Shown: piece after piece, positions 1 through 64,000 of the stretch | Layout of the letters: each line of letters opens with the position of its first letter | Position numbering within the stretch: the first letter of the stretch is position 1 | NCBI RefSeq assembly: GCF_044324875.1 | Contig: NZ_CP172185.1 | From: Escherichia coli | GTDB taxonomy: Bacteria; Pseudomonadota; Gammaproteobacteria; Enterobacterales; Enterobacteriaceae | DNA length: 64,000 nt | Strand: one strand, 5' to 3' | Program-made: the position numbers and the translations under genes | Notes under the pieces: model-generated | Told to the model about the DNA's origin: nothing | The model's database searches: none | Seen by the model: the letters and a program-made list of their open reading frames with translations, nothing else

Positions 1-398
<398 letters not shown>

Positions 399-417
399 TC
401 TTTTTTGCCTGAAAACT

Positions 418-450
418 AAAGCCTTAGCGTTCTGCGTTAAGGCTTTTTTC
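418..450 (+). terminator. Rho-independent terminator after kdsA
   Basis: Hairpin aagccttagcg...cgttaaggctt followed by T-run. Confidence 0.6.
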
Positions 451-546
451 ATGGGGGCCGGATACAAAAAGGGCCGCAGGCTGTTACCCCTGCGGCCGGT
501 TTCGGGCGCATATTGCCATCACGGCAGCCTGACGCCCGTTTTCACC

Positions 547-654
547 TTACTTCCGGTTACGCCACCAGCTGACAATCACTGCGGTAATAATCCCCGCCAG
601 GATCGGTGCCGCCAGGTCGTGCCAGAAAATCATGGCAAACTGCGCGAGCGTCAT
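547..654 (-). CDS. ldr: Ldr type I toxin peptide (35 aa), copy 1
   Basis: Minus-strand ORF translated by hand: MTLAQFAMIFWHDLAAPILAGIITAVIVSWWRNRK; below ORF-track size cutoff. Confidence 0.8.
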   Translation of the reverse strand: MTLAQFAMIFWHDLAAPILAGIITAVIVSWWRNRK

Positions 655-702
655 ATAGCCGCCTTGTTGTAATGACAACAATTTGCGGCTATTCTTGAAT
701 TG

Positions 703-768
703 TTCTGGTTCAAGATTAGCCCCCGTTCTGTTGTCAGGTTGTACCTCTCAACGTGCGGGGGTTTTCTC
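703..768 (+). ncRNA. rdl: Putative Rdl antisense RNA, copy 1 (approximate ends)
   Basis: Plus-strand TTGTAA-17bp-TATTCT promoter-like hexamers at ~667-695 and terminator hairpin cccccg...cggggg plus T-run at ~719-770; ~66 nt transcript antisense to ldr leader. Confidence 0.4.
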
Positions 769-1081
769 TTTCCAGCAACCAATGCCACCAGGGATAAAGC
801 CCCCGCAACATTGCGCCTCACCGGATAACGCCGGCTTGGTGTGGATACTACGACTCAATTCATCTTCACTTCATCCCTGAAATGTTTGCAATGAAGAGTG
901 CATTCCGGTTTTTCAACAGCTGTTACAGTCGTTTCATGAGTGCTCTGAATGATGCTTCCAGCTCGGGTTGCCAATATTTACTTGTGGAAGAGATAAAGAC
1001 AAAAAGGGCCGCAGGCTGTTACCCCTGCGGCCGGTTTCGGGCGCATATTGCCATCACGGCAGCCTGACGCCCGTTTTCACC

Positions 1082-1189
1082 TTACTTCCGGTTACGCCAC
1101 CAGCTGACAATCGCTGCGGTAATAATTCCCGCCAGGATCGGTGCTGCCAGGTCGTGCCAGAAAATCATGGCAAACTGCGCGAGCGTCAT
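1082..1189 (-). CDS. ldr: Ldr type I toxin peptide (35 aa), copy 2
   Basis: Same ORF in second repeat; one amino-acid difference (V to A) plus synonymous changes. Confidence 0.8.
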   Translation of the reverse strand: MTLAQFAMIFWHDLAAPILAGIITAAIVSWWRNRK

Positions 1190-1237
1190 ATAGCCGCCTT
1201 GTTGTAATGACAACATTTTGCGGCTATTCTTGAAGTG

Positions 1238-1303
1238 TCTGGTTTCAAGATTAGCCCCCGTTTTGTTGTCAGGTTTTACCTCTCAACGTGCGGGGGTTTT
1301 CTC
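1238..1303 (+). ncRNA. rdl: Putative Rdl antisense RNA, copy 2 (approximate ends)
   Basis: Same promoter and terminator elements in second LDR unit. Confidence 0.4.
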
Positions 1304-1593
1304 TTTCCAGCAACCAATGCCACCAGGGATAAAGCCCCCGCAACATTGCGCCTCACCGGATAACGCCGGCTTGGTGTGGATACTACGTCTCAATTCATCT
1401 TCACTTCATCCCTGAAATGTTTGCAATAAAGAGTACATTCCGGCTTTTCAACAGCTGTTGCAGTGGTTTCGTGCAGGTTCTGGTACAGGCTCGCAATTCT
1501 GATTAACAACCTGTTCAGGTAGTATGAAGAAATACAATAAGCAGAAATTTATATTATCTCCCCCGATTTCAGTCATCGGAGGAGATATAACTG

Positions 1594-2694
1594 TCAGGCA
1601 AATATCGTCATCAAATAGGCGGCAAACAGTGCCAGATGCGCTGCGCCATTGAGCACGTTAGTACGTCCGGTGGAGAAGGAGATATGGCACAGCACTAAAG
1701 AGGCCACCATCACCACCATTTCTGGCGCACCAAGTGCAAACTGCAATTCGTTACCCGTCATAAAGGCAATTAGCGTGACGACAGGTACGGTAAGCGAAAT
1801 GGTTGCTAACACTGAACCAAAGAACAGATTCATCGCGCGCTGGACCTGGTTGTTCAACACTGCTTTTAACGCACCTAAACCTTCCGGCGACAGAATCAAC
1901 AGAGCCACCAGGAAGCCAGTAAAGGCGACAGGGGCATTCATGCTGTCGAGCAATGTCTCCAGCGGTCTGGCGTTCATTTTGGTCACCGCAATAACGGCAA
2001 TCAGATGGACAATCAACCAGATAGCATGCCACAGGCTGCTATGGGCAGACGGTTTACCGTGGTGCGGGTCGTCATCATCACTGTCATCTTCGTGCTCGTA
2101 GACAAATAAACTTTGATGCGTTTTGGTCTGGATCAGCAAAAATACGCCATACATTGCCGCAGAAATTAATGCTACCAGTAACGCCTGACCGGTTGAAAAA
2201 TTCGCCACAGGCAGAGCCATTGGAAATACCAGTACGATTATCGCCAGGGGGAACAGCGCAATTAAATACTGCTTGATACCAAACAGATTCATATATTGGG
2301 TGGCAAACTTGCGTCCGCCCAACAATAATGAAAAGCCAACCAGCCCACCGGTAACAATCATAATGATTGAATAGAGCGTATCACGCATTAGCGTTGGTGC
2401 GGCGTCGCCGGTTGCCATTAAAGCTGAAATCAAACTGACTTCAAGAATAACCACTGAAAGGCTAAGAATAAGCGAACCGTAAGGTTCTCCCAGGCGATGG
2501 GCTAATACGTCCGCATGACGGACAACACTAAAGGCGCTACTTAAAATACCAATAAGAGCAAGAAGATTGATGCCAATGACCACTGGTAGTGTCTGGCTGC
2601 TTCCCCACAGGAACAGCACTACCAGCGCCAGAACCGGGAAAATAAGCGAAGTCTCCTTGTGGCGGGTTTTTACCGCCTCTTGAGCATTTGACAT
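1594..2694 (-). CDS. chaA: Ca2+/H+ (Na+/H+) antiporter ChaA
   Basis: 366-aa polytopic membrane ORF starting MSNAQEAVKTRHKE; the longer 395-aa ORF in the track is an upstream extension. Confidence 0.9.
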   Translation of the reverse strand: MSNAQEAVKTRHKETSLIFPVLALVVLFLWGSSQTLPVVIGINLLALIGILSSAFSVVRHADVLAHRLGEPYGSLILSLSVVILEVSLISALMATGDAAPTLMRDTLYSIIMIVTGGLVGFSLLLGGRKFATQYMNLFGIKQYLIALFPLAIIVLVFPMALPVANFSTGQALLVALISAAMYGVFLLIQTKTHQSLFVYEHEDDSDDDDPHHGKPSAHSSLWHAIWLIVHLIAVIAVTKMNARPLETLLDSMNAPVAFTGFLVALLILSPEGLGALKAVLNNQVQRAMNLFFGSVLATISLTVPVVTLIAFMTGNELQFALGAPEMVVMVASLVLCHISFSTGRTNVLNGAAHLALFAAYLMTIFA

Positions 2695-2963
2695 TATGGT
2701 TATCCCTTTGCAGATGAATTTATCGAAAATGTAAAAAATAGGTAGGAAAAATAACAGAAAGTGTCTGGATATCGGTAACATTTTACGAATTTTTACCCCG
2801 CTGTCGATTTTTTACTCATCGGGCCATAAAAATAAGCAATGCGTTTAGACAATGTTTGTTTTAGCGTTTCTTAAGAAGAGTCTGACATGAAAATTCTTAT
2901 GTTTTGGCAAGAGTGGATATTGTTGACCACACTTAATGTTCAACTTTGTAAAAGGAGTCAACG

Positions 2964-3194
2964 ATGCCGTATAAAACGAAAAGCGATCTGCCGGAAAGCG
3001 TAAAGCACGTGCTACCGTCTCATGCTCAGGATATCTATAAAGAAGCGTTCAACAGCGCATGGGATCAATATAAAGATAAAGAAGATCGGCGTGATGACGC
3101 CAGTCGCGAAGAAACCGCGCATAAAGTGGCCTGGGCTGCTGTGAAGCATGAATATGCCAAAGGGGATGATGATAAATGGCATAAAAAATCGTAA
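2964..3194 (+). CDS. chaB: Cation transport regulator ChaB
   Basis: 76-aa ORF, synteny after chaA. Confidence 0.85.
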   Translation: MPYKTKSDLPESVKHVLPSHAQDIYKEAFNSAWDQYKDKEDRRDDASREETAHKVAWAAVKHEYAKGDDDKWHKKS

Positions 3195-3351
3195 AACCGG
3201 TAGCTTAGTTAAAGCTATTCGTGCGGTGTTGCCTTGCAAGTGGTCCGTGGATTGCATATTGTCCCGTTAGTGGTTTCAAAATGAGCAGTAAAAATGTCCG
3301 GAAGACACCAAAAAGTTGTCGCAGGGAAGTATGCAGTGGCGGAGGTGTAAG

Positions 3352-4047
3352 GTGATAACGCGTGATTTCTTGATGAATGCCGATTGTAAAACGGCATTTG
3401 GTGCCATTGAAGAATCACTCTTATGGTCAGCAGAGCAACGGGCGGCTTCGCTGGCGGCGACGCTGGCTTGTCGACCTGATGAGGGACCGGTGTGGATCTT
3501 CGGTTATGGATCGTTGATGTGGAATCCGGCACTGGAGTTTACCGAGTCGTGCACCGGTACACTGGTTGGATGGCATCGCGCGTTTTGCCTGCGTCTGACC
3601 GCCGGGCGCGGGACTGCGCACCAGCCGGGACGAATGCTTGCACTGAAAGAGGGCGGACGCACCACAGGCGTCGCCTATCGACTGCCAGAAGAGACGCTGG
3701 AGCAGGAACTAACCCTGTTGTGGAAGCGCGAGATGATTACCGGCTGTTATCTGCCAACCTGGTGTCAGCTTGATCTTGATGATGGACGCACAGTAAACGC
3801 CATTGTGTTTATTATGGACCCGCGACATCCAGAATATGAATCTGACACTCGCGCTCAGGTCATCGCGCCGTTGATTGCGGCGGCGAGCGGTCCACTGGGA
3901 ACCAACGCACAATACCTGTTTTCACTGGAACAGGAGCTTATCAAACTGGGAATGCAGGACGATGGGCTGAATGATTTGCTGGTATCGGTAAAAAAACTGC
4001 TGGCGGAGAATTATCCGGATGGTGTGTTACGGCCGGGATTCGCCTGA
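3352..4047 (+). CDS. chaC: Glutathione-specific gamma-glutamylcyclotransferase ChaC
   Basis: ORF with GTG start preceded by GGAGG; MITRDFLMNADCKTAF; 231 aa. Confidence 0.8.
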   Translation: MITRDFLMNADCKTAFGAIEESLLWSAEQRAASLAATLACRPDEGPVWIFGYGSLMWNPALEFTESCTGTLVGWHRAFCLRLTAGRGTAHQPGRMLALKEGGRTTGVAYRLPEETLEQELTLLWKREMITGCYLPTWCQLDLDDGRTVNAIVFIMDPRHPEYESDTRAQVIAPLIAAASGPLGTNAQYLFSLEQELIKLGMQDDGLNDLLVSVKKLLAENYPDGVLRPGFA

Positions 4048-4090
4048 GTAAACTTCCCTCATAGTGGGGCGTCAGACGCCCCCTCAAACA

Positions 4091-4444
4091 CTAAAATGTG
4101 AGCACTTTATCGGCTGACAGCGTCCATTGCGCCAGTTCCACAAGCGTACCGATTTCCACCCCATCAATCAGAGGAAGTGTGCTAATCCCGCGTCCGTCAG
4201 TACAGGTTTTGCACAATTTCACCGGTACATTCTGAGCGGTAAGGATCTCCAGCATTTGCTGAATGTTGTAGCCTTCCCCTGGTTTTTGCCCGCGCAACCC
4301 GGCTGTGACCGCATCAGACATCAGGAACAGGCGCAGATCCAGATTGCTCTCCTGCTCTCGTAACGCAATGGCCAGCCGCAAGCTGTTAAACAAGGATTCG
4401 CTCCCGTAAGGTGCGCCATTGGCAACGATCACGATTTTTTGCAT
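4091..4444 (-). CDS. ychN: DsrE/DsrF-like protein YchN
   Basis: 117-aa ORF, synteny. Confidence 0.85.
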   Translation of the reverse strand: MQKIVIVANGAPYGSESLFNSLRLAIALREQESNLDLRLFLMSDAVTAGLRGQKPGEGYNIQQMLEILTAQNVPVKLCKTCTDGRGISTLPLIDGVEIGTLVELAQWTLSADKVLTF

Positions 4445-4461
4445 TATTTACTCCTGTATTC

Positions 4462-4565
<104 letters not shown>

Positions 4566-4593
4566 TTGCCAGTAATCGTTATTCTTTAGGGCT

Positions 4594-6024
4594 ATGGTTT
4601 TTCATTTTTTACCGGAAGTTACCGACGTTTTGAGCCGTTTCGTTCCTCGCATTATTCCGTTTTATTTACTCTTGCTGGCGGCAGGCGGTACAGCTAACGC
4701 ACAATCTACCTTCGAGCAAAAAGCGGCAAATCCCTTTGATAATAACAATGATGGTCTGCCGGATTTAGGCATGGCACCTGAAAATCATGATGGGGAAAAA
4801 CACTTTGCTGAAATTGTGAAAGATTTCGGCGAAACCAGTATGAATGATAACGGGCTGGATACTGGCGAGCAGGCAAAAGCTTTCGCATTGGGAAAAGTCC
4901 GCGATGCGCTTAGTCAACAGGTTAATCAGCACGTAGAGTCCTGGCTATCACCGTGGGGAAATGCCAGTGTTGACGTCAAAGTGGATAACGAAGGACATTT
5001 CACCGGCAGTCGTGGAAGCTGGTTTGTGCCGTTACAAGATAATGATCGTTATCTCACCTGGAGCCAGCTTGGTCTTACTCAGCAGGATGATGGGCTGGTG
5101 AGCAATGTGGGCGTTGGGCAACGCTGGGCGCGCGGCAGCTGGCTGGTGGGTTATAACACTTTTTATGACAACTTGCTGGACGAAAATCTTCAGCGAGCGG
5201 GCTTCGGTGCCGAAGCGTGGGGCGAATATTTGCGACTATCGGCAAACTTTTATCAGCCGTTTGCTGCATGGCATGAACAGACAGCCACGCAGGAACAACG
5301 GATGGCGCGCGGGTACGACCTGACAGCCCGGATGCGCATGCCGTTTTATCAACACCTCAATACCAGTGTCAGCGTAGAACAGTATTTTGGTGATCGTGTT
5401 GATTTGTTTAACTCTGGTACGGGTTATCACAATCCCGTCGCGTTGAGTCTGGGATTAAATTATACCCCAGTGCCATTAGTCACTGTGACGGCCCAGCATA
5501 AACAGGGTGAAAGTGGCGAGAATCAAAATAACCTCGGGCTGAATCTTAATTACCGCTTTGGTGTACCGCTCAAAAAACAACTTTCTGCGGGCGAGGTTGC
5601 CGAAAGTCAGTCGTTACGTGGTAGTCGCTATGACAATCCGCAGCGAAATAATCTTCCGACTCTTGAGTACCGACAGCGAAAAACGTTAACGGTGTTTCTG
5701 GCGACACCGCCGTGGGATCTAAAACCTGGCGAAACAGTGCCGCTGAAATTACAAATCCGCAGTCGTTATGGTATTCGGCAACTGATTTGGCAGGGCGATA
5801 CGCAGATATTAAGTTTAACGCCAGGCGCACAAGCCAACAGCGCGGAGGGCTGGACGCTGATCATGCCTGACTGGCAAAACGGGGAAGGGGCAAGCAATCA
5901 CTGGCGATTGTCGGTGGTGGTGGAAGATAACCAGGGGCAGCGTGTCTCCTCCAATGAGATCACGCTAACGCTTGTCGAACCGTTCGACGCATTGTCAAAC
6001 GACGAACTGCGCTGGGAACCGTAA
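4594..6024 (+). CDS. ychO: Invasin/intimin-like outer-membrane protein YchO (start uncertain)
   Basis: 476-aa ORF with N-terminal signal-like segment; synteny between ychN and narL. Confidence 0.7.
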   Translation: MVFHFLPEVTDVLSRFVPRIIPFYLLLLAAGGTANAQSTFEQKAANPFDNNNDGLPDLGMAPENHDGEKHFAEIVKDFGETSMNDNGLDTGEQAKAFALGKVRDALSQQVNQHVESWLSPWGNASVDVKVDNEGHFTGSRGSWFVPLQDNDRYLTWSQLGLTQQDDGLVSNVGVGQRWARGSWLVGYNTFYDNLLDENLQRAGFGAEAWGEYLRLSANFYQPFAAWHEQTATQEQRMARGYDLTARMRMPFYQHLNTSVSVEQYFGDRVDLFNSGTGYHNPVALSLGLNYTPVPLVTVTAQHKQGESGENQNNLGLNLNYRFGVPLKKQLSAGEVAESQSLRGSRYDNPQRNNLPTLEYRQRKTLTVFLATPPWDLKPGETVPLKLQIRSRYGIRQLIWQGDTQILSLTPGAQANSAEGWTLIMPDWQNGEGASNHWRLSVVVEDNQGQRVSSNEITLTLVEPFDALSNDELRWEP

Positions 6025-6675
6025 TCAGAAAATGCGCTCCTGATGCACCCATACCGCTGCTTCCACGCGAGACTTGAGCTTCATTTTCTTCAGCATGTGC
6101 TTGACGTGCACTTTTACTGTGCTTTCGGTGATGTCCAGGCGGCGGGCAATCATCTTGTTCGGCAAACCCTGGGCAATCAGCTTGAGAATATCGCGCTCGC
6201 GTGGGGTTAACTGGTTAACATCGCGCTCAGTAGTGGCACGGTTAGCGCGCAAGCTGGCGGCCAGAACAGGCGTTAATGCTTCGCTTAATACCATTTCGCC
6301 AGCAGCTGCCTGATGCAATGCTTTCAGCAGATCTTCCGGTTCCATATCTTTTAACAGATAGCCATCCGCGCCGCGTTTCAGTGCGGTGACCACATCTTCT
6401 TCATGGTTAGAGACGCTGAATACCACAATGCGCCCTGAGAGGGACTTTTCGCGGAGTTTATCCAGCGTTTCCAGACCATTCATGCCGGGCATATTGAGAT
6501 CTAACAGGATCAGATCGGGATCAAGAGATTCCGCCAGTTCAATACCCTGTTCGCCATTACTCGCTTCGCCAACCACGCTGATATCTGGTGCCATACTGAT
6601 AAGCTGTTTTACGCCAGTTCGCAGCATCGGGTGATCGTCGATCAGCAGGATAGTAGCCGGTTCCTGATTACTCAT
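6025..6675 (-). CDS. narL: Nitrate/nitrite response regulator NarL
   Basis: 216-aa [24 protein letters not shown]; receiver plus LuxR-type HTH; start overlaps narX end. Confidence 0.95.
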
Positions 6676-8464
6676 GGGTATCTCCTTGGACGTCTGTGAA
6701 AGTTTTTTCGGGAATAAAGGTGACAACCACTTCGGTGCCACCTGATTCACGACGGCGGACGCGGCAATCGCCTCGTAAACTTTGCGCACGGTCGCGCATT
6801 ATTATCATGCCGTAGTGATTGCTGCGGATGGCATTTTCAGGCACGCCGCAGCCGTTATCCTGGACGGTCAGTTTGACCTGATTATCGTTTTGCGCCACCG
6901 TCACCAAGACCTCACTCGCTTGCGAATGTTTGAGGGCGTTACTTAATGCCTCACGGGCAATTTGCAACAAGTGGATTGCCTGATGCGAAGGCACCAGACG
7001 AGGTGGCAATTGATAATCCAGCTTCACCGGGAAGCCAAATTTGGCGCTGTACTCTTCGCAACTCGCCTCCAGCGCTGGACGTAATCCAGGCTCGGTGAGC
7101 TGCAAGCGGAATGTGGTGAGCAATTCACGCAACTGCGCCCAGGATGCATTCAGTTCGTTACGGATCTGACTTAACAGTTCGCGGCTGCTTTCTGGCAGCG
7201 CATCGCCCTGCATCTGTAAACAACTCACCTGCATCTTCATGCAAGAGAGAGATTGGGCAATAGAATCATGCAGTTCGCGCGCAATGGTGGCACGCTCTTC
7301 CATCACGATCAACTGTTGCTGACGTTCCTGATGGCGATCCAACGCCAGCGTGGCGGTGAGTTGTTCAACCAGGGTATCCACCAGTTGTTGTTGATCATGG
7401 CTAAGATGACGCCCCTGCGGTAGGGTCGCCAGCAAAATGCCGTACTGCGTATGAGAGTCAGCCAGCCGCCACTTCAGGGTTGTGCCGCGATCGCCAACGG
7501 GTAATACGCCGCGCGGGCAGAGCTGGCAGCCTTTATCATCACAAGTCATATCTGGCTGGCAGGTAAACTCCTGATGATTCTCTTCATCATCAGTGTCATA
7601 CACCCGCAGTTCGATATCACGTAGCAGGGTCAAATTCTGTAAGCCGTTGAGTACAGGTGACAGGCGTTCACACAGCGGGGCGCGGGAATGCAAACGGCGG
7701 TTAGCCTGCCATAAAAAAGAGAGGATCTGATTTTTATGCTCCAGCCCGGCAGTTTTCTCCTGAACCCGCTGCTCAAGTACGGCATAACTTTCGGCCAGTT
7801 CTGCAGACATATTGTTCAATGCAGTTCCAAGCATCGCCATTTCGTTGCGCCCGCTGATGTTTGCGCGTTGGGTAAAATCGCGATGGCTGACGGCACTCGC
7901 CATTGCCAGCAGTTGCCGCCACGGTTGTAGCAATCGCGCCCGCAACCAGATAATAGTGAACACCAGTAAAAGTGCCATAAATACCGCCATTACCCGATGG
8001 ACCAGCACCACTGTCTCAATGCGCATTTCCGTGGTGCGGTCAAAACCAGATACCAGCTGATCAAGCCCGGCAACAAACTGGCTGACATCCGCTGACACCG
8101 TTTCGCGGTTTTGTGCACGCATCAGCGTAGGGATCAGTTCATTACGCCAGTAATCTTGTAAACCCTGTAATTGCGCCAGTTGTCCGTCTCCTTCTGCTGC
8201 TCGGGTTAACTCGGCGCTAAATGCCGTTTGTTCCATTTCTTTAATTAAGGGCTTGTCTTTCTCGCTTAATGGCACTGCTGCCAACAGACGGTAACTTTGC
8301 ATGCGCAGCGATCCCGCTTTGTTGATCGCATGGGCGCTGCCCTGAACGCCTTGCACCAGCCAGCCAGAAACCGCCATCCCTGCCAGTCCAATAGCAGTAG
8401 AAAGCAACACAATAAGCGCAACCTGATTAACCAGGGTGAGCGGAGAGAGACAACGTTTAAGCAT
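6668..8464 (-). CDS. narX: Nitrate/nitrite sensor histidine kinase NarX
   Basis: 598-aa ORF, two TM segments, HAMP and kinase core; overlaps narL by 8 bp. Confidence 0.95.
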
Positions 8465-8729
8465 GTAAACCTCTTCCTTCAGGCTTTAAATGAGCAATAA
8501 CCTTAATGAATGTGACGATACATTCTGGAATGGCAGTATTCTCGGCTATTGGCTGAAGTATACCCATACCCGGAAAGAGTTACTCCTTATTTGCCGTGTG
8601 GTTAGTCGCTTTACATCGGTAAGGGTAGGGATTTTACAGCACCGTGAAAAATCTCATAATTTTTATGAAATCACTGTACTCACTATGGGTAATGATAAAT
8701 ATCAATGATAGATAAAGTTATCTTATCGT

Positions 8730-8743
8730 TTGATTTACATCAA
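8730..8743 (+). promoter_or_regulatory. FNR box upstream of narK
   Basis: TTGAT-ttac-ATCAA palindrome ~60 bp upstream of narK start. Confidence 0.6.
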
Positions 8744-8802
8744 ATTGCCTTTAGCTACAGACACTAAGGTGGCAGACATCGAAACGAGTATCAGAGGTGT
8801 CT

Positions 8803-10194
8803 ATGAGTCACTCATCCGCCCCCGAAAGGGCTACTGGAGCTGTCATTACAGATTGGCGACCGGAAGATCCTGCGTTCTGGCAACAACGCGGTCAACGTAT
8901 TGCCAGCCGCAACCTGTGGATTTCCGTTCCCTGTCTGCTGCTGGCGTTTTGCGTATGGATGTTGTTCAGCGCTGTTGCGGTGAACTTACCAAAAGTTGGT
9001 TTTAATTTTACGACCGATCAGCTATTTATGTTGACTGCGCTGCCTTCGGTTTCTGGCGCGTTATTACGTGTTCCATACTCCTTTATGGTTCCTATCTTCG
9101 GTGGTCGTCGCTGGACGGCGTTCAGCACCGGTATTCTGATTATTCCTTGCGTCTGGCTGGGTTTTGCCGTGCAGGATACCTCCACGCCTTATAGCGTCTT
9201 CATCATCATCTCTCTGCTGTGCGGCTTTGCTGGCGCGAACTTCGCTTCCAGTATGGCAAACATCAGCTTCTTCTTTCCGAAACAGAAGCAGGGTGGCGCG
9301 CTGGGTCTGAATGGTGGTCTGGGCAACATGGGCGTCAGCGTCATGCAGTTGGTTGCTCCGCTGGTGGTATCACTGTCGATTTTCGCAGTATTTGGTAGCC
9401 AGGGTGTCAAACAGCCGGATGGGACTGAGCTGTATCTGGCGAATGCGTCCTGGGTATGGGTGCCGTTCCTTGCCATCTTCACCATTGCGGCGTGGTTTGG
9501 CATGAACGATCTTGCTACCTCGAAAGCCTCCATCAAGGAGCAGTTGCCGGTACTCAAACGGGGTCATCTGTGGATTATGAGCCTGCTGTATCTGGCAACC
9601 TTCGGCTCCTTCATCGGCTTCTCCGCGGGCTTTGCGATGCTGTCAAAAACGCAGTTCCCGGATGTTCAGATTCTGCAATACGCTTTCTTCGGGCCGTTTA
9701 TTGGTGCGCTGGCGCGTTCTGCAGGTGGTGCATTATCTGACCGTCTGGGCGGAACTCGTGTCACACTGGTGAACTTTATCCTGATGGCGATTTTCAGCGG
9801 CCTGCTGTTCCTGACCTTACCGACTGACGGGCAGGGCGGAAGCTTCATGGCGTTCTTCGCGGTCTTCCTGGCGCTGTTCCTGACAGCTGGGCTGGGTAGT
9901 GGTTCCACTTTCCAGATGATTTCCGTGATCTTCCGTAAACTGACAATGGATCGCGTGAAAGCAGAAGGGGGTTCTGACGAACGTGCGATGCGTGAAGCGG
10001 CAACCGACACGGCGGCGGCGCTGGGTTTCATCTCTGCGATTGGCGCGATTGGTGGCTTCTTTATCCCGAAAGCGTTCGGTAGCTCGCTGGCATTAACGGG
10101 TTCGCCAGTCGGCGCAATGAAAGTATTTTTGATTTTCTATATCGCCTGTGTAGTGATTACCTGGGCGGTATATGGTCGGCATTCTAAAAAATAA
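8803..10194 (+). CDS. narK: Nitrate/nitrite antiporter NarK (MFS)
   Basis: 463-aa ORF from ATG at 8803 with AGAGG RBS; MSHSSAPERATGAV. Confidence 0.95.
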   Translation: MSHSSAPERATGAVITDWRPEDPAFWQQRGQRIASRNLWISVPCLLLAFCVWMLFSAVAVNLPKVGFNFTTDQLFMLTALPSVSGALLRVPYSFMVPIFGGRRWTAFSTGILIIPCVWLGFAVQDTSTPYSVFIIISLLCGFAGANFASSMANISFFFPKQKQGGALGLNGGLGNMGVSVMQLVAPLVVSLSIFAVFGSQGVKQPDGTELYLANASWVWVPFLAIFTIAAWFGMNDLATSKASIKEQLPVLKRGHLWIMSLLYLATFGSFIGFSAGFAMLSKTQFPDVQILQYAFFGPFIGALARSAGGALSDRLGGTRVTLVNFILMAIFSGLLFLTLPTDGQGGSFMAFFAVFLALFLTAGLGSGSTFQMISVIFRKLTMDRVKAEGGSDERAMREAATDTAAALGFISAIGAIGGFFIPKAFGSSLALTGSPVGAMKVFLIFYIACVVITWAVYGRHSKK

Positions 10195-10319
10195 ATCTTA
10201 ATATTTGATTATCCTTTGCGCGGCATGATGTCGCGCTTTTTTTATCTGTCGTTTAGTTACAACATACTCATGTGTGAGTGGCTTATTTCGCCGGATTTCA
10301 TTAAGAGCCATTAATATGT

Positions 10320-10349
10320 TACCCATGGGGAATACTCCTTAATACCCAT
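10320..10349 (+). promoter_or_regulatory. NarL heptamer cluster (narG -200 region)
   Basis: TACCCAT, TACTCCT, TACCCAT heptamers ~200 bp upstream of predicted narG transcription start. Confidence 0.6.
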
Positions 10350-10492
10350 CTGCATAAAAATCTTAATAGTTTAAATAACTACAGGTATAAAACGTCTTAA
10401 TTTACAGTCTGTTATGTTGTGGCTGTTAATTATCCTAAAGGGGTATCTTAGGAATTTACTTTATTTTTCATCCCCATCACTCTTGATCGTTA

Positions 10493-10506
10493 TCAATTCT
10501 CACGCT
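10493..10506 (+). promoter_or_regulatory. FNR box of narG promoter
   Basis: TTGAT-cgtt-ATCAA palindrome ~90 bp upstream of narG ATG. Confidence 0.7.
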
Positions 10507-10587
10507 GTTTCAGAGCGTTACCTTGCCCTTAAACATTAGCAATGTCGATTTATCAGAGGGCCGACAGGCTCCCACAGGAGAAAACCG

Positions 10588-13500
10588 ATGAGTAAATTCC
10601 TGGACCGGTTTCGCTACTTCAAACAGAAGGGTGAAACCTTTGCCGATGGGCATGGCCAGCTTCTCAATACCAACCGTGACTGGGAGGATGGATATCGCCA
10701 GCGTTGGCAGCATGACAAAATCGTCCGCTCTACCCACGGGGTAAACTGCACCGGCTCCTGCAGCTGGAAAATCTACGTCAAAAACGGTCTGGTGACCTGG
10801 GAAACCCAGCAGACTGATTATCCTCGTACCCGTCCGGATCTGCCAAACCATGAACCTCGCGGCTGCCCGCGCGGTGCCAGCTACTCCTGGTATCTTTACA
10901 GTGCCAACCGCCTGAAATACCCGATGATGCGCAAACGCCTGATGAAAATGTGGCGTGAAGCGAAGGCGCTGCATAGCGATCCGATTGAGGCATGGGCTTC
11001 TATCATTGAAGACGCCGATAAAGCGAAAAGCTTTAAGCAGGCGCGTGGACGCGGTGGTTTTGTTCGTTCTTCCTGGCAGGAAGTGAACGAACTGATCGCC
11101 GCATCTAACGTTTACACCATCAAAAACTACGGCCCGGACCGTGTCGCTGGCTTCTCGCCAATTCCGGCAATGTCGATGGTTTCTTACGCGTCGGGTGCGC
11201 GTTATCTCTCGCTGCTTGGCGGTACTTGCTTAAGCTTCTACGACTGGTACTGCGACCTGCCTCCTGCGTCTCCGCAAACCTGGGGCGAGCAGACTGACGT
11301 ACCGGAATCTGCTGACTGGTACAACTCCAGCTACATCATCGCCTGGGGTTCAAACGTGCCGCAGACGCGTACTCCGGATGCTCACTTCTTTACTGAAGTG
11401 CGTTACAAAGGCACCAAAACTGTTGCCGTCACACCGGACTACGCTGAAATCGCCAAACTGTGCGATCTGTGGCTGGCACCGAAACAGGGCACCGACGCAG
11501 CAATGGCGCTGGCGATGGGCCACGTAATGCTGCGTGAATTCCACCTCGACAACCCAAGCCAGTATTTCACCGACTATGTGCGTCGCTACACCGACATGCC
11601 GATGCTGGTGATGCTGGAAGAACGCGACGGTTACTACGCCGCAGGTCGTATGCTGCGTGCTGCTGATCTGGTGGATGCGCTGGGCCAGGAAAACAATCCG
11701 GAATGGAAAACTGTCGCCTTTAATACCAATGGCGAAATGGTTGCGCCGAACGGTTCTATTGGCTTCCGCTGGGGCGAGAAGGGCAAATGGAATCTTGAGC
11801 AGCGCGACGGCAAAACTGGCGAAGAAACCGAGCTGCAACTGAGTCTGCTGGGTAGCCAGGATGAGATCGCTGAGGTGGGCTTCCCGTACTTTGGTGGCGA
11901 CGGCACGGAACACTTCAACAAAGTGGAGCTGGAAAACATTCTGCTGCACAAACTGCCGGTAAAACGCCTGCAACTGGCTGATGGCAGCACCGCACTGGTG
12001 ACCACCGTTTATGATCTGACACTGGCAAACTACGGTCTGGAACGTGGCCTGAACGACGTTAACTGCGCAACCAGCTATGACGATGTGAAAGCTTACACTC
12101 CGGCGTGGGCCGAGCAAATCACTGGCGTTTCTCGTAGCCAGATTATCCGTATTGCCCGTGAATTTGCCGATAACGCTGACAAGACGCACGGTCGTTCGAT
12201 GATTATCGTCGGTGCGGGGCTGAACCACTGGTATCACCTCGATATGAACTATCGTGGTCTGATCAACATGCTGATTTTCTGCGGCTGTGTCGGTCAGAGC
12301 GGGGGTGGCTGGGCGCACTATGTAGGTCAGGAAAAACTGCGTCCGCAAACCGGCTGGCAGCCGCTGGCGTTTGCTCTTGACTGGCAGCGTCCGGCGCGTC
12401 ACATGAACAGCACCTCTTATTTCTATAACCACTCCAGCCAGTGGCGTTATGAAACCGTGACCGCAGAAGAGTTGTTGTCGCCGATGGCGGATAAATCCCG
12501 TTATACCGGACACTTGATCGACTTTAACGTCCGTGCAGAACGTATGGGCTGGCTGCCGTCTGCGCCGCAGTTAGGCACTAACCCGCTAACTATCGCTGGC
12601 GAAGCGAAAAAAGCGGGCATGAATCCGGTGGATTACACCGTGAAATCCCTGAAAGAGGGTTCTATCCGTTTTGCGGCAGAACAACCAGAAAACGGTAAAA
12701 ACCACCCGCGTAACCTGTTCATCTGGCGTTCTAACCTGCTCGGTTCTTCCGGTAAAGGTCATGAGTTTATGCTCAAGTACCTGCTGGGGACGGAGCACGG
12801 TATCCAGGGCAAAGACCTGGGGCAGCAGGGCGGCGTGAAGCCGGAAGAAGTGGACTGGCAGGACAACGGTCTGGAAGGCAAGCTGGATCTGGTGGTGACG
12901 CTGGACTTCCGTCTGTCGAGCACCTGTCTCTATTCCGACATCATTTTGCCGACGGCGACCTGGTACGAAAAAGACGACATGAATACTTCGGATATGCATC
13001 CGTTTATTCACCCGCTGTCTGCGGCGGTCGATCCGGCCTGGGAAGCGAAAAGCGACTGGGAAATCTACAAAGCCATCGCGAAGAAATTCTCCGAAGTGTG
13101 CGTTGGTCATCTGGGTAAAGAAACTGACATCGTCACGCTGCCTATCCAGCACGACTCTGCCGCTGAACTGGCGCAACCGCTGGATGTGAAAGACTGGAAA
13201 AAAGGCGAATGCGATCTGATCCCAGGTAAAACTGCACCGCACATTATGGTCGTAGAGCGCGATTATCCGGCAACTTTCGAACGCTTTACCTCTATCGGCC
13301 CGCTGATGGAGAAAATCGGTAACGGCGGTAAAGGGATTGCCTGGAACACCCAGAGCGAGATGGATCTGCTGCGTAAGCTCAACTACACCAAAGCGGAAGG
13401 TCCGGCAAAAGGTCAGCCGATGCTCAATACCGCAATTGATGCGGCAGAGATGATCCTGACGCTGGCACCGGAAACCAATGGTCAGGTAGCTGTAAAAGCC

Positions 13501-14331
13501 TGGGCTGCCCTGAGCGAGTTTACCGGTCGTGACCATACGCATCTGGCGCTGAATAAAGAAGACGAGAAGATTCGCTTCCGCGATATTCAGGCACAGCCGC
13601 GCAAAATCATCTCCAGCCCGACCTGGTCTGGCCTTGAAGATGAACACGTTTCTTACAACGCCGGTTACACCAACGTTCACGAGCTGATCCCGTGGCGTAC
13701 GCTCTCTGGCCGTCAGCAGCTGTATCAGGATCACCAGTGGATGCGTGATTTCGGTGAAAGCCTGCTGGTTTATCGTCCGCCGATCGACACCCGTTCGGTG
13801 AAAGAAGTGATGGGCCAGAAATCCAACGGCAACCCGGAAAAAGCGCTCAACTTCCTGACGCCGCACCAGAAGTGGGGTATCCACTCCACCTACAGCGACA
13901 ACCTGCTGATGCTGACTTTAGGTCGCGGTGGTCCGGTGGTCTGGCTGAGTGAAGCCGATGCCAAAGAGCTGGGTATCGCCGATAACGACTGGATTGAAGT
14001 CTTCAACAGCAACGGTGCACTGACTGCCCGTGCGGTTGTCAGCCAGCGTGTTCCGGCAGGGATGACCATGATGTACCACGCGCAGGAACGTATCGTTAAC
14101 CTGCCTGGTTCGGAAATTACCCAACAGCGTGGTGGTATCCATAATTCGGTCACCCGTATCACGCCGAAACCGACGCATATGATCGGCGGCTATGCCCATC
14201 TGGCATACGGCTTTAACTACTATGGCACCGTAGGTTCTAACCGCGATGAGTTTGTTGTAGTGCGTAAGATGAAGAACATTGACTGGTTAGATGGCGAAGG
14301 CAATGACCAGGTACAGGAGAGCGTAAAATGA
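10588..14331 (+). CDS. narG: Respiratory nitrate reductase A alpha subunit
   Basis: 1247-aa ORF; synteny; overlaps narH start. Confidence 0.97.
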   Translation: MSKFLDRFRYFKQKGETFADGHGQLLNTNRDWEDGYRQRWQHDKIVRSTHGVNCTGSCSWKIYVKNGLVTWETQQTDYPRTRPDLPNHEPRGCPRGASYSWYLYSANRLKYPMMRKRLMKMWREAKALHSDPIEAWASIIEDADKAKSFKQARGRGGFVRSSWQEVNELIAASNVYTIKNYGPDRVAGFSPIPAMSMVSYASGARYLSLLGGTCLSFYDWYCDLPPASPQTWGEQTDVPESADWYNSSYIIAWGSNVPQTRTPDAHFFTEVRYKGTKTVAVTPDYAEIAKLCDLWLAPKQGTDAAMALAMGHVMLREFHLDNPSQYFTDYVRRYTDMPMLVMLEERDGYYAAGRMLRAADLVDALGQENNPEWKTVAFNTNGEMVAPNGSIGFRWGEKGKWNLEQRDGKTGEETELQLSLLGSQDEIAEVGFPYFGGDGTEHFNKVELENILLHKLPVKRLQLADGSTALVTTVYDLTLANYGLERGLNDVNCATSYDDVKAYTPAWAEQITGVSRSQIIRIAREFADNADKTHGRSMIIVGAGLNHWYHLDMNYRGLINMLIFCGCVGQSGGGWAHYVGQEKLRPQTGWQPLAFALDWQRPARHMNSTSYFYNHSSQWRYETVTAEELLSPMADKSRYTGHLIDFNVRAERMGWLPSAPQLGTNPLTIAGEAKKAGMNPVDYTVKSLKEGSIRFAAEQPENGKNHPRNLFIWRSNLLGSSGKGHEFMLKYLLGTEHGIQGKDLGQQGGVKPEEVDWQDNGLEGKLDLVVTLDFRLSSTCLYSDIILPTATWYEKDDMNTSDMHPFIHPLSAAVDPAWEAKSDWEIYKAIAKKFSEVCVGHLGKETDIVTLPIQHDSAAELAQPLDVKDWKKGECDLIPGKTAPHIMVVERDYPATFERFTSIGPLMEKIGNGGKGIAWNTQSEMDLLRKLNYTKAEGPAKGQPMLNTAIDAAEMILTLAPETNGQVAVKAWAALSEFTGRDHTHLALNKEDEKIRFRDIQAQPRKIISSPTWSGLEDEHVSYNAGYTNVHELIPWRTLSGRQQLYQDHQWMRDFGESLLVYRPPIDTRSVKEVMGQKSNGNPEKALNFLTPHQKWGIHSTYSDNLLMLTLGRGGPVVWLSEADAKELGIADNDWIEVFNSNGALTARAVVSQRVPAGMTMMYHAQERIVNLPGSEITQQRGGIHNSVTRITPKPTHMIGGYAHLAYGFNYYGTVGSNRDEFVVVRKMKNIDWLDGEGNDQVQESVK

Positions 14332-15866
14332 AAATTCGTTCACAAGTCGGCATGGTGCTGAATCTCGATAAGTGCATCGGCTGCCACACCTGTTCAGTTA
14401 CCTGTAAAAACGTCTGGACCAGCCGCGAAGGCGTGGAATACGCGTGGTTCAACAACGTGGAAACCAAGCCGGGCCAGGGCTTCCCGACTGACTGGGAAAA
14501 CCAGGAAAAATACAAAGGCGGCTGGATCCGTAAAATCAATGGCAAACTGCAACCGCGCATGGGTAACCGCGCCATGCTGCTGGGTAAAATCTTCGCTAAC
14601 CCGCATCTGCCGGGGATCGACGATTATTACGAGCCGTTCGATTTTGATTATCAGAATCTGCATACCGCGCCGGAAGGCAGCAAATCGCAGCCGATTGCCC
14701 GTCCGCGTTCGCTGATTACCGGGGAACGGATGGCGAAAATCGAAAAAGGGCCGAACTGGGAAGATGACCTGGGCGGTGAGTTTGACAAGCTGGCGAAAGA
14801 CAAGAACTTCGACAACATCCAGAAGGCGATGTATAGCCAGTTCGAAAACACCTTCATGATGTATTTGCCGCGCCTGTGCGAACACTGCCTGAACCCGGCA
14901 TGTGTGGCGACCTGCCCGAGCGGTGCGATTTACAAGCGTGAAGAAGATGGCATCGTCCTGATCGACCAGGATAAATGCCGTGGCTGGCGTATGTGCATCA
15001 CCGGATGCCCATACAAAAAAATCTACTTCAACTGGAAGAGCGGTAAGTCTGAGAAGTGCATCTTCTGCTATCCGCGTATTGAAGCGGGTCAGCCGACCGT
15101 GTGCTCTGAAACCTGTGTCGGTCGTATCCGTTATCTCGGCGTGCTGTTGTACGATGCCGACGCCATTGAACGTGCAGCCAGCACCGAGAACGAGAAAGAT
15201 CTCTACCAGCGTCAGCTGGAGGTGTTCCTCGATCCGAACGATCCGAAAGTCATCGAGCAGGCAATTAAAGACGGTATTCCGCTGAGCGTTATTGAAGCCG
15301 CACAGCAGTCGCCGGTTTATAAAATGGCGATGGAATGGAAACTGGCGCTGCCGCTGCATCCAGAATATCGCACACTGCCGATGGTCTGGTACGTGCCGCC
15401 TCTGTCTCCGATTCAGTCTGCAGCAGACGCGGGTGAGCTGGGCAGCAACGGCATTCTGCCAGACGTCGAAAGCCTGCGTATTCCGGTACAGTATCTGGCG
15501 AATCTGCTGACCGCCGGTGATACCAAACCGGTACTGCGCGCGCTGAAACGTATGCTGGCGATGCGTCATTACAAACGTGCTGAAACCGTTGACGGTAAAG
15601 TCGATACCCGTGCGCTGGAAGAGGTCGGTCTGACCGAAGCCCAGGCACAGGAGATGTACCGTTATCTGGCGATTGCTAACTACGAAGATCGCTTTGTGGT
15701 GCCGAGCAGTCATCGTGAACTGGCGCGGGAAGCCTTCCCGGAGAAAAATGGCTGCGGCTTTACCTTTGGTGATGGCTGCCACGGTTCAGATACCAAATTC
15801 AATCTGTTCAACAGCCGCCGTATCGATGCCATCGACGTAACCAGCAAAACGGAGCCGCACCCATGA
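14328..15866 (+). CDS. narH: Respiratory nitrate reductase A beta subunit (Fe-S)
   Basis: 512-aa ORF with multiple Cys clusters (CIGCHTCSVTC etc.). Confidence 0.97.
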   Translation: MKIRSQVGMVLNLDKCIGCHTCSVTCKNVWTSREGVEYAWFNNVETKPGQGFPTDWENQEKYKGGWIRKINGKLQPRMGNRAMLLGKIFANPHLPGIDDYYEPFDFDYQNLHTAPEGSKSQPIARPRSLITGERMAKIEKGPNWEDDLGGEFDKLAKDKNFDNIQKAMYSQFENTFMMYLPRLCEHCLNPACVATCPSGAIYKREEDGIVLIDQDKCRGWRMCITGCPYKKIYFNWKSGKSEKCIFCYPRIEAGQPTVCSETCVGRIRYLGVLLYDADAIERAASTENEKDLYQRQLEVFLDPNDPKVIEQAIKDGIPLSVIEAAQQSPVYKMAMEWKLALPLHPEYRTLPMVWYVPPLSPIQSAADAGELGSNGILPDVESLRIPVQYLANLLTAGDTKPVLRALKRMLAMRHYKRAETVDGKVDTRALEEVGLTEAQAQEMYRYLAIANYEDRFVVPSSHRELAREAFPEKNGCGFTFGDGCHGSDTKFNLFNSRRIDAIDVTSKTEPHP

Positions 15867-16573
15867 TCGAACTCGTGATTGTATCGCGTCTCCTTGAATA
15901 TCCGGATGCTGCTTTATGGCAGCATCAACAAGAGATGTTTGAGGCAATTGCTGCGTCGAAAAATCTGTCGAAAGAAGATGCCCATGCGCTGGGCATTTTC
16001 CTGCGCGATTTAACGACGATGGATCCGCTCGATGCCCAGGCGCAGTACAGCGAACTGTTCGATCGTGGTCGCGCCACGTCGCTGTTGCTGTTTGAACACG
16101 TTCACGGGGAATCCCGCGATCGCGGTCAGGCGATGGTGGACCTGCTGGCACAGTACGAGCAGCACGGTTTGCAGTTAAACAGCCGCGAATTGCCCGACCA
16201 TTTGCCGCTGTATCTGGAGTATCTGGCGCAGCTGCCGCAAAGCGAAGCCGTGGAAGGTTTGAAAGATATCGCGCCGATTCTGGCATTGCTCTGCGCGCGT
16301 CTGCAACAGCGTGAAAGCCGTTATGCCGTGCTGTTTGATCTGCTGCTGAAACTGGCGAATACCGCAATCGACAGCGACAAAGTGGCGGAAAAAATTGCCG
16401 ACGAAGCGCGCGACGATACGCCGCAGGCGCTGGATGCTGTCTGGGAAGAAGAGCAGGTTAAATTCTTTGCTGACAAAGGCTGCGGTGATTCAGCCATCAC
16501 TGCTCATCAGCGTCGCTTTGCCGGTGCCGTCGCGCCGCAATATCTGAATATCACCACCGGAGGACAGCACTAA
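15863..16573 (+). CDS. narJ: Nitrate reductase assembly chaperone NarJ
   Basis: 236-aa ORF, 4-bp overlaps with narH and narI. Confidence 0.95.
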
Positions 16574-17250
16574 TGCAATTCCTGAATATGTTCTTCTTTG
16601 ATATCTACCCGTACATAGCCGGGGCGGTCTTCCTGATTGGTAGCTGGCTGCGTTATGACTACGGGCAGTACACCTGGCGCGCGGCGTCCAGCCAGATGCT
16701 GGATCGCAAAGGGATGAACCTGGCGTCGAACCTGTTCCATATCGGTATTCTGGGGATTTTTGTCGGTCACTTCTTCGGTATGCTGACGCCGCACTGGATG
16801 TATGAAGCCTGGCTGCCGATTGAAGTGAAACAGAAAATGGCGATGTTTGCTGGTGGTGCCAGCGGCGTGCTGTGTCTGATTGGCGGCGTGCTGTTGCTGA
16901 AGCGTCGTCTGTTCAGCCCACGCGTGCGTGCAACCACTACCGGAGCGGATATCCTGATCCTGTCGCTGCTCGTTATCCAGTGCGCGCTGGGCCTGTTGAC
17001 CATTCCGTTCTCCGCCCAACATATGGACGGTAGCGAGATGATGAAACTGGTTGGCTGGGCGCAGTCGGTAGTGACCTTCCACGGTGGCGCTTCTCAACAC
17101 CTTGATGGTGTGGCGTTTATCTTCCGTCTGCACCTGGTGCTGGGGATGACGTTATTCTTGCTGTTCCCGTTCTCACGTCTGGTGCACATCTGGAGCGTAC
17201 CGGTGGAGTATCTGACACGTAAGTATCAGCTGGTGCGCGCTCGTCACTAA
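16573..17250 (+). CDS. narI: Respiratory nitrate reductase A gamma subunit (cytochrome b)
   Basis: 225-aa membrane ORF. Confidence 0.95.
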
Positions 17251-17270
17251 GCGAATTTAAGTTTGCATAG

Positions 17271-17300
17271 ACCCCGCTTCGGCGGGGTTTTTTTATGGGC
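17271..17300 (+). terminator. Rho-independent terminator after narI
   Basis: accccgcttcggcggggt hairpin followed by TTTTTTT. Confidence 0.7.
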
Positions 17301-17430
17301 ACGGTACGGGGTGAGTTGTCGGATGCGCTTCGCTTATCCGAACAACAGGGAAGGATATTGTAGGTCCGGTAAACGCGGTGCCATTGGGCAGAATTAGCTC
17401 GGAGTAACAGGTTTTGAGTATTTACAGGAA

Positions 17431-17968
17431 GTGATGGTGGTTGGGGAAGGATTATTCAGCGCTGCGCGCTTCACCCTTCGGGTCGTTGCCTGCGGCAACG
17501 CTCTCTCGCTGGCGCTCGAGTCGAACCTTGGTCGAAGCTTCTCATCCTTCCCCGCTTGGGCAGAATATTTAATTACGGATTCGTTTGAGAGTTCAGGGAC
17601 TTTTGAAAGTGATGGTGGTGGGGGAAGGATTACTCAGCGCTGCGCGCTTCGCCCTTCGGGTCGTTGCCTGCGGCAACGCTCTCTCGCTGGCGCTCGAGTC
17701 GAGCCTTGGTCGAAGCTTCTCATCCTTCCCCGCTTGGGCAGAATATTTAATTACGGATTCGTTTGAGAGTTCAGGGACTTTTGAAAGTGATGGTGGTGGG
17801 GGAAGGATTACTCAGCGCTGCGCGCTTCGCCCTTCGGGTCGTTGCCTGCGGCAACGCTCTCTCGCTGGCGCTCGAGTCGAGCCTTGGTCGAAGCTTCTCA
17901 TCCTTCCCCGCTTGGGCAGAATATTTAATTACGGATTCGTTTGAGAGTTCAGGGACTTTTGAAAGTGA
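17431..17968 (-). repeat. Three tandem ~178-bp repeats of the tyrT operon distal region (rtT/tpr region)
   Basis: Units beginning at 17431, 17609 and 17786, each starting with a copy of the 3'-terminal ~19 nt of tRNA-Tyr; near-identical units. Confidence 0.9.
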
Positions 17969-18053
<85 letters not shown>

Positions 18054-18089
18054 ACGGGGTAATGCTTTTTACTGGCCTGCTCCCTTATC

Positions 18090-18135
18090 GGGAAGCGGGG
18101 CGCATCATATCAAATGACGCGCCGCTGTAAAGTGT
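18090..18135 (-). promoter_or_regulatory. tyrT promoter (-35 TTTACA, -10 TATGAT, GC-rich discriminator)
   Basis: Minus-strand hexamers at 18126-18131 and 18103-18109, GCGCCCCGC discriminator; classic stringent promoter layout upstream of tRNA. Confidence 0.7.
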
Positions 18136-18212
18136 TACGTTGAGAAAAATGAACTGGTTGCGTAATTTTCACCCGTAACGGATTAAAGGTAACCAGTTAT
18201 TTTTGCTGGCGA

Positions 18213-19055
18213 TTAAAGAATAATCGTCCGATTACCGTAAACAAAGACGCGCTGCGCCAGTACTTTGTAGAGTGCGCGACTTAAGACGTTTTTCTCGACG
18301 TCACGACCTGCGCGCATCATATCTTCAGCTGTGTAGGTATGATCGACATGAATAACGTCCTGCATGATGATTGGACCTTCGTCCAGATTGTCATTCACAT
18401 AGTGAGCGGTTGCGCCAATAATCTTCACGCCACGTTCATAGGCCTGGTGATAAGGACGTGCGCCGATAAACGCTGGCAGGAATGAATGGTGAATATTGAT
18501 GATCTTATTCGGGAAGCGTGCCACAAATTCTGGCGTTAATACCCGCATATACTTCGCCAGCACCACGTAGTCAGGCTGATAAGCATCAATGGCATCCGCC
18601 ATCTTTTGATCGTGCTCGTTGCGGCTTAACCCTTCATGGCTTACCAGCTCAAACGGAATATCAAAACGCTCAACCAGAGAACGTAAAGTATCGTGGTTAC
18701 CAATAACTGCCGCGATTTCGACATCCAGGCCGCCGTAATTGGCTTTCATCAACAAATCGCCGAGGCAATGCGCCTCTTTAGTGACCAGAATCACTATCCG
18801 GCGACGACCGGCAGGATTCAGCTCACGTACGGAGCCTTCTGGCAATGCGCTGTCGAGATCCGCCAGCAGGGTGGAATCATTAAAAATTCCTTCCAGTTCC
18901 GTGCGCATAAAAAAGCGCCCGGTACGGTGATCAACAAATTCATTGTTCTGTACGATATTTAACTCGTGCTTGTAGCAAATATTGGTAATACGTGCGATCA
19001 GACCTTTTTGGTCCGGACAAATAGTACGCAGAACTTTACGTTGGAGTGAATGCAT
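18213..19055 (-). CDS. purU: Formyltetrahydrofolate deformylase
   Basis: 280-aa ORF. Confidence 0.95.
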   Translation of the reverse strand: MHSLQRKVLRTICPDQKGLIARITNICYKHELNIVQNNEFVDHRTGRFFMRTELEGIFNDSTLLADLDSALPEGSVRELNPAGRRRIVILVTKEAHCLGDLLMKANYGGLDVEIAAVIGNHDTLRSLVERFDIPFELVSHEGLSRNEHDQKMADAIDAYQPDYVVLAKYMRVLTPEFVARFPNKIINIHHSFLPAFIGARPYHQAYERGVKIIGATAHYVNDNLDEGPIIMQDVIHVDHTYTAEDMMRAGRDVEKNVLSRALYKVLAQRVFVYGNRTIIL

Positions 19056-19104
19056 TGCTGGAAAAACCTTGTTGAGAGTGTTTGCTAAACCGTACCGTCA
19101 ACCA

Positions 19105-19563
19105 TTATTGGCCGCAGCACTTTTTAAATTTTTTACCTGAACCACAAGGGCAGGGATCGTTGCGGCCAAACTGCGGACGTGTACCGTCAATATAGTACCA
19201 TTGACCGTTTTCTTTCAAAAATCGCGAACGTTCAATGATTGCACCTGTTTTGCCACCTTCGGTATATCGCGCAACAAAACTGACAAATCCGATATTGTCG
19301 ACGTCCTGCCAACAATGTTCAAATACGGTCAATCCTAACCATTCAGTATGCGCAAATCCGGCAATCAATTCGGCACGTAACGCCGCCGCTCCACAAGATG
19401 GATGCCAGGTCTTTATTAAATAATCTGCGTCTTTCATCACAAAAGCGCAGTAACGCGAACGCATGAGATGTTCTGGATCAGGTGCAACCTTTTCACCAGA
19501 CACATAAGGGTGGCAACATAGGCTATACTCGACAGCACTACCACAGGGACAAAGCTGAGACAC
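19105..19563 (-). CDS. ychJ: SEC-C motif protein YchJ
   Basis: 152-aa ORF from GTG; CPCGS...[14 protein letters not shown] motifs at both ends. Confidence 0.8.
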
Positions 19564-19675
19564 AAATAATCTCCCTGGAAACAATAACGGCGTATTAACC
19601 GCCTGAGTAGCACTATGTTAACCGAGCAGTAGCGATGTTGCTACGATTGCATTCCAGGGGAATCTTGCGGGAATA

Positions 19676-20581
19676 ATGAGAAAGATAAAAATAGGGCTGG
19701 CGCTGGGATCTGGCGCGGCGAGAGGTTGGTCGCATATTGGCGTTATTAATGCGCTAAAAAAAGTGGGTATTGAAATTGATATCGTTGCAGGATGTTCAAT
19801 TGGTTCGCTGGTGGGCGCTGCCTATGCATGCGATCGACTATCTGCGCTGGAAGATTGGGTGACCTCTTTCAGTTATTGGGATGTTTTACGCCTGATGGAT
19901 CTCTCCTGGCAGCGCGGTGGGTTACTGCGCGGCGAGCGTGTCTTCAATCAATATCGCGAAATAATGCCGGAAACAGAGATCGAAAATTGTTCCCGTCGCT
20001 TCGCGGCTGTTGCCACCAATTTAAGTACTGGGCGCGAATTATGGTTTACTGAAGGCGATCTCCATCTTGCTATTCGTGCATCATGCAGTATTCCAGGACT
20101 AATGGCACCCGTTGCGCATAACGGCTACTGGCTGGTTGATGGCGCTGTAGTTAACCCAATTCCTATTTCGCTCACGCGTGCATTGGGTGCTGATATTGTG
20201 ATAGCGGTCGACCTGCAGCACGATGCTCATTTGATGCAACAAGATCTGCTCTCCTTTAATGTTAGTGAAGAAAATAGCGAGAATGGTGATTCTCTGCCGT
20301 GGCATGCGCGTCTGAAAGAAAGGTTGGGCAGCATAACGACACGTCGGGCGGTGACAGCGCCAACGGCAACAGAGATTATGACCACTTCTATCCAGGTGCT
20401 GGAGAACCGCCTTAAAAGGAACCGCATGGCAGGTGATCCGCCCGATATTCTGATTCAACCTGTTTGCCCGCAAATATCTACGCTTGATTTCCATCGCGCG
20501 CACGCTGCCATTGCGGCTGGGCAGCTGGCAGTGGAAAAGAAAATGGATGAACTTTTGCCGTTGGTACGCACCAACATTTGA
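19676..20581 (+). CDS. rssA: Patatin-like phospholipase RssA
   Basis: 301-aa ORF with GxSxG (GCSIGS) motif. Confidence 0.9.
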   Translation: MRKIKIGLALGSGAARGWSHIGVINALKKVGIEIDIVAGCSIGSLVGAAYACDRLSALEDWVTSFSYWDVLRLMDLSWQRGGLLRGERVFNQYREIMPETEIENCSRRFAAVATNLSTGRELWFTEGDLHLAIRASCSIPGLMAPVAHNGYWLVDGAVVNPIPISLTRALGADIVIAVDLQHDAHLMQQDLLSFNVSEENSENGDSLPWHARLKERLGSITTRRAVTAPTATEIMTTSIQVLENRLKRNRMAGDPPDILIQPVCPQISTLDFHRAHAAIAAGQLAVEKKMDELLPLVRTNI

Positions 20582-20672
20582 CCAGAATTTTTATCTACAC
20601 TTAAGTTAATTCTGACAGGCGCAGGTGGCAATAGCATGCCACTATTGAGTAAAGCCAGTCAGGGGAGAGAAC

Positions 20673-21686
20673 ATGACGCAGCCATTGGTCGGAAAACAGA
20701 TTCTCATTGTTGAAGATGAGCAGGTATTTCGCTCGCTTCTGGATTCGTGGTTTTCCTCATTGGGAGCGACAACGGTACTGGCGGCTGATGGGGTGGATGC
20801 CCTTGAGTTGCTGGGAGGTTTCACTCCAGACCTGATGATATGTGATATCGCGATGCCACGAATGAACGGGCTTAAACTGCTGGAGCATATACGTAACAGA
20901 GGCGACCAGACACCTGTTCTGGTGATATCTGCCACTGAAAATATGGCAGATATTGCCAAAGCGTTACGTCTGGGCGTTGAAGATGTTTTGCTGAAACCAG
21001 TTAAAGATCTGAATCGCTTGCGCGAGATGGTTTTTGCCTGTCTCTATCCCAGCATGTTTAATTCCCGCGTTGAGGAAGAGGAGAGGCTTTTTCGCGACTG
21101 GGATGCAATGGTTGATAACCCTGCCGCAGCGGCGAAATTATTACAGGAATTGCAACCGCCGGTTCAGCAGGTGATTTCCCATTGCCGGGTTAATTATCGT
21201 CAATTGGTTGCCGCGGACAAACCCGGCCTGGTGCTTGATATTGCCGCACTTTCGGAAAACGATCTGGCATTTTATTGCCTTGATGTCACCCGAGCTGGAC
21301 ATAATGGCGTACTTGCTGCCTTGTTATTACGCGCATTGTTTAACGGATTATTACAGGAACAGCTTGCACATCAAAATCAACGGTTGCCAGAGTTGGGCGC
21401 GTTATTGAAGCAGGTAAACCATTTACTCCGTCAGGCCAATCTACCGGGGCAGTTTCCGCTATTAGTTGGCTATTATCATCGCGAACTGAAAAATCTCATT
21501 CTGGTTTCTGCGGGTCTGAATGCGACATTAAATACTGGCGAACACCAGGTGCAAATCAGTAATGGTGTTCCGTTAGGCACTTTAGGTAACGCTTATTTGA
21601 ATCAATTGAGCCAGCGATGCGATGCCTGGCAATGCCAAATATGGGGAACCGGTGGTCGGCTTCGCTTGATGTTGTCTGCAGAATGA
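20673..21686 (+). CDS. rssB: RpoS proteolysis adaptor / response regulator RssB
   Basis: 337-aa ORF with receiver domain. Confidence 0.95.
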   Translation: MTQPLVGKQILIVEDEQVFRSLLDSWFSSLGATTVLAADGVDALELLGGFTPDLMICDIAMPRMNGLKLLEHIRNRGDQTPVLVISATENMADIAKALRLGVEDVLLKPVKDLNRLREMVFACLYPSMFNSRVEEEERLFRDWDAMVDNPAAAAKLLQELQPPVQQVISHCRVNYRQLVAADKPGLVLDIAALSENDLAFYCLDVTRAGHNGVLAALLLRALFNGLLQEQLAHQNQRLPELGALLKQVNHLLRQANLPGQFPLLVGYYHRELKNLILVSAGLNATLNTGEHQVQISNGVPLGTLGNAYLNQLSQRCDAWQCQIWGTGGRLRLMLSAE

Positions 21687-21887
21687 GCAAACGATAACGC
21701 GGGCTAAATTTGCATTACCTGCTAATGTCGGCTGGTGTTACTATCGTCGCCATTCGTATAAGTAATTGTCTTAATTATGCTAACTCGCCTCCTTTTCAGA
21801 ACTTAGCCCCTTCGGGGTGCTGATATACTGGGATGCGATACAGAAATATGAACACGTTCAAAACACGAACAGTCCAGGAGAATTTAA

Positions 21888-22796
21888 ATGGCTGCCATTA
21901 ATACGAAAGTCAAAAAAGCCGTTATCCCCGTTGCGGGATTAGGAACCAGGATGTTGCCGGCGACGAAAGCCATCCCGAAAGAGATGCTGCCACTTGTCGA
22001 TAAGCCATTAATTCAATACGTCGTGAATGAATGTATTGCGGCTGGCATTACTGAAATTGTGCTGGTTACTCACTCATCTAAAAACTCGATTGAAAACCAC
22101 TTTGATACCAGTTTTGAACTGGAAGCAATGCTGGAAAAACGTGTAAAACGTCAACTGCTTGATGAAGTGCAGTCTATTTGTCCGCCGCACGTGACTATTA
22201 TGCAAGTTCGTCAGGGGCTGGCGAAAGGCCTGGGACATGCGGTATTGTGTGCTCACCCGGTAGTGGGTGATGAACCTGTGGCTGTTATTTTGCCTGACGT
22301 TATTCTGGATGAATATGAATCCGATTTGTCACAGGATAACCTGGCAGAGATGATCCGCCGCTTTGATGAAACGGGTCATAGCCAGATCATGGTTGAACCG
22401 GTTGCTGATGTTACCGCATATGGCGTTGTGGATTGCAAAGGCGTTGAATTAGCGCCGGGTGAAAGCGTACCGATGGTTGGTGTGGTAGAAAAACCGAAAG
22501 CGGATGTTGCGCCGTCTAATCTCGCTATTGTGGGTCGTTACGTACTTAGCGCGGATATTTGGCCGTTGCTGGCAAAAACCCCTCCGGGAGCTGGTGATGA
22601 AATTCAGCTCACCGACGCAATTGATATGCTGATCGAAAAAGAAACGGTGGAAGCCTATCATATGAAAGGGAAGAGCCATGACTGCGGTAATAAATTAGGT
22701 TACATGCAGGCCTTCGTTGAATACGGTATTCGTCATAACACCCTTGGCACGGAATTTAAAGCCTGGCTTGAAGAAGAGATGGGCATTAAGAAGTAA
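21888..22796 (+). CDS. galU: UTP-glucose-1-phosphate uridylyltransferase
   Basis: 302-aa ORF. Confidence 0.95.
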
Positions 22797-22820
22797 CATC
22801 CGTATCGGTGTTATCCACGA

Positions 22821-22851
22821 AACGGCGTTGAGCAATCGACGCCGTTTTTTT
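22821..22851 (+). terminator. Terminator after galU
   Basis: aacggcgt...acgccgtt hairpin plus T7 run. Confidence 0.7.
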
Positions 22852-22888
22852 ATAGCTTATTCTTATTAAATTGTCTTAAACCGGACAA

Positions 22889-22917
22889 TAAAAAATCCCG
22901 CCGATGGCGGGATTTTT
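22889..22917 (-). terminator. Terminator after hns
   Basis: aatcccgcc...ggcgggatt hairpin with flanking A/T runs. Confidence 0.7.
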
Positions 22918-22940
22918 AAGCAAGTGCAATCTACAAAAGA

Positions 22941-23354
22941 TTATTGCTTGATCAGGAAATCGTCGAGGGATTTACCTTGCTCATCCATTGCTTTTTTGAT
23001 TACAGCTGGAGTACGGCCCTGGCCAGTCCAGGTTTTAGTTTCGCCGTTTTCGTCAACGTAGCTATATTTTGCCGGACGCTGAGCACGTTTAGCTTTGGTG
23101 CCAGATTTAACGGCAGCAAGGCTATTCAGCAGTTCGTTCGGGTCAATACCGTCAGCGATCAGCATTTCGCGATATTGCTGCAGTTTACGAGTGCGCTCTT
23201 CAACTTCAGCAGCAGCCGCGCTTTCTTCTTCGCGACGTTCGTTAACAACAACTTCTAATTTTTCCAGCATTTCTTCCAGCGTTTCAAGTGTACATTCTCT
23301 TGCCTGCGCACGAAGAGTACGGATGTTGTTCAGAATTTTAAGTGCTTCGCTCAT
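22941..23354 (-). CDS. hns: Nucleoid-associated protein H-NS
   Basis: 137-aa [23 protein letters not shown]. Confidence 0.97.
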
Positions 23355-23957
23355 TGTAGTAATCTCAAACTTATATTGGGGTGGTTTGTTGAGGTAATAA
23401 TAGAGCCTTAAATTCAGTTGTGCAATAGCCAGGAATGTAAGGAATTCAAAATTGTTCTTTATTTTGTGCCGCCAATAAATATCTTTTCATAAAATTAGCC
23501 AGAAAAGACGCGGCATATAGCCCTATTTGCGCCGATGATTTCGCAGCACGTGAGGTTAAAACTTCCTGATTCATGTCACATTTTATGGGGAGATTATCGT
23601 AGGCTGACGACCTTTCAGTCTTCTGTATTAGTCGTGTTTACGAGAATTCCCTATTAAGCGAATGATGAAAAGTAGAACAGTCGCAATAAGAGCAGGGACT
23701 TAGTATTGCACTATCTCCAGGAGGTCAACAGAGGGCTATTACTTGCGCAACAGGTTAAAGATTGTGAATAGTTACCAGCAGTCATTTACCCGCTTATAAC
23801 AAGCGAGGCAGTTGTAATGATAGCTCAGAAGGATTATGCAAGGCTTCGTAAGGGAGAACGCATATACCACTTCTGTGCATACTGTTGAGCTGAAAAACTG
23901 ACGAATTATGATAAACTCCAGCCAACTTTAATTCATATCATTGAGGGCCTGTGGCTG

Positions 23958-24575
23958 ATGGCACAGCTATATTTCTACTATTCCGCAATGAATGCGGGTA
24001 AGTCTACAGCATTGTTGCAATCTTCATACAATTACCAGGAACGCGGCATGCGCACTGTCGTATATACGGCAGAAATTGATGATCGCTTTGGTGCCGGGAA
24101 AGTCAGCTCGCGTATAGGTTTGTCATCGCCTGCAAAATTATTTAACCAAAATTCATCATTATTTGATGAGATTCGTGCGGAACATGAACAGCAGGCAATT
24201 CATTGCGTACTGGTTGATGAATGCCAGTTTTTAACCAGACAACAAGTATATGAATTATCGGAGGTTGTCGATCAACTCGATATACCCGTACTTTGTTATG
24301 GTTTACGTACCGATTTTCGAGGTGAGTTATTTATTGGCAGCCAATACTTACTGGCATGGTCCGACAAACTGGTTGAATTAAAAACCATCTGTTTTTGTGG
24401 CCGCAAAGCAAGCATGGTGCTGCGTCTTGATCAAGCAGGCAGACCTTATAACGAAGGTGAGCAGGTGGTTATTGGTGGTAATGAACGCTACGTTTCTGTA
24501 TGCCGTAAACACTATAAAGAAGCGTTAGAAGTCGGCTCATTAACGGCTATTCAGGAAAGGCATCGCCACGATTAA
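23958..24575 (+). CDS. tdk: Thymidine kinase
   Basis: 205-aa ORF with P-loop (NAGKST). Confidence 0.95.
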
Positions 24576-24784
24576 TAAGAATTTCTTTACTGACAGGGTG
24601 AGCAGGGCGCTTTTATCCTGTCAGTTCGTTTTACTCACTTCATCCGGTGTATATACCCTTCTCGACAGTTCTTTAACGCCACTATACCCCTCACAGAGCG
24701 CTTTTACAGTGACGTTGACTTGTGGACCTGTAAAGTACAATATCGCTGTGTGTAGGCGTTATACATCGCCGTAAATATGATGAA

Positions 24785-24793
24785 GGCAAATGC
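24785..24793. repeat. IS1 target-site duplication (left), GGCAAATGC
   Basis: Identical 9-mer directly flanks both IS1 ends. Confidence 0.85.
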
Positions 24794-24808
24794 GGTAATG
24801 ACTCCAAC

Positions 24809-25312
24809 TTATTGATAGTGTTTTATGTTCAGATAATGCCCGATGACTTTGTCATGCAGCTCCACCGATTTTGAGAACGACAGCGACTTCCGTCCCAGCC
24901 GTGCCAGGTGCTGCCTCAGATTCAGGTTATGCCGCTCAATTCGCTGCGTATATCGCTTGCTGATTACGTGCAGCTTTCCCTTCAGGCGGGATTCATACAG
25001 TGGCCAGCCATCCGTCATCCATATCACCACGTCAAAGGGTGACAGCAGGCTCATAAGACGCCCCAGCGTCGCCATAGTGCGTTCACCGAATACGTGCGCA
25101 ACAACCGTCTTCCGGAGCCTGTCATACGCGTAAAACAGCCAGCGCTGGCGCGATTTAGCCCCGACATAGCCCCACTGTTCGTCCATTTCCGCGCAGACGA
25201 TGACGTCACTGCCCGGCTGTATGCGCGAGGTTACCGACTGCGGCCTGAGTTTTTTAAGTGACGTAAAATCGTGTTGAGGCCAACGCCCATAATGCGGGCA
25301 GTTGCCCGGCAT
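24809..25312 (-). CDS. insB: IS1 transposase InsB frame
   Basis: 167-aa ORF; A6C slippery site near 25246-25255 for InsAB' frameshift fusion. Confidence 0.9.
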
Positions 25313-25506
25313 CCAACGCCATTCATGGCCATATCAATGATTTTCTGGTGCGTACCGGGTTGAGAAGCGGTGTAAGTGAACTGCAGTTGCCATGTTTTAC
25401 GGCAGTGAGAGCAGAGATAGCGCTGATGTCCGGCGGTGCTTTTGCCGTTACGCACCACCCCGTCAGTAGCTGAACAGGAGGGACAGCTGATAGAAACAGA
25501 AGCCAC
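25231..25506 (-). CDS. insA: IS1 InsA (transposition inhibitor / N-terminal transposase part)
   Basis: 91-aa ORF with zinc-finger Cys pairs. Confidence 0.9.
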
Positions 25507-25561
25507 TGGAGCACCTCAAAAACACCATCATACACTAAATCAGTAAGTTGGCAGCATCACC

Positions 25562-25570
25562 GGCAAATGC
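25562..25570. repeat. IS1 target-site duplication (right), GGCAAATGC
   Basis: Matches 24785-24793. Confidence 0.85.
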
Positions 25571-25655
25571 TGTCGGTTTATGGGAAAGTTGCTTTGGGTA
25601 AAACAAAAAAACGGCCCCAGAAGGGACCGTTTATGTTGCCAGACAGCGCTACTGA

Positions 25656-28331
25656 TTAAGCGGATTTCTTCGCTTTTTTCTCAGCTTTAGCCGGAGCGGC
25701 TTCCTTTTTCGCTGCAGTTTCACCTTCTACATAATCACGACCGTAGTAGGTATCCAGCAGAATCTGTTTCAGCTCGGAGATCAGCGGGTAACGCGGGTTA
25801 GCGCCGGTGCACTGGTCATCGAATGCATCTTCAGACAGTTTATCCACATTCGCCAGGAAGTCTGCTTCCTGAACGCCAGCTTCACGGATAGATTTCGGAA
25901 TACCCAGTTCAGCTTTCAGCGTTTCCAGCCATGCCAGCAGTTTCTCGATCTTAGCAGCAGTACGGTCGCCCGGTGCGCTCAGACCCAGGTGGTCAGCAAT
26001 TTCAGCATAACGACGGCGAGCTTGCGGACGGTCATACTGGCTGAATGCAGTCTGCTTGGTCGGGTTGTCGTTCGCGTTGTAGCGAATAACGTTACAAATC
26101 AGCAGGGCGTTTGCCAGACCGTGCGGAATATGGAACTGGGAACCCAGTTTGTGCGCCATTGAGTGACATACACCCAGGAAGGCGTTCGCAAACGCGATAC
26201 CCGCGATAGTTGCTGCACTGTGAACACGTTCACGCGCTACCGGATTTTTAGATCCTTCGTGGTAGGACGCTGGCAGATATTCTTTCAGCAGTTTCAGCGC
26301 CTGCAGAGCCTGACCATCAGAGAACTCAGATGCCAGTACAGAAACATAAGCTTCCATGGCGTGAGTTACTGCGTCCAGACCACCGAAAGCACACAGGGAC
26401 TTCGGCATGTCCATAACCAGGTTGGCATCGACAATCGCCATATCCGGGGTCAGCGCATAGTCTGCCAGCGGATATTTCTGACCAGTAGCGTCGTCAGTTA
26501 CAACCGCAAACGGAGTGACTTCAGAACCTGTACCAGAAGTGGTGGTGACAGCGATCATTTTCGCTTTCACGCCCATTTTCGGGAACTTGTAGATACGTTT
26601 ACGGATATCCATAAAGCGCAGCGCCAGTTCTTCGAAGTGAGTTTCCGGATGTTCGTACATGACCCACATGATCTTCGCGGCGTCCATCGGGGAACCACCA
26701 CCCAGCGCGATAATCACGTCTGGTTTAAAGGAGTTTGCCAGTTCTGCACCTTTACGAACGATGCTCAGGGTCGGGTCAGCTTCTACTTCGAAGAAGACTT
26801 CAGTTTCAACGCCTGCTGCTTTCAGTACGGAAGTGATCTGATCAGCATAACCATTGTTGAACAGGAAGCGGTCAGTCACGATGAGCGCACGTTTGTGGCC
26901 ATCAGTAATCACTTCATCCAGCGCGATTGGCAGGGAGCCACGGCGGAAGTAGATAGATTTCGGAAGTTTGTGCCACAACATGTTTTCAGCTCGCTTAGCA
27001 ACGGTTTTCTTGTTGATCAGGTGTTTCGGACCAACGTTTTCAGAGATGGAGTTACCACCCCAGGAACCACAACCCAGAGTCAGGGAAGGTGCGAGTTTGA
27101 AGTTATACAGGTCACCGATACCACCCTGAGAAGCCGGGGTGTTAATCAGGATACGAGCCGTTTTCATTTTCTGACCGAAGTAAGAAACGCGAGCCGGTTG
27201 GTTATCCTGGTCAGTGTACAGGCAAGAGGTATGACCGATACCGCCCATAGCAACCAGTTTCTCTGCTTTTTCTACCGCGTCTTCGAAATCTTTAGCGCGG
27301 TACATTGCCAGAGTAGGGGACAGTTTTTCATGTGCGAACGGTTCGCTTTCATCAACAACGGTCACTTCACCGATCAGAATCTTGGTGTTTTCTGGTACAG
27401 AGAAGCCTGCCAGTTCAGCAATTTTATAGGCTGGCTGACCAACGATAGCCGCGTTCAGCGCACCGTTTTTCAGGATAACGTCCTGAACAGCTTTCAGCTC
27501 TTTACCCTGCAACAGATAGCCGCCGTGGGTTGCGAAACGTTCACGTACTGCGTCATAAACAGAGTCAACAACAACAACAGACTGTTCAGAAGCACAGATT
27601 ACGCCGTTGTCGAAGGTTTTGGACATCAGCACAGATGCAACTGCACGTTTGATATCAGCAGTTTCATCGATAACAACAGGCGTGTTACCCGCGCCTACAC
27701 CGATAGCTGGTTTACCGGAGCTGTATGCGGCTTTAACCATGCCCGGACCACCAGTCGCGAGGATCAGGTTGATGTCTGGGTGGTGCATCAGTGCGTTAGA
27801 CAGTTCAACAGAAGGTTGATCGATCCAGCCGATCAGATCTTTCGGAGCACCGGCAGCGATAGCAGCCTGCAGAACGATATCAGCCGCTTTGTTGGTTGCA
27901 TCTTTTGCACGCGGGTGCGGGGAGAAGATAATGGCGTTACGGGTCTTCAGGCTGATCAGCGATTTGAAGATAGCAGTTGAAGTCGGGTTAGTGGTCGGAA
28001 CGATACCGCAAATAATACCGATTGGTTCAGCGATAGTGATGGTACCAAAAGTGTCGTCTTCAGACAGAACACCACAGGTTTTTTCATCTTTATAGGCGTT
28101 GTAGATATATTCAGAAGCAAAGTGGTTTTTGATCACTTTATCTTCGACGATACCCATGCCGGATTCGGCAACGGCCATTTTCGCGAGTGGGATTCGAGCA
28201 TCTGCAGCAGCCAGAGCGGCGGCGCGGAAGATTTTGTCTACTTGCTCTTGAGTGAAACTGGCATATTCACGCTGGGCTTTTTTTACACGCTCTACGAGTG
28301 CGTTAAGTTCAGCGACATTAGTAACAGCCAT
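25656..28331 (-). CDS. adhE: Bifunctional acetaldehyde-CoA / alcohol dehydrogenase
   Basis: 891-aa [23 protein letters not shown]. Confidence 0.97.
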
Positions 28332-28807
28332 AATGCTCTCCTGATAATGTTAAACTTTTTTAGTAAATCATCTGCTCGAATACGAGAGTATAGTCAGTGC
28401 GGTGATGATTTGCTTAACCGATGAAAATCAAAAGCTTACTCGCGCTCACACTCACTGTGATTTACTAAAAGAGTTTAAACATTAGAGTTATTATCTCTAA
28501 TGCGTCACTTCCAGGTGGCGTAAGCAAGATTACTCACTTCTGGGTACTGATTACGTGATCCAAATCAAATTTTTGCAAAGCTGACACCTTTCAGCATCGC
28601 TTTTCGCCATTATAGCTAACAGTTAATAAATTGTAGTATGATTTGTTGGCTACATTATCATGTTTTGCACAACCAGATAACAATAACGAATGATAGCAAT
28701 TTTAAGTAGTTAGGAGGTGAAAAATGCTGTCAAAAGGCGTATTGTCAGCGCGTCTTTTTAACCTTATTTATGGCTAACATTATCCGGCTTTTGCTTCGGA
28801 GCTAACC

Positions 28808-29455
28808 GTGATTCAGACCCTTTTTGATTTTCCCGTTTACTTCAAATTTTTCATCGGGTTATTTGCGCTGGTCAACCCGGTAGGGATTATTCCCGTCTTT
28901 ATCAGCATGACCAGTTATCAGACAGCGGCAGCGCGAAACAAAACTAACCTTACAGCCAACCTGTCTGTGGCCATTATCTTGTGGATCTCGCTTTTTCTCG
29001 GCGACACGATTCTGCAACTTTTTGGTATATCAATTGATTCGTTCCGTATCGCCGGGGGCATCCTGGTGGTGACGATAGCGATGTCGATGATCAGCGGCAA
29101 GCTTGGCGAGGATAAACAGAACAAGCAAGAAAAATCAGAAACCGCGGTACGTGAAAGCATTGGTGTGGTGCCACTGGCGTTGCCGTTGATGGCGGGGCCA
29201 GGGGCGATCAGTTCTACCATCGTCTGGGGTACGCGTTATCACAGCATTAGCTATCTGTTTGGTTTCTTTGTGGCTATTGCATTGTTCGCTTTATGTTGCT
29301 GGGGATTGTTCCGCATGGCACCGTGGCTGGTACGGGTTTTACGCCAAACCGGCATCAACGTGATCACGCGTATTATGGGGCTATTGCTGATGGCATTGGG
29401 GATTGAATTTATCGTTACTGGTATTAAGGGGATTTTCCCCGGCTTGCTTAATTAA
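28808..29455 (+). CDS. ychE: MarC-family inner membrane protein YchE
   Basis: 215-aa membrane ORF, GTG start. Confidence 0.85.
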   Translation: MIQTLFDFPVYFKFFIGLFALVNPVGIIPVFISMTSYQTAAARNKTNLTANLSVAIILWISLFLGDTILQLFGISIDSFRIAGGILVVTIAMSMISGKLGEDKQNKQEKSETAVRESIGVVPLALPLMAGPGAISSTIVWGTRYHSISYLFGFFVAIALFALCCWGLFRMAPWLVRVLRQTGINVITRIMGLLLMALGIEFIVTGIKGIFPGLLN

Positions 29456-30192
29456 TTCCTTTCAAATGAAACGGAGCTGTCATGCTCCGTTTACTTCGTC
29501 ATTATTTTTACTTTGTTCCGGTGCAGTTATCAAAAGCAAAGGGAATGGGTAAAAATATTCTTCTTGAATTACAGTTGGTTATAAGGATTTCCTTAACTGC
29601 TTCTCCTCACCATCATGTTATTTTCGCCACATCATAATCCTGGGCTTGCTGAAGAATAATTGAAATGATATTAGTTATTCCACTGCCTTTGGTAGAGGAA
29701 AGTGCTAAATAATAATCAATTGTTAAATTATTGTGCATTTCACTACTGGAACTGTAATCAGAAAAGATAGACATGCTTAACCAATCTCTATTTGATTGAA
29801 TTGAAAGATGTTTGTTAAGACATGGATGCAAGCTATAGATTCTGATACGGTCAATAAAAGAGAATTGCTTAACAATTTTGCAAAATGTATTGGCGAGTAA
29901 GAAGCGCATTTGGTACTTTCCGGGCAACCGCCAGACGATTCTTTATTGGTAATGAGAATAATTAACAATTAAAGAGCGTCGCGAAAGAATAATGTGTCTC
30001 GACAGGGGAGACACAGTACGAATCGACATAAGGTGATCGTCTGAATCACCAGAATAAATAAAGTCGGTGATAGTAATACGTAACGATAAAGTAACCTGAC
30101 AGCAGAAAGTCTCCGAGCCTGTGCAGGGTCCCAATCCGGGATTACACATGCTGGTTAATACCAGTAATTATAATGAGGGAGTCCAAAAAACA

Positions 30193-31824
30193 ATGACCAA
30201 CATCACCAAGAGAAGTTTAGTAGCAGCTGGCGTTCTGGCTGCGCTAATGGCAGGGAATGTCGCGCTGGCAGCTGATGTACCCGCAGGCGTCACACTGGCG
30301 GAAAAACAAACGCTGGTACGTAACAATGGTTCAGAAGTTCAGTCATTAGATCCGCACAAAATTGAAGGTGTTCCGGAGTCTAATATCAGCCGAGACCTGT
30401 TTGAAGGCTTACTGGTCAGCGATCTTGACGGCCATCCGGCACCTGGCGTCGCTGAATCCTGGGATAATAAAGACGCGAAAGTCTGGACCTTCCATTTGCG
30501 TAAAGATGCGAAATGGTCTGATGGCACGCCAGTCACAGCCCAAGACTTTGTGTATAGCTGGCAACGTTCTGTTGATCCGAACACCGCTTCTCCGTATGCC
30601 AGTTATCTGCAATATGGGCATATCGCCGGTATTGATGAAATTCTTGAAGGGAAAAAACCGATTACCGATCTCGGCGTGAAAGCTATTGATGATCACACAT
30701 TAGAAGTCACCTTAAGTGAACCTGTTCCGTACTTCTATAAATTACTTGTTCACCCATCAACTTCACCGGTGCCAAAAGCCGCTATCGAGAAATTCGGAGA
30801 AAAATGGACCCAGCCTGGTAATATCGTCACCAACGGTGCCTATACCTTAAAAGATTGGGTCGTAAACGAACGAATCGTTCTTGAACGCAGCCCGACCTAC
30901 TGGAACAACGCGAAAACCGTTATTAACCAGGTAACCTATTTGCCTATTGCTTCTGAAGTTACCGATGTCAATCGCTACCGTAGTGGTGAAATCGACATGA
31001 CTTATAACAACATGCCGATCGAATTGTTCCAGAAGCTGAAAAAAGAGATCCCGGACGAAGTTCACGTTGATCCATACCTGTGCACTTATTATTACGAAAT
31101 TAACAACCAGAAACCGCCATTTAACGATGTACGTGTGCGTACCGCACTGAAACTGGGTATGGACCGCGATATCATTGTTAATAAAGTGAAAGCGCAGGGC
31201 GACATGCCCGCCTATGGTTACACTCCACCGTATACTGATGGCGCAAAATTGACTCAGCCGGAATGGTTTGGCTGGAGCCAGGAAAAACGTAACGAAGAAG
31301 CGAAAAAACTGCTGGCTGAAGCGGGTTATACCGCAGACAAACCGTTAACCATCAACCTGTTGTATAACACCTCCGATCTGCATAAAAAGCTGGCGATTGC
31401 TGCCTCTTCATTGTGGAAGAAAAACATTGGTGTAAACGTCAAACTGGTTAACCAGGAGTGGAAAACATTCCTCGACACCCGTCACCAGGGCACTTTTGAT
31501 GTGGCCCGTGCAGGCTGGTGTGCAGACTACAACGAACCAACTTCCTTCCTGAACACCATGCTGTCGAACAGCTCGATGAATACCGCGCATTATAAGAGCC
31601 CGGCCTTTGACAGCATTATGGCGGAAACGCTGAAAGCGACTGACGAGGCGCAGCGCACAGCTCTGTACACTAAAGCAGAACAACAGCTGGATAAGGATTC
31701 GGCCATTGTTCCTGTTTATTACTACGTGAATGCGCGTCTGGTGAAACCGTGGGTTGGTGGCTATACCGGCAAAGATCCGCTGGATAATACCTACACCCGG
31801 AATATGTACATTGTGAAGCACTAA
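30193..31824 (+). CDS. oppA: Oligopeptide ABC transporter periplasmic binding protein
   Basis: 543-aa ORF from ATG at 30193 with GAGGGAG RBS; signal peptide MTNITKRSLVAAGVLAALMAGNVALA. Confidence 0.95.
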   Translation: MTNITKRSLVAAGVLAALMAGNVALAADVPAGVTLAEKQTLVRNNGSEVQSLDPHKIEGVPESNISRDLFEGLLVSDLDGHPAPGVAESWDNKDAKVWTFHLRKDAKWSDGTPVTAQDFVYSWQRSVDPNTASPYASYLQYGHIAGIDEILEGKKPITDLGVKAIDDHTLEVTLSEPVPYFYKLLVHPSTSPVPKAAIEKFGEKWTQPGNIVTNGAYTLKDWVVNERIVLERSPTYWNNAKTVINQVTYLPIASEVTDVNRYRSGEIDMTYNNMPIELFQKLKKEIPDEVHVDPYLCTYYYEINNQKPPFNDVRVRTALKLGMDRDIIVNKVKAQGDMPAYGYTPPYTDGAKLTQPEWFGWSQEKRNEEAKKLLAEAGYTADKPLTINLLYNTSDLHKKLAIAASSLWKKNIGVNVKLVNQEWKTFLDTRHQGTFDVARAGWCADYNEPTSFLNTMLSNSSMNTAHYKSPAFDSIMAETLKATDEAQRTALYTKAEQQLDKDSAIVPVYYYVNARLVKPWVGGYTGKDPLDNTYTRNMYIVKH

Positions 31825-31909
31825 TGGCAATACGTGGGGCAGGCGTGTCCTGCTCCACGGTGTCTGATTTTTATCGCATTACAGAAGGCACAGGCCAGAA
31901 GGTAGGGCA

Positions 31910-32830
31910 ATGTTAAAATTTATTCTACGTCGCTGTCTGGAAGCGATTCCGACGCTATTTATTCTTATTACTATTTCGTTCTTTATGATGCGCCTCGCGC
32001 CGGGAAGCCCTTTTACCGGCGAACGTACTTTACCGCCGGAAGTGATGGCCAATATCGAAGCGAAATATCATCTTAATGATCCGATCATGACACAGTATTT
32101 CAGCTACCTGAAACAACTGGCGCATGGCGATTTCGGTCCATCGTTTAAATATAAAGATTATTCGGTCAACGACCTGGTTGCATCCAGTTTTCCCGTTTCT
32201 GCCAAACTGGGAGCCGCAGCATTTTTCCTTGCGGTAATACTGGGTGTTAGTGCTGGCGTTATTGCAGCATTAAAACAAAACACCAAATGGGACTATACCG
32301 TGATGGGGCTGGCAATGACCGGGGTTGTTATCCCCAGTTTTGTGGTTGCGCCATTATTAGTCATGATATTTGCGATCATTTTGCATTGGCTGCCGGGCGG
32401 TGGCTGGAATGGTGGTGCGCTTAAATTCATGATACTGCCAATGGTGGCGTTGTCACTCGCCTATATCGCCAGTATTGCGCGTATTACCCGTGGCTCTATG
32501 ATTGAAGTATTACACTCCAACTTTATTCGTACTGCCCGGGCGAAAGGGTTACCTATGCGGCGGATCATTTTACGCCACGCATTAAAACCTGCTCTGTTAC
32601 CCGTGCTCTCCTATATGGGCCCTGCATTTGTCGGCATTATTACCGGTTCTATGGTCATCGAAACCATTTATGGTTTGCCGGGGATTGGGCAATTGTTCGT
32701 TAATGGTGCATTGAACCGTGACTATTCCTTAGTGTTAAGCCTGACCATTCTGGTTGGCGCGTTAACCATTTTGTTTAATGCCATTGTCGATGTGCTATAT
32801 GCGGTTATCGACCCGAAAATCCGTTACTGA
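31910..32830 (+). CDS. oppB: Oligopeptide ABC transporter permease
   Basis: 306-aa membrane ORF. Confidence 0.95.
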   Translation: MLKFILRRCLEAIPTLFILITISFFMMRLAPGSPFTGERTLPPEVMANIEAKYHLNDPIMTQYFSYLKQLAHGDFGPSFKYKDYSVNDLVASSFPVSAKLGAAAFFLAVILGVSAGVIAALKQNTKWDYTVMGLAMTGVVIPSFVVAPLLVMIFAIILHWLPGGGWNGGALKFMILPMVALSLAYIASIARITRGSMIEVLHSNFIRTARAKGLPMRRIILRHALKPALLPVLSYMGPAFVGIITGSMVIETIYGLPGIGQLFVNGALNRDYSLVLSLTILVGALTILFNAIVDVLYAVIDPKIRY

Positions 32831-32844
32831 TACTGGAGCTCGCG

Positions 32845-33753
32845 ATGATGTTAAGTAAGAAAAACAGCGAGACGCTGGAAAATTTCAGTGAAAAGCTGGA
32901 GGTCGAAGGGCGCAGCTTGTGGCAGGACGCACGTCGACGTTTTATGCATAACCGTGCGGCGGTTGCCAGTCTGATAGTGCTGGTGCTGATCGCGTTATTT
33001 GTCATCCTGGCACCGATGCTTTCGCAGTTTGCCTATGACGATACTGACTGGGCGATGATGTCCAGCGCCCCGGATATGGAGTCCGGTCACTACTTTGGAA
33101 CTGACTCATCCGGTCGCGATCTGCTTGTGCGCGTTGCGATTGGCGGGCGTATCTCACTCATGGTCGGTGTTGCTGCGGCACTGGTGGCAGTGGTCGTCGG
33201 GACACTTTACGGTTCGCTTTCCGGTTATCTGGGCGGTAAAGTGGATTCGGTAATGATGCGTCTGCTGGAAATCCTCAACTCCTTCCCATTCATGTTCTTC
33301 GTCATTTTGCTGGTGACCTTTTTCGGTCAAAACATCCTGCTGATTTTCGTGGCGATAGGCATGGTTTCCTGGCTGGATATGGCTCGTATTGTGCGTGGGC
33401 AAACCCTGAGTCTGAAGCGCAAAGAGTTTATTGAGGCGGCACAAGTTGGCGGTGTATCGACGTCGGGCATTGTTATTCGCCACATTGTGCCGAACGTACT
33501 CGGTGTGGTGGTGGTCTACGCATCACTTCTGGTGCCCAGCATGATCCTCTTTGAATCTTTCCTTAGCTTCCTGGGGTTGGGTACGCAAGAGCCGTTAAGC
33601 AGCTGGGGTGCATTGCTGAGTGATGGCGCGAACTCGATGGAAGTCTCTCCATGGTTATTGTTGTTCCCAGCGGGATTCCTCGTGGTGACGCTATTTTGTT
33701 TCAACTTTATCGGCGATGGCTTGCGTGATGCCCTCGACCCGAAAGATCGTTAA
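32845..33753 (+). CDS. oppC: Oligopeptide ABC transporter permease
   Basis: 302-aa membrane ORF. Confidence 0.95.
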   Translation: MMLSKKNSETLENFSEKLEVEGRSLWQDARRRFMHNRAAVASLIVLVLIALFVILAPMLSQFAYDDTDWAMMSSAPDMESGHYFGTDSSGRDLLVRVAIGGRISLMVGVAAALVAVVVGTLYGSLSGYLGGKVDSVMMRLLEILNSFPFMFFVILLVTFFGQNILLIFVAIGMVSWLDMARIVRGQTLSLKRKEFIEAAQVGGVSTSGIVIRHIVPNVLGVVVVYASLLVPSMILFESFLSFLGLGTQEPLSSWGALLSDGANSMEVSPWLLLFPAGFLVVTLFCFNFIGDGLRDALDPKDR

Positions 33754-33764
33754 GGAGTGCAGCC

Positions 33765-34778
33765 ATGAGCGTAATTGAAACTGCAACTGTGCCGCTCGCA
33801 CAACAACAGGCTGACGCACTGCTGAACGTGAAAGATTTGCGTGTCACCTTTAGTACCCCGGACGGCGACGTCACGGCGGTCAATGATTTGAATTTTTCCC
33901 TACGTGCCGGAGAAACGCTGGGCATTGTAGGTGAGTCTGGTTCGGGTAAATCGCAAACTGCATTTGCGTTGATGGGCCTGTTGGCTGCCAACGGACGTAT
34001 TGGCGGATCGGCAACCTTCAATGGGCGTGAAATCCTCAATTTGCCAGAGCATGAACTCAATAAACTGCGCGCTGAACAAATCTCAATGATTTTTCAGGAC
34101 CCAATGACTTCGTTGAATCCCTATATGCGTGTCGGTGAGCAGTTGATGGAAGTGCTGATGCTGCATAAGAACATGAGCAAAGCTGAGGCGTTTGAAGAGT
34201 CGGTGCGGATGCTCGATGCGGTAAAAATGCCGGAAGCACGTAAACGCATGAAAATGTACCCGCATGAATTTTCTGGTGGCATGCGTCAGCGAGTCATGAT
34301 TGCGATGGCATTGCTATGTCGACCTAAGCTGCTGATTGCGGATGAACCCACTACTGCGCTGGACGTCACCGTACAGGCGCAGATCATGACGCTATTAAAT
34401 GAACTGAAGCGGGAATTTAATACCGCCATCATTATGATCACCCACGATCTTGGCGTGGTGGCGGGGATCTGCGACAAAGTGCTGGTAATGTACGCCGGGC
34501 GCACGATGGAATATGGCAATGCGCGCGATGTCTTTTATCAACCCGTTCATCCTTATTCTATCGGTTTGCTCAACGCGGTGCCGCGTCTCGATGCGGAAGG
34601 TGAAACAATGTTGACCATCCCGGGTAATCCGCCAAACTTGCTGCGATTACCGAAAGGTTGCCCGTTCCAGCCACGTTGTCCACATGCGATGGAAATTTGT
34701 AGTAGCGCACCGCCGCTGGAAGAGTTTACGCCTGGCCGTCTGCGTGCTTGCTTTAAACCGGTGGAGGAACTGTTATGA
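33765..34778 (+). CDS. oppD: Oligopeptide ABC transporter ATPase
   Basis: 337-aa ORF with Walker A GESGSGKS. Confidence 0.95.
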   Translation: MSVIETATVPLAQQQADALLNVKDLRVTFSTPDGDVTAVNDLNFSLRAGETLGIVGESGSGKSQTAFALMGLLAANGRIGGSATFNGREILNLPEHELNKLRAEQISMIFQDPMTSLNPYMRVGEQLMEVLMLHKNMSKAEAFEESVRMLDAVKMPEARKRMKMYPHEFSGGMRQRVMIAMALLCRPKLLIADEPTTALDVTVQAQIMTLLNELKREFNTAIIMITHDLGVVAGICDKVLVMYAGRTMEYGNARDVFYQPVHPYSIGLLNAVPRLDAEGETMLTIPGNPPNLLRLPKGCPFQPRCPHAMEICSSAPPLEEFTPGRLRACFKPVEELL

Positions 34779-35779
34779 ATGCTGTAACTGAAGGAAGAAA
34801 AGTCCTCCTTGAAATCGCCGATCTGAAAGTGCACTTTGAAATCAAAGATGGCAAACAGTGGTTCTGGCAACCGCCGAAAACGCTCAAAGCCGTCGATGGT
34901 GTCACTCTTCGCCTGTATGAAGGGGAAACATTAGGTGTGGTAGGGGAGTCGGGATGCGGTAAGTCCACCTTTGCTCGCGCCATCATCGGTTTGGTCAAGG
35001 CGACCGACGGTCATGTTGCCTGGTTAGGTAAAGAGTTGCTGGGCATGAAGCCCGATGAATGGCGTGCCGTTCGCAGTGATATTCAGATGATTTTCCAGGA
35101 TCCGTTGGCATCGCTAAACCCGCGTATGACCATCGGCGAGATTATCGCTGAACCGCTGCGTACCTATCATCCGAAAATGTCACGCCAGGAAGTTCGCGAG
35201 CGCGTGAAGGCGATGATGCTGAAAGTCGGGTTATTGCCTAACCTGATTAACCGCTATCCGCATGAGTTCTCTGGTGGGCAGTGCCAGCGTATCGGGATTG
35301 CTCGTGCTCTTATTCTTGAACCGAAGCTGATTATCTGTGATGAGCCGGTGTCGGCGCTGGACGTGTCAATTCAGGCGCAGGTGGTCAACCTGCTCCAGCA
35401 GCTGCAACGCGAGATGGGATTGTCATTAATTTTTATCGCTCACGACCTGGCCGTGGTAAAACACATTTCCGATCGTGTGCTGGTGATGTATCTCGGCCAT
35501 GCGGTAGAACTGGGGACCTATGATGAGGTCTACCACAATCCACTACATCCTTACACCAGGGCATTGATGTCGGCAGTCCCCATACCTGATCCGGATCTGG
35601 AGAAGAATAAAACCATCCAGTTACTGGAAGGGGAATTACCGTCGCCGATCAACCCGCCTTCCGGTTGTGTTTTCCGTACCCGTTGCCCGATTGCCGGTCC
35701 GGAGTGCGCCAAAACACGTCCTGTTCTGGAGGGGAGTTTCAGACACGCCGTTTCTTGCCTGAAAGTCGATCCGCTTTAA
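34775..35779 (+). CDS. oppF: Oligopeptide ABC transporter ATPase
   Basis: 334-aa ORF with Walker A GESGCGKS; 4-bp overlap with oppD. Confidence 0.95.
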   Translation: MNAVTEGRKVLLEIADLKVHFEIKDGKQWFWQPPKTLKAVDGVTLRLYEGETLGVVGESGCGKSTFARAIIGLVKATDGHVAWLGKELLGMKPDEWRAVRSDIQMIFQDPLASLNPRMTIGEIIAEPLRTYHPKMSRQEVRERVKAMMLKVGLLPNLINRYPHEFSGGQCQRIGIARALILEPKLIICDEPVSALDVSIQAQVVNLLQQLQREMGLSLIFIAHDLAVVKHISDRVLVMYLGHAVELGTYDEVYHNPLHPYTRALMSAVPIPDPDLEKNKTIQLLEGELPSPINPPSGCVFRTRCPIAGPECAKTRPVLEGSFRHAVSCLKVDPL

Positions 35780-35831
35780 ACACAATAAGGGCTGACAGTT
35801 GTCAGCCCTTTTTCACGCCGAAAGTGATTAT

Positions 35832-37656
<1,825 letters not shown>

Positions 37657-37798
37657 AGATTAGAAATCCTTTTGAAAGCGCATTGTTATGAGTTTACGCA
37701 TATGGATTCATCTGGCAAATAAAAACGCGGGAAAAGCACTGGTCAGCGTCGGGGGCGGGGGTATAATGACCATTCTGTTATTGCATAGAGTAGTTAAC

Positions 37799-37972
37799 AT
37801 GAAGCGGAGTAGAACGGAAGTGGGGCGCTGGCGCATGCAGCGTCAGGCTAGCCGACGTAAATCGCGTTGGCTTGAGGGGCAGTCGCGCCGAAATATGCGT
37901 ATCCACAGCATCAGGAAGTGCATTCTAAACAAACAGCGTAACTCGTTATTGTTTGCGATCTACAATATCTAA
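37799..37972 (+). CDS. yciY: Small basic protein YciY (57 aa)
   Basis: Arg/Lys-rich ORF MKRSRTEVGRWRMQRQASRRKSRW between clsA and kch; recalled as a K-12 small protein. Confidence 0.5.
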   Translation: MKRSRTEVGRWRMQRQASRRKSRWLEGQSRRNMRIHSIRKCILNKQRNSLLFAIYNI

Positions 37973-38026
37973 ATGTACTGGGCACCATTGCGGTGCCCAA
38001 TAAGTTTACTCTTCCGTCTTTAAACT

Positions 38027-39280
38027 CTATTTTTGCGCCGATTCTTTACTGTCAGCTTTCGTTTCTTGTTCATCGTTATCGCTGAAAATACCATGACCTG
38101 AGTTCAACAACATTGAAACGAGCATATCATTATTAATCTCTTCACCATTTAAAACTCGCGCCAGAATTTCGCTGCCAAACAGTTGCGGTGAGAGAATGAT
38201 ATCCGGATGTACCATCTTAATCTTATTCAGGTTTTTGCTATCACTGACGGCGAGAACTGTTTTGACATCACTGCTCATATCTTTTGCCGAGAGTACAACA
38301 AACGCGTTATCTGCATCGTTATCACTCAGCGCCAGAATGGCCCGGCAACGATCGATTCCCGCTTTCTTTAATACTGAACTGTCATTACTGTCACCGGGGA
38401 TAACATCAGCGTTATCGCCTAAGCGTTGCTCAAGTTGCTTGATATCATCTTCAGGCAAGTTGCTGATAACCGTTACGTTTTGTCCGCGTTGATTCAGTTG
38501 CAGGATCGTATTGATGGCGAGAATCGAATGTCCGCAAACAATAAAATGATCTTTACGATGCATTGTATGATTGTTTCCTTTTACAAGTTTGTTGAATCCC
38601 CCGCGGATAAGCGGACCAAAAATTGAGGTCATAGAGGTGGCAAAAACGGTAATGCCGGAAATAATGACCGAAATAGTGAACAATCGTGCTGATTCAGAAA
38701 CAGGGACAATATCGCCATAGCCGACGGTTGACATGGTTTCTATCGAAAAATAGAACGCGGTCATCAAACTTTCTATTCGCGGATTAAAACCTTCGCTTAA
38801 ATAAAGCGCACCGTAGGTGGAGTAAAACAGTAACGTCGTGAAACTAATAAATGCGAAAATTGTCCCGGCTGCGGCGCTACTGTGGGAGAAGTCTTTGCGC
38901 AGTATCAGCAAAAACACCAGCGTAAAAATGCAAAATCCAATACTAAATTTCAGCCAGGGATAAAAATGCAGGGTGTAAATTAGCGCTATCAACAACAAAA
39001 TGATACTGATTGCCCATGCGAGCTTTGCCCGGAACAGTAAGCCAATGGAGTTCAGGACAAGAAAGACGCCGAGCATAAATAGTGGGGCGTTTGCCAGCAA
39101 GGAGAGATCCAACTCTGAAAATGCTTTGATATGGAAAATATCAAGCAAATTGACCGACATACCATAGATTGTTTTAAAAATAAGCAATCCATTTAAAAAG
39201 ACGGCCAGCGCGAGAATGTCGTGCCGTAGGGTCACCCATAAATTTGTTGCTGTTTGTTTGAATGTAGCCCAGTGACTCAC
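38027..39280 (-). CDS. kch: Voltage-gated K+ channel Kch
   Basis: 417-aa ORF from GTG; TVGYGD selectivity-filter motif. Confidence 0.9.
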   Translation of the reverse strand: MSHWATFKQTATNLWVTLRHDILALAVFLNGLLIFKTIYGMSVNLLDIFHIKAFSELDLSLLANAPLFMLGVFLVLNSIGLLFRAKLAWAISIILLLIALIYTLHFYPWLKFSIGFCIFTLVFLLILRKDFSHSSAAAGTIFAFISFTTLLFYSTYGALYLSEGFNPRIESLMTAFYFSIETMSTVGYGDIVPVSESARLFTISVIISGITVFATSMTSIFGPLIRGGFNKLVKGNNHTMHRKDHFIVCGHSILAINTILQLNQRGQNVTVISNLPEDDIKQLEQRLGDNADVIPGDSNDSSVLKKAGIDRCRAILALSDNDADNAFVVLSAKDMSSDVKTVLAVSDSKNLNKIKMVHPDIILSPQLFGSEILARVLNGEEINNDMLVSMLLNSGHGIFSDNDEQETKADSKESAQK

Positions 39281-39580
39281 TGATACCTCTGTAACCACAA
39301 TTTTGTTTAATTATCTCAACGTGCACATTTTCTGAACATACATGCGGCACGTGAATGTGTTAAACAATAGTAGATGACTTTATCCGCAGTAATCAAAGGT
39401 TTTGAGTGAGCAACTCTGCGTCAGGAAAGGGCATTTTTCCTGAATATGCTCACATCATATAAAGAAATACAGATAAAGTTATTATCTGCTTGTGGGGGGG
39501 AATGCACTGACCGACCTATAAGGAAAGGCCAAACAAGAACACGGTTGCAAAAACCGTGCCCTTAAATATTGAATCTCTAT

Positions 39581-39877
39581 TCAGAACACTTTCTTAAATG
39601 GTTTCACTGAAACGTGTTCATAGACTCCTGCCGCTACGTACGGGTCAGCATCGGCCCAGGCCTGAGCTGCTTCCAGCGATTCAAATTCAGCAATAACGGT
39701 TGAGCCAGTAAATCCCGCAGCCCCTGGATCGTTACTGTCTACCGCTGGCATTGGACCAGCTGTCAACAAACGACCTTCATCATGCAGTAACTGTAAACGT
39801 GCTAAATGTGCCGGACGAACGGAAAGGCGTTTTTCGAGGCTATCAGCTTTGTCTTGAGCGTAAATAACATACAACAC
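39581..39877 (-). CDS. yciI: YciI-like protein
   Basis: 98-aa ORF from GTG. Confidence 0.8.
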
Positions 39878-40029
39878 GGGCACAACTCCTTGTTCGGGAA
39901 AGTTGTAAAGTACGTTATTTGAAAGGGCGAAGATCTGCAACGGAAAGATGATGACTTTGTTAAGACCATGCATAAAGTAAGGTCAATTACGCTAAAAATG
40001 ACATTTTCACTGATCCTGATCGTCTTGCC

Positions 40030-40060
40030 TTATTGAATATGATTGCTATTTGCATTTAAA
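40030..40060 (+). promoter_or_regulatory. Putative Fur box / tonB promoter
   Basis: ttgaatatgattgctatttgcatttaaaat resembles Fur iron-box repeats upstream of tonB. Confidence 0.4.
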
Positions 40061-40100
40061 ATCGAGGCCTGGTTTTTCTACTGAAATGATTATGACTTCA

Positions 40101-40826
40101 ATGACCCTTGATTTACCTCGCCGCTTCCCCTGGCCGACGTTACTTTCGGTCTGCATTCATGGTGCTGTTGTGGCGGGTCTGCTCTATACCTCGGTACATC
40201 AGGTTATTGAACTACCTGCGCCTGCGCAGCCAATTTCTGTCACGATGGTTGCGCCTGCGGATCTCGAACCGCCACAAGCCGTTCAGCCGCCACCGGAGCC
40301 GGTGGTAGAGCCAGAACCGGAACCTGAGCCGATCCCCGAACCGCCAAAAGAAGCACCGGTGGTCATTGAAAAGCCGAAGCCGAAGCCGAAACCTAAGCCA
40401 AAACCGAAGCCGGTGAAAAAGGTACAGGAGCAGCCAAAACGCGATGTCAAACCCGTAGAGTCGCGTCCGGCATCACCGTTTGAAAATACGGCACCCGCGC
40501 GCCCGACATCAAGTACGGCAACGGCTGCAACCAGCAAGCCGGTTACCAGTGTGGCTTCAGGACCACGCGCATTAAGCCGCAATCAGCCGCAGTATCCGGC
40601 ACGAGCACAGGCATTGCGCATTGAAGGGCAGGTTAAAGTTAAATTTGATGTCACGCCGGATGGTCGCGTGGATAACGTGCAAATCCTCTCAGCCAAGCCT
40701 GCGAACATGTTTGAGCGTGAGGTGAAAAATGCGATGCGCAGATGGCGTTATGAGCCGGGTAAGCCAGGCAGTGGGATTGTGGTGAATATCCTGTTTAAAA
40801 TTAACGGCACCACCGAAATTCAGTAA
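40101..40826 (+). CDS. tonB: TonB energy transducer
   Basis: [24 protein letters not shown] with (EP)n-(KP)n proline-rich spacer; 241 aa here. Confidence 0.95.
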
Positions 40827-40834
40827 GCAGAAAG

Positions 40835-40864
40835 TCAAAAGCCTCCGACCGGAGGCTTTTGATT
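40835..40864. terminator. Bidirectional terminator between tonB and yciA
   Basis: aaaagcctccg-acc-ggaggctttt hairpin with A/T runs on both sides. Confidence 0.8.
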
Positions 40865-40865
40865 A

Positions 40866-41264
40866 TTACTCAACAGGTAAGGCGCGAGGTTTTCCTTCAG
40901 GATCAACCGCGACATACTTAAATAATGCTTCTGTCGCTTTATAGCGTTGCCCGATGGGTTCAGACGCGACTTTTTTCACCCACACTTCAATATTAATGCT
41001 GACCGATGTCGTCCCTTTCTGGACACAGCGTGCATAGCAGCACACCACATCGCCGACCGCAACCGGCCGTAAGAAAGTCATTCCTTCAACCCGCACAGTC
41101 ACGACGCGACCGTGGGCAATTTCTTTCGCCAGAATAGCGCCGCCAATATCCATTTGTGACATTAACCAACCACCAAAGATGTCACCATTGGCATTGGTAT
41201 CGGCGGGCATGGCTAAAGTACGTAAAACAAGATCGCCCTGAGGGACGTTATGTGTTGTAGACAT
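40866..41264 (-). CDS. yciA: Acyl-CoA thioesterase YciA
   Basis: 132-aa ORF. Confidence 0.9.
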   Translation of the reverse strand: MSTTHNVPQGDLVLRTLAMPADTNANGDIFGGWLMSQMDIGGAILAKEIAHGRVVTVRVEGMTFLRPVAVGDVVCCYARCVQKGTTSVSINIEVWVKKVASEPIGQRYKATEALFKYVAVDPEGKPRALPVE

Positions 41265-41368
41265 GGTAAAACCGACTTAAAAGGAAAATCACAGGCGCGA
41301 TGCTACTATGATTTTCCTGAGGAGAACAGAGGAGATACAGCGCCAGCCCCGAAGGACTGGCAGTCTGG

Positions 41369-41908
41369 TTAGGATTTATCTTCCTGCGGCATGTGGCGGT
41401 AGATATAGATACCGCTTAACAATGTGAAGATTAAGGTAAGGGCGGTCAGGCCAAAGACTTTAAAGTTGACCCAAATATTTTGCGGCAGCCAGAATGCGAT
41501 GTAGATGTTTGCCAGACCGCAAAGGATAAAGAAAACAGCCCAGGCCAGATTCAGCTTCGACCATACCGGTTGCGGCAGCGTGAGTTCTTTACCCAGCATC
41601 CGCTGAATTAGCGGCTTTTTCATCACCCATTGGCTGACTAACAGGGCTCCCGCAAACAGAGCATAAATGACTGTAACCTTCCATTTAATAAACTCATCAT
41701 TGTGGAAGAACAGCGTCAAGCCACCGAAGACGACCACCAGAACAAAAGTGATCAGGGCCATCTTCTCAACCTTACGAAAGCGAACCCAGCTATATATAAG
41801 CACAATCGCCGTGGCGACGATCAGCGCCGCAGTAGCCGCATAGATGTCATAAATCTTGTAAAACGCGAAAAAGACAACCAGCGGTAAAAAATCAAGAAAC
41901 TGCTTCAT
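41369..41908 (-). CDS. yciB: Inner membrane protein YciB (intracellular septation protein A family)
   Basis: 179-aa membrane ORF. Confidence 0.9.
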
Positions 41909-41937
41909 TTTACGATTCCGTAATCAAATGCTTAAGG

Positions 41938-42681
41938 TTATTGGCGAATCAACATATACAGGCGGAACAGATAGATGAGCAGTACGGCTGAAATCAGGTT
42001 GCTCAAGGTGTTCGCCAGTACGGCACCAATTTCCGGGGTTAATGCGGCAAAAGAAGAGGCAAAAAGCAGCAACAGTGTCTTTGCCAGCAACCAGCTCAGT
42101 ACTGCGGGTGCCACCAGACGCATATTCGCCCAGGTCAGGCGCATGCTGCTTCGCATCGAGGCAAAAATGCCCATTTTGTCCTGTACCAACATCACCGGTG
42201 CCAGGGCCAATAAAATGGCCATGATAATTCCCGGAACGACCACCAGCATGATGCCAATCTGTACTAAAAGGGTAGTCAGAAAAATCAGAATAAATAACTT
42301 GGGCAATATCGGCGCACTGGCACCAATAGCTCGCAGCGCACTGACTCTCTGACCCGCAGACACCAGCTGGATAATTAATATTACGCCTCCGGCGAGAATG
42401 GCGTTACCGATTAATCCTGAAAAAGTGGACGCCGCTGAAGCCTGCAGCAAAATTTGTTGCTGTTCCGGTGACATATTCTGAACCAGGTCGAACAACCCAC
42501 TACTGCCGCTAACGGGCACGCCGTCATTGAGCTGCGCAAGCTGTGCATCACTGGGTGAGAAAACATGCCCTAACACCACTGTGATAAACGCACATAGCAA
42601 CGATACCAGCAGAATGGTCATAAATTGATTACGGAAGAAATTTCCGGTGTCACGGTATACGGACTGCGCCGTGATAGACAT
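41938..42681 (-). CDS. yciC: Inner membrane protein YciC
   Basis: 247-aa membrane ORF. Confidence 0.9.
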
Positions 42682-43037
42682 GCACTCTCCTTGAGTTTTA
42701 TGCAGGTGTTAATTAGCGGGCAATTGTACCCTGGTTAAGCCTCGGGTGGCAGCATCAGGTCTTGTATGGAAAAGCATATCTTTGTAAAGCGGAGGTAATT
42801 GCTGGCCTTCAGGCGTGGGCAAACCGCGGCAAGTGGCGAACGAGTTAATATTTGCGTAGCGAAAATATTTAAAAATTGATTTAAATCACATTAACCAGGA
42901 TTCTCAATGCAACTTCTAAATTAATCCAGATCAATAAATGGTGAATTATCATATGTAATGTGATCTATGTAGGATCATTTGTTACTCCAATGTAGGTATA
43001 TTCGTCACGTTTTTATAACCATAACGACGGAGCGGAT

Positions 43038-43676
43038 ATGAAAAAGTTAACAGTGGCGGCTTTGGCAGTAACAACTCTTCTCTCTGGCAGTGCCTATGCG
43101 CATGAAGCAGGCGAATTTTTTATGCGTGCAGGGTCTGCAACCGTACGTCCAACAGAAGGTGCTGGTGGTACGTTAGGAAGTCTGGGTGGATTCAGCGTGA
43201 CCAATAACACGCAACTGGGCCTGACGTTTACTTATATGGCGACCGATAACATTGGTGTGGAATTGCTGGCAGCGACGCCGTTCCGCCATAAAATCGGCAC
43301 CCGGGCGACCGGCGATATTGCAACCGTTCATCATCTGCCGCCAACACTGATGGCGCAGTGGTATTTTGGTGATGCCAGCAGCAAATTCCGTCCTTACGTT
43401 GGTGCAGGTATTAACTACACCACCTTCTTTGATAATGGATTTAACGATCATGGCAAAGAGGCGGGGCTTTCCGATCTCAGTCTGAAAGACTCCTGGGGAG
43501 CTGCCGGGCAGGTGGGGGTTGATTATCTGATTAACCGTGACTGGTTGGTTAACATGTCAGTCTGGTACATGGATATCGATACCACTGCCAATTATAAACT
43601 GGGCGGTGCACAGCAACACGATAGCGTACGCCTCGATCCGTGGGTGTTTATGTTCTCAGCAGGATATCGTTTTTAA
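43038..43676 (+). CDS. ompW: Outer membrane protein W
   Basis: 212-aa ORF with signal peptide, C-terminal aromatic residue. Confidence 0.95.
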   Translation: MKKLTVAALAVTTLLSGSAYAHEAGEFFMRAGSATVRPTEGAGGTLGSLGGFSVTNNTQLGLTFTYMATDNIGVELLAATPFRHKIGTRATGDIATVHHLPPTLMAQWYFGDASSKFRPYVGAGINYTTFFDNGFNDHGKEAGLSDLSLKDSWGAAGQVGVDYLINRDWLVNMSVWYMDIDTTANYKLGGAQQHDSVRLDPWVFMFSAGYRF

Positions 43677-43684
43677 TTCCGCAC

Positions 43685-43710
43685 AAAAATGACCCCGTAA
43701 TTACGGGGTC
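43685..43710. terminator. Terminator hairpin between ompW and yciE
   Basis: gaccccgtaattacggggtc hairpin, A-run upstream (U-run on minus strand). Confidence 0.55.
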
Positions 43711-43734
43711 AATAAGGACATGGTATAAAGGGTA

Positions 43735-44241
43735 TTATTTCTTCGCTTCCACGCCATCAGTTTCAGAGCGAATTAAGAATTTCTCAGTTGTTTGCGGAAT
43801 ATGCTGAATTAGCCAGTCGGCCATGTGCTTTTCCTCATTTAAAATCGCTTCGATAATCGGAATTGAGGCTGTATCACCGGCATTTTTTGCTGCTGCTAAG
43901 AGTGAGGTATAACAGGCGATTTCAAATTGCTCGAAGACATATCCGCTAATAGAGCCTTTGACTATTTCATCAGAAGGGAATATACCACCGATTGACTGTC
44001 CAAGCGCAGCCATTTTACTCATGGAATCTTTAATGACTGAACGTGAAATGTCATTACGATCAAGAATAGTTTCCAGTTGAACAATCTGGTTTTTGGTTTC
44101 ACTAAGATGTTGTTCAATACGAGCGCGTAGTTCAGGATAATTATCTATACGACTGGCCATGGATTCAAGCATAGATTCGGCTTGCTTTTCCATTGCGTGG
44201 GCGTCACGTAACCAGTCATGATAATGTTCAATACGATTCAT
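43735..44241 (-). CDS. yciE: Ferritin-like protein YciE
   Basis: 168-aa ORF. Confidence 0.9.
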   Translation of the reverse strand: MNRIEHYHDWLRDAHAMEKQAESMLESMASRIDNYPELRARIEQHLSETKNQIVQLETILDRNDISRSVIKDSMSKMAALGQSIGGIFPSDEIVKGSISGYVFEQFEIACYTSLLAAAKNAGDTASIPIIEAILNEEKHMADWLIQHIPQTTEKFLIRSETDGVEAKK

Positions 44242-44286
44242 GAAAATGTCCTCTTTATAAAATGACTAAAAGTTAAAGTTCATATT

Positions 44287-44787
44287 TCAGGCTTTATTTT
44301 CGGCTTTCTTATTTACGTTATTAAGGGCCAGATCAGTCAGTTTGATGTCTGTGGCCTTTTCTTCTTCCAAAGTTTCTTTCAGAAGCTTCGCTGCTTTACG
44401 GTAACCTAATTGTTCAGCCAGCGTCGCTAAGGTCCCGTAACTGGCGATCTCATAGTGCTCGACTTTCTGTGCAGCGGCAATTAGTGCGGCATCACGTACT
44501 TCGTTTTTCTCGGTGCTTTCGATGACCTCATTAGCTTCTTCAATGAGACCTTCCATTGCCACACATTTCATGCGCTTAATTTTCAGGTTCGATTCAGATT
44601 CCACAACTTGATCAATTCGTTCAATCTGTCCATGAGTTTCCTCGAGGTGCGCATGAAAAGCCTGACTTAATTTTTCATTTGATGTTGCTCTTGCGAGTTT
44701 TGCCAGTGCCCGGGTTAATTGTTTTTCTGCGCTGTAGGTATCTGAAAGCAGGTGAATAAATACATCTTCAATGGTCTTCATATTCAT
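44287..44787 (-). CDS. yciF: Ferritin-like stress protein YciF
   Basis: 166-aa ORF MNMKTIEDVF. Confidence 0.9.
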   Translation of the reverse strand: MNMKTIEDVFIHLLSDTYSAEKQLTRALAKLARATSNEKLSQAFHAHLEETHGQIERIDQVVESESNLKIKRMKCVAMEGLIEEANEVIESTEKNEVRDAALIAAAQKVEHYEIASYGTLATLAEQLGYRKAAKLLKETLEEEKATDIKLTDLALNNVNKKAENKA

Positions 44788-44872
44788 ATTTTTCTCCAGT
44801 GAAATCACTGCGAGCCATACGGCCCGCAGATGCAATTATCTTTATCAGCTGATATTAATAATTAACGGTGAA

Positions 44873-45052
44873 TCAGGATTTTCCTGATTTATTACCACCG
44901 CTTTGTTGACCGCCTTTTTTACCCGCTTCGGATGCGCGTTGCGGATCATTTTTAAAATTACCGCCGCTATGCTGACCGCCTTTACGGCCTGCGTCGGATG
45001 CCTTCTCACGGTCTTCGGCGAAATTTCCTGAACCACCACGATGTTCGGCCAT
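44873..45052 (-). CDS. yciG: KGG-repeat stress protein YciG
   Basis: 59-aa Gly/Lys-rich ORF MAEHRGGSGNF. Confidence 0.8.
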   Translation of the reverse strand: MAEHRGGSGNFAEDREKASDAGRKGGQHSGGNFKNDPQRASEAGKKGGQQSGGNKSGKS

Positions 45053-45399
45053 GTTATTTCTCCCGTTGCGTTGCATTGTTTCATTAATATGAGTGTTGTG
45101 TGTCGACACTCATTAAAATTAGTCGCTAATGAGAATTAGTCAAATTAAGCGTAACGAGAAGAAAATGGGAAAATATATTATGAGGAAAGTTCTTGATATA
45201 TTAACAATTGCCTGAGGAATAAGTGACTTAGAGAAAATTATTGATTTTACTGGTGTTATGTTGCGGGATTAATTTATTTGATTATATTACTGTTGGGCGG
45301 AAAAATGACGTAAGTTGACGTTCGACAGGGGTAAGCGAAACGGTAAAAAGATAAATATTAAATGAATTTAGGATTTTTCTGGCTTCGTTAAAGAAAGTT

Positions 45400-45426
45400 A
45401 AAATGCCGCCAGCGGAACTGGCGGCT
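45400..45426 (-). terminator. trp operon terminator (trp t)
   Basis: gccgccag...ctggcggc hairpin followed by U-run on minus strand just after trpA stop. Confidence 0.75.
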
Positions 45427-45432
45427 GTGGGA

Positions 45433-46239
45433 TTAACTGCGCGTCGCCGCTTTCATCGGTTGTACAAAAACTTTCAGTGCCACCAGCATTTTCTCTGGCT
45501 CATTAATATGTTGCTCGATGATTTTAACAATGGCTGAACCTGAAATCGCGCCTGCAGCTCCTGCATCAATCGCTGCTTTGACCTGATCCGGGGCGGAAAT
45601 ACCAAATCCCTGCAATGGAGGTGCAGCGTTGTACTCTTTCAGCTTCGCAACCAGATGATCGAGGGGTAACGCGGCGCGGTTTTCTGCGCCGGTCACGCCC
45701 GCACGTGACAATAAATAGGTGTATCCACGACCGTAGGAGGCTATCTGGCGCAGCAAATCATCGTCGGCATTCGGCGGGCAAATAAAGATAGGTGCGACAT
45801 TATGACGCAACGCGGCCTGGCGGAAGGGAGCGGACTCTTCCACTGGCACATCGGCAACCAGCACCGAATCGACGCCGACTTTCTCGCACTGGGCATAAAA
45901 CTCATCAATGCCTTTGTTAAACACCAGGTTGGCATACATCAAAAGGCCGATGGGAATGGTCGGGTGCTTCTGGCGAATCAGTGCCAGCATCTCAAAGCAC
46001 TGTGCCGGGGTCACACCTGCCGCAAAGGCACGCAGTGTGGCGTTTTGAATCGTCGGGCCATCCGCCAGTGGGTCGGAGAAGGGGATACCTAACTCCAGCG
46101 CGTCAGCACCGGCTTCAATTAGCGTGTCGATAATTTTCAGCGACTGCTCAATGCCCGGATCACCGAGCGTGACGAAAGGAACGAATGCGCCTTCTTTGCG
46201 CTCCTTCAACTGGGCAAACAGAGATTCGTAGCGTTCCAT
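45433..46239 (-). CDS. trpA: Tryptophan synthase alpha chain
   Basis: 268-aa ORF. Confidence 0.97.
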
Positions 46240-47432
46240 CAGATTTCCCCTCGTGCTTTCAAAATATCGTGAACGGTGAAGATGTCTTTATCGCCGCGAC
46301 CGGAAAGGTTAACCACCAGTAGCTGCTCTTTTTCCGGGTTTTCGCGCATCATTTTCAGCGCATGGGCCAGGGCGTGGGAGGATTCTAGCGCCGGGATGAT
46401 CCCTTCGTGCAGGCACAGCGTTTTGAAGGCTTCCAGTGCTTCATCATCGGTAATTGACACGTAATCAGCGCGTCCAGTGCTGTTAAGATACGCGTGTTGT
46501 GGGCCGACAGACGGGAAATCCAGTCCGGCGGAGATGGAGTAAGATTCTTCAATCTGTCCGTCTTCGGTTTGCATCATCGGCGCTTTCATACCGAAATAGA
46601 TGCCCACGCGACCGTGTTTTAACGGTGCGCCGTGCTCGCCAGTTTCGATACCGTGACCGCCTGGTTCGACACCAATCAGGCCGACGTCGGTTTCGTTGAT
46701 AAAATCAGCAAACATGCCGATGGCATTCGAACCGCCGCCAACACAGGCGATAACCGCATCCGGCAGGCGACCTTCTCTTTCCAGAATCTGCGCTTTCGTT
46801 TCTTCGCCAATCATTCGCTGAAACTCACGCACAATGGTCGGGTAAGGATGCGGGCCAGCCGCGGTGCCCAGCATATAGTGCGCGGTTTCATAACTGCCGG
46901 ACCAGTCGCGTAGCGCCTCATTACAGGCATCTTTCAGCGTCGCGGAACCGCTATGCACCGGGATCACTTCCGCACCCATTAAGCGCATACGAAAAACGTT
47001 AGGCGACTGGCGCTCGACGTCTTTGGCACCCATATAAATGCGACATTTCAGGCCGAGCAGGGCGCTGGCAAGGGCCGACGCCACGCCATGCTGACCGGCT
47101 CCGGTTTCGGCGATGATTTCCGTTTTACCCATCCGCTTCGCCAGCAACGCCTGGCCGAGCACCTGGTTGGTTTTATGCGCGCCGCCGTGCAGCAAATCTT
47201 CGCGCTTCAGATACAGCGTGGTGTTCGTGCCAGCCGTAATGTTCTGGCATTTGGTCAGCGCGGTTGGACGCCCGGCATAGTTTTTCAGCAGGTCGTTGAA
47301 CTGAGCCTGAAATTCAGGATCTTTTTGCGCACTGACAAAAGCTTCTTCCAGCTGGCGCAGAGCAGGCATCAGGATTTGTGGCACGTACATGCCGCCAAAC
47401 TCACCAAAATAGGGGTTAAGTAATGTTGTCAT
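46239..47432 (-). CDS. trpB: Tryptophan synthase beta chain
   Basis: 397-aa ORF; 1-bp overlap with trpA. Confidence 0.97.
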
Positions 47433-47443
47433 TGTTCCTTTCC

Positions 47444-48805
47444 TTAATATGCGCGCAGCGTCTGGAAAACCGAGGCCAAAAGACGTGCGTCTTTGATGCC
47501 CGGTTGCGACTCTACAGCAGAATTAAAATCAAGTCCGGCGCAGCCGGTTTGTGCCGCTTCCACGCAGTTATCTGCGCCTAAGCCCCCCGCCAGCAGAACG
47601 TTGCAAAGCGATTGACCGTTTAACAGTGACCAGTCGAAACGTTGCCCGCTTCCACCCTGGCCGTTGTCTAAAACATATTTATCAACGTGCTGAAGCTCGC
47701 GGGCTGGCAGGGTTTCACCGACGCTTAATGCTTTCCAGATGGCAACGTTTTCAGGCAGCGCACCACGCAGCGTATCGATATACAGCTGATCTTCATTACC
47801 ATGCAGTTGCACTGCTGCCAGCGATAACACCTTAGCTTTGTCCACCACATCGGCAATATCGTGATTGCGGAACACGCCAACATACTGCAACGGTGCCGCA
47901 GCCATCACTTCCTGCGCCTGTTCAACGTTGACGCAACGCGGTGACGTCGCAACAAAAATCAACCCACCGTAAATTGCGCCCGCGTCATAAGCTGCTTTAG
48001 CATCTTGCCCACGCGTCAGGCCACATACTTTATTCTCACCCAGCAACACCCGGCGCACGGCGGCGTGCAAATCGTCATGGGCCATCAACGCCGAACCAAT
48101 CAGAAAACCGTTAGCGAAGTGGCTTAACTCGCGCACCTGAGCGTAAGTATTGATGCCGGATTCGCTGATTACCGTCACGTTGTGCCCCAGTTTCGGCGCA
48201 AGCTCGCGGGTACGGTTGAGATCAATCGACAAATCACGCAGATCGCGGTTGTTGATGCCAACGACCTTTGCCCCCAATGCAATGGCACGCTCCAGTTCCT
48301 CTTCATTACTGACTTCGGTCAGCACACCCATCTCCAGACTGTGGGCGACGGCGGCAAGCTGGCGATATTGTTCGTCATCAAGTACTGAAAGCATTAATAA
48401 GCAGGCATCGGCCTGGTAATAGCGCGCCAGATAGATCTGGTAAGGGTCGATTATGAAGTCTTTACATAAAATCGGCTGCGGGGCGATTTGACTGACGATG
48501 GGGAGGAAATCAAAGCTCCCCTGAAAATATTTCTCATCAGTCAGCACCGAAATTGCCGAAGCGTAATGTTTATAAATGGCGGCAATGCGTGCCGGATCGA
48601 AATCATCACGGATCACGCCTTTTGACGGCGACGCTTTTTTACACTCCAGAATAAACGCCGTGCGTGCGCCCTGAAGTGCATCATAAAAATGTCGCGTGCT
48701 CGGCTGAACCACATTCTGAAAACTGGCCAGCGGTTGCTGTTCTTTGCGGGTTTCTACCCAAATCGCCTTGTCTGCGACGATTTTCGCTAAAACGGTTTGC
48801 ATCAT
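47444..48805 (-). CDS. trpC: Indole-3-glycerol phosphate synthase / PRA isomerase
   Basis: 453-aa ORF. Confidence 0.97.
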
Positions 48806-50401
48806 TTACCCTCGTGCCGCCAGTGCGGTGACTCTGTCGTAAGCGGAACCACTGCGCAGTACCTCAAGAACGGTTTGCGCATTGGCTTGCAGATCTTCAT
48901 GGCCATGCAGGCGCATTAACATGGCGACATTCGCCGCGACGGCTGCTTCATGGGCGGCGTCGCCTTTACCTTGTAACAAGCGTGTTAAAATGTCACGGTT
49001 TTCTTCCGGTGTTCCGCCTGCCAGTTGCTCCTGGTGGTAGGGGGTCAGGCCAAAATCTTCAGCGGTCAATTGATAGCTCTTAATTTCGCCGTCATGCAGT
49101 TCGGCAACGATTGTCGGCGCGTGTAATGAAACTTCATCCATCCCGCCGCTGTGCACCACTGCCGCGCGTTGATACCCCAGCACGCGCAAGGTTTCGGCAA
49201 TCGGTAGCACCAGTTCCGGACTATAAACACCAATTAACGCCAGCGGCGGATGCGCCGGGTTAATCAATGGCCCCAGCACATTGAACAGGGTGCGGGTTTT
49301 CAGTTGCTGGCGAACCGGCATCGCGTGGCGGAATCCGGTGTGATATTTCGGCGCAAAGAGGAAACATACGCCTAACTCATCCAGCGCCTGGCGCGATTTA
49401 TCGGCGTTCATATCAAGATTAATACCGAATGCCGCCAGCAGATCCGACGAGCCGGATTTACTGGAGACGCTGCGGTTACCGTGTTTCGCCACTTTCAGCC
49501 CACAGGCCGCGGCGACAAACGCACTGGCGGTAGAAATATTGATGCTGTTGCTGCCGTCACCGCCAGTACCGACGATATCAGCAAACAGATAATCCGGGCG
49601 CGGGAACGGCGCTGCGTTTTCCAGTAGCGCGGTTGCTGCCCCGGCGATCTCGTTCGGGTGCTCACCGCGAATTTTCATGCTCACCAGCGCCGCCGCCAGT
49701 TGTTCCGGCTTCAGCTCGCCACGCACCACCGCTGAAAACAGCTGGTGACTTTCTTGTTGGCTAAGCGTCTGCGCCTGATACAGTTTTTCCAGAATCGGTT
49801 GCAGCGTGTTAGTCGGTTCCAGTTTCTGCTGCGCCCAGGCCAATGTTTGTTCCAGCAGGCGAGCGCCCTGGGTAGTAAGAATGGATTCCGGATGGAACTG
49901 GAATCCACAAACGCGATCTGCATCGTGACGCACCGCCATCACCATGCCATTAAAATGGGCGTTGATGGTTAAACCGGCCGGAATGTTACTGCCAACCAGC
50001 GAGTGATAACGCGCCACTGGCAGCGGGTTTGTTAATCCGGCAAACATCGCCTGACCGTCATGTTCAATGCTGGAGGCTTTACCGTGAAGAATTTCGCCCG
50101 CCTGACCGACATACCCCCCATAAGCTTCGACAATCGCCTGATGACCGAGGCAAATGCCAATAATTGGCAGCTTGCCGCGCAGGCGGGTGAGGAGTTCCGG
50201 CATACAACCGGCTTCGCTTGGCACACCGGGGCCAGGAGAAAGCATCAGCACCGGATTGCTCATTGTCGCCAGGCGTTCAATTAAGGTCTGCGCCGGAATA
50301 TGGTTGCGGTAAATCACCACGTTATGACCATTGCTGCGCAACTGATCTGCCAGGTTGTAAGTAAAAGAGTCGATATTATCGAGCAGCAGAATGTCAGCCA
50401 T
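48806..50401 (-). CDS. trpD: Anthranilate synthase component II / anthranilate phosphoribosyltransferase
   Basis: 531-aa ORF. Confidence 0.97.
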
Positions 50402-51963
50402 CAGAAAGTCTCCTGTGCATGGTGCGCGGTGGCGATAGCGCGCAGTACAGCGCGGGCTTTATTTCGGGTTTCGTCGGCTTCCGACTGCGGAACAGAATCA
50501 AGGACTACGCCAGCACCGGCTTGCACGGTGGCGATACCGTTTTCCACCAGCGCCGAGCGGATCACAATGCAGGTGTCGAGATCGCCATGCGCGGTGAAAT
50601 AACCTACCGCGCCGCCGTAGCTGCCGCGGCGACGACCTTCCGCCTCGGCAATTAACTGCATAGCGCGTACTTTCGGTGCACCGCTTAACGTCCCCATATT
50701 CATACAGGCGCGGTAAGCGTGCAGGGCGTCGAGATCGTGGCGCAGCTCACCGACCACGCGGGAGACCAGGTGCATCACGTAAGAGTAACGGTCAACTTTG
50801 GTGAGATCGGCGACGTAGCGGCTGCCGGGGGTGCAAATGCGCGCCAGGTCATTACGGGCGAGATCCACCAGCATCAGATGTTCAGAAAGCTCTTTATGAT
50901 CGGTACGCATTTCCAGTTCGATGCGGCTGTCGAGGTCTCTGTCCAGCGAGCCATCGGCGCGACGACCGCGCGGGCGTGTTCCGGCAATCGGGTAGATCTC
51001 AATCTGGCGGCTGGTGGCGTCATACTTGAGCGAACTTTCCGGCGACGCGCCAAACAGGGTGAAATCATTATCCTGCATAAAAAACATGTACGGGCTGGGA
51101 TTACTCTTTTTCAGCACGTAATAGGCCGCCAGCGGTGACGGGCAGGGCAGAGAGAAACGGCGAGATGGTACGACCTGGAAAATTTCTCCGGCGCGAATCG
51201 CTTTTTGCAACAAACGCACTACGCCACCGAACTCTTCATCGCTCTGGTTACATTCACAACGCATATGCGGCACGGAAACCACCGGCAGCGGTGGCGCGGT
51301 TTCAGTCAGTTGCTGGCGAAGATCGTTCAGGCGAGCAGTGAGACGTTGTTTTTCTTCTTCATTCGGAGCAAACAGACTGGCCTGAATGCGGGTGCTTTTT
51401 TTCTGATGGTCAATCACCATCAGCGTTTCAGCGAGATAAAAACAGAAATCAGGGCAGTTATTTTCCGCTGACAGTTGCGGTAAATCTTCAAACCCCACCA
51501 CAAGGTCATAAGAGAACAGGCCGCCGAAGAACATTGCTTCTCGTTCTTCCTTCGGTACATGCAACAGATTCTGTAATAAGCGGAAAGCGTCAAAAACCGA
51601 AAGGGAGCATAAGCGGGCGTCTTCATCCAGCAGTGGACTGACAGGGGGGAAGCGCAGCACACGGCAGTTTGGTGATTGTTCATTTTCCACACCCGCAGGC
51701 AGGGCGTTATCCAGTAGTGCCAGCAGGGCTTCACCATTGCCGGAAAGTGCCTGAATTGTGACCGTGTCACCTAATGCTGTAATGCGCAGCGCACTGTCTA
51801 CCAGCAGCAGGCTTTTTAAATCATCTTTGCTGTCGATATCTGCGGATTCCAGCAGCAGCGTTGCTGGACGATTCCCACACAACTGGTGAAAAAGCGCAGT
51901 CGGGTTGTCGCGATAAGCGCCTTCGCAGGTTAGCAGTTCAAGAGTCGGTTTTTGTGTTTGCAT
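50401..51963 (-). CDS. trpE: Anthranilate synthase component I
   Basis: 520-aa ORF; 1-bp overlap with trpD. Confidence 0.97.
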
Positions 51964-51984
51964 TGTTATTCTCTAATTTTGTTC

Positions 51985-52013
51985 AAAAAAAAGCCCGCTC
52001 ATTAGGCGGGCTG
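51985..52013 (-). terminator. trp attenuator (3:4 terminator hairpin)
   Basis: Minus-strand AGCCCGCCTAATGAGCGGGCT followed by U8. Confidence 0.9.
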
Positions 52014-52054
52014 GGTATCTGATTGCTTTACGCATGGTGAATACACTGCCCGTT

Positions 52055-52099
52055 TCAGGAAGTGCGCCACCAACCTTTCAGTACGAAAATTGCTTTCAT
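52055..52099 (-). CDS. trpL: trp leader peptide (14 aa, tandem Trp codons)
   Basis: Hand-translated [14 protein letters not shown]; below ORF-track cutoff. Confidence 0.9.
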
Positions 52100-52119
52100 T
52101 GTCGATACCCTTTTTACGT

Positions 52120-52165
52120 GAACTTGCGTACTAGTTAACTAGTTCGATGATTAATTGTCAACAGC
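52120..52165 (-). promoter_or_regulatory. trp promoter with TrpR operator
   Basis: Minus-strand TTGACA -35, TTAACT -10, palindromic ACTAGTTAACTAGT operator. Confidence 0.9.
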
Positions 52166-52236
52166 TCATTTCAGAATATTTGCCAGAACCGTTATGATGT
52201 CGGCGCAAAAAACATTATCCAGAACGGGAGTGCGCC

Positions 52237-53118
52237 TTGAGCGACACGAATTACGCAGTGATTTACGACCTGCACAGCCATACCACAGCTTCCGATGGCT
52301 GCCTGACGCCAGAAGCATTGGTGCACCGTGCAGTCGAGATGCGCGTCGGCACCCTGGCGATCACCGACCATGACACCACAGCTGCAATCGCGCCAGCAAG
52401 AGAGGAAATTTCACGTTCGGGACTGGCGCTGAATCTTATTCCCGGCGTGGAAATTTCCACGGTCTGGGAAAATCATGAAATTCATATTGTCGGGCTGAAT
52501 ATTGATATTACTCATCCGCTAATGTGTGAGTTCCTCGCGCAGCAGACAGAACGGCGCAATCAGCGGGCGCAGCTGATTGCCGAAAGACTTGAAAAAGCGC
52601 AAATACCAGGTGCGCTGGAAGGCGCGCAACGACTGGCGCAGGGCGGTGCGGTGACGCGCGGTCATTTTGCGCGTTTCCTTGTGGAGTGCGGCAAAGCCAG
52701 TTCAATGGCGGATGTCTTTAAAAAATATCTGGCGCGCGGGAAAACCGGATACGTTCCGCCACAGTGGTGTACAATAGAACAAGCTATTGATGTCATTCAT
52801 CATTCTGGCGGTAAGGCGGTGCTAGCTCATCCTGGGCGGTACAATCTTAGTGCTAAATGGCTGAAAAGATTGGTTGCGCATTTTGCTGAACACCACGGCG
52901 ACGCGATGGAAGTCGCGCAGTGCCAGCAATCGCCCAATGAACGCACCCAGCTGGCGACACTTGCGCGTCAGCATCATTTATGGGCATCACAAGGATCTGA
53001 TTTTCATCAGCCATGCCCGTGGATCGAACTGGGTCGTAAACTCTGGCTGCCCGCAGGCGTTGAAGGCGTCTGGCAGCTATGGGAACAGCCGCAGAACACC
53101 ACAGAGAGGGAATTATGA
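52237..53118 (+). CDS. trpH: PHP-domain phosphoesterase TrpH (YciV)
   Basis: 293-aa ORF. Confidence 0.9.
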   Translation: MSDTNYAVIYDLHSHTTASDGCLTPEALVHRAVEMRVGTLAITDHDTTAAIAPAREEISRSGLALNLIPGVEISTVWENHEIHIVGLNIDITHPLMCEFLAQQTERRNQRAQLIAERLEKAQIPGALEGAQRLAQGGAVTRGHFARFLVECGKASSMADVFKKYLARGKTGYVPPQWCTIEQAIDVIHHSGGKAVLAHPGRYNLSAKWLKRLVAHFAEHHGDAMEVAQCQQSPNERTQLATLARQHHLWASQGSDFHQPCPWIELGRKLWLPAGVEGVWQLWEQPQNTTEREL

Positions 53119-53735
53119 GCCAGTTTTTTTATATTCATCCTGATAATCCGCAGCAACGTCTGATCAACCAAGCGGTGGAGATCGTGCGTAAAGGCGGGGT
53201 GATTGTTTATCCAACCGATTCCGGCTATGCGCTCGGCTGTAAAATTGAAGATAAAAACGCCATGGAGCGTATTTGTCGAATTCGCCAGCTGCCGGACGGT
53301 CACAACTTTACCCTGATGTGTCGCGATCTTTCTGAGCTCTCGACCTATTCATTCGTGGATAACGTTGCGTTTCGTTTGATGAAAAACAACACGCCGGGCA
53401 ACTACACCTTCATCCTGAAAGGGACGAAGGAGGTGCCACGCCGTCTGTTGCAGGAAAAACGCAAAACCATCGGTATGCGTGTGCCTTCTAACCCGATTGC
53501 GCAGGCGTTGCTTGAAGCACTGGGCGAACCGATGCTTTCCACTTCGCTAATGCTGCCAGGCAGCGAATTTACCGAATCCGATCCGGAAGAAATTAAAGAC
53601 CGTCTGGAAAAACAGGTGGACTTGATTATTCACGGCGGCTATCTCGGGCAGAAACCAACAACGGTTATTGATCTTACTGATGATACGCCGGTCGTGGTGC
53701 GTGAAGGCGTAGGTGATGTGAAGCCTTTCTTATAA
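53115..53735 (+). CDS. yciO: YrdC/Sua5-family protein YciO
   Basis: 206-aa ORF MSQFFYIHPDNPQQRLINQAVE; ATGA overlap with trpH stop. Confidence 0.9.
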   Translation: MSQFFYIHPDNPQQRLINQAVEIVRKGGVIVYPTDSGYALGCKIEDKNAMERICRIRQLPDGHNFTLMCRDLSELSTYSFVDNVAFRLMKNNTPGNYTFILKGTKEVPRRLLQEKRKTIGMRVPSNPIAQALLEALGEPMLSTSLMLPGSEFTESDPEEIKDRLEKQVDLIIHGGYLGQKPTTVIDLTDDTPVVVREGVGDVKPFL

Positions 53736-53762
53736 CAAATTGCGTTCCACGGATGGAAGACT

Positions 53763-55658
53763 ATGGCAGGGATATATCGCTGCATTTTGCTGTTGATAGT
53801 TGGGCTTTTTTTCTCTTCGTTGAGTTATCCGAAAAACACGGAGATCCCTTTTTATGAAGAAGGGATCTCGCTCTTTGATGTTGAAGCCACTCTGCAACCG
53901 GATGGGGTGCTCGACATCAAAGAAAATATTCATTTTCAGGCGCGAAATCAGCAGATTAAGCACGGATTTTATCGTGATTTACCACGACTCTGGATGCAGC
54001 CTGATGGGGACGCTGCACTGCTGAACTATCATATTGTTGGCGTCACCCGTGATGGTATTCCTGAACCCTGGCATCTTGACTGGCATATCGGGTTAATGAG
54101 TATTGTCGTGGGCGATAAACAACGTTTCTTGCCTCAAGGCGACTATCATTATCAAATTCATTATCAGGTTAAAAATGCTTTCCTGCGTGAGGGAGATTCA
54201 GATCTGTTAATCTGGAACGTGACTGGTAACCACTGGCCGTTTGAAATCTATAAGACCCGATTTTCACTCAAGTTCCCTGATATCGCGGGTAATCCATTTA
54301 GCGAAATCGATCTCTTTACTGGAGAAGAGGGCGACACATATCGAAATGGCCGCATCCTTGAGGACGGAAGAATTGAATCCCGCGATCCGTTTTATCGTGA
54401 AGATTTCACGGTACTCTACCGCTGGCCTCACGCTTTACTTAGCAATGCCCCGGCTCCACAAACGACGAATATTTTCAGCCATCTTCTTTTACCCTCCACG
54501 TCATCGTTGTTAATTTGGTTTCCGTGTCTATTCCTGGTTTGTGGATGGTTATATCTCTGGAAGCGCAGGCCGCAATTTACGCCGGTAGATGTGATTGAAA
54601 CCGATGTCATTCCGCCAGATTACACGCCCGGCATGTTACGTCTCGATGCGAAGCTGGTTTACGACGATAAAGGTTTTTGTGCCGATATCGTAAATCTGAT
54701 TGTGAAAGGCAAAATTCATCTGAAAGATCAGTATGACAAGAACCAGCAAATCCTGATTCGTGTTAATGAAGGCGCGACCAGAAATAATGCGGTATTACTG
54801 CCCGCAGAGAAGTTATTACTGGAAGCGTTATTTCGTAAAGGCGATAAGGTCGTTCTTACGGGGAGACGCAACAGAGTCTTACGCAGTGCATTTTTACGGA
54901 TGCAGAAATTTTATCTGCCGCGTAAAAAGTCTTCGTTTTACCGGCCTGATACGTTTTTGCAATGGGGCGGAATGGCGATATTGGCGGTCATTCTCTATGG
55001 TAACCTGAGTCCCGTAGGTTGGGCAGGAATGAGTCTGGTTGGCGATATGTTTATTATGATCTGCTGGCTTCTTCCTTTTTTATTTTGTTCCCTTGAGCTT
55101 TTGTTTGCCCGCGATGATGACAAGCCTTGCGTTAATCGTGTAATCATCACTTTGTTTTTACCGCTGATTTGTTCAGGCGTGGCCTTTTACTCTCTCTATA
55201 TCAATGTCGGAGATGTATTCTTTTACTGGTATATGCCAGCGGGTTATTTTAGCGCTGTTTTCCTGACCGGTTATCTCACTGGCATAGGGTATATTTTTCT
55301 GCCAAAGTTTACCCAAACTGGGCAGCAACGTTATGCCCACGGTGAAGCTATCGTTAACTATCTTGCGGGTAAAGAGGCAGCAACACACAGTGGGCGGCGG
55401 CGGAAAGGGGAAACACGGAAACTGGATTACGCGTTGTTAGGTTGGGCGGTCTCGGCAAACCTTGGCAGAGAATGGGCAGCACGTATCACCCCATCACTCA
55501 CAGCGGCTGTTCGCGCCCCGGAAATTGCCCGTAGTGGCGTTTTGTTCTCATTACAGATGCACCTGAGTCTGGGGGCCAATACCAGTTTGTTGGGGCGAAG
55601 TTATTCCGGTGGTGGTGCTGGCGGCGGGGCGGGTGGCGGAGGCGGTGGTGGCTGGTAA
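53763..55658 (+). CDS. yciQ: Membrane protein YciQ (DUF2207-like), Gly-rich C-terminus
   Basis: 631-aa ORF with multiple TM segments; ends in a Gly-rich tail. Confidence 0.85.
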   Translation: MAGIYRCILLLIVGLFFSSLSYPKNTEIPFYEEGISLFDVEATLQPDGVLDIKENIHFQARNQQIKHGFYRDLPRLWMQPDGDAALLNYHIVGVTRDGIPEPWHLDWHIGLMSIVVGDKQRFLPQGDYHYQIHYQVKNAFLREGDSDLLIWNVTGNHWPFEIYKTRFSLKFPDIAGNPFSEIDLFTGEEGDTYRNGRILEDGRIESRDPFYREDFTVLYRWPHALLSNAPAPQTTNIFSHLLLPSTSSLLIWFPCLFLVCGWLYLWKRRPQFTPVDVIETDVIPPDYTPGMLRLDAKLVYDDKGFCADIVNLIVKGKIHLKDQYDKNQQILIRVNEGATRNNAVLLPAEKLLLEALFRKGDKVVLTGRRNRVLRSAFLRMQKFYLPRKKSSFYRPDTFLQWGGMAILAVILYGNLSPVGWAGMSLVGDMFIMICWLLPFLFCSLELLFARDDDKPCVNRVIITLFLPLICSGVAFYSLYINVGDVFFYWYMPAGYFSAVFLTGYLTGIGYIFLPKFTQTGQQRYAHGEAIVNYLAGKEAATHSGRRRKGETRKLDYALLGWAVSANLGREWAARITPSLTAAVRAPEIARSGVLFSLQMHLSLGANTSLLGRSYSGGGAGGGAGGGGGGGW

Positions 55659-55868
55659 TTAAGCTGATGTTAATCGAAACAAGCTTTAACCATAAAGATA
55701 GTGTAGTATGTTGCGCCTCAAAGCCAGGCCGATAAACGTCGAGTCGTTTACTTAAGGCCTGAAGAGTTCAAACAGACTTTACTATCAGTGAGTCAGATGT
55801 AAGTTCTGACTCACTGTTGCACAAAAGCATATCAGACGCCTGGGAAGGCGACACCAAAAGGAAGCTCT

Positions 55869-56744
55869 ATGAGCGAAAAGCTACAGAAAGTGCTGGCGCG
55901 TGCCGGCCACGGCTCTCGCCGTGAAATCGAATCTATTATTGAAGCCGGTCGTGTGAGTGTTGATGGCAAAATTGCTAAACTCGGCGATCGCGTTGAAATT
56001 ACCCCTGGATTGAAAATCCGTATCGATGGTCACCTGATTTCGGTACGTGAGTCCGCTGAACAAATTTGTCGCGTTCTGGCCTATTACAAACCGGAAGGTG
56101 AGTTGTGTACCCGTAACGATCCGGAAGGGCGTCCAACGGTGTTTGACCGTCTGCCAAAGCTGCGTGGCGCACGCTGGATTGCCGTGGGTCGCCTGGACGT
56201 TAATACCTGTGGTCTGCTGCTGTTCACTACCGACGGTGAACTGGCAAACCGTTTAATGCATCCAAGCCGTGAAGTTGAACGTGAATATGCCGTGCGTGTA
56301 TTTGGTCAGGTTGACGACGCGAAACTGCGTGATTTGAGTCGTGGCGTGCAGCTGGAAGATGGTCCGGCAGCCTTTAAAACCATCAAGTTCAGCGGCGGCG
56401 AAGGGATCAACCAGTGGTACAACGTAACTCTGACCGAAGGCCGTAACCGTGAAGTTCGTCGTCTTTGGGAAGCGGTTGGTGTGCAGGTAAGCCGCCTGAT
56501 CCGTGTTCGTTACGGTGATATCCCACTGCCGAAAGGTCTGCCACGCGGTGGCTGGACGGAGCTGGACCTCGCCCAGACTAACTATCTACGCGAACTGGTG
56601 GAGCTACCGCCAGAAACCAGCTCTAAAGTCGCTGTAGAAAAAGACCGTCGTCGTATGAAGGCGAATCAGATTCGTCGAGCGGTTAAGCGTCACAGTCAGG
56701 TGAGCGGCGGTCGTCGTTCTGGTGGACGTAATAATAACGGTTAA
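55869..56744 (+). CDS. rluB: 23S rRNA pseudouridine(2605) synthase
   Basis: 291-aa ORF with S4 domain and Arg/Gly-rich tail. Confidence 0.95.
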
Positions 56745-56761
56745 TTTAAGATAAGTATAAA

Positions 56762-56788
56762 ATAAAGGCCCTGCGGGGCCTTTTCTTC
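56762..56788 (+). terminator. Terminator after rluB
   Basis: aaaggccc-tgcg-gggccttt hairpin plus TTTTCTTC. Confidence 0.7.
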
Positions 56789-56913
56789 ATTTGAAGCATG
56801 ATAAATAGTCGCAGTATTTTAATTTAATTTCATACTTGCTTATGAATAATACCCGGAAATAGCCACATTACTATTTAATTATCTGAGATAAACTCAACGT
56901 CAAGAGGTGGGTT

Positions 56914-57936
56914 ATGATTAGATATAGTGGAATATTTCTATCGCTGTTAATGCTTTCAGGTTGTGCAACTGAAGCATTGAAAAACGAACAAGCTGAAACT
57001 GTTATTACTGCGGGTAACAAAGCAGTAGCGGCGAATGCAAGTTTCTTTAAACAATACTATGCTTCTCGTGAAAACTTCCTTGTTAATTTTTATGCGACTA
57101 ATCCGGATTGTGCACCTCGACCAGATTATGAGGTAGTTATTGAAAACAGTACCAGTGATGAGTCATTATGTCAGCAACCTGGAGATAAGCACAAAAAATC
57201 TCAAGAAGATCTTTTTATTACAAAGATAGTCGCTACTGAAAAAGAAAGATTGCTGGCTTCTATGGAAATCATTAGCAGTATGAGTTCTTATGTCGAACTT
57301 TTGAATGAGGATTTAGATGTTAAAGACAGCAAACAGTTCATATTGCTTAAACAAGCTCTGGATCACGCGAATAATGCGGGGGCACTTCTGGGCATCAATG
57401 ATGGTGGAACATTAACAAAATCTGCAGCAGCGGTTAAAGATTTAGTGGTTTATTTCAATGGGTTGTATAATACAAGGGTAAGCGCAGGGAATATAGGTAG
57501 TACGGTAAATAATCATTGGCAAAGAATAAAAAATGATCTAACTGATATACGAAACGATATCGCGACAAAAGGTAAACAAACTGGAAGAAATACCTTTGCG
57601 ACGGTACATAATAATCTCGTTTATTACAATGCCTCCTTAAAAAAAGGAGGAGGTAATGAATTTAAGACATTGAAGAGCAGACAAGAATTCCTGGCTGCGA
57701 TTATCAGTATTAATGAAACACGTCTTCGTGCAGCAGATCCAGCTATTCCAGCAATACAAGCACTGAACTCATTTCTTGACGAGGGGAATCACCTTAAGGA
57801 TTTATACACTAATAAAATACGCACAGCGGCTGAACAAAAAAGGCTAAATGAAATATTACGCGCACAGGTCATTAGTGGGTTAAAGGCGTCTGAGGGGCTG
57901 GCAAAACTACTTATTGCCAGCGGAATAATGTTATAG
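56914..57936 (+). CDS. Predicted lipoprotein of unknown function (340 aa) in an AT-rich insertion
   Basis: ORF with AGAGGTGG RBS; signal peptide MIRYSGIFLSLLMLSGC with lipobox LSGC and Ala at +2; codon usage visibly AT-rich compared with neighbours. Confidence 0.75.
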   Translation: MIRYSGIFLSLLMLSGCATEALKNEQAETVITAGNKAVAANASFFKQYYASRENFLVNFYATNPDCAPRPDYEVVIENSTSDESLCQQPGDKHKKSQEDLFITKIVATEKERLLASMEIISSMSSYVELLNEDLDVKDSKQFILLKQALDHANNAGALLGINDGGTLTKSAAAVKDLVVYFNGLYNTRVSAGNIGSTVNNHWQRIKNDLTDIRNDIATKGKQTGRNTFATVHNNLVYYNASLKKGGGNEFKTLKSRQEFLAAIISINETRLRAADPAIPAIQALNSFLDEGNHLKDLYTNKIRTAAEQKRLNEILRAQVISGLKASEGLAKLLIASGIML

Positions 57937-57948
57937 GAGGGGCTTTTT

Positions 57949-58257
57949 ATGAACGATGTACAAAACCGTAGAATATTGGCATTACTTGATATGCTGTATA
58001 ATACTCTGGGCAACAAAACCACATGCAAGGTTTGTCATAAATATTTTATCCTTATCCTCACGGTGATGAACAATCTGACGATTAACTACGGTACTGAAAC
58101 TTCGCCAGAGTTAAGCGGAATCAGTTATGAAGATGCCAATGCGTTAATTACTGAACTGATATTATTTATTGAAGATGTTGACGCTGAGAATCATGAAGCA
58201 TATCCGGGACATTTGAATGAGATTAAACGGATTCTGAGTTTTGCTATTGCCGCTTGA
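57949..58257 (+). CDS. Hypothetical small protein (102 aa), partner of the lipoprotein
   Basis: ORF 12 bp downstream of the lipoprotein stop with AGGAGG RBS; no signal peptide; CKVCH motif. Confidence 0.65.
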   Translation: MNDVQNRRILALLDMLYNTLGNKTTCKVCHKYFILILTVMNNLTINYGTETSPELSGISYEDANALITELILFIEDVDAENHEAYPGHLNEIKRILSFAIAA

Positions 58258-58271
58258 ATATAATTATGATT

Positions 58272-58306
58272 AAAGCACCTCAAGAGGCGATCTTTTGAGG
58301 TGCTTT
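58272..58306. terminator. Hairpin between the insertion cassette and btuR (convergent)
   Basis: Perfect 12-bp inverted repeat aaagcacctcaa / ttgaggtgcttt with 11-nt loop. Confidence 0.5.
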
Positions 58307-58309
58307 CAC

Positions 58310-58900
58310 TTAATAATCAATCCCTATTTGCGCCTTAACACCGGCATCAAACGCATGTTTGATGGGGCGCAGCTCACTTACCGTATCCGCCAATTCAAGA
58401 ATATCCCGATGACAACCACGACCCGTGATAATCACCGTCTGTTGATGTGGACGTTCATTTAACGCCTGCACCACTTCTTCCAGTGGCAAATAGTCATACG
58501 CCACCATATACGTCAGTTCATCGAGCAAAACCATATCCAGTGAAGGATTGGCAAGCATCCGCTTTGCATGTTGCCAGACTTCGCGACAGGCGGCGGTATC
58601 AGACTCGCGGTTTTGTGTATCCCAGGTAAAGCCCGTTGCCATCACCTGAAATTCAACGCCGTGTGGTTCCAGCAGATTTCGTTCGCCATTAGGCCAGGTG
58701 CCTTTAATAAACTGCACGACGCCCACTTTTTTTCCGTGACCAACTGCGCGTGTTGCCGTACCAAATGCCGCGGTGGTTTTGCCTTTTCCATTGCCGGTAA
58801 AGACGATGATAATACCGCGTTCATCCTGGGCCTGGGCCACACGAGCATCGACTTTTTCTTTCACTCGCTGCTGACGCTGTTGGTAGCGTTCATCACTCAT
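58310..58900 (-). CDS. btuR: Cob(I)alamin adenosyltransferase
   Basis: 196-aa ORF with P-loop-like GNGKGKTTAAFG. Confidence 0.95.
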   Translation of the reverse strand: MSDERYQQRQQRVKEKVDARVAQAQDERGIIIVFTGNGKGKTTAAFGTATRAVGHGKKVGVVQFIKGTWPNGERNLLEPHGVEFQVMATGFTWDTQNRESDTAACREVWQHAKRMLANPSLDMVLLDELTYMVAYDYLPLEEVVQALNERPHQQTVIITGRGCHRDILELADTVSELRPIKHAFDAGVKAQIGIDY

Positions 58901-59655
58901 TGGGAAATTCCTGGTTTACGGCCCGGTTGGGCGTCAAAGGTCATGCCGGTTTTACGGCGGCTGTCATCACCCATCAGCCAGAGGTAGAGCGGCATGATAT
59001 CAGCGGGTGTTTTAAGTTTCTGTGGATCTTCGGTCGGGAAGGCGCTGGCACGCATTGCGGTGCGCGTACCGCCTGGGTTAATGCAGTTGACGCGCAGGCG
59101 CTGCTGATATTCATCGGCCAGTACCTGCATCATCCCTTCGGTGGCAAATTTCGACGCTGCATATGCGCCCCAGTTTGCACGCCCCTGACGTCCAACGCTT
59201 GATGAAGTAAAGACCAGTGAACCCGCGTCCGATTTGAGTAATAAAGGAAGCAGTGCCTGGGTGAGCATAAAGGTAGCATTAACGTTGACCTGCATGACGT
59301 CCTGCCAGACCTGCGGATTTTGTTCGCTCATTGGGCAAACATCGCCGAGCAATCCGGCATTATGCAAAACACCATCCAGACGCGGATAATTAACGGCAAT
59401 GCGCTGCGCCAGTTGTTGGCAATCTTCGGACGTGCAGGTCAGCAAATCGAGAATAAACCACTGTGGCTGACGCCCAGTTTCTTCGTTTATGTGGCTGGCT
59501 ACCTGACGTAATTTTTCTTCATTACGGCCTAACAGAATCACTGTCGCACCATAGCGTGCATACGTCATCGCGGCTTCACGGCCAATACCATCGCTGGCTC
59601 CCGTCACCAGGATAATGCGATCATTGAGTAAATCTTGTTTTGGCTGGTAATGCAT
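58897..59655 (-). CDS. yciK: Short-chain dehydrogenase/reductase YciK
   Basis: 252-aa ORF with TGASDGIG Rossmann motif; 4-bp overlap with btuR. Confidence 0.9.
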   Translation of the reverse strand: MHYQPKQDLLNDRIILVTGASDGIGREAAMTYARYGATVILLGRNEEKLRQVASHINEETGRQPQWFILDLLTCTSEDCQQLAQRIAVNYPRLDGVLHNAGLLGDVCPMSEQNPQVWQDVMQVNVNATFMLTQALLPLLLKSDAGSLVFTSSSVGRQGRANWGAYAASKFATEGMMQVLADEYQQRLRVNCINPGGTRTAMRASAFPTEDPQKLKTPADIMPLYLWLMGDDSRRKTGMTFDAQPGRKPGISQ

Positions 59656-59874
59656 GGCTACTCCTCAACGACGTTGTCTGTCGCGCTGCCAGTGTACTTT
59701 ATGACTTTGGGGCTTTATGCCTGAAACAGAAGGGCATTTCAATCAGCCTGGGGCGATAACACCGCAAAATGGATACTTTGTCATACTTTCGCTGCAATAA
59801 CATCTCTGCGAGACGGCTTAACATGCCTGTTGTAAACTGTCAGCCAAAGCGTTGTTTAACCAAGGTGGGGACTC

Positions 59875-60924
59875 GTGGAATTGTTGTCTGAATATGGTTT
59901 GTTTTTGGCGAAAATCGTTACCGTTGTGCTAGCGATTGCGGCGATTGCCGCCATTATTGTCAATGTTGCTCAACGTAATAAACGCCAGCGTGGCGAGTTA
60001 CGGGTCAACAATCTCAGCGAACAGTATAAGGAGATGAAAGAAGAACTGGCCGCGGCGCTGATGGACTCACATCAGCAAAAACAGTGGCACAAAGCGCAGA
60101 AGAAAAAGCACAAGCAAGAAGCGAAAGCAGCAAAAGCGAAAGCCAAACTGGGCGAGGTGGCAACTGACAGTAAACCTCGCGTCTGGGTGCTGGATTTTAA
60201 AGGCAGCATGGACGCCCATGAAGTGAACTCGCTACGTGAAGAGATAACGGCGGTACTCGCAGCATTCAAACCGCAGGATCAGGTTGTGCTACGTCTGGAA
60301 AGCCCTGGTGGCATGGTGCATGGTTACGGGCTGGCGGCTTCGCAGCTGCAGCGTCTGCGTGATAAAAACATTCCTTTAACTGTTACGGTAGACAAAGTCG
60401 CTGCCAGTGGCGGTTACATGATGGCCTGTGTGGCAGACAAAATTGTTTCCGCACCGTTTGCTATTGTGGGTTCCATTGGGGTGGTGGCGCAAATGCCCAA
60501 CTTTAACCGCTTCCTGAAAAGCAAAGATATTGATATCGAACTGCACACCGCCGGGCAGTATAAGCGCACGCTGACCTTGCTGGGTGAAAATACCGAAGAA
60601 GGGCGGGAGAAATTCCGCGAAGAGCTGAACGAAACGCATCAGTTATTTAAAGATTTTGTGAAGCGTATGCGTCCGTCTCTGGATATTGATCAGGTGGCAA
60701 CGGGTGAACACTGGTACGGACAACAGGCGGTAGAGAAAGGCCTGGTTGATGAAATCAACACCAGTGATGAAGTTATTCTTAGCCTGATGGAAGGCCGTGA
60801 AGTGGTCAATGTACGCTATATGCAGCGTAAACGACTCATTGACCGATTCACCGGCAGCGCGGCAGAGAGCGCCGATCGATTGTTGCTACGCTGGTGGCAG
60901 CGGGGTCAAAAGCCATTGATGTAA
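59875..60924 (+). CDS. sohB: Inner-membrane peptidase SohB (S49 family)
   Basis: 349-aa ORF. Confidence 0.9.
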   Translation: MELLSEYGLFLAKIVTVVLAIAAIAAIIVNVAQRNKRQRGELRVNNLSEQYKEMKEELAAALMDSHQQKQWHKAQKKKHKQEAKAAKAKAKLGEVATDSKPRVWVLDFKGSMDAHEVNSLREEITAVLAAFKPQDQVVLRLESPGGMVHGYGLAASQLQRLRDKNIPLTVTVDKVAASGGYMMACVADKIVSAPFAIVGSIGVVAQMPNFNRFLKSKDIDIELHTAGQYKRTLTLLGENTEEGREKFREELNETHQLFKDFVKRMRPSLDIDQVATGEHWYGQQAVEKGLVDEINTSDEVILSLMEGREVVNVRYMQRKRLIDRFTGSAAESADRLLLRWWQRGQKPLM

Positions 60925-60959
60925 AAGACAAACGCGAGGCTAAGACCTCGCGTTTTGCT

Positions 60960-61211
60960 TTAATCAACCAGGTGATATTTTTCTGAAAGCACATGGGCCA
61001 GGTGTTTGAACATATTAAACACCGCGGTGCTTTTGGCTGTTGGCAATCCTTGTTCATCTAAAAAGTAGTCGCCGGTAAATACCAGCACGCCATTACGCTG
61101 CGTGACGCCGGTGGCTTCAATCCCTGCGAGCGTATCCTCATGCTCACGAATGATTTTGTTGGCCTCTTTCAACAGCGTTTCGCGGTCGATGGGTTGTGTC
61201 TCTTTGTTCAT
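60960..61211 (-). CDS. yciN: Protein YciN
   Basis: 83-aa ORF. Confidence 0.85.
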
Positions 61212-61590
61212 TATTTACTCCTTAAACAAGGACATTAGTCTACGCCAGGCATGGCTTGCAGACAAATATACCACGCTGGTGGCAAGAGCGCCTTACTGGC
61301 AACTTTGGATTTTGCATGCTAATAAAGTTGCGTATCGGATTTTATCAGGTACAGTGTGACGCTTTCGTCAATCTGGCAATAGATTTGCTTGACATTCGAC
61401 CAAAATTCCGTCGTGCTATAGCGCCTGTAGGCCAAGACCTGTTAACTCAGTCACCTGAATTTTCGTGAACAGAGTCACGACAAGGGGTTGATATCCGCAG
61501 AGAGCGAGTCCATATCGGTAACTCGTTGCCAGTGGAAGGTTTATCAACGTGCGACGCATTCCTGGAAGAATCAAATTAGGTAAGGTGAAT

Positions 61591-64000
61591 ATGGGTAAAG
61601 CTCTTGTCATCGTTGAGTCCCCGGCAAAAGCCAAAACGATCAACAAGTATCTGGGTAGTGACTACGTGGTGAAATCCAGCGTCGGTCACATCCGCGATTT
61701 GCCGACCAGTGGCTCAGCTGCCAAAAAGAGTGCCGACTCTACCTCCACCAAGACGGCTAAAAAGCCTAAAAAGGATGAACGTGGCGCTCTCGTCAACCGT
61801 ATGGGGGTTGACCCGTGGCACAATTGGGAGGCGCACTATGAAGTGTTGCCTGGTAAAGAGAAGGTCGTCTCTGAACTGAAACAACTGGCTGAAAAAGCCG
61901 ACCACATCTATCTCGCAACCGACCTTGACCGCGAAGGGGAAGCCATTGCATGGCACCTGCGGGAAGTGATTGGTGGTGATGATGCGCGCTATAGCCGAGT
62001 GGTGTTTAACGAAATTACTAAAAACGCGATCCGCCAGGCATTTAACAAACCAGGTGAGCTGAATATTGATCGTGTTAATGCCCAGCAGGCGCGTCGCTTT
62101 ATGGACCGCGTGGTGGGGTATATGGTTTCGCCGCTGCTGTGGAAAAAGATCGCTCGTGGTCTGTCTGCCGGTCGTGTGCAGTCGGTGGCGGTCCGCCTGG
62201 TGGTCGAGCGTGAGCGTGAAATTAAAGCGTTCGTACCGGAAGAGTTCTGGGAAGTCGATGCCAGCACGACCACGCCATCTGGTGATGCGTTGGCGTTGCA
62301 GGTGACTCATCAGAACGACAAACCGTTCCGCCCGGTCAACAAAGAACAAACTCAGGCTGCGGTAAGTCTGCTGGAAAAAGCGCGCTACAGCGTGCTGGAA
62401 CGTGAAGACAAACCGACAACCAGTAAACCTGGCGCTCCTTTTATTACCTCTACGCTGCAACAAGCTGCCAGCACCCGTCTTGGTTTTGGCGTGAAAAAAA
62501 CCATGATGATGGCGCAGCGTTTGTATGAAGCTGGCTATATAACATACATGCGTACCGACTCCACCAACCTGAGTCAGGACGCGGTAAATATGGTTCGCGG
62601 TTATATCAGCGATAATTTTGGTAAGAAATATCTGCCGGAAAGTCCGAATCAGTACGCCAGCAAAGAAAACTCACAGGAAGCGCACGAAGCGATTCGTCCT
62701 TCTGACGTCAATGTGATGGCGGAATCGCTGAAGGATATGGAAGCAGATGCGCAGAAACTGTACCAGTTAATCTGGCGTCAGTTCGTTGCCTGCCAGATGA
62801 CCCCAGCGAAATATGACTCTACGACGCTGACCGTTGGTGCGGGCGATTTCCGCCTGAAAGCACGCGGTCGTATTTTGCGCTTTGATGGCTGGACGAAAGT
62901 GATGCCTGCGCTGCGTAAAGGCGATGAAGATCGTATCTTACCGGCAGTCGATAAAGGCGATGCTTTAACACTCGTTGAACTGACACCAGCCCAGCACTTT
63001 ACCAAGCCGCCAGCGCGTTTCAGTGAAGCATCGTTGGTTAAAGAGCTGGAAAAACGCGGCATCGGTCGTCCGTCTACCTATGCGTCGATCATTTCGACCA
63101 TTCAGGATCGTGGCTATGTGCGAGTAGAAAATCGTCGTTTCTACGCGGAAAAAATGGGTGAAATTGTCACCGATCGCCTGGAAGAAAATTTCCGTGAGTT
63201 AATGAACTACGACTTTACCGCGCAGATGGAAAACAGCCTCGACCAGGTGGCAAATCACGAAGCAGAGTGGAAAGCTGTACTGGATCACTTCTTCTCGGAT
63301 TTCACCCAGCAGTTAGATAAAGCGGAAAAAGATCCGGAAGAGGGGGGGATGCGCCCGAACCAGATGGTTCTGACCAGCATCGACTGCCCGACCTGTGGTC
63401 GCAAAATGGGTATTCGCACAGCGAGCACCGGGGTATTCCTTGGCTGTTCCGGCTACGCTCTGCCACCGAAAGAGCGTTGCAAAACCACCATCAACCTGGT
63501 GCCGGAAAACGAAGTGCTGAACGTGCTGGAAGGTGAAGACGCTGAAACCAACGCGCTGCGCGCAAAACGTCGTTGCCCGAAATGCGGCACGGCGATGGAC
63601 AGCTATCTCATCGATCCGAAACGTAAGTTGCATGTCTGTGGTAATAACCCAACCTGCGACGGTTACGAGATCGAAGAGGGCGAATTCCGCATTAAAGGTT
63701 ATGACGGCCCGATCGTTGAGTGTGAAAAATGTGGCTCTGAAATGCACCTGAAAATGGGGCGTTTCGGTAAATACATGGCCTGCACCAACGAAGAGTGTAA
63801 AAACACACGTAAGATTTTACGTAACGGCGAAGTGGCACCACCGAAAGAAGATCCGGTGCCATTACCTGAGTTGCCGTGCGAAAAATCAGATGCTTATTTC
63901 GTGCTGCGTGACGGTGCTGCCGGTGTGTTCCTGGCGGCCAATACCTTCCCGAAATCGCGTGAAACACGTGCGCCACTGGTGGAAGAGCTTTATCGCTTCC
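61591..64000 (+). CDS. topA: DNA topoisomerase I, N-terminal ~803 codons (3' end outside window)
   Basis: Open frame from ATG at 61591 ([22 protein letters not shown]) with no stop before window end; Zn-ribbon Cys motifs near 63380-63800; not in ORF track because unterminated. Confidence 0.95.

What the first reader, a model, noticed from the sequence alone, without database searches (positions are those of the whole stretch)
451..1520. Only two tandem LDR (ldr/rdl type I toxin-antitoxin) copies
Two ~480-bp units (466-945 and 1001-1480) each encode a 35-aa hydrophobic Ldr peptide on the minus strand and an apparent antisense Rdl RNA on the plus strand. My recollection is that K-12 carries three tandem copies (ldrA/B/C) at this kdsA-chaA locus, so this strain seems to have a contracted array, as expected from unequal recombination between repeats. 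The two Ldr copies differ by one residue (V vs A in the TM segment). The six-frame track instead shows spurious 61-79 aa plus-strand ORFs here.
Basis: partly seen in the sequence, partly recalled or inferred. Interest (0 to 1): 0.45.

Follow-up and report, generated by a model that had tools for sequence, protein, structure and literature searches.

The report
Two-copy ldr/rdl toxin-antitoxin repeat array
Between kdsA and chaA this E. coli strain carries two tandem copies of the well-known Ldr toxin / Rdl antisense-RNA module rather than the three in K-12, and this is an ordinary copy-number variant found in roughly a third of complete E. coli genomes.

Summary
Two 535-bp long direct repeats (464-998 and 999-1533; cores about 96% identical) fill the kdsA-chaA gap. 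Each encodes a 35-aa Ldr peptide on the minus strand (547-654, 1082-1189). Both match Pfam Ldr_toxin over its full length, at E about 1e-24. Each also has a 66-nt Rdl RNA on the plus strand (702-767, 1237-1302; Rfam rdlD, 86 and 92 bits against a threshold of 50), and each gene has its own terminator. The peptides differ only at residue 26 (V versus A). K-12 MG1655 does have three units here.

The word "contracted" is not supported. The inter-unit spacer is absent from about 25% of 5,426 complete E. coli genomes. About a third have it once (two copies), and a similar or larger share have it twice or more. O157:H7, strain 042 and this window's closest relatives all carry two units. The window's units match K-12 A and C. 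K-12 ldrB is a chimera of a C-type core and an A-type spacer, and O26 has a different middle unit. K-12 therefore looks expanded.

This is a known system and a known polymorphism, and the same locus is already in RefSeq at 99.8% identity. Interest is low.

The parts
1..398 (+). 3' part of kdsA (left flank of the array)
   Evidence: ORF ending at 398. RefSeq annotation of the matching locus as kdsA.
464..998 (.). LDR unit 1 (A-type): a 468-nt core at 464-931 plus the 67-nt inter-unit spacer at 932-998
   Evidence: It is 526/535 identical to K-12 LDR-A.
464..497 (-). Intrinsic terminator of the ldr-1 mRNA (9-bp GC-rich stem at 497-472, then a T-run)
547..654 (-). ldr-1, a 35-aa Ldr toxin with the V26 allele, identical to RefSeq WP_000170956.1 of strain SC418
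   Evidence: Pfam Ldr_toxin 1-35/35, E 2.9e-24. SC418 annotation and identical translation.
651..713 (-). ldrX-like leader frame of 20 codons. Its TTG start at 713 and a GGGGG Shine-Dalgarno-like run at 724-720 lie inside the Rdl-paired region. Its TGA stop overlaps the ldr ATG (ATGA). In unit 1 the frame stays open upstream to a GTG at 821 (56 aa).
   Evidence: The ldrX idea comes from PMC4147584 and PMC8167048. The assignment here is an inference, not a demonstration.
667..695 (+). Putative rdl-1 promoter (TTGTAA, 17 nt, TATTCT), 7 nt upstream of the Rdl 5' end
   Evidence: Read from the sequence. It matches 8/12 consensus positions, below the 9/12 threshold of the scan, so it is an inference.
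702..767 (+). rdl-1, a 66-nt antisense antitoxin RNA ending in its own terminator hairpin
   Evidence: RF01813, 86.3 bits, model 1-66/66. (terminator 743-762). (MFE -26.7 kcal/mol, z -4.55).
999..1533 (.). LDR unit 2 (C-type): core at 999-1466 plus a diverged tail at 1467-1533 facing chaA
   Evidence: It is 527/536 identical to K-12 LDR-C. The tail is 36/67 identical to the spacer, which 0 of 20000 shuffles reach.
999..1032 (-). Intrinsic terminator of the ldr-2 mRNA
   Evidence: stem 1032-1007, then a T-run.
1082..1189 (-). ldr-2, a 35-aa Ldr toxin with the A26 allele, identical to K-12 LdrA/LdrC and RefSeq WP_000170955.1
   Evidence: Pfam Ldr_toxin 1-35/35, E 1.8e-24.
1186..1248 (-). ldrX-like leader frame of unit 2 (20 codons from the TTG at 1248, ATGA overlap with ldr-2). 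The frame is closed further upstream, unlike in unit 1.
1202..1230 (+). Putative rdl-2 promoter (TTGTAA, 17 nt, TATTCT)
   Evidence: Read from the sequence. Inference.
1237..1302 (+). rdl-2, a 66-nt antisense antitoxin RNA. It differs from rdl-1 at 6 ungapped positions, mostly in the 5' tail and the loop.
   Evidence: 91.8 bits. (terminator 1278-1297). (z -5.11)..
1594..2694 (-). chaA (right flank of the array)
   Evidence: ORF ending at 1594; the chaA annotation of SC418 mapped onto window coordinates.

Best explanation
The kdsA-chaA intergenic region holds a two-unit array of the E. coli long direct repeat (LDR). Each unit is a complete type I toxin-antitoxin module. A minus-strand mRNA with a long 5' leader encodes the 35-aa membrane toxin Ldr. 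A 66-nt plus-strand RNA, Rdl, is transcribed from the opposite strand of that leader and ends in its own terminator. In the published model for ldrD/rdlD, Rdl pairs with the leader and blocks translation of a short leader frame (ldrX). The stop codon of that frame overlaps the ldr start codon, so toxin translation stays off, and RNase III cleaves the duplex. If Rdl is lost, Ldr inserts into the inner membrane and arrests growth. Copy number at this locus is a common polymorphism driven by unequal homologous recombination and gene conversion between units. The window carries the A-type and C-type units without a middle unit. This is most likely the older base arrangement, from which the three-unit arrays of K-12 and O26 arose by separate expansions and from which single-unit arrays (for example ST131) arose by contraction. 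What is shown here is the sequence anatomy, family membership, copy numbers across genomes and the mosaic structure of the units. What is taken from the literature on K-12 and not tested here is expression, toxicity and repression. The direction of the copy-number change is inferred.
For: Repeat structure. Ldr peptides: full-length Pfam Ldr_toxin matches; the identical proteins are annotated as Ldr family toxins in RefSeq. Rdl: full-length Rfam rdlD hits above threshold, stable folds and terminators for all four genes. ATGA overlap of a leader frame with ldr, with its TTG start inside the Rdl-paired region, in both units. Mechanism from the literature: PMC4147584 and PMC8167048 (ldrX coupling model); PMC7373196 (ldrD/rdlD duplex cleaved by RNase III); PMC12643268 (LdrA membrane toxicity; rdlA as translational repressor). 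K-12 has three units. Population: spacer in 4052 of 5426 genomes, 6315 chromosomal places, median 2, maximum 6, and a 30:30 split of one versus two places in a 60-genome spread. In the 40-genome spread, 11 are two-copy, 10 single-copy and 18 have three or more. Total LDR copies per genome range from 1 to 12. Two units occur in SC418, O157:H7, 042, PEC1020 and DA33137. W1 resembles K-12 A and W2 resembles K-12 C. K-12 B is a C-type core with an A-type spacer, and the middle unit of O26 is built differently. The ST131 single unit is A-like on the left and C-like on the right. The spacer and the chaA-side tail are diverged homologues, so a state of at least two units is old. Copy-number variation of Ldr among Escherichia and Shigella genomes (2 to 10 per genome) and lineage-specific duplications and losses were already reported (PMC2887945).
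Against: No expression or toxicity data exist for this strain. The ldr promoter could not be located, and the rdl promoter is only an 8/12 consensus match (one search found no promoter at its threshold). The ldrX-like frame is not conserved as an ORF with a canonical start codon in all units of other strains, so the coupling model may not hold as stated. On direction, a divergent Escherichia genome (E69, chaA 89% identical) has a single unit here, which could mean that one copy is ancestral. The units are so mosaic that no clean tree can be drawn. A 3-to-2 deletion with the crossover inside the 67-nt spacer would leave no trace.
Confidence: 0.9

Rival explanations
1. The strain descends from a K-12-like three-unit array and lost the middle unit (ldrB/rdlB) through unequal crossing-over, so the array is contracted.
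For: K-12 and many A and B1 strains have three units. Genomes with three or more units are at least as frequent as those with two. The W1 spacer is slightly closer to the K-12 B spacer (54/55) than to the K-12 A spacer (52/55). That would fit a crossover between A and B inside the spacer.
Against: W1 is A-type and W2 is C-type along their whole length, with no hybrid block. Two-unit arrays with A and C ends occur in several deep lineages: 042, O157:H7, SC418 and the DA33137 group. K-12 B is itself the chimera expected from a 2-to-3 expansion, and O26 has a different middle unit, so the three-unit arrays are not one inherited state.
Confidence: 0.25
2. The two-unit array is an assembly artefact. 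A longer tandem array was collapsed by the assembler.
For: Tandem repeats of 535 bp at 96% identity are a classic source of collapse in short-read assemblies. Nothing in the window itself can exclude this.
Against: The two units are distinct (A-type and C-type) and are joined by a normal spacer. The same two-unit structure is present at 99.8% identity in the complete-level assembly SC418 and in many closed genomes.
Confidence: 0.04
3. The units are decaying relics. They are sequence-recognisable but no longer make a working toxin or antitoxin.
For: No promoter reached the consensus threshold. Chromosomal type I modules are sometimes degenerate in some strains (stated for hok in PMC2887945).
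Against: Both ORFs are intact and match the Pfam model end to end. ldr-2 is identical in protein sequence to K-12 LdrA, which has been shown to be toxic (PMC12643268). Both Rdl RNAs match the Rfam model end to end and keep the stem and terminator. All four terminators are intact.
Confidence: 0.05

Closest known systems
E. coli K-12 LDR-A/B/C array (ldrA-rdlA, ldrB-rdlB, ldrC-rdlC) between kdsA and chaA (Kawano et al. 2002, cited in PMC12643268 and PMC4147584)
   Same: The locus, orientation, 535-bp period and gene content per unit are the same. Unit 1 is 98.3% identical to LDR-A and unit 2 is 98.3% identical to LDR-C. Ldr-2 is identical in protein sequence to LdrA and LdrC.
   Different: There are two units instead of three, with no equivalent of the chimeric ldrB unit. 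Ldr-1 carries V26 where K-12 LdrA has A26.
Two-unit kdsA-chaA arrays in RefSeq genomes (SC418 NZ_LR778147.1; O157:H7; strain 042; DA33137)
   Same: The architecture is the same. SC418 is 99.8% identical over 1401 bp and has identical Ldr proteins, WP_000170956.1 and WP_000170955.1.
   Different: DA33137, PEC1020 and Ch1 carry an IS200C between kdsA and unit 1, which the window lacks. The first unit of O157:H7 has a different mosaic pattern.
ldrD/rdlD (LDR-D), the experimentally characterised member
   Same: It belongs to the same toxin family (Pfam PF13940) and the same antitoxin family (Rfam RF01813, which is named after rdlD). The leader-antisense layout is the same.
   Different: LDR-D-type DNA is only about 78-82% identical to these units. 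LdrD is 74% identical to LdrA (PMC12643268). LDR-D lies at a different chromosomal locus, outside this window.
hok/mok/sok type I system
   Same: The proposed logic is the same: an antisense RNA blocks a leader ORF whose translation is coupled to that of the toxin (PMC4147584).
   Different: The toxin and RNA sequences are unrelated. For ldr, the coupling through ldrX is a proposal and has not been demonstrated.

Membership tests
Ldr toxin family (Pfam PF13940) | A peptide of about 35 aa matching the Ldr_toxin profile end to end | tested here: met
   model 1-35/35, E 2.9e-24 and 1.8e-24. NCBIfam returned nothing for either peptide.
Ldr toxin family (Pfam PF13940) | A hydrophobic transmembrane segment followed by a conserved Trp and a basic C-terminal cluster (Ldr/Fst superfamily signature, PMC2887945) | tested here: met
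   Read from the translations...AAPILAGIITA(V/A)IVSWWRNRK.
Ldr toxin family (Pfam PF13940) | Toxic to the cell when overproduced | not testable with these tools
   Ldr-2 is identical in sequence to K-12 LdrA, which is reported to be toxic (PMC12643268). The V26 variant is untested.
Rdl antitoxin RNA (Rfam RF01813 rdlD) | Sequence and secondary-structure match above the curated gathering score | tested here: met
   86.3 and 91.8 bits against a gathering score of 50, model 1-66/66; stable stem-loop, z -4.6 and -5.1.
Rdl antitoxin RNA (Rfam RF01813 rdlD) | Encoded antisense to the 5' leader of the ldr mRNA, not to its coding region or ribosome-binding site | tested here: met
   rdl lies at 702-767 and 1237-1302 (+). 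The ldr start codons are at 654 and 1189 (-). This leaves a 47-nt gap between each ldr start codon and the nearer end of its Rdl-complementary stretch.
Rdl antitoxin RNA (Rfam RF01813 rdlD) | Transcribed, and represses Ldr synthesis | not testable with these tools
   Only a weak promoter-like site (8/12) could be read upstream, and one search found none at its threshold.
Long direct repeat (LDR) array at kdsA-chaA | Head-to-tail units of about 530 bp between kdsA and chaA, each with one ldr and one rdl | tested here: met
   (period 535). (same flanking genes as K-12 and SC418).
   The window has no hybrid unit, and its closest relatives also have two units. K-12 B is itself a chimera. A crossover inside the spacer would be invisible, and no phylogeny-based reconstruction was possible.

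The most novel reading that the evidence does not exclude
The A-type plus C-type pair is the ancestral core of the kdsA-chaA array, and the two units are kept as two distinct modules. They differ in the Rdl 5' tail and loop (6 of 66 positions) and in the leader frame (open for 67 codons in unit 1 against 29 in unit 2). They may therefore be regulated separately and may not cross-repress. Middle units such as K-12 ldrB would then be recent, recurrent chimeras. This would make the array a natural series for studying how cis-antisense toxin-antitoxin pairs keep their specificity during concerted evolution.
Probability: 0.3. Interest if true: 0.3.

Novelty: already known. Interest (0 to 1): 0.1.

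Why it matters
It matters little beyond correct annotation. The region should be annotated as two ldr toxin genes and two rdl RNAs, not as the 61-79 aa plus-strand ORFs that a naive ORF caller reports. K-12's three copies should not be taken as the species norm. One, two and three copies are each common, and the array is a clear small example of unequal crossing-over and gene conversion in a bacterial chromosome.

Tried and rejected
- NCBIfam scan of both Ldr peptides, the four plus-strand ORFs and the 56-aa leader ORF found no match for any of them. Pfam was then used for the peptides and matched.
- The sigma-70 consensus scan found no promoter at its threshold in 380-1620. I could read only a weak rdl promoter by eye and could not place the ldr promoter.
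- The genome-contig scan with a degenerate Ldr motif, intended to obtain outgroup kdsA-chaA loci, returned only six stretches. Four are LDR-D-type loci in E. albertii, E. whittamii, Escherichia sp. and an E. coli draft. One is a 503-bp 'Bacillus' contig that is probably contamination. Only one (E69) covers kdsA-chaA. The outgroup test of direction is therefore weak.
- Sorting units into A-type and C-type with diagnostic columns to build a clean history failed. The units are mosaics, so only block patterns were used, not a tree.
- A search for a third or degenerate LDR copy elsewhere in the window found none.
- I considered that the V26/A26 difference might be special. V26 also occurs in the first or only unit of SC418, ST131 and 042, so it is a common allele.

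Full report
**What is in the sequence**

The window begins inside kdsA, whose ORF ends at 398. It reaches chaA on the minus strand at 1594-2694. The 1195-bp gap between them holds two head-to-tail repeats with a period of 535 bp, at 464-998 and 999-1533.
- The first roughly 468 nt of each unit are about 96% identical.
- The last 67 nt differ. In unit 1 they form the spacer to unit 2, and in unit 2 they face chaA.
- These two tails are still 36/67 identical without gaps. None of 20,000 shuffles reached that value, so they are diverged homologues and the true unit length is 535 bp.
- No third copy, complete or degenerate, exists anywhere in the 64 kb.

**Genes in each unit**

On the minus strand each unit has a 35-aa ORF, at 547..654 and 1082..1189. 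The translations are MTLAQFAMIFWHDLAAPILAGIITAVIVSWWRNRK and the same peptide with A at position 26. Both match Pfam Ldr_toxin over the whole model (E about 1e-24). They are identical to proteins that RefSeq names Ldr family toxins.

On the plus strand, 47 nt beyond each ldr start codon, Rfam's rdlD model matches end to end. The hits are at 702-767 (86.3 bits) and 1237-1302 (91.8 bits), against a gathering score of 50. Both RNAs fold into the expected long stem-loop (z -4.6 and -5.1).

All four genes have intrinsic terminators: ldr at 497-472 and 1032-1007, and rdl at 743-762 and 1278-1297.

A weak promoter-like site (TTGTAA, 17 nt, TATTCT) sits 7 nt upstream of each Rdl 5' end. This is my reading of the sequence, and the consensus scan found nothing at its threshold. 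I could not place the ldr promoter.

They have no NCBIfam match and are not annotated in RefSeq at this locus.

**How it most likely works**

The mechanism comes from published work on K-12 and not from this strain.
- LdrA and LdrD are small inner-membrane toxins, and rdlA RNA represses LdrA at the translational level (PMC12643268).
- RdlD pairs with the long 5' leader of the ldrD mRNA, not with its ribosome-binding site. Gerdes and Wagner proposed that it blocks a leader ORF, ldrX, whose translation is coupled to that of ldr (PMC4147584, PMC8167048).
- The ldrD/rdlD duplex is cut by RNase III (PMC7373196).

In the window, both units have a frame whose TGA stop overlaps the ldr ATG (ATGA). A TTG start (713 and 1248) and a GGGGG run just upstream of it both lie inside the Rdl-paired stretch. 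This fits the coupling model but does not prove it. In several units from other strains the same frame has no canonical start codon. The frame is open for 67 codons in unit 1 but only 29 in unit 2.

**Comparison with K-12 and the population**

Unit 1 of the window matches K-12 LDR-A (526/535), and unit 2 matches LDR-C (527/536).

The two-copy state is not unusual.
- The 71-nt spacer query found a match in 4052 of 5426 complete E. coli genomes. There were 6315 chromosomal places, with a median of 2 and a maximum of 6 per genome.
- In a 60-genome spread of that search, 30 genomes had one place and 30 had two.
- A 40-genome spread with the whole locus gave 11 two-copy, 10 single-copy and 18 three-or-more arrays.
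- Roughly a quarter of genomes therefore have one unit, about a third have two, and a similar or somewhat larger share have three or more.
- Total LDR copies per genome range from 1 to 12.
- Two units occur in O157:H7, strain 042 and SC418, which is 99.8% identical to the window across the locus. They also occur in the strains closest to the window over 24 kb of flanking sequence, such as DA33137.
- Fozo et al. 2010 already reported 2 to 10 Ldr genes per Escherichia or Shigella genome and lineage-specific duplications and losses (PMC2887945).

**Contraction or expansion**

I scored columns that distinguish the window's two units across 19 units from 10 genomes.
- The window's units are pure types.
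- K-12 ldrB is C-type through the core and A-type in the spacer. This is the middle unit expected when an unequal crossover between the A and C units of sister chromosomes expands a two-unit array.
- The middle unit of O26 has a different breakpoint, so the two three-unit arrays are not the same inherited state.
- The single unit of ST131 is A-like on the left and C-like on the right, as expected from a contraction.
- Together with the old, diverged spacer and tail pair, this points to a long-standing array of at least two units that repeatedly grows and shrinks. In that picture K-12 is an expanded state.

The caveats are real. The units are heavily mosaic. One divergent Escherichia genome (E69) has a single unit here. 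A 3-to-2 deletion with its crossover inside the spacer, which K-12 A and B share almost exactly (53 of 55), would leave no trace.

**Verdict**

The finding is real and correctly identified. It is a known system, a known polymorphism and a locus already present in RefSeq in essentially this form. Its main use is for annotation: two ldr genes and two rdl RNAs, not plus-strand hypothetical ORFs. It also shows that K-12's copy number is not the species reference state.

Noticed in passing
window 17435-18053 (minus strand): There is only one tRNA-Tyr gene (17969-18053), followed by three RtT repeats with a 178-bp period (17435-17922). K-12 has the tandem pair tyrT and tyrV here. The alignment shows that the roughly 210-bp segment carrying the second tRNA and its spacer is missing. 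This is a second tandem array in the window with fewer copies than K-12.
   Followed up: partly
L008 594-1052 and L016 1293-1751 (equivalent to window about 450-463): The strains closest to the window over 30-54 kb (DA33137 and its group, 99.2%), together with PEC1020 and Ch1, carry an IS200C transposase gene between kdsA and the first LDR unit. The window and SC418 lack it.
   Followed up: partly
window 932-998 versus 1467-1533: The inter-unit spacer and the chaA-side tail of the last unit are 54% identical without gaps (0 of 20,000 shuffles reach this), while the cores are 96% identical. Either the cores are being homogenised (concerted evolution) or they are under much stronger constraint than the tails.
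   Followed up: partly
window 651-821 (-) versus 1186-1248 (-): The leader frame that overlaps the ldr start (ATGA) is open for 67 codons in unit 1 (GTG start at 821, 56 aa) but only 29 codons in unit 2. In some units of other strains (042 unit 2, O157 unit 1, O26 unit 2, E69) it has no ATG, GTG or TTG start at all. The proposed ldrX ORF is therefore not uniformly conserved.
   Followed up: partly
L013 (NZ_JABWSY010000055.1, 503 bp): A 503-bp contig at 0.66x coverage in a 'Bacillus sp.' assembly carries LDR-like DNA that is 76-87% identical to the E. coli unit. It is most likely enterobacterial contamination of that assembly.
   Followed up: no
L014 (CP089930.1, 'E. coli' E69), 3271-3737: This genome serves as a separate species representative in the GTDB-based collection. 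Its chaA is only 89% identical to the window's, and it has a single LDR unit between kdsA and chaA. It was the only outgroup-like locus recovered.
   Followed up: partly
window 51985-52078 (minus strand): There is a full-length Rfam match to the tryptophan operon leader (93 bits). The window is collinear with the K-12 kdsA-trp region. Nothing unusual was seen.
   Followed up: no

Follow-up and report, generated by a model that had tools for sequence, protein, structure and literature searches.

The window, a stretch of 64,000 nucleotides from the E. coli chromosome, contains narL and narX on the minus strand followed by narK and narGHJI. The cognate NarX-NarL system is therefore encoded within it: narX (6668-8464, minus strand), identified as an open reading frame and from annotation, encodes the nitrate sensor kinase and is divergent from narK, and narL (6025-6675, minus strand), located from the annotated narL of a strain with 100% identity, encodes the response regulator of this system, which recognizes the heptamers discussed below. 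The predicted NarL protein is identical to NarL from K-12 at 215 of 216 residues, and the sole change, T33S, is in the receiver domain. On the plus strand, narK (8803-10194) encodes a nitrate/nitrite antiporter and has its ATG at 8803 as in the K-12 annotation. It is followed by narG (10588-14331, plus strand), encoding the alpha subunit of nitrate reductase A, with an ATG at 10588 supported by both the open reading frame and annotation. We focused on the interval from 8465 to 10587, which begins immediately after the narX start codon and ends immediately before the narG ATG. This interval is comprised of a 338-bp divergent control region between narX and narK (8465-8802), narK itself, and a 393-bp intergenic region between narK and narG (10195-10587).

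Of 5,426 complete E. coli genomes, 5,415 match the 2.5 kb surrounding this interval with at least 95% identity. In one of them the identity is 100%, and narX, narK, and narG are annotated there. Strain CFSAN061763 is identical over 8300-10800; coordinates projected from this strain are off by approximately 770 bp further downstream, and we therefore used the open reading frame calls of the window itself for gene coordinates. A search of 8400-10650 against Rfam with a permissive E-value returned just two sub-threshold matches, L20_leader and KCNQ1OT1. Both were far below gathering scores and we took them as chance matches.

Each of the two control regions contains a perfect FNR site. The site at narK reads TTGATTTACATCAA and is at 8730-8743, as claimed in the first-pass annotation of this DNA. 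It is the same in K-12. The site at narG reads TTGATCGTTATCAA, is at 10483-10496, and is the same in K-12 and in five divergent E. coli alleles. The first-pass annotation had placed this second site at 10493-10506, which is 10 bp too high; that interval reads TCAATTCTCACGCT. Its remaining placement, three NarL heptamers at 10320-10349, was exact, leaving one of three sets of coordinates in need of correction. In the whole 64 kb, the consensus TTGATNNNNATCAA is found at these two positions and nowhere else, compared to 0.06 occurrences expected, and none of 100 shuffles of the 64 kb reached two. Further near-consensus FNR sites are found in the window at 18576, 28555, 48368, and 53376.

The FNR sites of narGHJI and narK in K-12 are both listed at -41.5 and both have a ChIP peak (Myers et al., PMC3688515), and FNR-dependent anaerobic induction in K-12 is known from ChIP and transcriptomics (PMC3688515). 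K-12 site positions were taken from secondary sources and a database supplement. Aligning the window with K-12 and setting the centers of the FNR sites at -41.5 places the transcript start of narK at 8778 and that of narG at 10531. The primers for the narG223 fragment (PMC9314961 supplement) end at window positions 10308 and 10600, which also gives a +1 of 10531. Since the FNR site at -41.5 and the independent ends of the fragment at -223 and +70 agree, we infer that the narG transcript starts at 10531. At both promoters, a suitably spaced -10 element is present and the FNR site overlaps the -35 region. The -10 hexamer of narG is TACCTT at 10519-10524 (-12 to -7, plus strand), with columns that are 80-99% conserved and the exact hexamer in 53 of 114 species; the element at narK is TAAGGT at -13 to -8. 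These regions thus have the traits of class II FNR promoters, namely the TTGAT-N4-ATCAA repeat and its center near -41.5 by alignment to K-12. A generic scan for sigma-70 promoters and terminators flagged neither the narG nor the narK promoter, as expected because these promoters are activator-dependent, and the narK terminator was its one useful result.

We located NarL sites by taking the K-12 database sites as 17-mers from the MotifAdjuster supplement (PMC2718512) and searching the window for exact copies. Six of the seven narG 17-mers and nine of the ten narK 17-mers had exact matches, at the same distances to the FNR sites as in K-12. Upstream of narG, the distal heptamers are TACCCAT at 10320-10326 (-208), TACTCCT at 10333-10339 (-195), and TACCCAT at 10343-10349 (-185), all on the plus strand, and correspond to the published low-affinity "-195 region". 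The first-pass annotation described them as about 200 bp upstream of the narG start. This is correct relative to the transcript start (-211 to -182) and incorrect relative to the ATG at 10588, from which they are 239-268 bp distant. The heptamers at -208 and -195 are among the K-12 database sites. The heptamer at -185 has the perfect consensus and is within the -195 footprint region; its individual role is less certain because it is missing from the K-12 database list of NarL sites (PMC2718512 supplement). A literature search for the -208/-195/-185 numbering returned nothing usable. The distal group is the only place in the window with three heptamers within 30 bp; 5 of 500 shuffles of local composition contained such a cluster.

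Closer to the narG promoter are four more heptamers that are exact matches to K-12 database 17-mers: TAATTAT at 10427-10433 (-101), AGGGGTA at 10439-10445 (-89, equivalent to TACCCCT on the minus strand), TAGGAAT at 10449-10455 (-79), and TCCCCAT at 10471-10477 (-57). The heptamers between 10427 and 10477 make up the published high-affinity "-89 region" (PMC4549865). Phosphorylated NarL (NarL-P) footprints both this region and the lower-affinity -195 region at narG, and the two regions are needed there along with FNR and IHF (PMC4549865). With TACYYMT heptamers in both footprinted regions, the window shows this trait of a narG-type NarL region. We found no 7-2-7 inverted repeat at narG, in agreement with the published description (PMC4549865); the closest pair is the 7-5-7 arrangement of -101 and -89. 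Nitrate induction of narG that depends on narL is known in K-12 (PMC9314961, PMC4549865).

The narK control region contains nine database heptamers, at -214, -194, -177, -160, -154, -98, -90, -80, and -67. The two furthest upstream, TACCCAT at 8561-8567 (-214) and TACTCCT at 8581-8587 (-194), are on the plus strand, and are followed between 8598 and 8627 on the minus strand by the weaker heptamers TAACCAC (-177), TACCGAT (-160), and TACCCTT (-154). An inverted pair with a 7-1-7 arrangement is located at 8677-8691 and consists of TACTCAC at 8677-8683 (-98), a T, and ATGGGTA at 8685-8691 (-90). The heptamer at -67 (8708-8714) is a weak database site, as is the one at -80, which is overlapped by a second FNR-like site, ATGATAAATATCAA, at 8692-8705. 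This site has one mismatch and its center is at -79.5. FNR is presumed to act at this site. Neither the nine narK heptamers, the FNR-like site at -79.5, nor the narG heptamers at -101, -89, -79, and -57 were in the site list of the first-pass annotation.

Alignment with MG1655 was the check that the first-pass annotation had proposed, with sites failing to align as the outcome that would count against it. All sites aligned and no site was changed. From 8465 to 8802 there is one difference, at 8670 (A here, G in K-12), which is outside both FNR sites and every retained database heptamer. It falls in sequence flanking the narK entry CACTGTA, the one narK 17-mer with no match in the window, and this entry has been marked for removal by the MotifAdjuster re-annotation (PMC2718512). 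From 10283 to 10587 there are two differences, at 10418 (-113; T here, G in K-12) and 10500 (-31; T here, C in K-12), both outside every site. A cluster of differences from K-12 occurs upstream of -249, at 10244-10282. The one narG 17-mer with no match is TACTTTA (-393), which in K-12 is located in a 127-nt insert that we describe below. A fragment from -223 to +70 of narG holds multiple NarL sites and an IHF site, and its upstream NarL/IHF segment makes a hybrid promoter strongly inducible by nitrate (PMC9314961). Because TACTTTA is outside this fragment, it is probably dispensable for narG.

The narG control region was unexpectedly polymorphic within the species, with 989 genomes only 90-95% identical over -221 to +5; the narK region is at least 99% identical in 5,160 genomes. 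We compared seven E. coli narG alleles with identities down to 94.7% and found that substitutions are mainly in spacers, at -114 to -108 and -84 to -82. The FNR site and the heptamers at -208, -195, -101, -89, and -57 are unchanged in all seven. Within heptamers, one allele has a change in the last base of -185, two have one in the first base of -79, and there are no others.

To extend this comparison across genera, representative genomes were scanned with a degenerate pattern for the N-terminus of NarG, yielding 120 Enterobacterales loci. Of these, 116 have sufficient flanking sequence, and in 110 a perfect FNR site precedes the ATG by 93-139 bp. We then lined up 114 unique sequences by their FNR sites, with no gaps. 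In this alignment, 109 of 114 species have a perfect, in-register FNR site, 80 have a consensus heptamer at precisely -195 (the next commonest position has 10), and 97 retain the GGTA core at -89; these counts overstate the independent support, since the species are related and their loci were selected with an exact pattern in the coding sequence. As an internal control, unconserved stretches of the same alignment have a majority base of just 30-40% per column. In-register full consensus heptamers are found at -185 in 10 of 114 species and at -208 in 2 of 114, indicating that these two heptamers are not conserved beyond Escherichia and its closest relatives. A similar ungapped comparison of narK from 54 species showed 90-99% conservation of the FNR site columns, a majority base of 80-99% in the columns of the -214 and -194 heptamers, and 70-99% conservation of the block CTACTCACTA.GGG that spans the inverted pair. 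The columns of -177, -160, and -154 are poorly conserved across genera. At the FNR-like site at 8692-8705, the 5' half alone is conserved and the 3' half is not.

IHF is reported to be required at narG (PMC4549865, PMC3688515), and positions -112 to -248 of narG, the IHF region included, are recorded as identical to K-12. The likely IHF core is TTACAGTCTGTTA at 10402-10414 (-129 to -117, plus strand). The cross-genus column consensus at these positions reads AATCAATAAGTTA, a perfect match to WATCAANNNNTTR. The E. coli core has three mismatches to WATCAANNNNTTR, and a full match is present in only 10 of 114 individual sequences. A scan of the window for WATCAANNNNTTR with up to one mismatch was uninformative, giving 72 matches compared to 62 expected and none in the -125 region of narG. 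The position of this putative core is the weakest element of the architecture.

The one structural difference from K-12 that we observed follows the narK stop codon. K-12 has there a 127-nt palindromic insert that folds into a long hairpin (-38.4 kcal/mol), and the window has TCTT (10196-10199). The insert is a putative ERIC-type repeat. Among 5,426 complete E. coli genomes, 2,457 carry it at this position and the rest (approximately 55%) lack it. Its absence is thus a common polymorphism. In the K-12 annotation the insert falls inside the 184-nt narS RNA. When this annotation was projected onto the window by alignment, the NarS equivalent was 61 nt long at the 3' end of narK (10183-10243, plus strand), with a terminator hairpin at 10218-10236 followed by a run of T residues. 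The NarS of Salmonella is 63 nt, and the longer form in K-12 has been attributed to an insertion near the stop codon (PMC7038943).

These observations raise the possibility that the architecture is the known one, and that the T/C difference at -31, the T/G difference at -113, and the lack of the 127-nt insert nonetheless alter narG output or NarS processing to a meaningful extent. All three differences are real on alignment to K-12, the base at -31 is in a -35-like hexamer adjoining the FNR site, and the insert is within the K-12 narS RNA whose length it is blamed for (PMC7038943). However, neither T nor C at -31 fits the -35 consensus, and in the cross-genus comparison the majority base is T, with the C of K-12 being the variant in E. 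coli. The patch around -113 is hypervariable in E. coli, the insert-free state is shared with more than half of the complete genomes, and the NarS seed and terminator are downstream of the insertion point and unchanged from K-12. We therefore regard a meaningful effect as unlikely, even if quantitative behavior could differ from K-12 because of the two substitutions and the missing insert. A related and similarly doubtful idea is that K-12 is the atypical strain here, that this strain should make a Salmonella-like NarS of about 61 nt, and that the insert and the hypervariable narG spacers might tune narK, NarS, and narG by lineage.

We also considered whether CRP occupies the palindromes and NarP the heptamers, in place of FNR and NarL, which we find very improbable. 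The core of a CRP site is TGTGA/TCACA. CRP and FNR are homologues with related palindromes of 22 bp and 14 bp (PMC9314961), but both sites in the window are TTGAT/ATCAA, the FNR consensus (PMC3688515). NarP reads the same heptamer sequence as NarL, but it binds only 7-2-7 inverted repeats (PMC2718512). narG has none (PMC4549865), and the closest arrangements in the window are the 7-5-7 pair at narG and the 7-1-7 pair at narK. Least probable of all is that the motif matches have no regulatory role and arose by chance in intergenic DNA that is AT-rich: the heptamer motif TACYYMT is both short and degenerate, with 51 matches in the window compared to 31 expected, several database heptamers are weak matches, and the sigma-70 consensus scan was silent at both promoters, but this explanation is effectively refuted by the excess of perfect FNR sites, by the enrichment of heptamers in the control regions (8 of the 51 matches in the 731 bp of the two regions, binomial P = 1.2e-7), by the identity of the sites to those mapped experimentally in K-12, and by in-register conservation in 80-109 of 114 species against the 30-40% seen in unconserved columns.

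We conclude that the narK and narG control regions have the standard K-12-type architecture, which is already known. The first-pass annotation had regarded the sites as textbook features that confirm the identity of the locus with no novelty, and the identity of every site to K-12 bears this out. These are almost certainly the standard E. coli narK and narGHJI promoters, responsive to anaerobiosis and nitrate. The presence and spacing of the sites, their identity to K-12, and their conservation come from the sequences compared here, and binding and regulation are carried over from the K-12 literature; on this basis we infer that regulation in this strain would be like that in K-12.

According to the model from K-12, an FNR dimer would bind TTGAT-N4-ATCAA at -41.5 when oxygen is absent and recruit RNA polymerase in a class II arrangement. 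When nitrate is present, NarX would phosphorylate NarL, and NarL-P would fill the TACYYMT heptamers. At narG, NarL-P would occupy one group of high affinity around -89 and another of low affinity around -195, and a bend introduced by IHF near -125 would bring the distal NarL group towards the complex of FNR and polymerase, so that full expression of narG would need both signals. The same logic would apply to narK, with heptamers from -214 to -67 and the second FNR-like site at -79.5. The value of the analysis is as a check of locus identity and as a complete, coordinate-exact map of the sites in the window. In addition, the cross-genus footprint shows deep conservation of the FNR site, the -195 heptamer, and the -89 core, whereas the -208 heptamer and the full heptamer at -185 are specific to Escherichia.

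The nirB, nrfA, and fdnG promoters resemble the narG promoter in having an FNR site near -41.5 and upstream NarL heptamers (PMC3688515, PMC2718512). They differ in having high-affinity 7-2-7 inverted repeats that are also bound by NarP (PMC2718512), whereas narG has dispersed single heptamers out to -208 together with IHF, and no 7-2-7 site (PMC4549865). The predicted 61-nt NarS equivalent has the same layout as the 63-nt NarS-S of Salmonella, which is cut from the narK 3' UTR. Its GCAUUCU sequence at the processing site overlaps the Salmonella UCAUUC motif with one base different, and is followed by a single-stranded seed and the terminator hairpin. By contrast, the narS of K-12 is 184 nt long with the insert that the window lacks. 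Compared to the narGHJI promoter of K-12, the FNR site, the -10 hexamer, and the six promoter-proximal database heptamers with their spacing are the same base for base. The differences are the spacer positions 10418 and 10500, the cluster at 10244-10282, and the lack of TACTTTA at -393. Compared to the narK promoter of K-12, the 338 bp are the same except for one base, and both the FNR and FNR-like sites and all nine database heptamers are unchanged.

In K-12 (MG1655), a 127-nt palindromic insert that we take to be ERIC-like is located immediately 3' of the narK stop codon (positions 4351-4477 of L001, our numbering of the K-12 locus) and falls within the annotated 184-nt narS RNA. The window contains TCTT in place of this insert, within 10195-10200. 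Of 5,426 complete E. coli genomes, 2,457 carry the insert at the narK 3' site, so fewer than half share the K-12 form.

One of the seven K-12 narG NarL heptamers (motif TACYYMT) in the list from the MotifAdjuster supplement (PMC2718512), TACTTTA, is inside this insert (L001 4412-4418), at -393 from the inferred narG transcript start (window 10531), and has no counterpart in the window. The -185 heptamer of narG is a perfect match to the consensus, yet it is missing from the same list. Either the TACTTTA entry is misplaced or the -185 heptamer was never individually annotated.

Within E. coli, the narG control region is far more polymorphic than that of narK, with 989 genomes at 90-95% identity for narG compared to 5,160 genomes at 99% identity or higher for narK. 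The narG changes are concentrated in two short spacer patches, both between NarL heptamers, at 10417-10423 (-114 to -108) and 10447-10449 (-84 to -82).

Upstream of ompW (43038-43676) there are two FNR sites, each with one mismatch to TTGAT-N4-ATCAA, at 42876-42889 (TTGATTTAAATCAC) and 42921-42934 (TTAATCCAGATCAA), with a spacing of 45 bp. FNR sites have been published for ompW at -126.5 and -81.5 (PMC4886647), and the two sequences are identical to these. Thus, the window contains nine FNR matches with no more than one mismatch, and five of them belong to known FNR-regulated promoters.

Between rluB and cobO, two open reading frames of 340 and 102 aa are encoded on the plus strand (56914-58257) and had no match in Pfam, NCBIfam, or PADLOC. 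Of the 5,426 E. coli genomes, only 1,237 contain this locus, and its versions are very divergent (60-99% identity, with five genomes at 99% or higher). It is a variable accessory locus.

Two rdlD-type antitoxin RNAs (702-767 and 1237-1302), 535 bp apart, belong to the long direct repeats that carry Ldr toxin genes, and K-12 has three copies at this locus. Adjacent to these RNAs, at the start of the window, the closest annotated strain carries an IS200-family transposase gene. The sequence downstream of narI contains, at 17435-18053, a tandem array of three RtT repeats together with a tRNA match, and two tRNA-Tyr genes are annotated here in that strain. At approximately 24,796 (region about 24800-26300), matches to other genomes are interrupted, and here the same strain contains IS4 between tdk and adhE.

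Having TCTT rather than the 127-nt insert, the window has an equivalent of NarS, the small RNA from the narK 3' end, that is 61 nt long and Salmonella-like, in contrast to the 184-nt RNA annotated in K-12.

Follow-up and report, generated by a model that had tools for sequence, protein, structure and literature searches.

The 603-bp interval between hns and tdk in Escherichia coli, very probably a long divergent control region without a product of its own

Does the long stretch of DNA that separates hns from tdk in Escherichia coli encode something of its own, or does it serve only to control its two neighbours? The divergent start codons of these genes flank a gap of 603 bp (23355-23957) in the 64,000-nucleotide stretch of E. 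coli DNA that was analysed (contig NZ_CP172185.1), called the window below, in whose coordinates all positions are given unless K-12 is named. The genes called in this part of the window are as follows.

21888-22796, plus strand: galU
22941-23354, minus strand: hns, 137 aa, with its ATG at 23354
23958-24575, plus strand: tdk, 205 aa, with its ATG at 23958

By length, it ranks in the top four of the window's ORF-free stretches, whose median is 186 bp, and the original prediction for this locus, made from the letters of the window, rightly called it a large non-coding block. Comparison with K-12, a check which that prediction had proposed, gives an equivalent interval of 604 bp (NC_000913.3, 1292923-1293526) that is 98.8% identical, with seven substitutions and one 1-bp indel, and neither the RefSeq K-12 record nor the best-matching genome has an annotated feature in it. 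At an identity of at least 95%, the gap was found in 5422 of 5426 complete E. coli genomes, with a median of one place per genome, and no annotated feature lies beneath it among the E. coli matches listed. We consider it very probable that we have here a divergent control region of a conventional kind, if an unusually long one, without a product of its own. As regulatory DNA, the hns-tdk interval is already known and ordinary.

Twelve E. coli records labelled as plasmids in PLSDB (H21-H32) also contain the complete gap; several of them are 4.8-4.9 Mb long, and all are typed as non-mobilizable. We rejected the idea of plasmid-borne copies, since records that are chromosome-sized or non-mobilizable are mislabelled chromosomes or chromosomal contigs. 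On the other side of hns, the Rfam family frnS matches the convergent galU-hns gap (22815-22916) below threshold, with 28 bits where the gathering score is 60 (E = 0.044). The match spans a terminator-like hairpin of galU and ends within the terminator hairpin of hns; because of this overlap, it is most likely due to chance.

We considered how the gap is kept in relatives. A scan for Tdk with one genome per species yielded 80 Enterobacteriaceae loci, and the 78 with both genes in the fetched DNA were scored. All 78 keep hns and tdk side by side and divergent. Between them lie 489-673 bp in 68 of the 78, mostly about 550 bp, while the ten longer gaps comprise one of 712 bp (L074), eight of about 880-914 bp and one of 1750 bp (L025). 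The eight expanded gaps (L007, L027, L029, L035, L042, L047, L050 and L053, from Kluyvera, Pseudocitrobacter, Citrobacter sp. Awk 4 and others) hold about 330-360 extra bases, and no ORF is common to these loci. The 68 loci with gaps of at most 700 bp were aligned together with the window (69 sequences), conservation being the fraction of sequences that have the window's base, with the following ranges.

23355-23454: 0.75-1.00, hns leader, core promoter and upstream block
23455-23530: 0.33-0.62, moderate conservation
23615-23634: 0.64-0.72, conserved island
23635-23885: 0.12-0.49, essentially unconserved and unalignable between genera
23905-23914: 0.74, tdk -10 region

Across the family, the 106 bp adjoining hns (23355-23460) have 94-100% pairwise identity to the window, and 23355-23454 is better conserved than the synonymous sites of the adjacent coding sequence. 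When the gap was compared by blastn with plasmid-labelled Salmonella and Klebsiella records, only its first ~110 bp were detected. The elements recognized in this hns-proximal part are these.

23355-23390, minus strand: hns 5' UTR of 36 nt, starting at the published transcription start site (TSS) at 23390; 92-100% identical across the 69 Enterobacteriaceae sequences
23402..23397, minus strand: hns sigma-70 -10 hexamer TATTAT, from a promoter scan; conservation 75-100% across the family
23425..23419, minus strand: hns sigma-70 -35 hexamer, TGCACA or TTGCAC, from a promoter scan; conservation 75-100% across the family
23426-23460, no strand assigned: ultraconserved block AATGTAAGGAATTCAAAAT, 5'-adjacent to the hns -35
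23458-23480, no strand assigned: palindrome TTTATTTTGTGCCGCCAATAAAT, a computationally predicted NagC-type operator, only partly conserved

The supplementary TSS table of Kim 2012 places the start of hns at 23390, 36 nt 5' of the ATG, with an upstream sequence identical to that of the window. The promoter then reads TGCACA-16-TATTAT (23424..23397, minus strand), with the -10 at -12 to -7 from the published start, and it has the hexamers, the 16-bp spacing, the register with a mapped TSS and the core conservation expected of a sigma-70 promoter. The presence of the hns promoter in the gap, as originally predicted, is confirmed by the agreement of hexamers with published start and by their conservation. 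In the adjoining block at 23426-23460, conservation in the family alignment is 0.75-0.98 through 23454 and about 0.6 by 23460; this is probably a contact region for an activator or a nucleoid protein, or an UP element, although we infer the protein assignment. Beyond it lies atttattggcggcacaaaataaa, a weak NagC-type site in the tdk-hns interval according to a FITBAR prediction (PMC3098098).

Just inside hns, Term-seq shows an abundant RNA 3' end at 23328 (K-12 1292896-1292898, minus strand), 26 nt into the ORF. An end at this position implies a 5' fragment of the hns mRNA of about 60 nt. The pairing region of DsrA on the hns mRNA is presumably close to it.

The original prediction described the gap as AT-rich with A-tracts and as curved upstream of hns. 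The GC content of the gap is 0.401, which places it at the 4th percentile of 603-bp windows; the whole window has 0.497 and its pooled ORF-free DNA 0.426, and several other gaps are more AT-rich than this one; thus the gap is AT-rich relative to genes, and not relative to non-coding DNA. The GC content is also uneven, being 0.32 in 23355-23500 and 0.41-0.44 elsewhere in the gap. There are nine A/T runs of at least 4 bases, none longer than 5, at a density of 14.9 per kb as compared with 10.9 per kb for the window. By Fourier power, ranked against all 150-bp windows, A/T runs of at least 3 bases are phased at 10-11.2 bp at the 98-99.8th percentile across 23421-23680, whereas phasing is absent in 23640-23900 (5-35th percentile). 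This adds one feature to the hns side.

23421-23680, no strand assigned: zone of phased A/T tracts, predicted to be intrinsically curved, from Fourier power; taken as the upstream autoregulatory region of hns

The description of the gap as AT-rich with A-tracts therefore stands, with refinements: the GC content is low and the runs are denser and phased, but strong AT-richness and phasing are confined to the hns-proximal half, and the runs are short. Curvature upstream of hns fits the helically phased runs across 23421-23680, which directly support curved DNA at the level of sequence, in the hns-proximal half only.

AT-rich curved DNA is preferred by H-NS, and the hns promoter, whose upstream DNA has been studied to -313 (23703), is stimulated by Fis and repressed by ppGpp (PMC7601328). 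Our own scans add little to this. A strict consensus scan for the high-affinity H-NS motif TCGATAAATT, allowing at most 2 mismatches, found no match in the gap, although H-NS can bind without this motif, and a strict scan for the Fis consensus found no excess of matches in the E. coli gap; for such degenerate binders, consensus scans of this kind are uninformative. In work by Falconi, Ueguchi and La Teana, H-NS reportedly represses its own gene through sites flanking a bend near -150, and the hns promoter is said to have seven Fis sites and to be activated by CspA. Because the consensus scans gave no enrichment, the occupancy by H-NS and Fis that is assumed here is that of the older literature.

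Family-wide alignment says little about the middle of the gap, and we therefore turned to constraint within Escherichia, using four lineages (the window, L003 and L004 as GTDB representatives, and L005, which is E. albertii). Neutral change was gauged by the tdk fourfold-degenerate sites, of which 38 of 80 (0.475) are invariant in all four lineages. For the whole gap the invariant fraction is 0.77, distributed as a mosaic of constrained blocks and near-neutral linkers.

23355-23460: 0.98 invariant, hns leader and promoter
23461-23553: 0.71 invariant, upstream region
23554-23587: 0.97 invariant, CRP block
23588-23652: 0.52 invariant, linker
23653-23700: 0.81 invariant, constrained block
23701-23739: 0.49 invariant, linker
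23740-23802: 0.87 invariant, constrained block with the candidate distal promoter
23803-23884: 0.60 invariant, linker
23885-23957: 0.86 invariant, tdk promoter and leader

A run of 86 bp that is invariant in the four lineages covers the hns 5' UTR and promoter. Judged by these fractions, the middle of the gap is more than inert filler. Two elements within it deserve separate mention.

23565-23580, no strand assigned: CRP site CCTGATTCATGTCACA, centred at 23574, from a dyad match and a published in vitro footprint
23605-23634, no strand assigned: family-wide conserved island, GGATAAATATCArCCTTTnGTATTA in most genera, about 215 bp 5' of the hns TSS

The CRP site has 2 mismatches to TGTGA-N6-TCACA, with a perfect right half-site that is retained in Citrobacter and Salmonella, and it lies inside a 29-bp run (23559-23587) that is invariant in Escherichia. 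A CRP footprint listed under hns/tdk has been centred in vitro at K-12 position 1293142 (PMC12871828, a 2026 preprint). Of the island, E. coli keeps only the right part, CTTCTGTATTAG; the conservation peak here is 0.64-0.72, in otherwise unconserved DNA; the motif has partial dyad symmetry (AATATCA..TGTATT) and is half-degenerate in Escherichia, Citrobacter and Salmonella.

Three further assignments in this part of the gap were considered and rejected. The majority consensus of the island, TATCAACCTTTTG, contains a perfect IHF core WATCAANNNNTTR, but the core is perfect in only 4 of the 78 orthologous gaps and has no match in the E. coli gap with at most 1 mismatch; since so few real sequences keep it, and E. 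coli none, the likeness to an IHF site is an artefact of the consensus. A second upstream hns promoter in the island (TATAAT/TTGATA in other genera) would have 15-bp spacing in either orientation and a poor copy in E. coli. Finally, 23754-76 has a TGTGA half-site, but its partner half is poor and the centre would be near -35.5 rather than at -41.5, which argues against a class II CRP site.

The tdk side of the gap, of which the last ~50 bp are tdk promoter and leader, was absent from the original prediction. Four features are placed here.

23907-23917, plus strand: tdk proximal promoter with an extended -10, TGaTAAACT (the TG at 23909-10 and the hexamer at 23912-17), and an overlapping TATGAT at 23907-12
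23924-23957, plus strand: tdk 5' UTR of about 34 nt, its extent deduced from the position of the -10
23754-23803, plus strand: Escherichia-specific constrained block with a candidate distal tdk promoter, from a 23-bp invariant run and published hexamers
23772-23800, plus strand: the candidate distal tdk promoter itself, TTACCA-17-TATAAC, with hexamers from genomic SELEX

In the 69 sequences, TATGnTAcAAT is nearly invariant and no -35 is conserved with it; the element reads TGATATAAT in Buttiauxella and TATGATAAACT in E. coli, where the proximal promoter also holds a 16-bp run invariant within Escherichia. These features suggest a well-supported extended -10 promoter. It resembles the class TGnTATAAT: most genera have TGnTACAAT and E. 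coli has TGaTAAACT, and the lack of a conserved -35 is shared. TAAACT, the hexamer of E. coli, matches less well than the family consensus does, and the promoter scan on this side returned TTGAGC-16-TATGAT, which is an alternative reading of the same DNA. Given the position of the -10, the tdk TSS would fall near 23924. The leader has a Shine-Dalgarno sequence, GAGGG, at 23943-23947, and TTGAgGGG or TTGGGG 5' of the ATG is conserved across the family.

Farther from tdk, the 23-bp run at 23754-23776, invariant in the four Escherichia lineages, overlaps, together with TTATAACAAG, TTACCA-17-TATAAC. A table of constitutive promoters from genomic SELEX gives the same two hexamers, TTACCA and TATAAC, for tdk (PMC3946193). 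In the 69-sequence alignment, the block 23754-23803 is not conserved outside the genus Escherichia, and we regard TTACCA-17-TATAAC as a candidate for a distal, genus-specific tdk promoter.

Put together, these elements suggest how the gap may work. On the minus strand, a sigma-70 promoter starts the hns mRNA at 23390 with its 36-nt leader. The ~70 bp 5' of this start are ultraconserved, and beyond them the phased A/T tracts, reaching to about 23680, would form curved AT-rich DNA. From established knowledge, H-NS would bind this curved DNA and repress its own promoter, and Fis would counteract it during growth. The CRP site is at 23574. On the plus strand, tdk would be driven by the extended -10 promoter, some 45 bp 5' of the ATG, and may have another, distal promoter near 23772-23800 that is specific to Escherichia. 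Between such elements, short constrained blocks alternate with linkers whose rate of change is close to neutral. The hns half of this scheme coincides with the K-12 hns promoter and autoregulatory region as studied to -313 (Gualerzi/Pon/Falconi and Mizuno groups), which has the same locus, TSS, hexamers, leader and phased tracts. Nothing substantive differs, except that the Fis and H-NS footprints of the older literature were not re-derived by consensus scans.

Insertion sequences offer an independent view of the upstream DNA, as this interval is an insertion hotspot in laboratory evolution.

23429-23612, no strand assigned: zone of IS1, IS2, IS3 and IS5 insertions in laboratory evolution, from published insertion positions

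Insertions of IS1, IS2 and IS5 have been reported at -75, -112, -116 and -258 from the hns ATG, that is, at 23429, 23466, 23470 and 23612 (PMC4786092), and a further one at -111 (PMC4166923), while an SNP at -22 was reported along with hns/tdk insertions (PMC4786092; PMC4166923). Strong up-regulation of hns accompanies the insertions (PMC9948715; PMC5691611). This rise is consistent with a net repressive role of the upstream DNA, and targeting of that DNA by H-NS is indirectly supported because hns rises when an IS separates the promoter from it, although outward-reading IS promoters might raise hns instead, with no loss of repression. The hotspot is the same interval as the gap, with insertions landing 75-258 bp 5' of the hns ATG, but the gap in the window is without an insertion. 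The 1750-bp gap in the type strain Phytobacter ursingii ATCC 27989T (L025:751-2500) owes its length to an IS5 with a 326-aa transposase, which lies 130-133 bp 5' of the hns ATG inside the conserved GCTAACTTAAATTT block and is flanked by a CTAA target duplication; this is the counterpart, in a culture-collection strain, of the laboratory-evolution insertions. In the window, a complete IS1 (insA and insB, minus strand) is found just 3' of tdk at 24794-25561, with a terminal repeat at 25539-25561. The corresponding tdk-adhE position has an ISZ'/insZ remnant in K-12 and an IS4 in strain CFSAN061763, and is therefore a polymorphic IS landing site.

Promoters and binding sites do not account for everything. 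The length of the gap, about 550 bp, is conserved even though most of its sequence is not, which is mildly odd, and ordinary regulatory function alone does not explain it. We thus considered the possibility that the ~480 bp between the core promoters are a length-constrained architectural element or insulator, or that a new regulator binds one of the blocks. If so, the ~550-bp size and the conserved blocks at 23605-34, 23653-700 and 23754-76 would be kept for a structural role, possibly as an H-NS-bridged loop or topological buffer that sets the autoregulatory set-point of hns and shields tdk, or at least one block would be the target of a regulator so far unconnected with hns or tdk. In gain-of-function Dub-seq experiments, fragments with hns and tdk together give a larger fitness gain on phosphomycin than either gene by itself; the effect was left unexplained by the authors, who speculated on an intergenic contribution (PMC6338753). 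We hold this architectural or new-regulator reading to be unlikely.

A good deal less likely than this is an unannotated sRNA, possibly restricted to Escherichia, whose transcription would start from a constrained block, for instance from TTACCA-17-TATAAC at 23772-23800. The blocks at 23653-23700 and 23740-23802 are indeed constrained within Escherichia, and single-sequence folds of 100-nt windows gave z-scores of about -2.6 to -3.4 at 23555-23654 (plus strand) and 23780-23879 (both strands). These folds were rejected, as they were lost on consensus folding: with five Escherichia-lineage sequences, the consensus energy collapsed to -0.9 to -9.3 kcal/mol, compared with about -18 to -29 for the window alone, and no compensatory changes, hence no conserved RNA fold, were seen. 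The sole terminator-like hairpin in the gap (23601-23621) is weak and unconserved and has no T-run, and a search of Rfam found no match in the gap at E<=1. Published transcript maps, the second check that the original prediction had named, agree. The Kim 2012 list goes from hns directly to ychG, with no TSS in the gap other than that of hns, and the Term-seq data of Adams 2021 have no 3' end in the gap, the flanking ends being at K-12 1292475, 1292589 and 1292896 (hns, minus strand) and then at 1294198 (the tdk terminator). We found no mention of an sRNA at the hns-tdk locus in the literature searched.

The variable middle of the gap could also be the remnant of a decayed mobile element or pseudogene, and not regulatory DNA, given the insertions in evolution experiments, the IS5 of P. 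ursingii, the IS1 just 3' of tdk and the failure of 23635-23885 to align between genera. We think this slightly less probable again than an sRNA. The gap is single-copy in E. coli, its internal repeats are imperfect, only 10-15 nt long and in keeping with chance matches, and it has neither the multiple copies nor the terminal repeats of a REP, ERIC, MITE or IS remnant; no repeat is annotated in K-12. With a gap of ~550 bp in nearly all of the 78 loci, any remnant would pre-date the family, and the blocks inside it are under constraint in Escherichia; no protein-family signal was found.

The least credible suggestion, that annotation has missed a protein of at most 50 aa, can draw on nine ORFs of 20-43 codons wholly inside the gap, but these have stops or frameshifts in other Escherichia lineages (several of them already in K-12), with the single exception of a 24-codon frame at 23418-23492 that is intact across Escherichia and Citrobacter, yet has TTG as its start codon in E. 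coli, is interrupted by a stop in Salmonella and lies on ultraconserved promoter DNA that is conserved for other reasons, while none of five gap ORFs tested matches Pfam and the current K-12 RefSeq annotation, with its many validated small proteins, is empty in the gap. The original claim that there is no CDS between hns and tdk is thus upheld by broken ORFs in relatives, by Pfam and by the K-12 annotation. Neither a conserved small ORF nor an sRNA, either of which was to count against that prediction, emerged from ORF conservation, Pfam, Rfam, consensus folding, TSS or Term-seq data, and its view that nothing here suggests a new element is supported: this is the known hns-tdk control region.

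The discovery value of the locus is accordingly small, as it is among the most studied promoter regions of E. coli and a familiar target of laboratory evolution. What this analysis adds is a position-by-position map of the constrained and neutral parts of the 603 bp, a predicted extended -10 promoter for tdk that is well supported and invariant in the family, and conserved footprints at 23605-34 (family) and at 23653-700 and 23754-76 (Escherichia). The map helps to interpret the recurrent IS insertions and SNPs at hns/tdk, and it helps in the design of hns promoter constructs, for which the common boundary at -313 (23703) excludes the constrained block at 23740-23802.

Follow-up and report, generated by a model that had tools for sequence, protein, structure and literature searches.

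In this Escherichia coli genome, an insertion sequence of 768 bp separates tdk from adhE, two convergent genes. It occupies positions 24794-25561 of the window (i.e., the whole 64-kb stretch of DNA that was analyzed), carries its genes on the minus strand, and is of the IS1A type. Both neighboring genes are intact; the tdk stop codon ends at 24575, leaving 218 nt to the element, and the adhE stop codon (25656-25658) is separated from it by 94 nt. The features on which the following account is built are given in the order of their coordinates.

23958-24575, plus strand: tdk (thymidine kinase), intact, 205 aa; the homologue at the same position is annotated tdk in close relatives
24589-24632, plus strand: predicted intrinsic terminator of tdk (scan and folding), in which TCGTTTT follows a long hairpin (about 24589-24625)
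24785-24793, no strand: left copy of the target-site duplication, GGCAAATGC, which the empty allele contains once
24794-25561, minus strand: IS1 element, IS1A type, with 765 of 768 bases equal to K-12 IS1A
24794-24816, no strand: IRR, the right, tdk-proximal terminal inverted repeat, GGTAATGACTCCAACTTATTGAT
24809-25312, minus strand: insB open reading frame, 167 aa, DDE domain, open
25231-25506, minus strand: insA, 91 aa, zinc ribbon and HTH, repressor and N-terminal part of the transposase
25249-25257 (IS1 positions 305-313), minus strand: A6C (AAAAAAC) slippery site, TTAAAAAAC, in the insA/insB overlap
25527-25554, minus strand: sigma-70-like promoter match from a consensus scan (CTGCCA, 16 nt, TATGAT), partly within IRL and reading into insA
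25539-25561, no strand: IRL, the left, adhE-proximal terminal inverted repeat, the reverse complement of GGTGATGCTGCCAACTTACTGAT
25562-25570, no strand: right copy of the target-site duplication, GGCAAATGC, a perfect match to the left copy
25596-25632, minus strand: predicted intrinsic terminator of adhE (scan and folding), a hairpin at 25609-25632 with a T-run to about 25596
25656-28331, minus strand: adhE, intact, 891 aa

The length of the element, its terminal repeats, insA, the phase of insB, the A6C motif, and a duplication within the 8-9 bp range all place it in the IS1 family. The terminal inverted repeats (GGTGATGCTGCCAACTTACTGAT and GGTAATGACTCCAACTTATTGAT, about 23 bp each) are imperfect, the two ends agreeing at 18 of 23 positions. 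In a profile search, the insA product matched PF03811 (E 1.4e-19) and PF12759 (E 1.7e-28), and the IS1 protein covered PF03400 (DDE_Tnp_IS1) from end to end (profile positions 1-131 of 131, E 3.5e-78) and scored 245 bits, relative to a cut-off of 100, with NF033558, the NCBIfam equivalog for the IS1 family transposase. The insB frame lies in the -1 phase and overlaps insA; a conceptual -1 shift at the A6C site yields an uninterrupted InsAB' transposase of 232 aa (24809-25506, minus strand) that matches PF03811, PF12759, and PF03400 over its full length. The putative promoter at 25527-25554 falls at what is presumably the place where the IS1 promoter is described. The role of the A6C motif is programmed -1 frameshifting (PMC12428005). 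In such a scheme, the insA product would serve as the repressor of IS1, while a rare -1 ribosomal slip at A6C would join insA to insB and so give the InsAB' DDE transposase, which would act on both terminal repeats. Judging by its sequence, this copy should still be mobile. A composite, Tn9-like IS1 transposon was also considered and rejected, as the 64-kb window holds a single IS1 and no second, bracketing copy; the target duplication directly adjoins the one element on both sides, with no cargo between copies.

Comparison with the IS1A element of K-12 (NC_000913 19796-20563) reveals very little divergence. The two elements, both of 768 bp, align without gaps over their full length and differ by 3 substitutions in 768 positions (262, 444, and 561), each of which falls on a third codon position; because the differences are confined to these positions, both ends of the window copy are those of K-12 IS1A. 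One of the three substitutions is non-synonymous: the InsA proteins are the same, whereas InsAB' has R130 here and S in K-12. The terminal repeats and the insA/A6C/insB order are likewise common to the window copy and to K-12 IS1A and IS1E, which are IS1 "consensus" elements, whereas the window copy sits at another chromosomal location, at which IS1 was seen in none of the compared genomes. Fully identical (100%) IS1 copies, annotated "IS1-like element IS1A family transposase," are found in several other E. coli chromosomes and plasmids, and near-full-length IS1 occurs in 4,950 of 5,426 complete E. coli genomes, at a median of 11 places per genome. In short, a well-known element has given rise here to a routine, strain-specific insertion polymorphism.

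The two copies of GGCAAATGC that border the element are spaced 777 nt from start to start (768 + 9), and the only third occurrence of this 9-mer within the 64-kb window is at 50149; the probability that a given 9-mer recurs at the exact opposite edge is about 4^-9. An empty-site query, composed of both flanks joined with one copy of the 9-mer, was aligned to the uninterrupted allele of E. coli CFSAN018748, in which exactly one GGCAAATGC stands at the join: the left flank aligns through ...GAAGGCAAATGC and the right flank from GGCAAATGCTGTCGG... onward, with 100% identity. Given this single copy in the empty CFSAN018748 allele, the repeat is therefore a true target-site duplication, and a chance repeat is excluded by the low probability of recurrence together with the lone 9-mer of the uninterrupted allele. 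The duplication length of 9 bp falls inside the 8 or 9 bp known for IS1 (PMC12428005). Across the flanks that make up the 303-bp spacer, the window and the empty CFSAN018748 allele differ by a single one-base indel, which lies some 100 nt past the tdk terminator, and the IS1-filled tdk-adhE spacer measures 1.08 kb as compared with 303 bp when empty. A preliminary description of the locus, which had reported a complete 768-bp IS1 with both terminal repeats, intact insA and insB, and the A6C motif, is thus borne out by the anatomy at 24794-25561; the perfect 9-bp direct repeat that it listed is confirmed on both edges, with flanks that match on re-inspection, its claim of a genuine transposition agrees with the single 9-mer of the CFSAN018748 allele, and its distances of 218 bp from the tdk stop and 94 bp from the adhE stop are both correct.

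The distribution of the insertion was assessed in 5,426 complete RefSeq E. coli genomes (Shigella presumably left out), using junction queries of 200 nt each (100 nt of flank and 100 nt of IS1) and a threshold of at least 80% query coverage. Among the matches listed, neither IS1 junction at this site was present in any of the 5,426 complete genomes, and an IS1 in the opposite orientation, represented by a synthetic left junction, was likewise found in 0 of 5,426 among the matches listed. The exact 41-nt junction AATATGATGAAGGCAAATGCGGTAATGACTCCAACTTATTG gave no match in GTDB species-representative genomes and none in JGI metagenome contigs. The reference comparison envisaged in the preliminary description found the contiguous site empty in 2,200 of the 5,426 genomes (best identity 99.7%, in CFSAN018748), such that the element is not fixed in relatives; about 3,200 of the 5,426 have no contiguous empty site, and most of these, K-12 included, contain an IS4-family element or an ISZ/insZ remnant elsewhere in the spacer. 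E. coli AF40 and MEW, which were picked for their exact match to the window across a 1.85-kb accessory stretch, have an empty spacer and are about 99% identical to the window over most of the region. A Tdk protein identical to that of the window is encoded in thousands of public assemblies; a look-up of this protein, in which 189 contigs were read, returned 10 distinct arrangements, with a spacer that is either empty (302 bp) or about 1.46 or 1.74 kb long. The longer spacers contain an IS4-family transposase or no called gene, and a 1.08-kb, IS1-filled spacer is found in none of the 10. In E. coli MEW, an IS481-family element splits yciE (locus L008 5078-7565), and an IS1 with 99.7% identity to the window copy adjoins ompW; the latter indicates that IS1 has been active at different places in genomes resembling the window here.

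Two other elements in the tdk-adhE spacer are instructive for comparison. K-12 MG1655 carries a 980-bp ISZ (the insZ pseudogene, b4573; comparison locus L001 2927-3906), and E. coli MRY15-117 carries an intact IS4 that encodes an IS4-family transposase (locus L003 3206-4672); no nucleotide similarity was found between the K-12 ISZ and the MRY15-117 IS4. These two elements nevertheless share an insertion point, the duplicated bases corresponding to window positions 25615-25626 at the center of the adhE terminator hairpin, which is 45-56 nt nearer to adhE than the adhE-proximal end of IS1. The possibility that IS1 occupies the same site as the K-12 ISZ was accordingly rejected, as ISZ and IS4 sit inside the adhE terminator hairpin, and the uncertainty that the preliminary description had expressed over the corresponding K-12 interval is settled by the 980-bp ISZ/insZ remnant at a different point. 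The window copy resembles the ISZ and IS4-family elements of many E. coli in being an insertion sequence in the same tdk-adhE spacer; unlike those widespread insertions, it is an unrelated element at another point and is unique among the compared genomes (among the matches listed), the window being an otherwise "empty" allele to which IS1 has been added. In all, no fewer than three different insertion sequences have struck the spacer, each independently. The adhE terminator stem-loop, for its part, has the look of an insertion hot spot for IS4-family elements.

At the scale of the whole window, which is collinear with K-12 positions 1,268,622-1,333,457 at about 97-98.6% identity, several further differences from K-12 were observed. 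A 1.5-kb insert between rluB and btuR/cobO (56745-58310), missing in K-12, contains two open reading frames on the plus strand, the first of 340 aa (56914-57936) with a lipoprotein-like N-terminus (...LSGC) and the second of 102 aa (57949-58257); of the 5,426 complete E. coli genomes, just 244 possess the insert, which is always annotated "hypothetical protein" and gave no Pfam or PADLOC matches for its open reading frames at E<=0.01. The IS5U copy found upstream of oppA in K-12 is absent at 29705-29708, where the alignment blocks overlap by 4 bp, consistent with a 4-bp IS5 target duplication that is in single copy here. Positions 1-1500 hold two ldr/rdl toxin-antitoxin units as compared with three in K-12, the RtT repeat array downstream of tyrT/tyrV (17400-18063) is arranged differently from that of K-12, and about 127 bp of K-12 (1279350-1279476), from the narK-narG intergenic region with its narS sRNA annotation, have no counterpart at 10195-10200.

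Taken as an account of origin, it is very probable that an IS1A-type element transposed into the 303-bp tdk-adhE spacer in the recent ancestry of this genome, with a 9-bp duplication and without harm to the neighbors. Specifically, an intact IS1 of the IS1A type would have jumped into the spacer between the convergent genes, and the transposition, in the lineage's recent ancestry, would have produced the usual 9-bp target duplication. As no filled site was found in the compared genomes, among the matches listed, the insertion is private to an unsampled lineage. A Shigella lineage may share it, although the presence of one lone IS in 64 collinear kb argues against a Shigella source, in view of the IS loads of Shigella genomes. 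It is probably recent, as had been proposed in the preliminary description: the absence of filled sites elsewhere (0 of 5,426, among the matches listed), the intact open reading frames, and the perfect duplication are consistent with this age, which is likely, short of proof. The insertion could nevertheless be old within the unsampled lineage, the complete genomes closest to the window being only about 99% identical in the region. Segment-wise variation in identity is typical of E. coli recombination, and the region is indeed mosaic, with an identity to the compared complete genomes that ranges by segment from 97.8% to 99.7%; on these grounds, IS1 may be imagined to have arrived as part of a longer stretch, acquired horizontally or by recombination, in which the site was already filled, the transposition itself having happened in another lineage. 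This course of events is improbable, however, in that no donor with a filled site was found among the 5,426 complete genomes (among the matches listed), the GTDB representatives, or the JGI metagenome contigs, and an imported segment would alter only the place of transposition and not the nature of the feature.

With respect to the neighboring genes, transposition into the spacer appears to have been benign. The 3' region of tdk folds with an MFE of -22.3 kcal/mol, and the predicted tdk terminator ends about 161 nt before IS1; the adhE terminator, which comprises a 10-bp stem with 6 G-C pairs followed by TTTTTTTGTTTT, is predicted to end about 34 nt before IRL. Both terminators are unchanged relative to the empty CFSAN018748 allele. 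A Rfam scan of 24300-25900 (E<=1) returned only two chance-level matches (E 0.64 and 0.78) that were far under the gathering scores, and disruption of a known RNA family in the spacer was rejected, there being no Rfam family at that location. IS1 thus lies between two predicted terminators and interrupts no gene, known RNA, or terminator, and promoter and 5' regions are untouched, since tdk and adhE are convergent. The preliminary description suggested a possible influence of the element on the termination or read-through of either gene, and this finds no support: both terminators are intact and lie between the stop codons and IS1, and the anatomy therefore offers no ground for anticipating an effect on termination. 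The insertion is most likely selectively neutral for its neighbors and probably harms neither tdk nor adhE.

Nevertheless, a useful change in the expression of neighboring genes, for which the insertion would have been retained, deserves consideration, be it through polarity or termination, through outward or antisense transcription, or through H-NS binding or topology near hns. Precedent of a kind comes from evolved MG1655 clones, in which IS elements (IS1 and IS3) inserted between the neighboring genes hns and tdk altered hns expression (PMC9948715), and the tdk-adhE spacer has itself been struck repeatedly by IS elements. The published hns result, however, belongs to the region upstream of hns, across tdk from the present insertion, and is inapplicable to the tdk-adhE site; this was the one relevant paper found in the literature on IS1 with adhE and tdk (PMC9948715). 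Moreover, the IS4-family and ISZ insertions that recur in the spacer lie elsewhere within it, the filled site is present in no other compared genome (among the matches listed) and gives no sign of parallel selection, the tdk and adhE intrinsic terminators precede the insertion unchanged, and the convergent arrangement spares promoters and 5' regions. Retention for such an effect is consequently very unlikely, and neutral transposition remains the preferred reading.

The orientation of the element raises a further point, namely that insA is co-directional with adhE and that IRL faces the adhE terminator. The gene adhE is highly expressed under fermentative conditions, and adhE transcription leaking past its terminator could modulate IS1 expression. 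Because insA reads as adhE does and IRL lies only about 34 nt past the terminator, modulation of IS1 expression by an adhE leak is more plausible than an effect of IS1 on adhE, and of the two it is the most plausible direction of influence. Transcription that enters IS1 from upstream host DNA increases insAB' transcription and transposition, and addition of a strong terminator upstream of IS1 reduces transposition (PMC12428005). For K-12 IS1A, which is downstream of rpsT, the rpsT terminator is expected to keep out incoming transcription (PMC12428005); the window copy similarly lies just past the terminator of a host gene that is transcribed towards the element, although the upstream gene here is adhE, whose terminator takes the shielding role. 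An analogous shielding by the adhE terminator should leave this IS1 copy largely insulated, and adhE read-through under fermentative conditions could, as a hypothesis, modestly raise IS1 activity. The stronger proposal that IS1 has been kept because it alters the 3' neighborhood of adhE, tdk, or hns, either by antisense or outward transcription or by coupling of the transposase to anaerobic adhE read-through, is given slightly less credence still than a useful change in neighboring gene expression; were such a coupling real, fermentation would increase IS1 mobility in the lineage. Least credible of all is an assembly artifact, i.e., an IS1 repeat that was wrongly placed during assembly: although most E. 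coli carry IS1 in several copies (the median being 11 places per genome) and repeats often cause misjoins, a misjoin would not repeat, perfectly and on both edges, the very 9 bp that the empty allele contains once, and both flanks run on collinearly past IS1.

Current understanding is unchallenged by this insertion, which amounts to one data point on IS1 activity and has small importance beyond strain typing. For the latter purpose, it offers a clean, apparently lineage-specific marker that is usable for lineage tracking by PCR or in silico. The tdk-adhE spacer evidently tolerates insertion sequences, three unrelated elements having been found there across E. coli. Finally, the locus provides a natural case of an IS1 just past the terminator of a co-directional host gene, an arrangement that has been suggested to tune transposition (PMC12428005).

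Follow-up and report, generated by a model that had tools for sequence, protein, structure and literature searches.

The 17-codon reading frame upstream of ychE in the window (the whole stretch of 64,000 nucleotides that was analysed) is ychT, an already known and annotated E. coli small gene. The conservation of its first 11 codons seems to reflect primarily a DNA-level constraint, apparently imposed by an overlapping control element rather than by the peptide. The reading that we favour, to which we assign a probability of about 0.45, is that ychT, which is translated, opens a shared ychT-ychE transcript as its first cistron, that any function it has is most likely in cis, and that it lies on a conserved DNA element between adhE and ychE.

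Identity, translation and setting of ychT

The locus comprises the following features, given in positions of the window:

25656-28331, minus strand: adhE
28654..28683, minus strand: conserved sigma-70-like promoter TTGTTA-18-GATAAT directed toward adhE (promoter scan, together with TAACA and TA.CAT columns at 0.9 conservation)
28712..28720, plus strand: Shine-Dalgarno (SD) sequence AGGAGGTGA of ychT, with the ATG 3 nt downstream and the GGAGG core 6 nt before the ATG
28724..28777, plus strand: ychT CDS (b4771), 17 codons, MLSKGVLSARLFNLIYG, TAA stop at 28775-28777; exact match to the RefSeq CDS
28778..28807, plus strand: 30-nt ychT-ychE spacer without terminator or stable hairpin, containing the ychE SD sequence GGAG at 28798-28801
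28808..29455, plus strand: ychE (b1242), NAAT/MarC-family inner-membrane protein, GTG start
from ~30121/30193: oppA

The ORF reads ATG CTG TCA AAA GGC GTA TTG TCA GCG CGT CTT TTT AAC CTT ATT TAT GGC TAA, and its translation is identical to the 17-amino-acid YchT, whose gene shares the strand of ychE and lies in the adhE-ychE spacer. The gene is b4771 in the MG1655 reference NC_000913.3 (YP_010051181.1, 1298514-1298567); other E. coli genomes in RefSeq carry the frame as 'protein YchT' (WP_211180492.1), a CDS that maps exactly onto 28724-28777 in loci L001 and L002. Because the peptide and the placement with respect to adhE and ychE are identical to those of K-12 ychT, the two are the same gene, with no material difference. 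The sequence-only reading had placed the SD sequence, the ATG, the stop and the 30-nt gap before the ychE GTG correctly; its description of the ORF as unannotated was mistaken, as ychT has had a gene name, a b-number and a RefSeq protein for years. As a discovery the ORF carries little weight, having been found, validated and annotated in 2019-2020.

The ATG is preceded by TAGGAGGTGAAAA, with its A at 28724 and AAA separating it from AGGAGGTGA, which forms a 9-nt perfect complement to the 16S rRNA 3' end. A search of both strands of the 64-kb window finds this 9-mer a single time, compared with 0.20 occurrences expected from shuffled sequences and at least one occurrence in 18 out of 100 shuffles. 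Taken alone, the SD sequence of ychT is only mildly unusual. The case for translation therefore rests on the combination of this sequence, an optimally spaced ATG and published translation data, and the SD sequence by itself is insufficient.

The name ychT originates with Weaver, Mohammad, Buskirk and Storz (2019, mBio 10:e02819-18), who captured ribosomes at initiation sites using Onc112 and retapamulin and confirmed candidates through chromosomal SPA tags and immunoblotting. RiboReport includes ychT in its table of 'experimentally verified novel sORFs' from Weaver 2019, with a start-site (TIS) read count of 334, the fourth in that table, and a DeepRibo rank of 42 of ~18,000 predictions from ordinary Ribo-seq. 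Start-site profiling and the SPA-tag immunoblot (Weaver et al. 2019) bear out the earlier suggestion that this is a genuine translated short ORF rather than a chance frame; start-site profiling, which the sequence-only reading had proposed as a check, was already published for ychT, with a positive outcome. In the literature, we found no specific function published for YchT.

The ychE start lies 84 nt downstream of the ychT start on the same strand. YchE is a membrane protein with six TMS, whose amplification suppresses a threonine-uptake defect. The ychE gene carries an SD sequence of its own (GGAG), an observation that counts against a cis role of ychT. A scan of the plus strand found no terminator-like sites after 28595, hence none at 28724-28808, and the supplement of Kim 2012 contains no TSS entry for the region.

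Transposon data are available for the locus. In a TraDIS study of a strAB strain, ychT was among the top streptomycin 'fitness genes' (logFC -3.58, q = 5e-73), and in the same table adhE (-0.12) and ychE (-0.06) were neutral. Another library of that study contained few reads in ychT and gave a non-significant value (logFC -1.33, q = 0.40). The depletion of Tn5 insertions in ychT under streptomycin is thus an unexplained single-library observation, compatible with a jackpot clone or with outward Tn5 transcription. A purely cis role on ychE would leave it unexplained.

Within E. coli, the gene is nearly universal. A megablast search with the spacer showed it to be present in 5,423 out of 5,426 complete E. 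coli genomes, with 'protein YchT' and 'NAAT family transporter YchE' as the CDSs beneath, and PGAP calls ychT in essentially all of the 5,423 genomes that hold the region. The 108-nt ychT region was at least 99% identical in 5,225/5,424 E. coli records, and, of 60 records drawn from top to bottom of the ranking, 59 carried the YchT call. Compared with MG1655, the window has 6 SNPs over a 569-nt region, with one difference inside the ORF (synonymous TTT/TTC at codon 12); it has no IS5 in the ychE-oppA spacer, where MG1655 has one, and belongs to a non-K-12 E. coli. Natural variants include L7F and, in strain N96, L2R and S3L plus a 1-nt deletion by which the last three residues are replaced and the ORF grows to 26 codons. 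The ORF was intact in all 7 Escherichia species-level genomes, among which divergence is low.

Conservation of the reading frame and of the underlying DNA

We collected 80 species-level loci with YchE orthologues (88-99% identity), in almost all of which adhE lies divergently upstream at ~480-490 nt, and tabulated the homologous frame by anchoring on the conserved core, defined as follows:

28733..28757: conserved nucleotide core, corresponding to ychT codons 4-12; AAAGGCGTATTGTCAGCGCGTCTTT in E. coli, family consensus AAAnnGCGTATCTTCnGCnCGGnTTT

In approximately 53 of the 80 loci, an ATG or GTG at the homologous position opened a frame of at least 11 codons, and the encoded N-termini shared the motif M-[LRP]-x-[KN]-[GS]-V-S-S-A-R-[FIL] (in its summary form, positions 2 and 3 are left free). 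The motif was found in Escherichia, Salmonella, the C. freundii complex, Enterobacter, Raoultella, Klebsiella and Silvania; in the Klebsiella homologue, a 1-nt deletion shifts the frame after codon 8. Past codon 11 no conservation was observed: ORF length ranged from 11 to 34 codons, and the C-termini were unrelated between genera. Approximately 18 loci had either no usable start (for example, ATA or GTT) or a stop at codon 3, the latter in the C. amalonaticus/sedlakii clade, and the core was absent from ten distant genera. The full 9-mer SD sequence was confined to Escherichia and a few Citrobacter, and other genera retained GGTGA alone. The +1 and +2 frames, which are open in some clades (e.g. 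VKRRIFS..., C. sedlakii, Leclercia), were rejected as coding candidates, as their substitutions are non-synonymous.

The homologous stop was found at positions between 48 nt before the ychE start and 20 nt within ychE, and the conserved codons lay at widely differing distances from the ychE SD sequence. In five loci (L051, L055, L067, L068 and the start-less L045) the frame ran directly into that of ychE, in 11 loci it ended 2 nt before ychE (TAAccGTG), as many Citrobacter ORFs do, and in 9 loci it overlapped the ychE start (GTGA), as many Enterobacter and Raoultella ORFs do. The TAAccGTG and GTGA ends result from fixed stops around the ychE start, which are reached whenever no earlier stop intervenes. 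A stop at or near the next start, the feature expected of translational coupling, is accordingly found in many other genera and is missing in E. coli, where the stop lies 30 nt from the ychE start. Classical stop/start coupling is thus inapplicable in E. coli, which speaks against the cis reading.

A conservation profile of the spacer from 38 thinned sequences showed that the ychT core is one of several discrete conserved blocks, the others being a palindrome at 28580-28595, the promoter-like element at 28654-28683 and the ychE SD sequence. We then counted changes by Fitch parsimony on the ychE tree of 59 genomes, using the 4-fold sites of ychE (17.4 changes per site) as the neutral yardstick. 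Since a core with at most 5 mismatches was required, this set leaves out the Klebsiella indel variants and the distant genera (an ascertainment effect), and within it most core columns showed 0-2 events compared with 17.4 under neutrality. Synonymous-type and non-synonymous-type changes both occurred at rates 5-9 times below the neutral rate.

The changes that did occur were distributed as expected for a coding frame. In ychT codons 4-10, we counted 8, 4 and 31 changes at codon positions 1, 2 and 3, respectively; this concentration at third positions (31 vs 12) is as expected under peptide selection, and to that extent it speaks against the cis reading. Residues S8, A9 and R10 varied at the third base alone (synonymously), codon 11 was NTT and always hydrophobic, and the four columns that vary most, out of 21 in the core, were all in phase 3, for which a hand calculation gives a chance of 35/5985 = 0.006. 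The 'synonymous' columns evolved at less than half the neutral rate, with 0 and 2 events at the third bases of V6 and S7.

The same constraint was found where the ORF is broken. Out of the 59 core-bearing genomes, 15 lacked a usable frame-0 ORF, and the start codon had been lost repeatedly: its three columns showed 8, 4 and 9 changes on the tree, no less than their neighbours, with the start G lost approximately 9 times. The TGAA inside the SD sequence scarcely changed (0-1 parsimony events), even in lineages without the ORF. These lineages also retained the core, and the 'wobble' columns (relative positions 23 and 26) varied in them too. For example, in the C. amalonaticus/sedlakii clade, in which all 4 genomes have the stop at codon 3, the divergence was 0.44 at ychE 4-fold sites and 0.024 in the 42-nt block; the resulting block/neutral ratio of 0.054 is below the 0.076-0.24 of ORF-intact clades.

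The argument for peptide-level selection from codon periodicity is therefore weakened, because in ORF-less clades the same columns vary and the remaining block is invariant. Judged from these substitutions, conservation of the block is independent of frame-0 translation. They neither demonstrate nor exclude selection on the YchT peptide atop the constraint on the block. The codon-level substitution pattern, a check that the sequence-only reading had suggested, was thus mixed: frame-0 periodicity and the conserved N-terminal 11 residues agree with coding, and the loss of the start in 15/59 genomes, the free C-terminus and the equal conservation in ORF-less clades do not. That reading would have been abandoned if both ribosome occupancy and conservation of the frame were lacking; occupancy is documented, and the frame is conserved in part only. 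As the conserved nucleotides survive equally without the ORF and coincide with a reported transcription factor site (described below), their conservation is no evidence of a functional YchT peptide.

The overlapping control element and comparison with known leaders

The reported site covers ychT almost completely:

28723..28766: 44-bp FlhDC box predicted by MEME, within the genomic-SELEX peak of the adhE/ychE spacer (PMC9962212, Table 1)

In that study, the FlhD4C2 genomic-SELEX peak of the adhE/ychE spacer had an intensity of 26 (cutoff 10, maximum 54), a probe of the spacer was shifted by FlhDC in vitro, the predicted box was given as AATGCTGTCAAAAGGCGTATT-GTCAGCGCGTCTTTTCAACCTTA, and adhE mRNA was 'slightly' decreased in an flhD mutant (PMC9962212). 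These data show that ychT occupies protein-binding DNA within the divergent adhE/ychE control region. The promoter-like element at 28654..28683 on the minus strand is probably an adhE promoter; the ychT core lies ~85-110 bp upstream of it, a position that would be typical for an upstream activator of adhE.

The match to the FlhD4C2 box is partial. Relative to the box of flagellar class II promoters (AAYGSSNNAAATAGCG-N10-12-CGCTATTTNNSSCRTT), the left inner half-site of ychT, AAAAGGCG (AAAAAGCG in other genera), resembles AAATAGCG; compared with the bipartite 42-44 bp consensus as a whole, the left half of the block is a moderate match and the right half a weak one. Unlike in the FlhD4C2 box, the most invariant bases of ychT, GTATCTTC, sit in the nominal spacer. 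Klebsiella and Raoultella are classically non-motile. The block was equally conserved in both genera, and its conservation does not track motility. Because of this, and because of the location of GTATCTTC in the nominal box spacer, we do not think that FlhDC is the general cause of the block conservation.

Other DNA-level candidates were considered. A Pho box was rejected: the E. coli repeat CTGTCA...TTGTCA is spaced by 15 bp rather than 11, is Escherichia-specific, and has a low reported PhoB ChIP signal. Inspection by eye against consensus sequences gave no convincing match for sigma-28, sigma-54, Cra, NsrR, PurR, Fis, IHF or NarL, which is evidence neither for nor against these factors. GTGAAG and TATCTT (TATTGT in E. 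coli), the hexamers with the least variation, lie 17 bp apart; with the former as -35 and the latter as -10 element, GTGAAG-17-TATCTT could be a weak plus-strand sigma-70 promoter for ychE inside ychT; it agrees with the consensus at 7 of 12 positions, and the promoter scan misses it.

We also searched for RNA structure in the ychE leader. The fold of positions 28700-28850 had no unusual energy (MFE z = 0.26), RNAalifold on 22 species gave a consensus of -0.98 kcal/mol with 0 compensatory pairs, and a search of Rfam returned no family, the only match being a chance one to rliB (E = 0.36). On these grounds, an RNA switch or attenuator was rejected. The peptide MLSKGVLSARLFNLIYG contains no run or repeat of regulatory amino-acid codons. 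The lack of a fold, covariation, an Rfam family or a terminator speaks against attenuation, riboswitch-like control and any hairpin for a stalled ribosome to unfold. More generally, the comparative tests argue against ychT as a classical leader or attenuator, given that there is no stable or conserved RNA structure, that the frame is only partly conserved, and that the nucleotides are kept where the ORF is destroyed; the leader role suggested by the sequence-only reading is thus favoured neither by structure nor by conservation.

With the attenuation leaders trpL, thrL, hisL, pheL, ilvL and leuL, ychT shares a short ORF with a good SD sequence upstream of an amino-acid metabolism or transport gene; unlike them, it has no regulatory codon run, no terminator/antiterminator hairpins and no conserved RNA structure. 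ErmCL, CatA86L, CmlAL, TnaC, SpeFL and MgtL resemble ychT in that a short conserved peptide part is followed by unconstrained codons; unlike in these systems, in ychT there is no RBS-hiding structure, no Rho or intrinsic terminator and no known arrest motif, and the element outlives the broken ORF. The pairs pssL-pssA, yoaL-yoaE, baxL-baxA and argL-argF are like ychT in having a very short ORF, translated according to start-site profiling, 5' of a larger gene on the same strand. These four overlap the downstream start in another frame, whereas the E. coli ychT ends 30 nt upstream. The homologues in Citrobacter, Enterobacter and Raoultella, however, end 2 nt before the ychE start or overlap it. 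Weaver et al. examined leader function only in smORFs overlapping their downstream gene (pssL, yoaL, baxL and argL), ychT not being among them, and removal of the uORF start shifted expression of the downstream lacZ reporter up or down.

Explanations for ychT and their implications

In the cis-acting reading that we favour, ychT would be co-transcribed with ychE, as suggested by the 30-nt gap, the common strand and the absence of a terminator between them. The short uORF would load ribosomes onto the ychE leader or protect it, and ychE translation or mRNA protection would be modestly affected, to an extent comparable to the effects that Weaver et al. measured for pssL and yoaL; YchT itself would probably not act as a conserved diffusible peptide. 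The ORF sits on a block of ~45 bp, GTGAAg-N12-AAAnnGCGTATCTTCnGCnCGGnTTT, belonging to the divergent adhE/ychE control region and kept with or without the ORF, and the extended 9-nt SD sequence of Escherichia and a few Citrobacter would make this block unusually well translated there. Because the perfect 9-nt SD sequence is limited to these lineages, the high translation of ychT in K-12 may be lineage-specific.

Translation could also be pervasive and without function, the block being purely DNA regulatory, with an SD-like GGTGA and an ATG present by chance and a perfect SD sequence reached by drift in Escherichia. We regard this as somewhat unlikely. It would accommodate the conservation of the block regardless of the ORF, the start-codon columns that are unconstrained relative to their neighbours with repeated loss of the start G, the absence of constraint on C-terminus, length and stop position, the frameshifted YchT tail of E. 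coli N96, and the fact that no phenotype or function has been published for ychT. Against it stand the frame-0 periodicity of substitutions and the intact ORF in all Escherichia species-level genomes and essentially all E. coli, although divergence there is low, and also a TIS signal among the higher of the Weaver set, the high DeepRibo rank and the accumulation of tagged YchT. The detection of tagged protein also fits a trans-acting small protein, in which the N-terminal decapeptide M-x-x-K-[GS]-V-S-S-A-R-hydrophobic would modulate a larger protein such as YchE, a membrane factor or a translation-related factor. Substitutions that are coding-like in frame 0 only, including the synonymous variation at S8, A9 and R10 and the NTT of codon 11, the recurrence of the motif in Escherichia, Salmonella, Citrobacter, Enterobacter, Raoultella and Silvania, and the depletion of Tn5 insertions in ychT under streptomycin with neutral insertions in ychE and adhE fit this proposal. 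It nevertheless appears improbable, given that the 'wobble' columns vary and the core is unrelaxed in lineages without the ORF, that the ORF is missing in about a quarter of the core-bearing genomes and that minimal ORFs have 11-13 codons, that the 17 residues have no transmembrane potential, and that the TraDIS effect appeared in one library only.

Drug-inducible leader peptides combine a conserved N-terminus with a free C-terminus, a pattern that YchT shows. A metabolite or a drug that targets the ribosome might accordingly make the ribosome arrest at approximately codons 10-12 and so alter ychE expression, as in the ErmCL, CatA86 and CmlA leaders, and the transporter-family membrane protein encoded downstream and the streptomycin TraDIS hit would suit such a role. 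We consider it highly improbable: the leader has no hairpin, whether RBS-sequestering or a terminator, that a stalled ribosome could remodel, the conserved codons lie at variable distances from the ychE SD sequence, and the block is kept in ORF-less lineages. To our knowledge, YchT has no likeness to any known arrest motif. Distinctly unlikely, in our estimate, is a dual use of the DNA, in which an ancient cis-regulatory block of ~45 bp is also read by ribosomes, and either the decapeptide K-[GS]-V-S-S-A-R-hydrophobic gained a function or Escherichia turned an operator into a proto-gene. If this were true, the decapeptide would be a nascent-peptide sensor or a small-protein regulator, perhaps tied to the streptomycin TraDIS phenotype; alternatively, ychT would be a recent, highly translated Escherichia proto-gene that arose from a non-coding operator by way of a perfect SD sequence.

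The DNA-level constraint at ychT calls for caution in interpreting the ychT TraDIS hit. Mutational work on ychT must keep apart the effects of the peptide, of translation as such and of the DNA motif that ychT shares with the region upstream of adhE; this can be achieved with point mutations of the start codon or the SD sequence together with synonymous recoding, and not with deletions or insertions. The conservation of a small ORF is often read as evidence of a functional peptide, and the case of ychT shows that such a reading is invalid here.

A predicted FlhDC box on ychT and transposon data

In the adhE/ychE spacer, a previous study reported an FlhD4C2 gSELEX peak, a gel shift and a 44-bp FlhDC box predicted by MEME (PMC9962212). 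We mapped this predicted box to positions 28723–28766 of the window, that is, almost exactly onto the open reading frame (ORF) of ychT, the annotated 17-codon gene in this spacer. The same bases serve both the ychT ORF and a transcription-factor site, the latter being the MEME-predicted FlhDC box.

Transposon data are also available for this gene. In a TraDIS analysis of a strAB strain exposed to streptomycin, Tn5 insertions in ychT (b4771 in MG1655; window 28724–28777) were strongly depleted (logFC –3.58, q = 5e-73), and insertions in adhE and ychE were neutral in the same dataset; in a second library, the depletion of ychT under streptomycin was not significant (PMC10879529 supplement). The depletion could reflect a jackpot clone, or it could result from outward transcription from the transposon.

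Conserved elements on the adhE side of the spacer

Two elements facing adhE or lying in its leader region were found:

28654–28683, minus strand, facing adhE: sigma-70-like TTGTTA-18-GATAAT (promoter scan and conservation profile)
28580–28595, adhE 5΄ leader region: near-perfect palindrome GCTGACACCTTTCAGC

The first is probably an adhE promoter. Across genera, conservation is ~90% at its TAACA and TA.CAT columns. The transcription start that it implies (~28647) differs from the –292 start of the older literature, which corresponds to window position 28623; the TACAAT –10 element at the latter start is conserved only weakly. The columns of the palindrome are among the best conserved in the spacer in the conservation profile, and the terminator scan of the window called it as a hairpin. 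The palindrome presumably conforms to the operator consensus of Cra/FruR (GCTGAAnCGnTTCAGC-like), a regulator known to target adhE.

Variation within E. coli

We found a natural ychT variant in E. coli strain N96 (locus L085, 56–167). It carries L2R and S3L at codons 2 and 3, and the loss of one nucleotide from codon 15 lengthens its ORF to 26 codons. Its TAA stop lies 2 nt before ychE, an end point shared with Citrobacter and E. coli E69, and PGAP made no YchT call for it. This variant could be an assembly error. A search of complete E. coli genomes placed 13 of ~5,430 adhE-ychE spacer matches in plasmid-labelled records and showed two to three copies of the spacer in a few genomes.

The spacer on the other side of ychE contains an annotated ORF:

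~29613–29909, minus strand, antisense in the ychE-oppA spacer: PGAP 98-aa 'hypothetical protein' (WP_001211512.1 / WP_001211520.1)

At this site, the ORF listing of the window gives a 104-aa ORF with a TTG start, whereas MG1655 carries IS5 (insH21) in the ychE-oppA spacer instead; the window is thus not K-12 DNA.

Sequence upstream of ychE in other genera

The distant genera Atlantibacter, Cedecea, Franconibacter, Siccibacter and Buttiauxella lack the conserved nucleotide core of ychT and have in common a distinct conserved motif 5΄ of ychE:

~40–60 nt upstream of ychE: motif TTTTCCATTACATTACGC (YchE-orthologue loci L034, L036, L041, L052, L058, L059, L061, L071 and L074–L076)

Another frame, beginning MRKKRIFCAVIGVAILYLQSC..., lies upstream of ychE in Leclercia sp. 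29361 (L069, locus positions ~1415–1500); it looks signal-peptide-like, with a lipobox-like LQSC. Several genera have an ORF 5΄ of ychE that runs in frame into ychE (L045, L051, L055, L067 and L068, locus positions ~1415–1500), and such in-frame upstream ORFs would yield YchE with an N-terminal extension.

Follow-up and report, generated by a model that had tools for sequence, protein, structure and literature searches.

Enterobacterial mRNA leaders carry 5'-proximal stem-loops and processing-site hairpins, such as the stabiliser in the ompA 5' UTR. The small RNA GcvB represses ABC-transporter mRNAs via C/A-rich elements at their ribosome-binding sites, and oppA is a classic target of this repression. 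The oppA leader itself has been described in E. coli K-12 (Igarashi et al. 1997; PMC9988348). According to Carrier, Lalaouna and Masse 2023 (PMC9988348), two oppA start sites are confirmed, P1 (+1) and P2 (+246), and the former "P3" (+341) is shown to be an RNase E processing site. In their account the MicF site spans +372 to +393 and an AU-rich translational enhancer comes next; a polyamine-responsive structure lies some 60 nt beyond, the Shine-Dalgarno (SD) sequence is immediately preceded by an Hfq site, and GcvB acts on the oppA ribosome-binding site. In Salmonella, the MicF sponge RNA OppX derives from the oppABCDF 5' UTR (Matera et al. 2022, as cited in PMC9988348); stable OppX fragments are reported to be undetectable in E. 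coli K-12, where MicF activates oppA translation.

Here we analysed the spacer between ychE and oppA in a 64,000-nucleotide stretch of E. coli DNA (contig NZ_CP172185.1, hereafter the window). The locus and its gene order are those of the K-12 oppA leader, and we conclude, with a probability of roughly 0.8, that the spacer is the oppABCDF operon control region previously characterised in that strain. Its biology is already known and ordinary, and the AT-rich gap belongs to the known oppA control region. A preliminary description of the window, made from the letters alone, had called the spacer AT-rich and its biology probably conserved and ordinary; both statements hold. The present analysis adds a map in window coordinates, evidence of covariation in the leader hairpins, the rejection of an annotated open reading frame (ORF) and a lead concerning the R3 seed of GcvB and a hairpin loop. 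Its importance outside annotation is slight; the annotation should show the oppABCDF promoters here, with a regulatory leader of 511 nt.

The ychE-oppA spacer, its promoters and its reading frames

The spacer occupies positions 29456-30192 edge to edge (737 bp), between the ychE stop codon at 29453-29455 and the oppA ATG at 30193. Its neighbourhood in the window comprises adhE (minus strand), ychT, ychE (28808-29455) and oppA, and this adhE-ychT-ychE-oppA context, with its flanks, is the same as in K-12. Of 5426 complete E. coli genomes, 5423 carry the spacer DNA, with identities of 95-99.9%. Comparison with the K-12 oppA leader, which the preliminary description had proposed as a check, reveals no difference between the window and MG1655 from 29905 up to the oppA ATG, so that P2, both leader hairpins and all post-transcriptional sites have the K-12 sequence; three SNPs lie within 29709-29904. 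G+C content drops from 49.7% in the window as a whole to 37.2% in the spacer, with a minimum of 30% in 200-nt windows.

For a comparative view, loci were gathered with YchE as bait, yielding 80 loci, one per species, from Escherichia, Salmonella, Citrobacter, Enterobacter, Klebsiella, Raoultella, Kosakonia, Buttiauxella and others. In 76 of the 80, which represent more than 20 genera, ychE is followed by oppA, with a spacer of 664-878 bp (mostly 740-790 bp) and 34-45% G+C. The presence of a long AT-rich spacer in 76 species argues that it is an ancestral feature and not imported DNA. Its AT-richness is that of promoter, operator and leader sequence binding global regulators, rather than that of foreign DNA; for the oppA region the literature gives two Lrp ChIP peaks and lists ArcA, Fur, ModE and Nac. 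Conservation is high in discrete blocks (29616-29625; the P1 core, 29646-29675; 29696-29735; 29856-29925; the RNase E site; the MicF site; 30096-30105; and the pre-SD segment 30146-30175), and poor between them. An Rfam scan of the region at a permissive E-value assigned it to no family, the best matches reaching 11-22 bits against gathering thresholds of 40-79 (E = 0.4-9).

Positions of the start sites and of the RNase E cut come from mapping in K-12 and were transferred to this strain by sequence, using the published K-12 primers (PMC9988348) to place the leader features (Table 1). Three independent anchors agree on 29682 as the P1 start: the P1-fusion reverse primer ends at 29682, the T7-oppA(+341) primer begins at 30022, and the MicF-complementary sequence, numbered +372 to +393, lies at 30053-30074. 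P2 (+246) is thereby placed at 29927. Two sigma-70 promoters downstream of the ychE hairpin, P1 (29682) and P2 (29927), would thus give leaders of 511 nt and 266 nt, respectively, and the processed leader has 171 nt. What had been presumed to be an oppA leader is indeed one, but its extent had been understated. The 511-nt leader from P1 makes up about 70% of the spacer, so that promoters and transcribed leader account for most of the "non-coding stretch".

Table 1. Features of the ychE-oppA spacer in window coordinates; z scores are relative to shuffled sequences, and numbers with a plus sign count from the P1 start
Feature	Position	Strand	Sequence or elements	Further data
ychE terminator-type hairpin	29469-29492	+	AAACGGAGC / loop UGUCAU / GCUCCGUUU	arms 29469-29477 / 29484-29492, 9 bp; begins 13 nt past ychE stop; -14.9 kcal/mol, z = -4.7
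Conserved upstream block	29616-29631		TGTTATTTTCGCCACA, CRP-like; TGTTATTTTnnTCACA in most other genera	29616-29625: 90% identity (77 sequences)
P1	29646-29682	+	-35 TTGCTG 29646-29651; TG-extended -10 TATTAG 29669-29674; start A 29682	29656-29675: 89-97% conserved (77 sequences)
Conserved block, P1 transcript +15 to +54	29696-29735			75-89% identity (77 sequences)
P2 upstream block and P2	29856-29927	+	block 29856-29895; -35 TTGGCG 29890-29895; extended -10 TGGTACTTT 29911-29919; start 29927	82-98% identity (77 sequences)
Hairpin 1	29993-30015	+	UGUGUCUC / loop GACAGGG / GAGACACA	arms 29993-30000 / 30008-30015, 8 bp, 7-nt loop; +312 to +334; -12.2 kcal/mol, z = -3.6
RNase E processing site	30016-30029	+	GUACGA|AUCGACAU	cut 30021/30022 (+341, formerly "P3")
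Hairpin 2	30032-30050	+	GGUGAU / loop / AUCACC	arms 30032-30037 / 30045-30050; +351 to +369; -7.1 kcal/mol, z = -1.7
MicF-binding site	30053-30074	+	AAUAAAUAAAGUCGGUGAUAGU	+372 to +393 (PMC9988348); complementary to MicF nt 1-25; conservation 85-88%
AU-rich stretch, proposed translational enhancer	30075-30097	+		PMC9988348; poor sequence conservation
Structured region upstream of SD	30095-30165	+	CCUG.ACAG / CUGU..CAGG 30095-30127; GC-rich GGUCCC..GGGAUU 30127-30143; CUGGU/ACCAG 30150-30165	RNAalifold consensus, some compensatory pairs
Pre-SD segment to GcvB target	30166-30209	+	AAUUAUAAUG (Hfq-site area); SD GAGGGAG 30175-30181; AUG 30193; C/A-rich GcvB R1 target ~30183-30209	30166-30175: 94% conservation

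At P1, the core mapped in K-12, with its -10 element TATTAT, is not matched in the window, which reads TATTAGTTATT where K-12 has TATTATTAATT, a difference of two SNPs. The window allele, TATTAG, agrees with the Enterobacteriaceae consensus at the G, and the K-12 allele occurs in 341 of the 5426 E. coli genomes. The block upstream of P1 keeps a constant distance of 49 bp from the P1 -10 block in 73 of 77 sequences; it agrees with the CRP consensus at 8 of 10 positions, a score not above that of the best shuffled sequence, and a CRP site here is offered as a lead only. At P2, the upstream block lies a constant 58 bp from the -10 element in 72 of 77 sequences. The block that spans +15 to +54 in the P1 transcript contains, at 29705-29708, the CTAA occupied by IS5 (IS5U) in MG1655, and the ArcA-, Lrp- and IHF-like matches within this block are no better than in shuffled sequences. 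Across this AT-rich DNA, consensus scans for Fur, ArcA, Lrp, FNR, CRP, IHF and ModE likewise gave best matches no better than the best shuffled ones; a marginal Fur-like match (15 of 19 positions) at 29948-29966 is recorded with no claim of a binding site. A consensus promoter scan found neither P1 nor P2, and its promoter and terminator counts did not exceed those of shuffled sequences, which makes the scan uninformative here.

The proposed terminator hairpin of ychE was borne out as a G+C-rich stem of the intrinsic-terminator type, which shows paired substitutions in other genera. Its U-run is interrupted in this strain (UUUACUUCGUC): the stem itself includes UUU and is followed by ACUUCGUC. 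In other Escherichia lineages and other genera the stem is usually followed by a longer U-run, of UUUUUU or more. The terminator scan did not call this hairpin.

The preliminary description had seen no convincing coding sequence in the spacer. The ORFs it listed do exist, two of them on the minus strand (104 aa and 63 aa), with further ORFs of 68, 51 and 49 aa; a Pfam search of the spacer ORFs returned nothing meaningful, its sole match (E = 0.11, for the 68-aa ORF) lying far below the cut-off, and the longest ORF is not conserved in other species. The one reading in which the spacer would be protein-coding centres on a minus-strand RefSeq/PGAP annotation at 29613-29909, a hypothetical protein of 98 aa. 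Many RefSeq genomes of E. coli list this protein, and its frame is unbroken in the window; however, the same frame carries 1-10 in-frame stops in 76 of 76 other sequences, and neither the five other Escherichia lineages nor any other genus examined keeps it open. The protein belongs to no Pfam family, and the middle of its ORF coincides with the least conserved part of the spacer, its ends falling on the promoter blocks. In MG1655, moreover, IS5 splits the ORF, which is unannotated there. Given the stops in all other lineages and genera and the IS5 split, we reject the 98-aa protein and regard a coding spacer as extremely improbable; the hypothetical protein should be removed from the annotation. 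The claim of no convincing coding sequence stands.

Hairpins 1 and 2 and the processed oppA leader

All three hairpins of the preliminary description are present, with coordinates off by 1-2 nt at most, and hairpins 1 and 2, which it had placed in the presumed oppA leader, lie inside both the P1 and the P2 transcripts. Six nucleotides separate the 3' end of hairpin 1 from the RNase E cut downstream. Past the cut, hairpin 2 begins after 10 nt and stops 2 nt short of the MicF site, and it would be the first structure of the processed leader. By energy alone, hairpin 2 is no better than chance.

In an alignment of 63 species, RNAalifold predicts hairpins 1 and 2 de novo. Compensatory changes are observed at 8 of 8 pairs of hairpin 1, with 94% of cells paired, and at 5 of 6 pairs of hairpin 2, with 85% of cells paired. 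For the tested structure as a whole, 13 of 20 pairs show compensatory changes and 93% of cells are paired, versus 30-57% when the partners are slid by 1-3 columns, and the observed covariation score was reached by none of 500 shuffles. Both hairpins, as well as the ychE hairpin, are kept by compensatory changes in 60-75 Enterobacteriaceae species. G-U and U-G pairs are frequent (two positions in hairpin 1, for example, have them in 12 and in 10 sequences); as these would be A-C mismatches on the minus strand, the structure under selection is that of the sense (oppA) RNA. Among the 63 species the two arms of hairpin 1 are free to vary, and the core of its loop, CAGGG, is invariant or nearly so. 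Hairpins 1 and 2 are genuine sense-strand RNA structures under selection across Enterobacteriaceae, and the comparative data thereby lend modest new support to selection on the two hairpins that flank the RNase E site.

Two other explanations of these inverted repeats were weighed. The repeats might have arisen by chance in AT-rich DNA or might be DNA operator palindromes, as hairpin 1 is a perfect DNA palindrome and hairpin 2 taken alone is no better than shuffled sequence. The pattern of conservation, however, is the reverse of that expected of operators, which have conserved arms: here the arms covary and the loop is conserved. With no shuffle among the 500 matching the covariation, and with both hairpins within the mapped transcript, we consider chance or an operator very unlikely. 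Alternatively, hairpin 1 might act on the opposite strand as an intrinsic terminator antisense to the oppA leader: the terminator scan calls its stem followed by UUAUUCUUUC on the minus strand, where the fold is equally stable. Yet the scan found two terminator-like sites against 1.9 expected from shuffles, and the A-rich tract that lies 5' of the stem on the plus strand is not conserved beyond Escherichia. The G-U and U-G pairs of other species would become A-C mismatches in a minus-strand stem, and neither a minus-strand gene nor a known promoter lies to the right of hairpin 1. Such a terminator is therefore highly improbable, and a sense-strand RNA structure remains the preferred reading of hairpin 1. 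A single-sequence fold also offered a different pairing for GGUGAU and AUCACC, with the MicF site or with oppA codons 4-5; this was rejected, as the arms of hairpin 2 vary and those partners are constant.

What the two hairpins do is far less secure than the identity of the region, and the roles proposed here are read from position and structure. Hairpin 1 could serve as a structural boundary that holds the invariant GA|AUCGAC single-stranded for RNase E, and it may, additionally or instead, cap the 3' end of the upstream fragment released by the cut. Hairpin 2 would be the 5'-proximal stem-loop of the processed leader, where it may insulate the MicF site and keep it accessible, and it might also stabilise the processed RNA. 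One point against a plain boundary role is that it leaves the invariant or nearly invariant CAGGG core of the hairpin 1 loop unaccounted for.

Downstream of hairpin 1, the RNase E sequence and the MicF- and GcvB-complementary sites are all present in the window as exact primer or footprint matches. Cleavage at 30021/30022 would leave a 171-nt leader carrying, in order, the MicF site, the AU-rich enhancer, the polyamine-sensitive structure, the Hfq site and the GcvB R1 target at the ribosome-binding site. At the cut, AUCGAC is invariant in 63 species; a possible helix between AUCGAC (30022-27) and GUCGGU (30064-69) never varies and gives no covariation signal. Within the AU-rich stretch, the published enhancer deletion oligo removes 30080-30099. 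The structured region upstream of the SD lies in the area for which a spermidine- or polyamine-responsive "Stem I" is described in the spermidine literature summarised by PMC4191411.

Duplex predictions were made for the seed regions of MicF and GcvB. The best duplex of GcvB R1 in the whole leader is at 30183-30209 (-24.8 kcal/mol), at the ribosome-binding site as published. The preliminary description had named the oppA 5' UTR as a GcvB target and suggested that the hairpins may be regulatory in that connection. The first part is right, as the GcvB site exists at the ribosome-binding site; the association of the hairpins with GcvB lacks specificity, since the C/A-rich R1 element (30183-30209) does not overlap the hairpins (29993-30050), which flank the RNase E cut 130-190 nt upstream.

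A possible contact between the hairpin 1 loop and the GcvB R3 seed

A second way in which GcvB could touch this leader is through hairpin 1 itself. All seven bases of the loop GACAGGG (30001-30007) are complementary to GcvB nt 152-158 (CCCUGUC), within the R3 seed, and the match stops at the loop edges; the gcvB sequence used was verified against MG1655. A kissing interaction between the two would constitute a second GcvB contact, and hairpin 1 would then be a dedicated recognition element that docks the GcvB R3 seed beside the RNase E site, not a mere spacer. We consider both the contact and the docking role unlikely, judging them from complementarity and conservation. In their favour, GcvB nt 154-158 are the "mutR3" positions of the validated seed, and in the 63 species it is the loop core that is held (nearly) invariant while the stem is free to vary. 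A random 7-mer would find a complement in GcvB or MicF just 1.6% of the time. In addition, the in vitro oppA RNAs of PMC9988348 begin at +341, downstream of hairpin 1, and are thus devoid of it.

Several findings weigh against such a contact. In the single reported assay, gcvB deltaR1 behaves as delta-gcvB. GcvB nt 154-157 are partly paired in the predicted fold, with unpaired probabilities of 0.16-0.34, and the Salmonella loops GGCAGGU and GACAGGU retain only 6 bp to GcvB. The match between loop and GcvB is also a post hoc observation, made after several loops and two small RNAs had been examined. Furthermore, Busi et al. 2010 reportedly investigated a "secondary putative" site of GcvB on oppA, so that the R3-loop idea may have been put to the test and discarded before. 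A comparable complementarity between the hairpin 2 loop and GcvB nt 101-109 was set aside as chance, the loop not being conserved.

If the R3 contact were real, binding of GcvB could direct the RNase E cut, 14 nt further downstream, or tune processing at +341, and leader fragments could titrate GcvB in a sponge-like manner, as SroC does. It would add a further layer to a well-studied pair of small RNA and mRNA, one that would have been missed because the in vitro constructs start downstream of it.

Comparison with known leaders

The closest system is the E. coli K-12 oppA leader; P2, the site of RNase E processing, the MicF-binding site, the AU-rich enhancer, the SD region and the GcvB target are common to it and the window. 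They differ in the P1 -10 element, and the IS5 of MG1655, at 29705-29708, is absent from this strain. The two hairpins flanking the cut are not discussed in the sections consulted of the K-12 account (PMC9988348). The Salmonella leader is homologous, with a conserved MicF-complementary site and both hairpins, and the two Salmonella loci in the comparison (L014 and L015) retain both stems via compensatory changes. The sequence prerequisites of an OppX-type sponge are present in the leader of the window.

Among the ABC-transporter mRNAs repressed by GcvB, oppA fits the pattern of a C/A-rich element at the ribosome-binding site; the position of hairpins 1 and 2, well upstream of the R1 site, sets them apart from it. 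Like leaders of the ompA type, the oppA leader has a stable hairpin adjoining its RNase E site, as well as a stem-loop close to the 5' end that processing creates. It departs from them in that hairpin 2 begins 10 nt from the processed 5' end and not at the end, and the AUCGAC/GUCGGU helix, which would pair the processed end, is without covariation support.

The P1 promoter in K-12 and in wild strains

The more distal of the two oppA promoters, P1 (start at 29682), was mapped in K-12, whose -10 region differs from that of the window: at 29669-29679 the window reads TATTAGTTATT and K-12 reads TATTATTAATT. The K-12 allele is found in just 341 of 5426 complete genomes, and the G in the window's allele is the consensus base of other Enterobacteriaceae. 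Because the K-12 allele differs and is rare, P1 strength in wild strains may, judging from sequence, be unlike that in K-12.

The ychE-oppA spacer is also a hot spot for insertion sequences, and the region is not in one piece in about 92 of 5423 genomes. In MG1655, IS5U lies at the CTAA of 29705-29708, at +24 to +27 in the leader transcribed from P1, and P1 is therefore separated from oppA by 1.2 kb. W3110 carries IS2 at ~29675, within P1 (PMC2072959), and NCTC122 carries an IS3-family element, ISSen4, at ~29845.

Annotated and candidate features of the spacer

The minus-strand "hypothetical protein" annotated in the spacer looks like an over-annotation. Stops interrupt its frame in all other Escherichia lineages and genera examined, and the ORF shares its sequence with the promoter blocks of both P1 and P2, the promoter nearer to oppA (start at 29927).

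Annotated and candidate features in and beside the ychE-oppA spacer
Feature	Position	Strand	Remarks
ychT, small ORF	28724-28777		17 codons; just upstream of ychE; RefSeq records
Inverted repeat UUUCAnnUGAAA	29456-29468		short; kept in many genera
CRP-like candidate TGTTATTTTCGCCACA	29616-29631		TGTTATTTTnnTCACA in most genera
"Hypothetical protein"	29613-29909	minus	98 aa; RefSeq/PGAP, WP_001211521/WP_001211520, in many E. coli genomes
Fur-box-like candidate GGTAATGAGAATAATTAAC	29948-29966		15/19 match; shortly downstream of P2

The CRP-like candidate precedes the P1 -10 block at a constant distance of 49 bp. The DNA is AT-rich, and neither this candidate nor the Fur-box-like one scores above its best shuffled match. 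At the ychE end, the inverted repeat immediately precedes the ychE terminator stem, an order that may represent the A-tract/U-tract arrangement of a two-way terminator. The small ORF ychT lies outside the spacer.

Known and possible small-RNA sites in the oppA leader

In hairpin 1, a conserved stem-loop of the oppA leader, the near-invariant loop GACAGGG (30001-30007) is the exact complement of nucleotides 152-158 of the small RNA GcvB, inside its R3 seed. For MicF, a second small RNA acting on this leader, the "construct oppAUCG" oligo in Table S3 of PMC9988348 is intended to compensate the MicF-CGA mutation. As printed, the oligo alters the AGU beside the Shine-Dalgarno sequence (30180-30182) and leaves unchanged the 3'-terminal AGU of the upstream MicF site (30072-30074); the table, the construct or the present reading may be off.

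Spacing of the P1 and P2 blocks

Across the window and 76 spacers from other species of Enterobacteriaceae, the distance from the P1 -10 block to the P2 upstream block (29663-29856) is constant at 198-200 bp in 68 of the 77 sequences, and within Escherichia it is constant at 190-191 bp. Sequence conservation within the spacer is lowest between these two blocks. Two Lrp ChIP peaks at oppA, together with DNA bridging by Lrp, have been reported in the literature, and the fixed distance between the blocks may be related to them.
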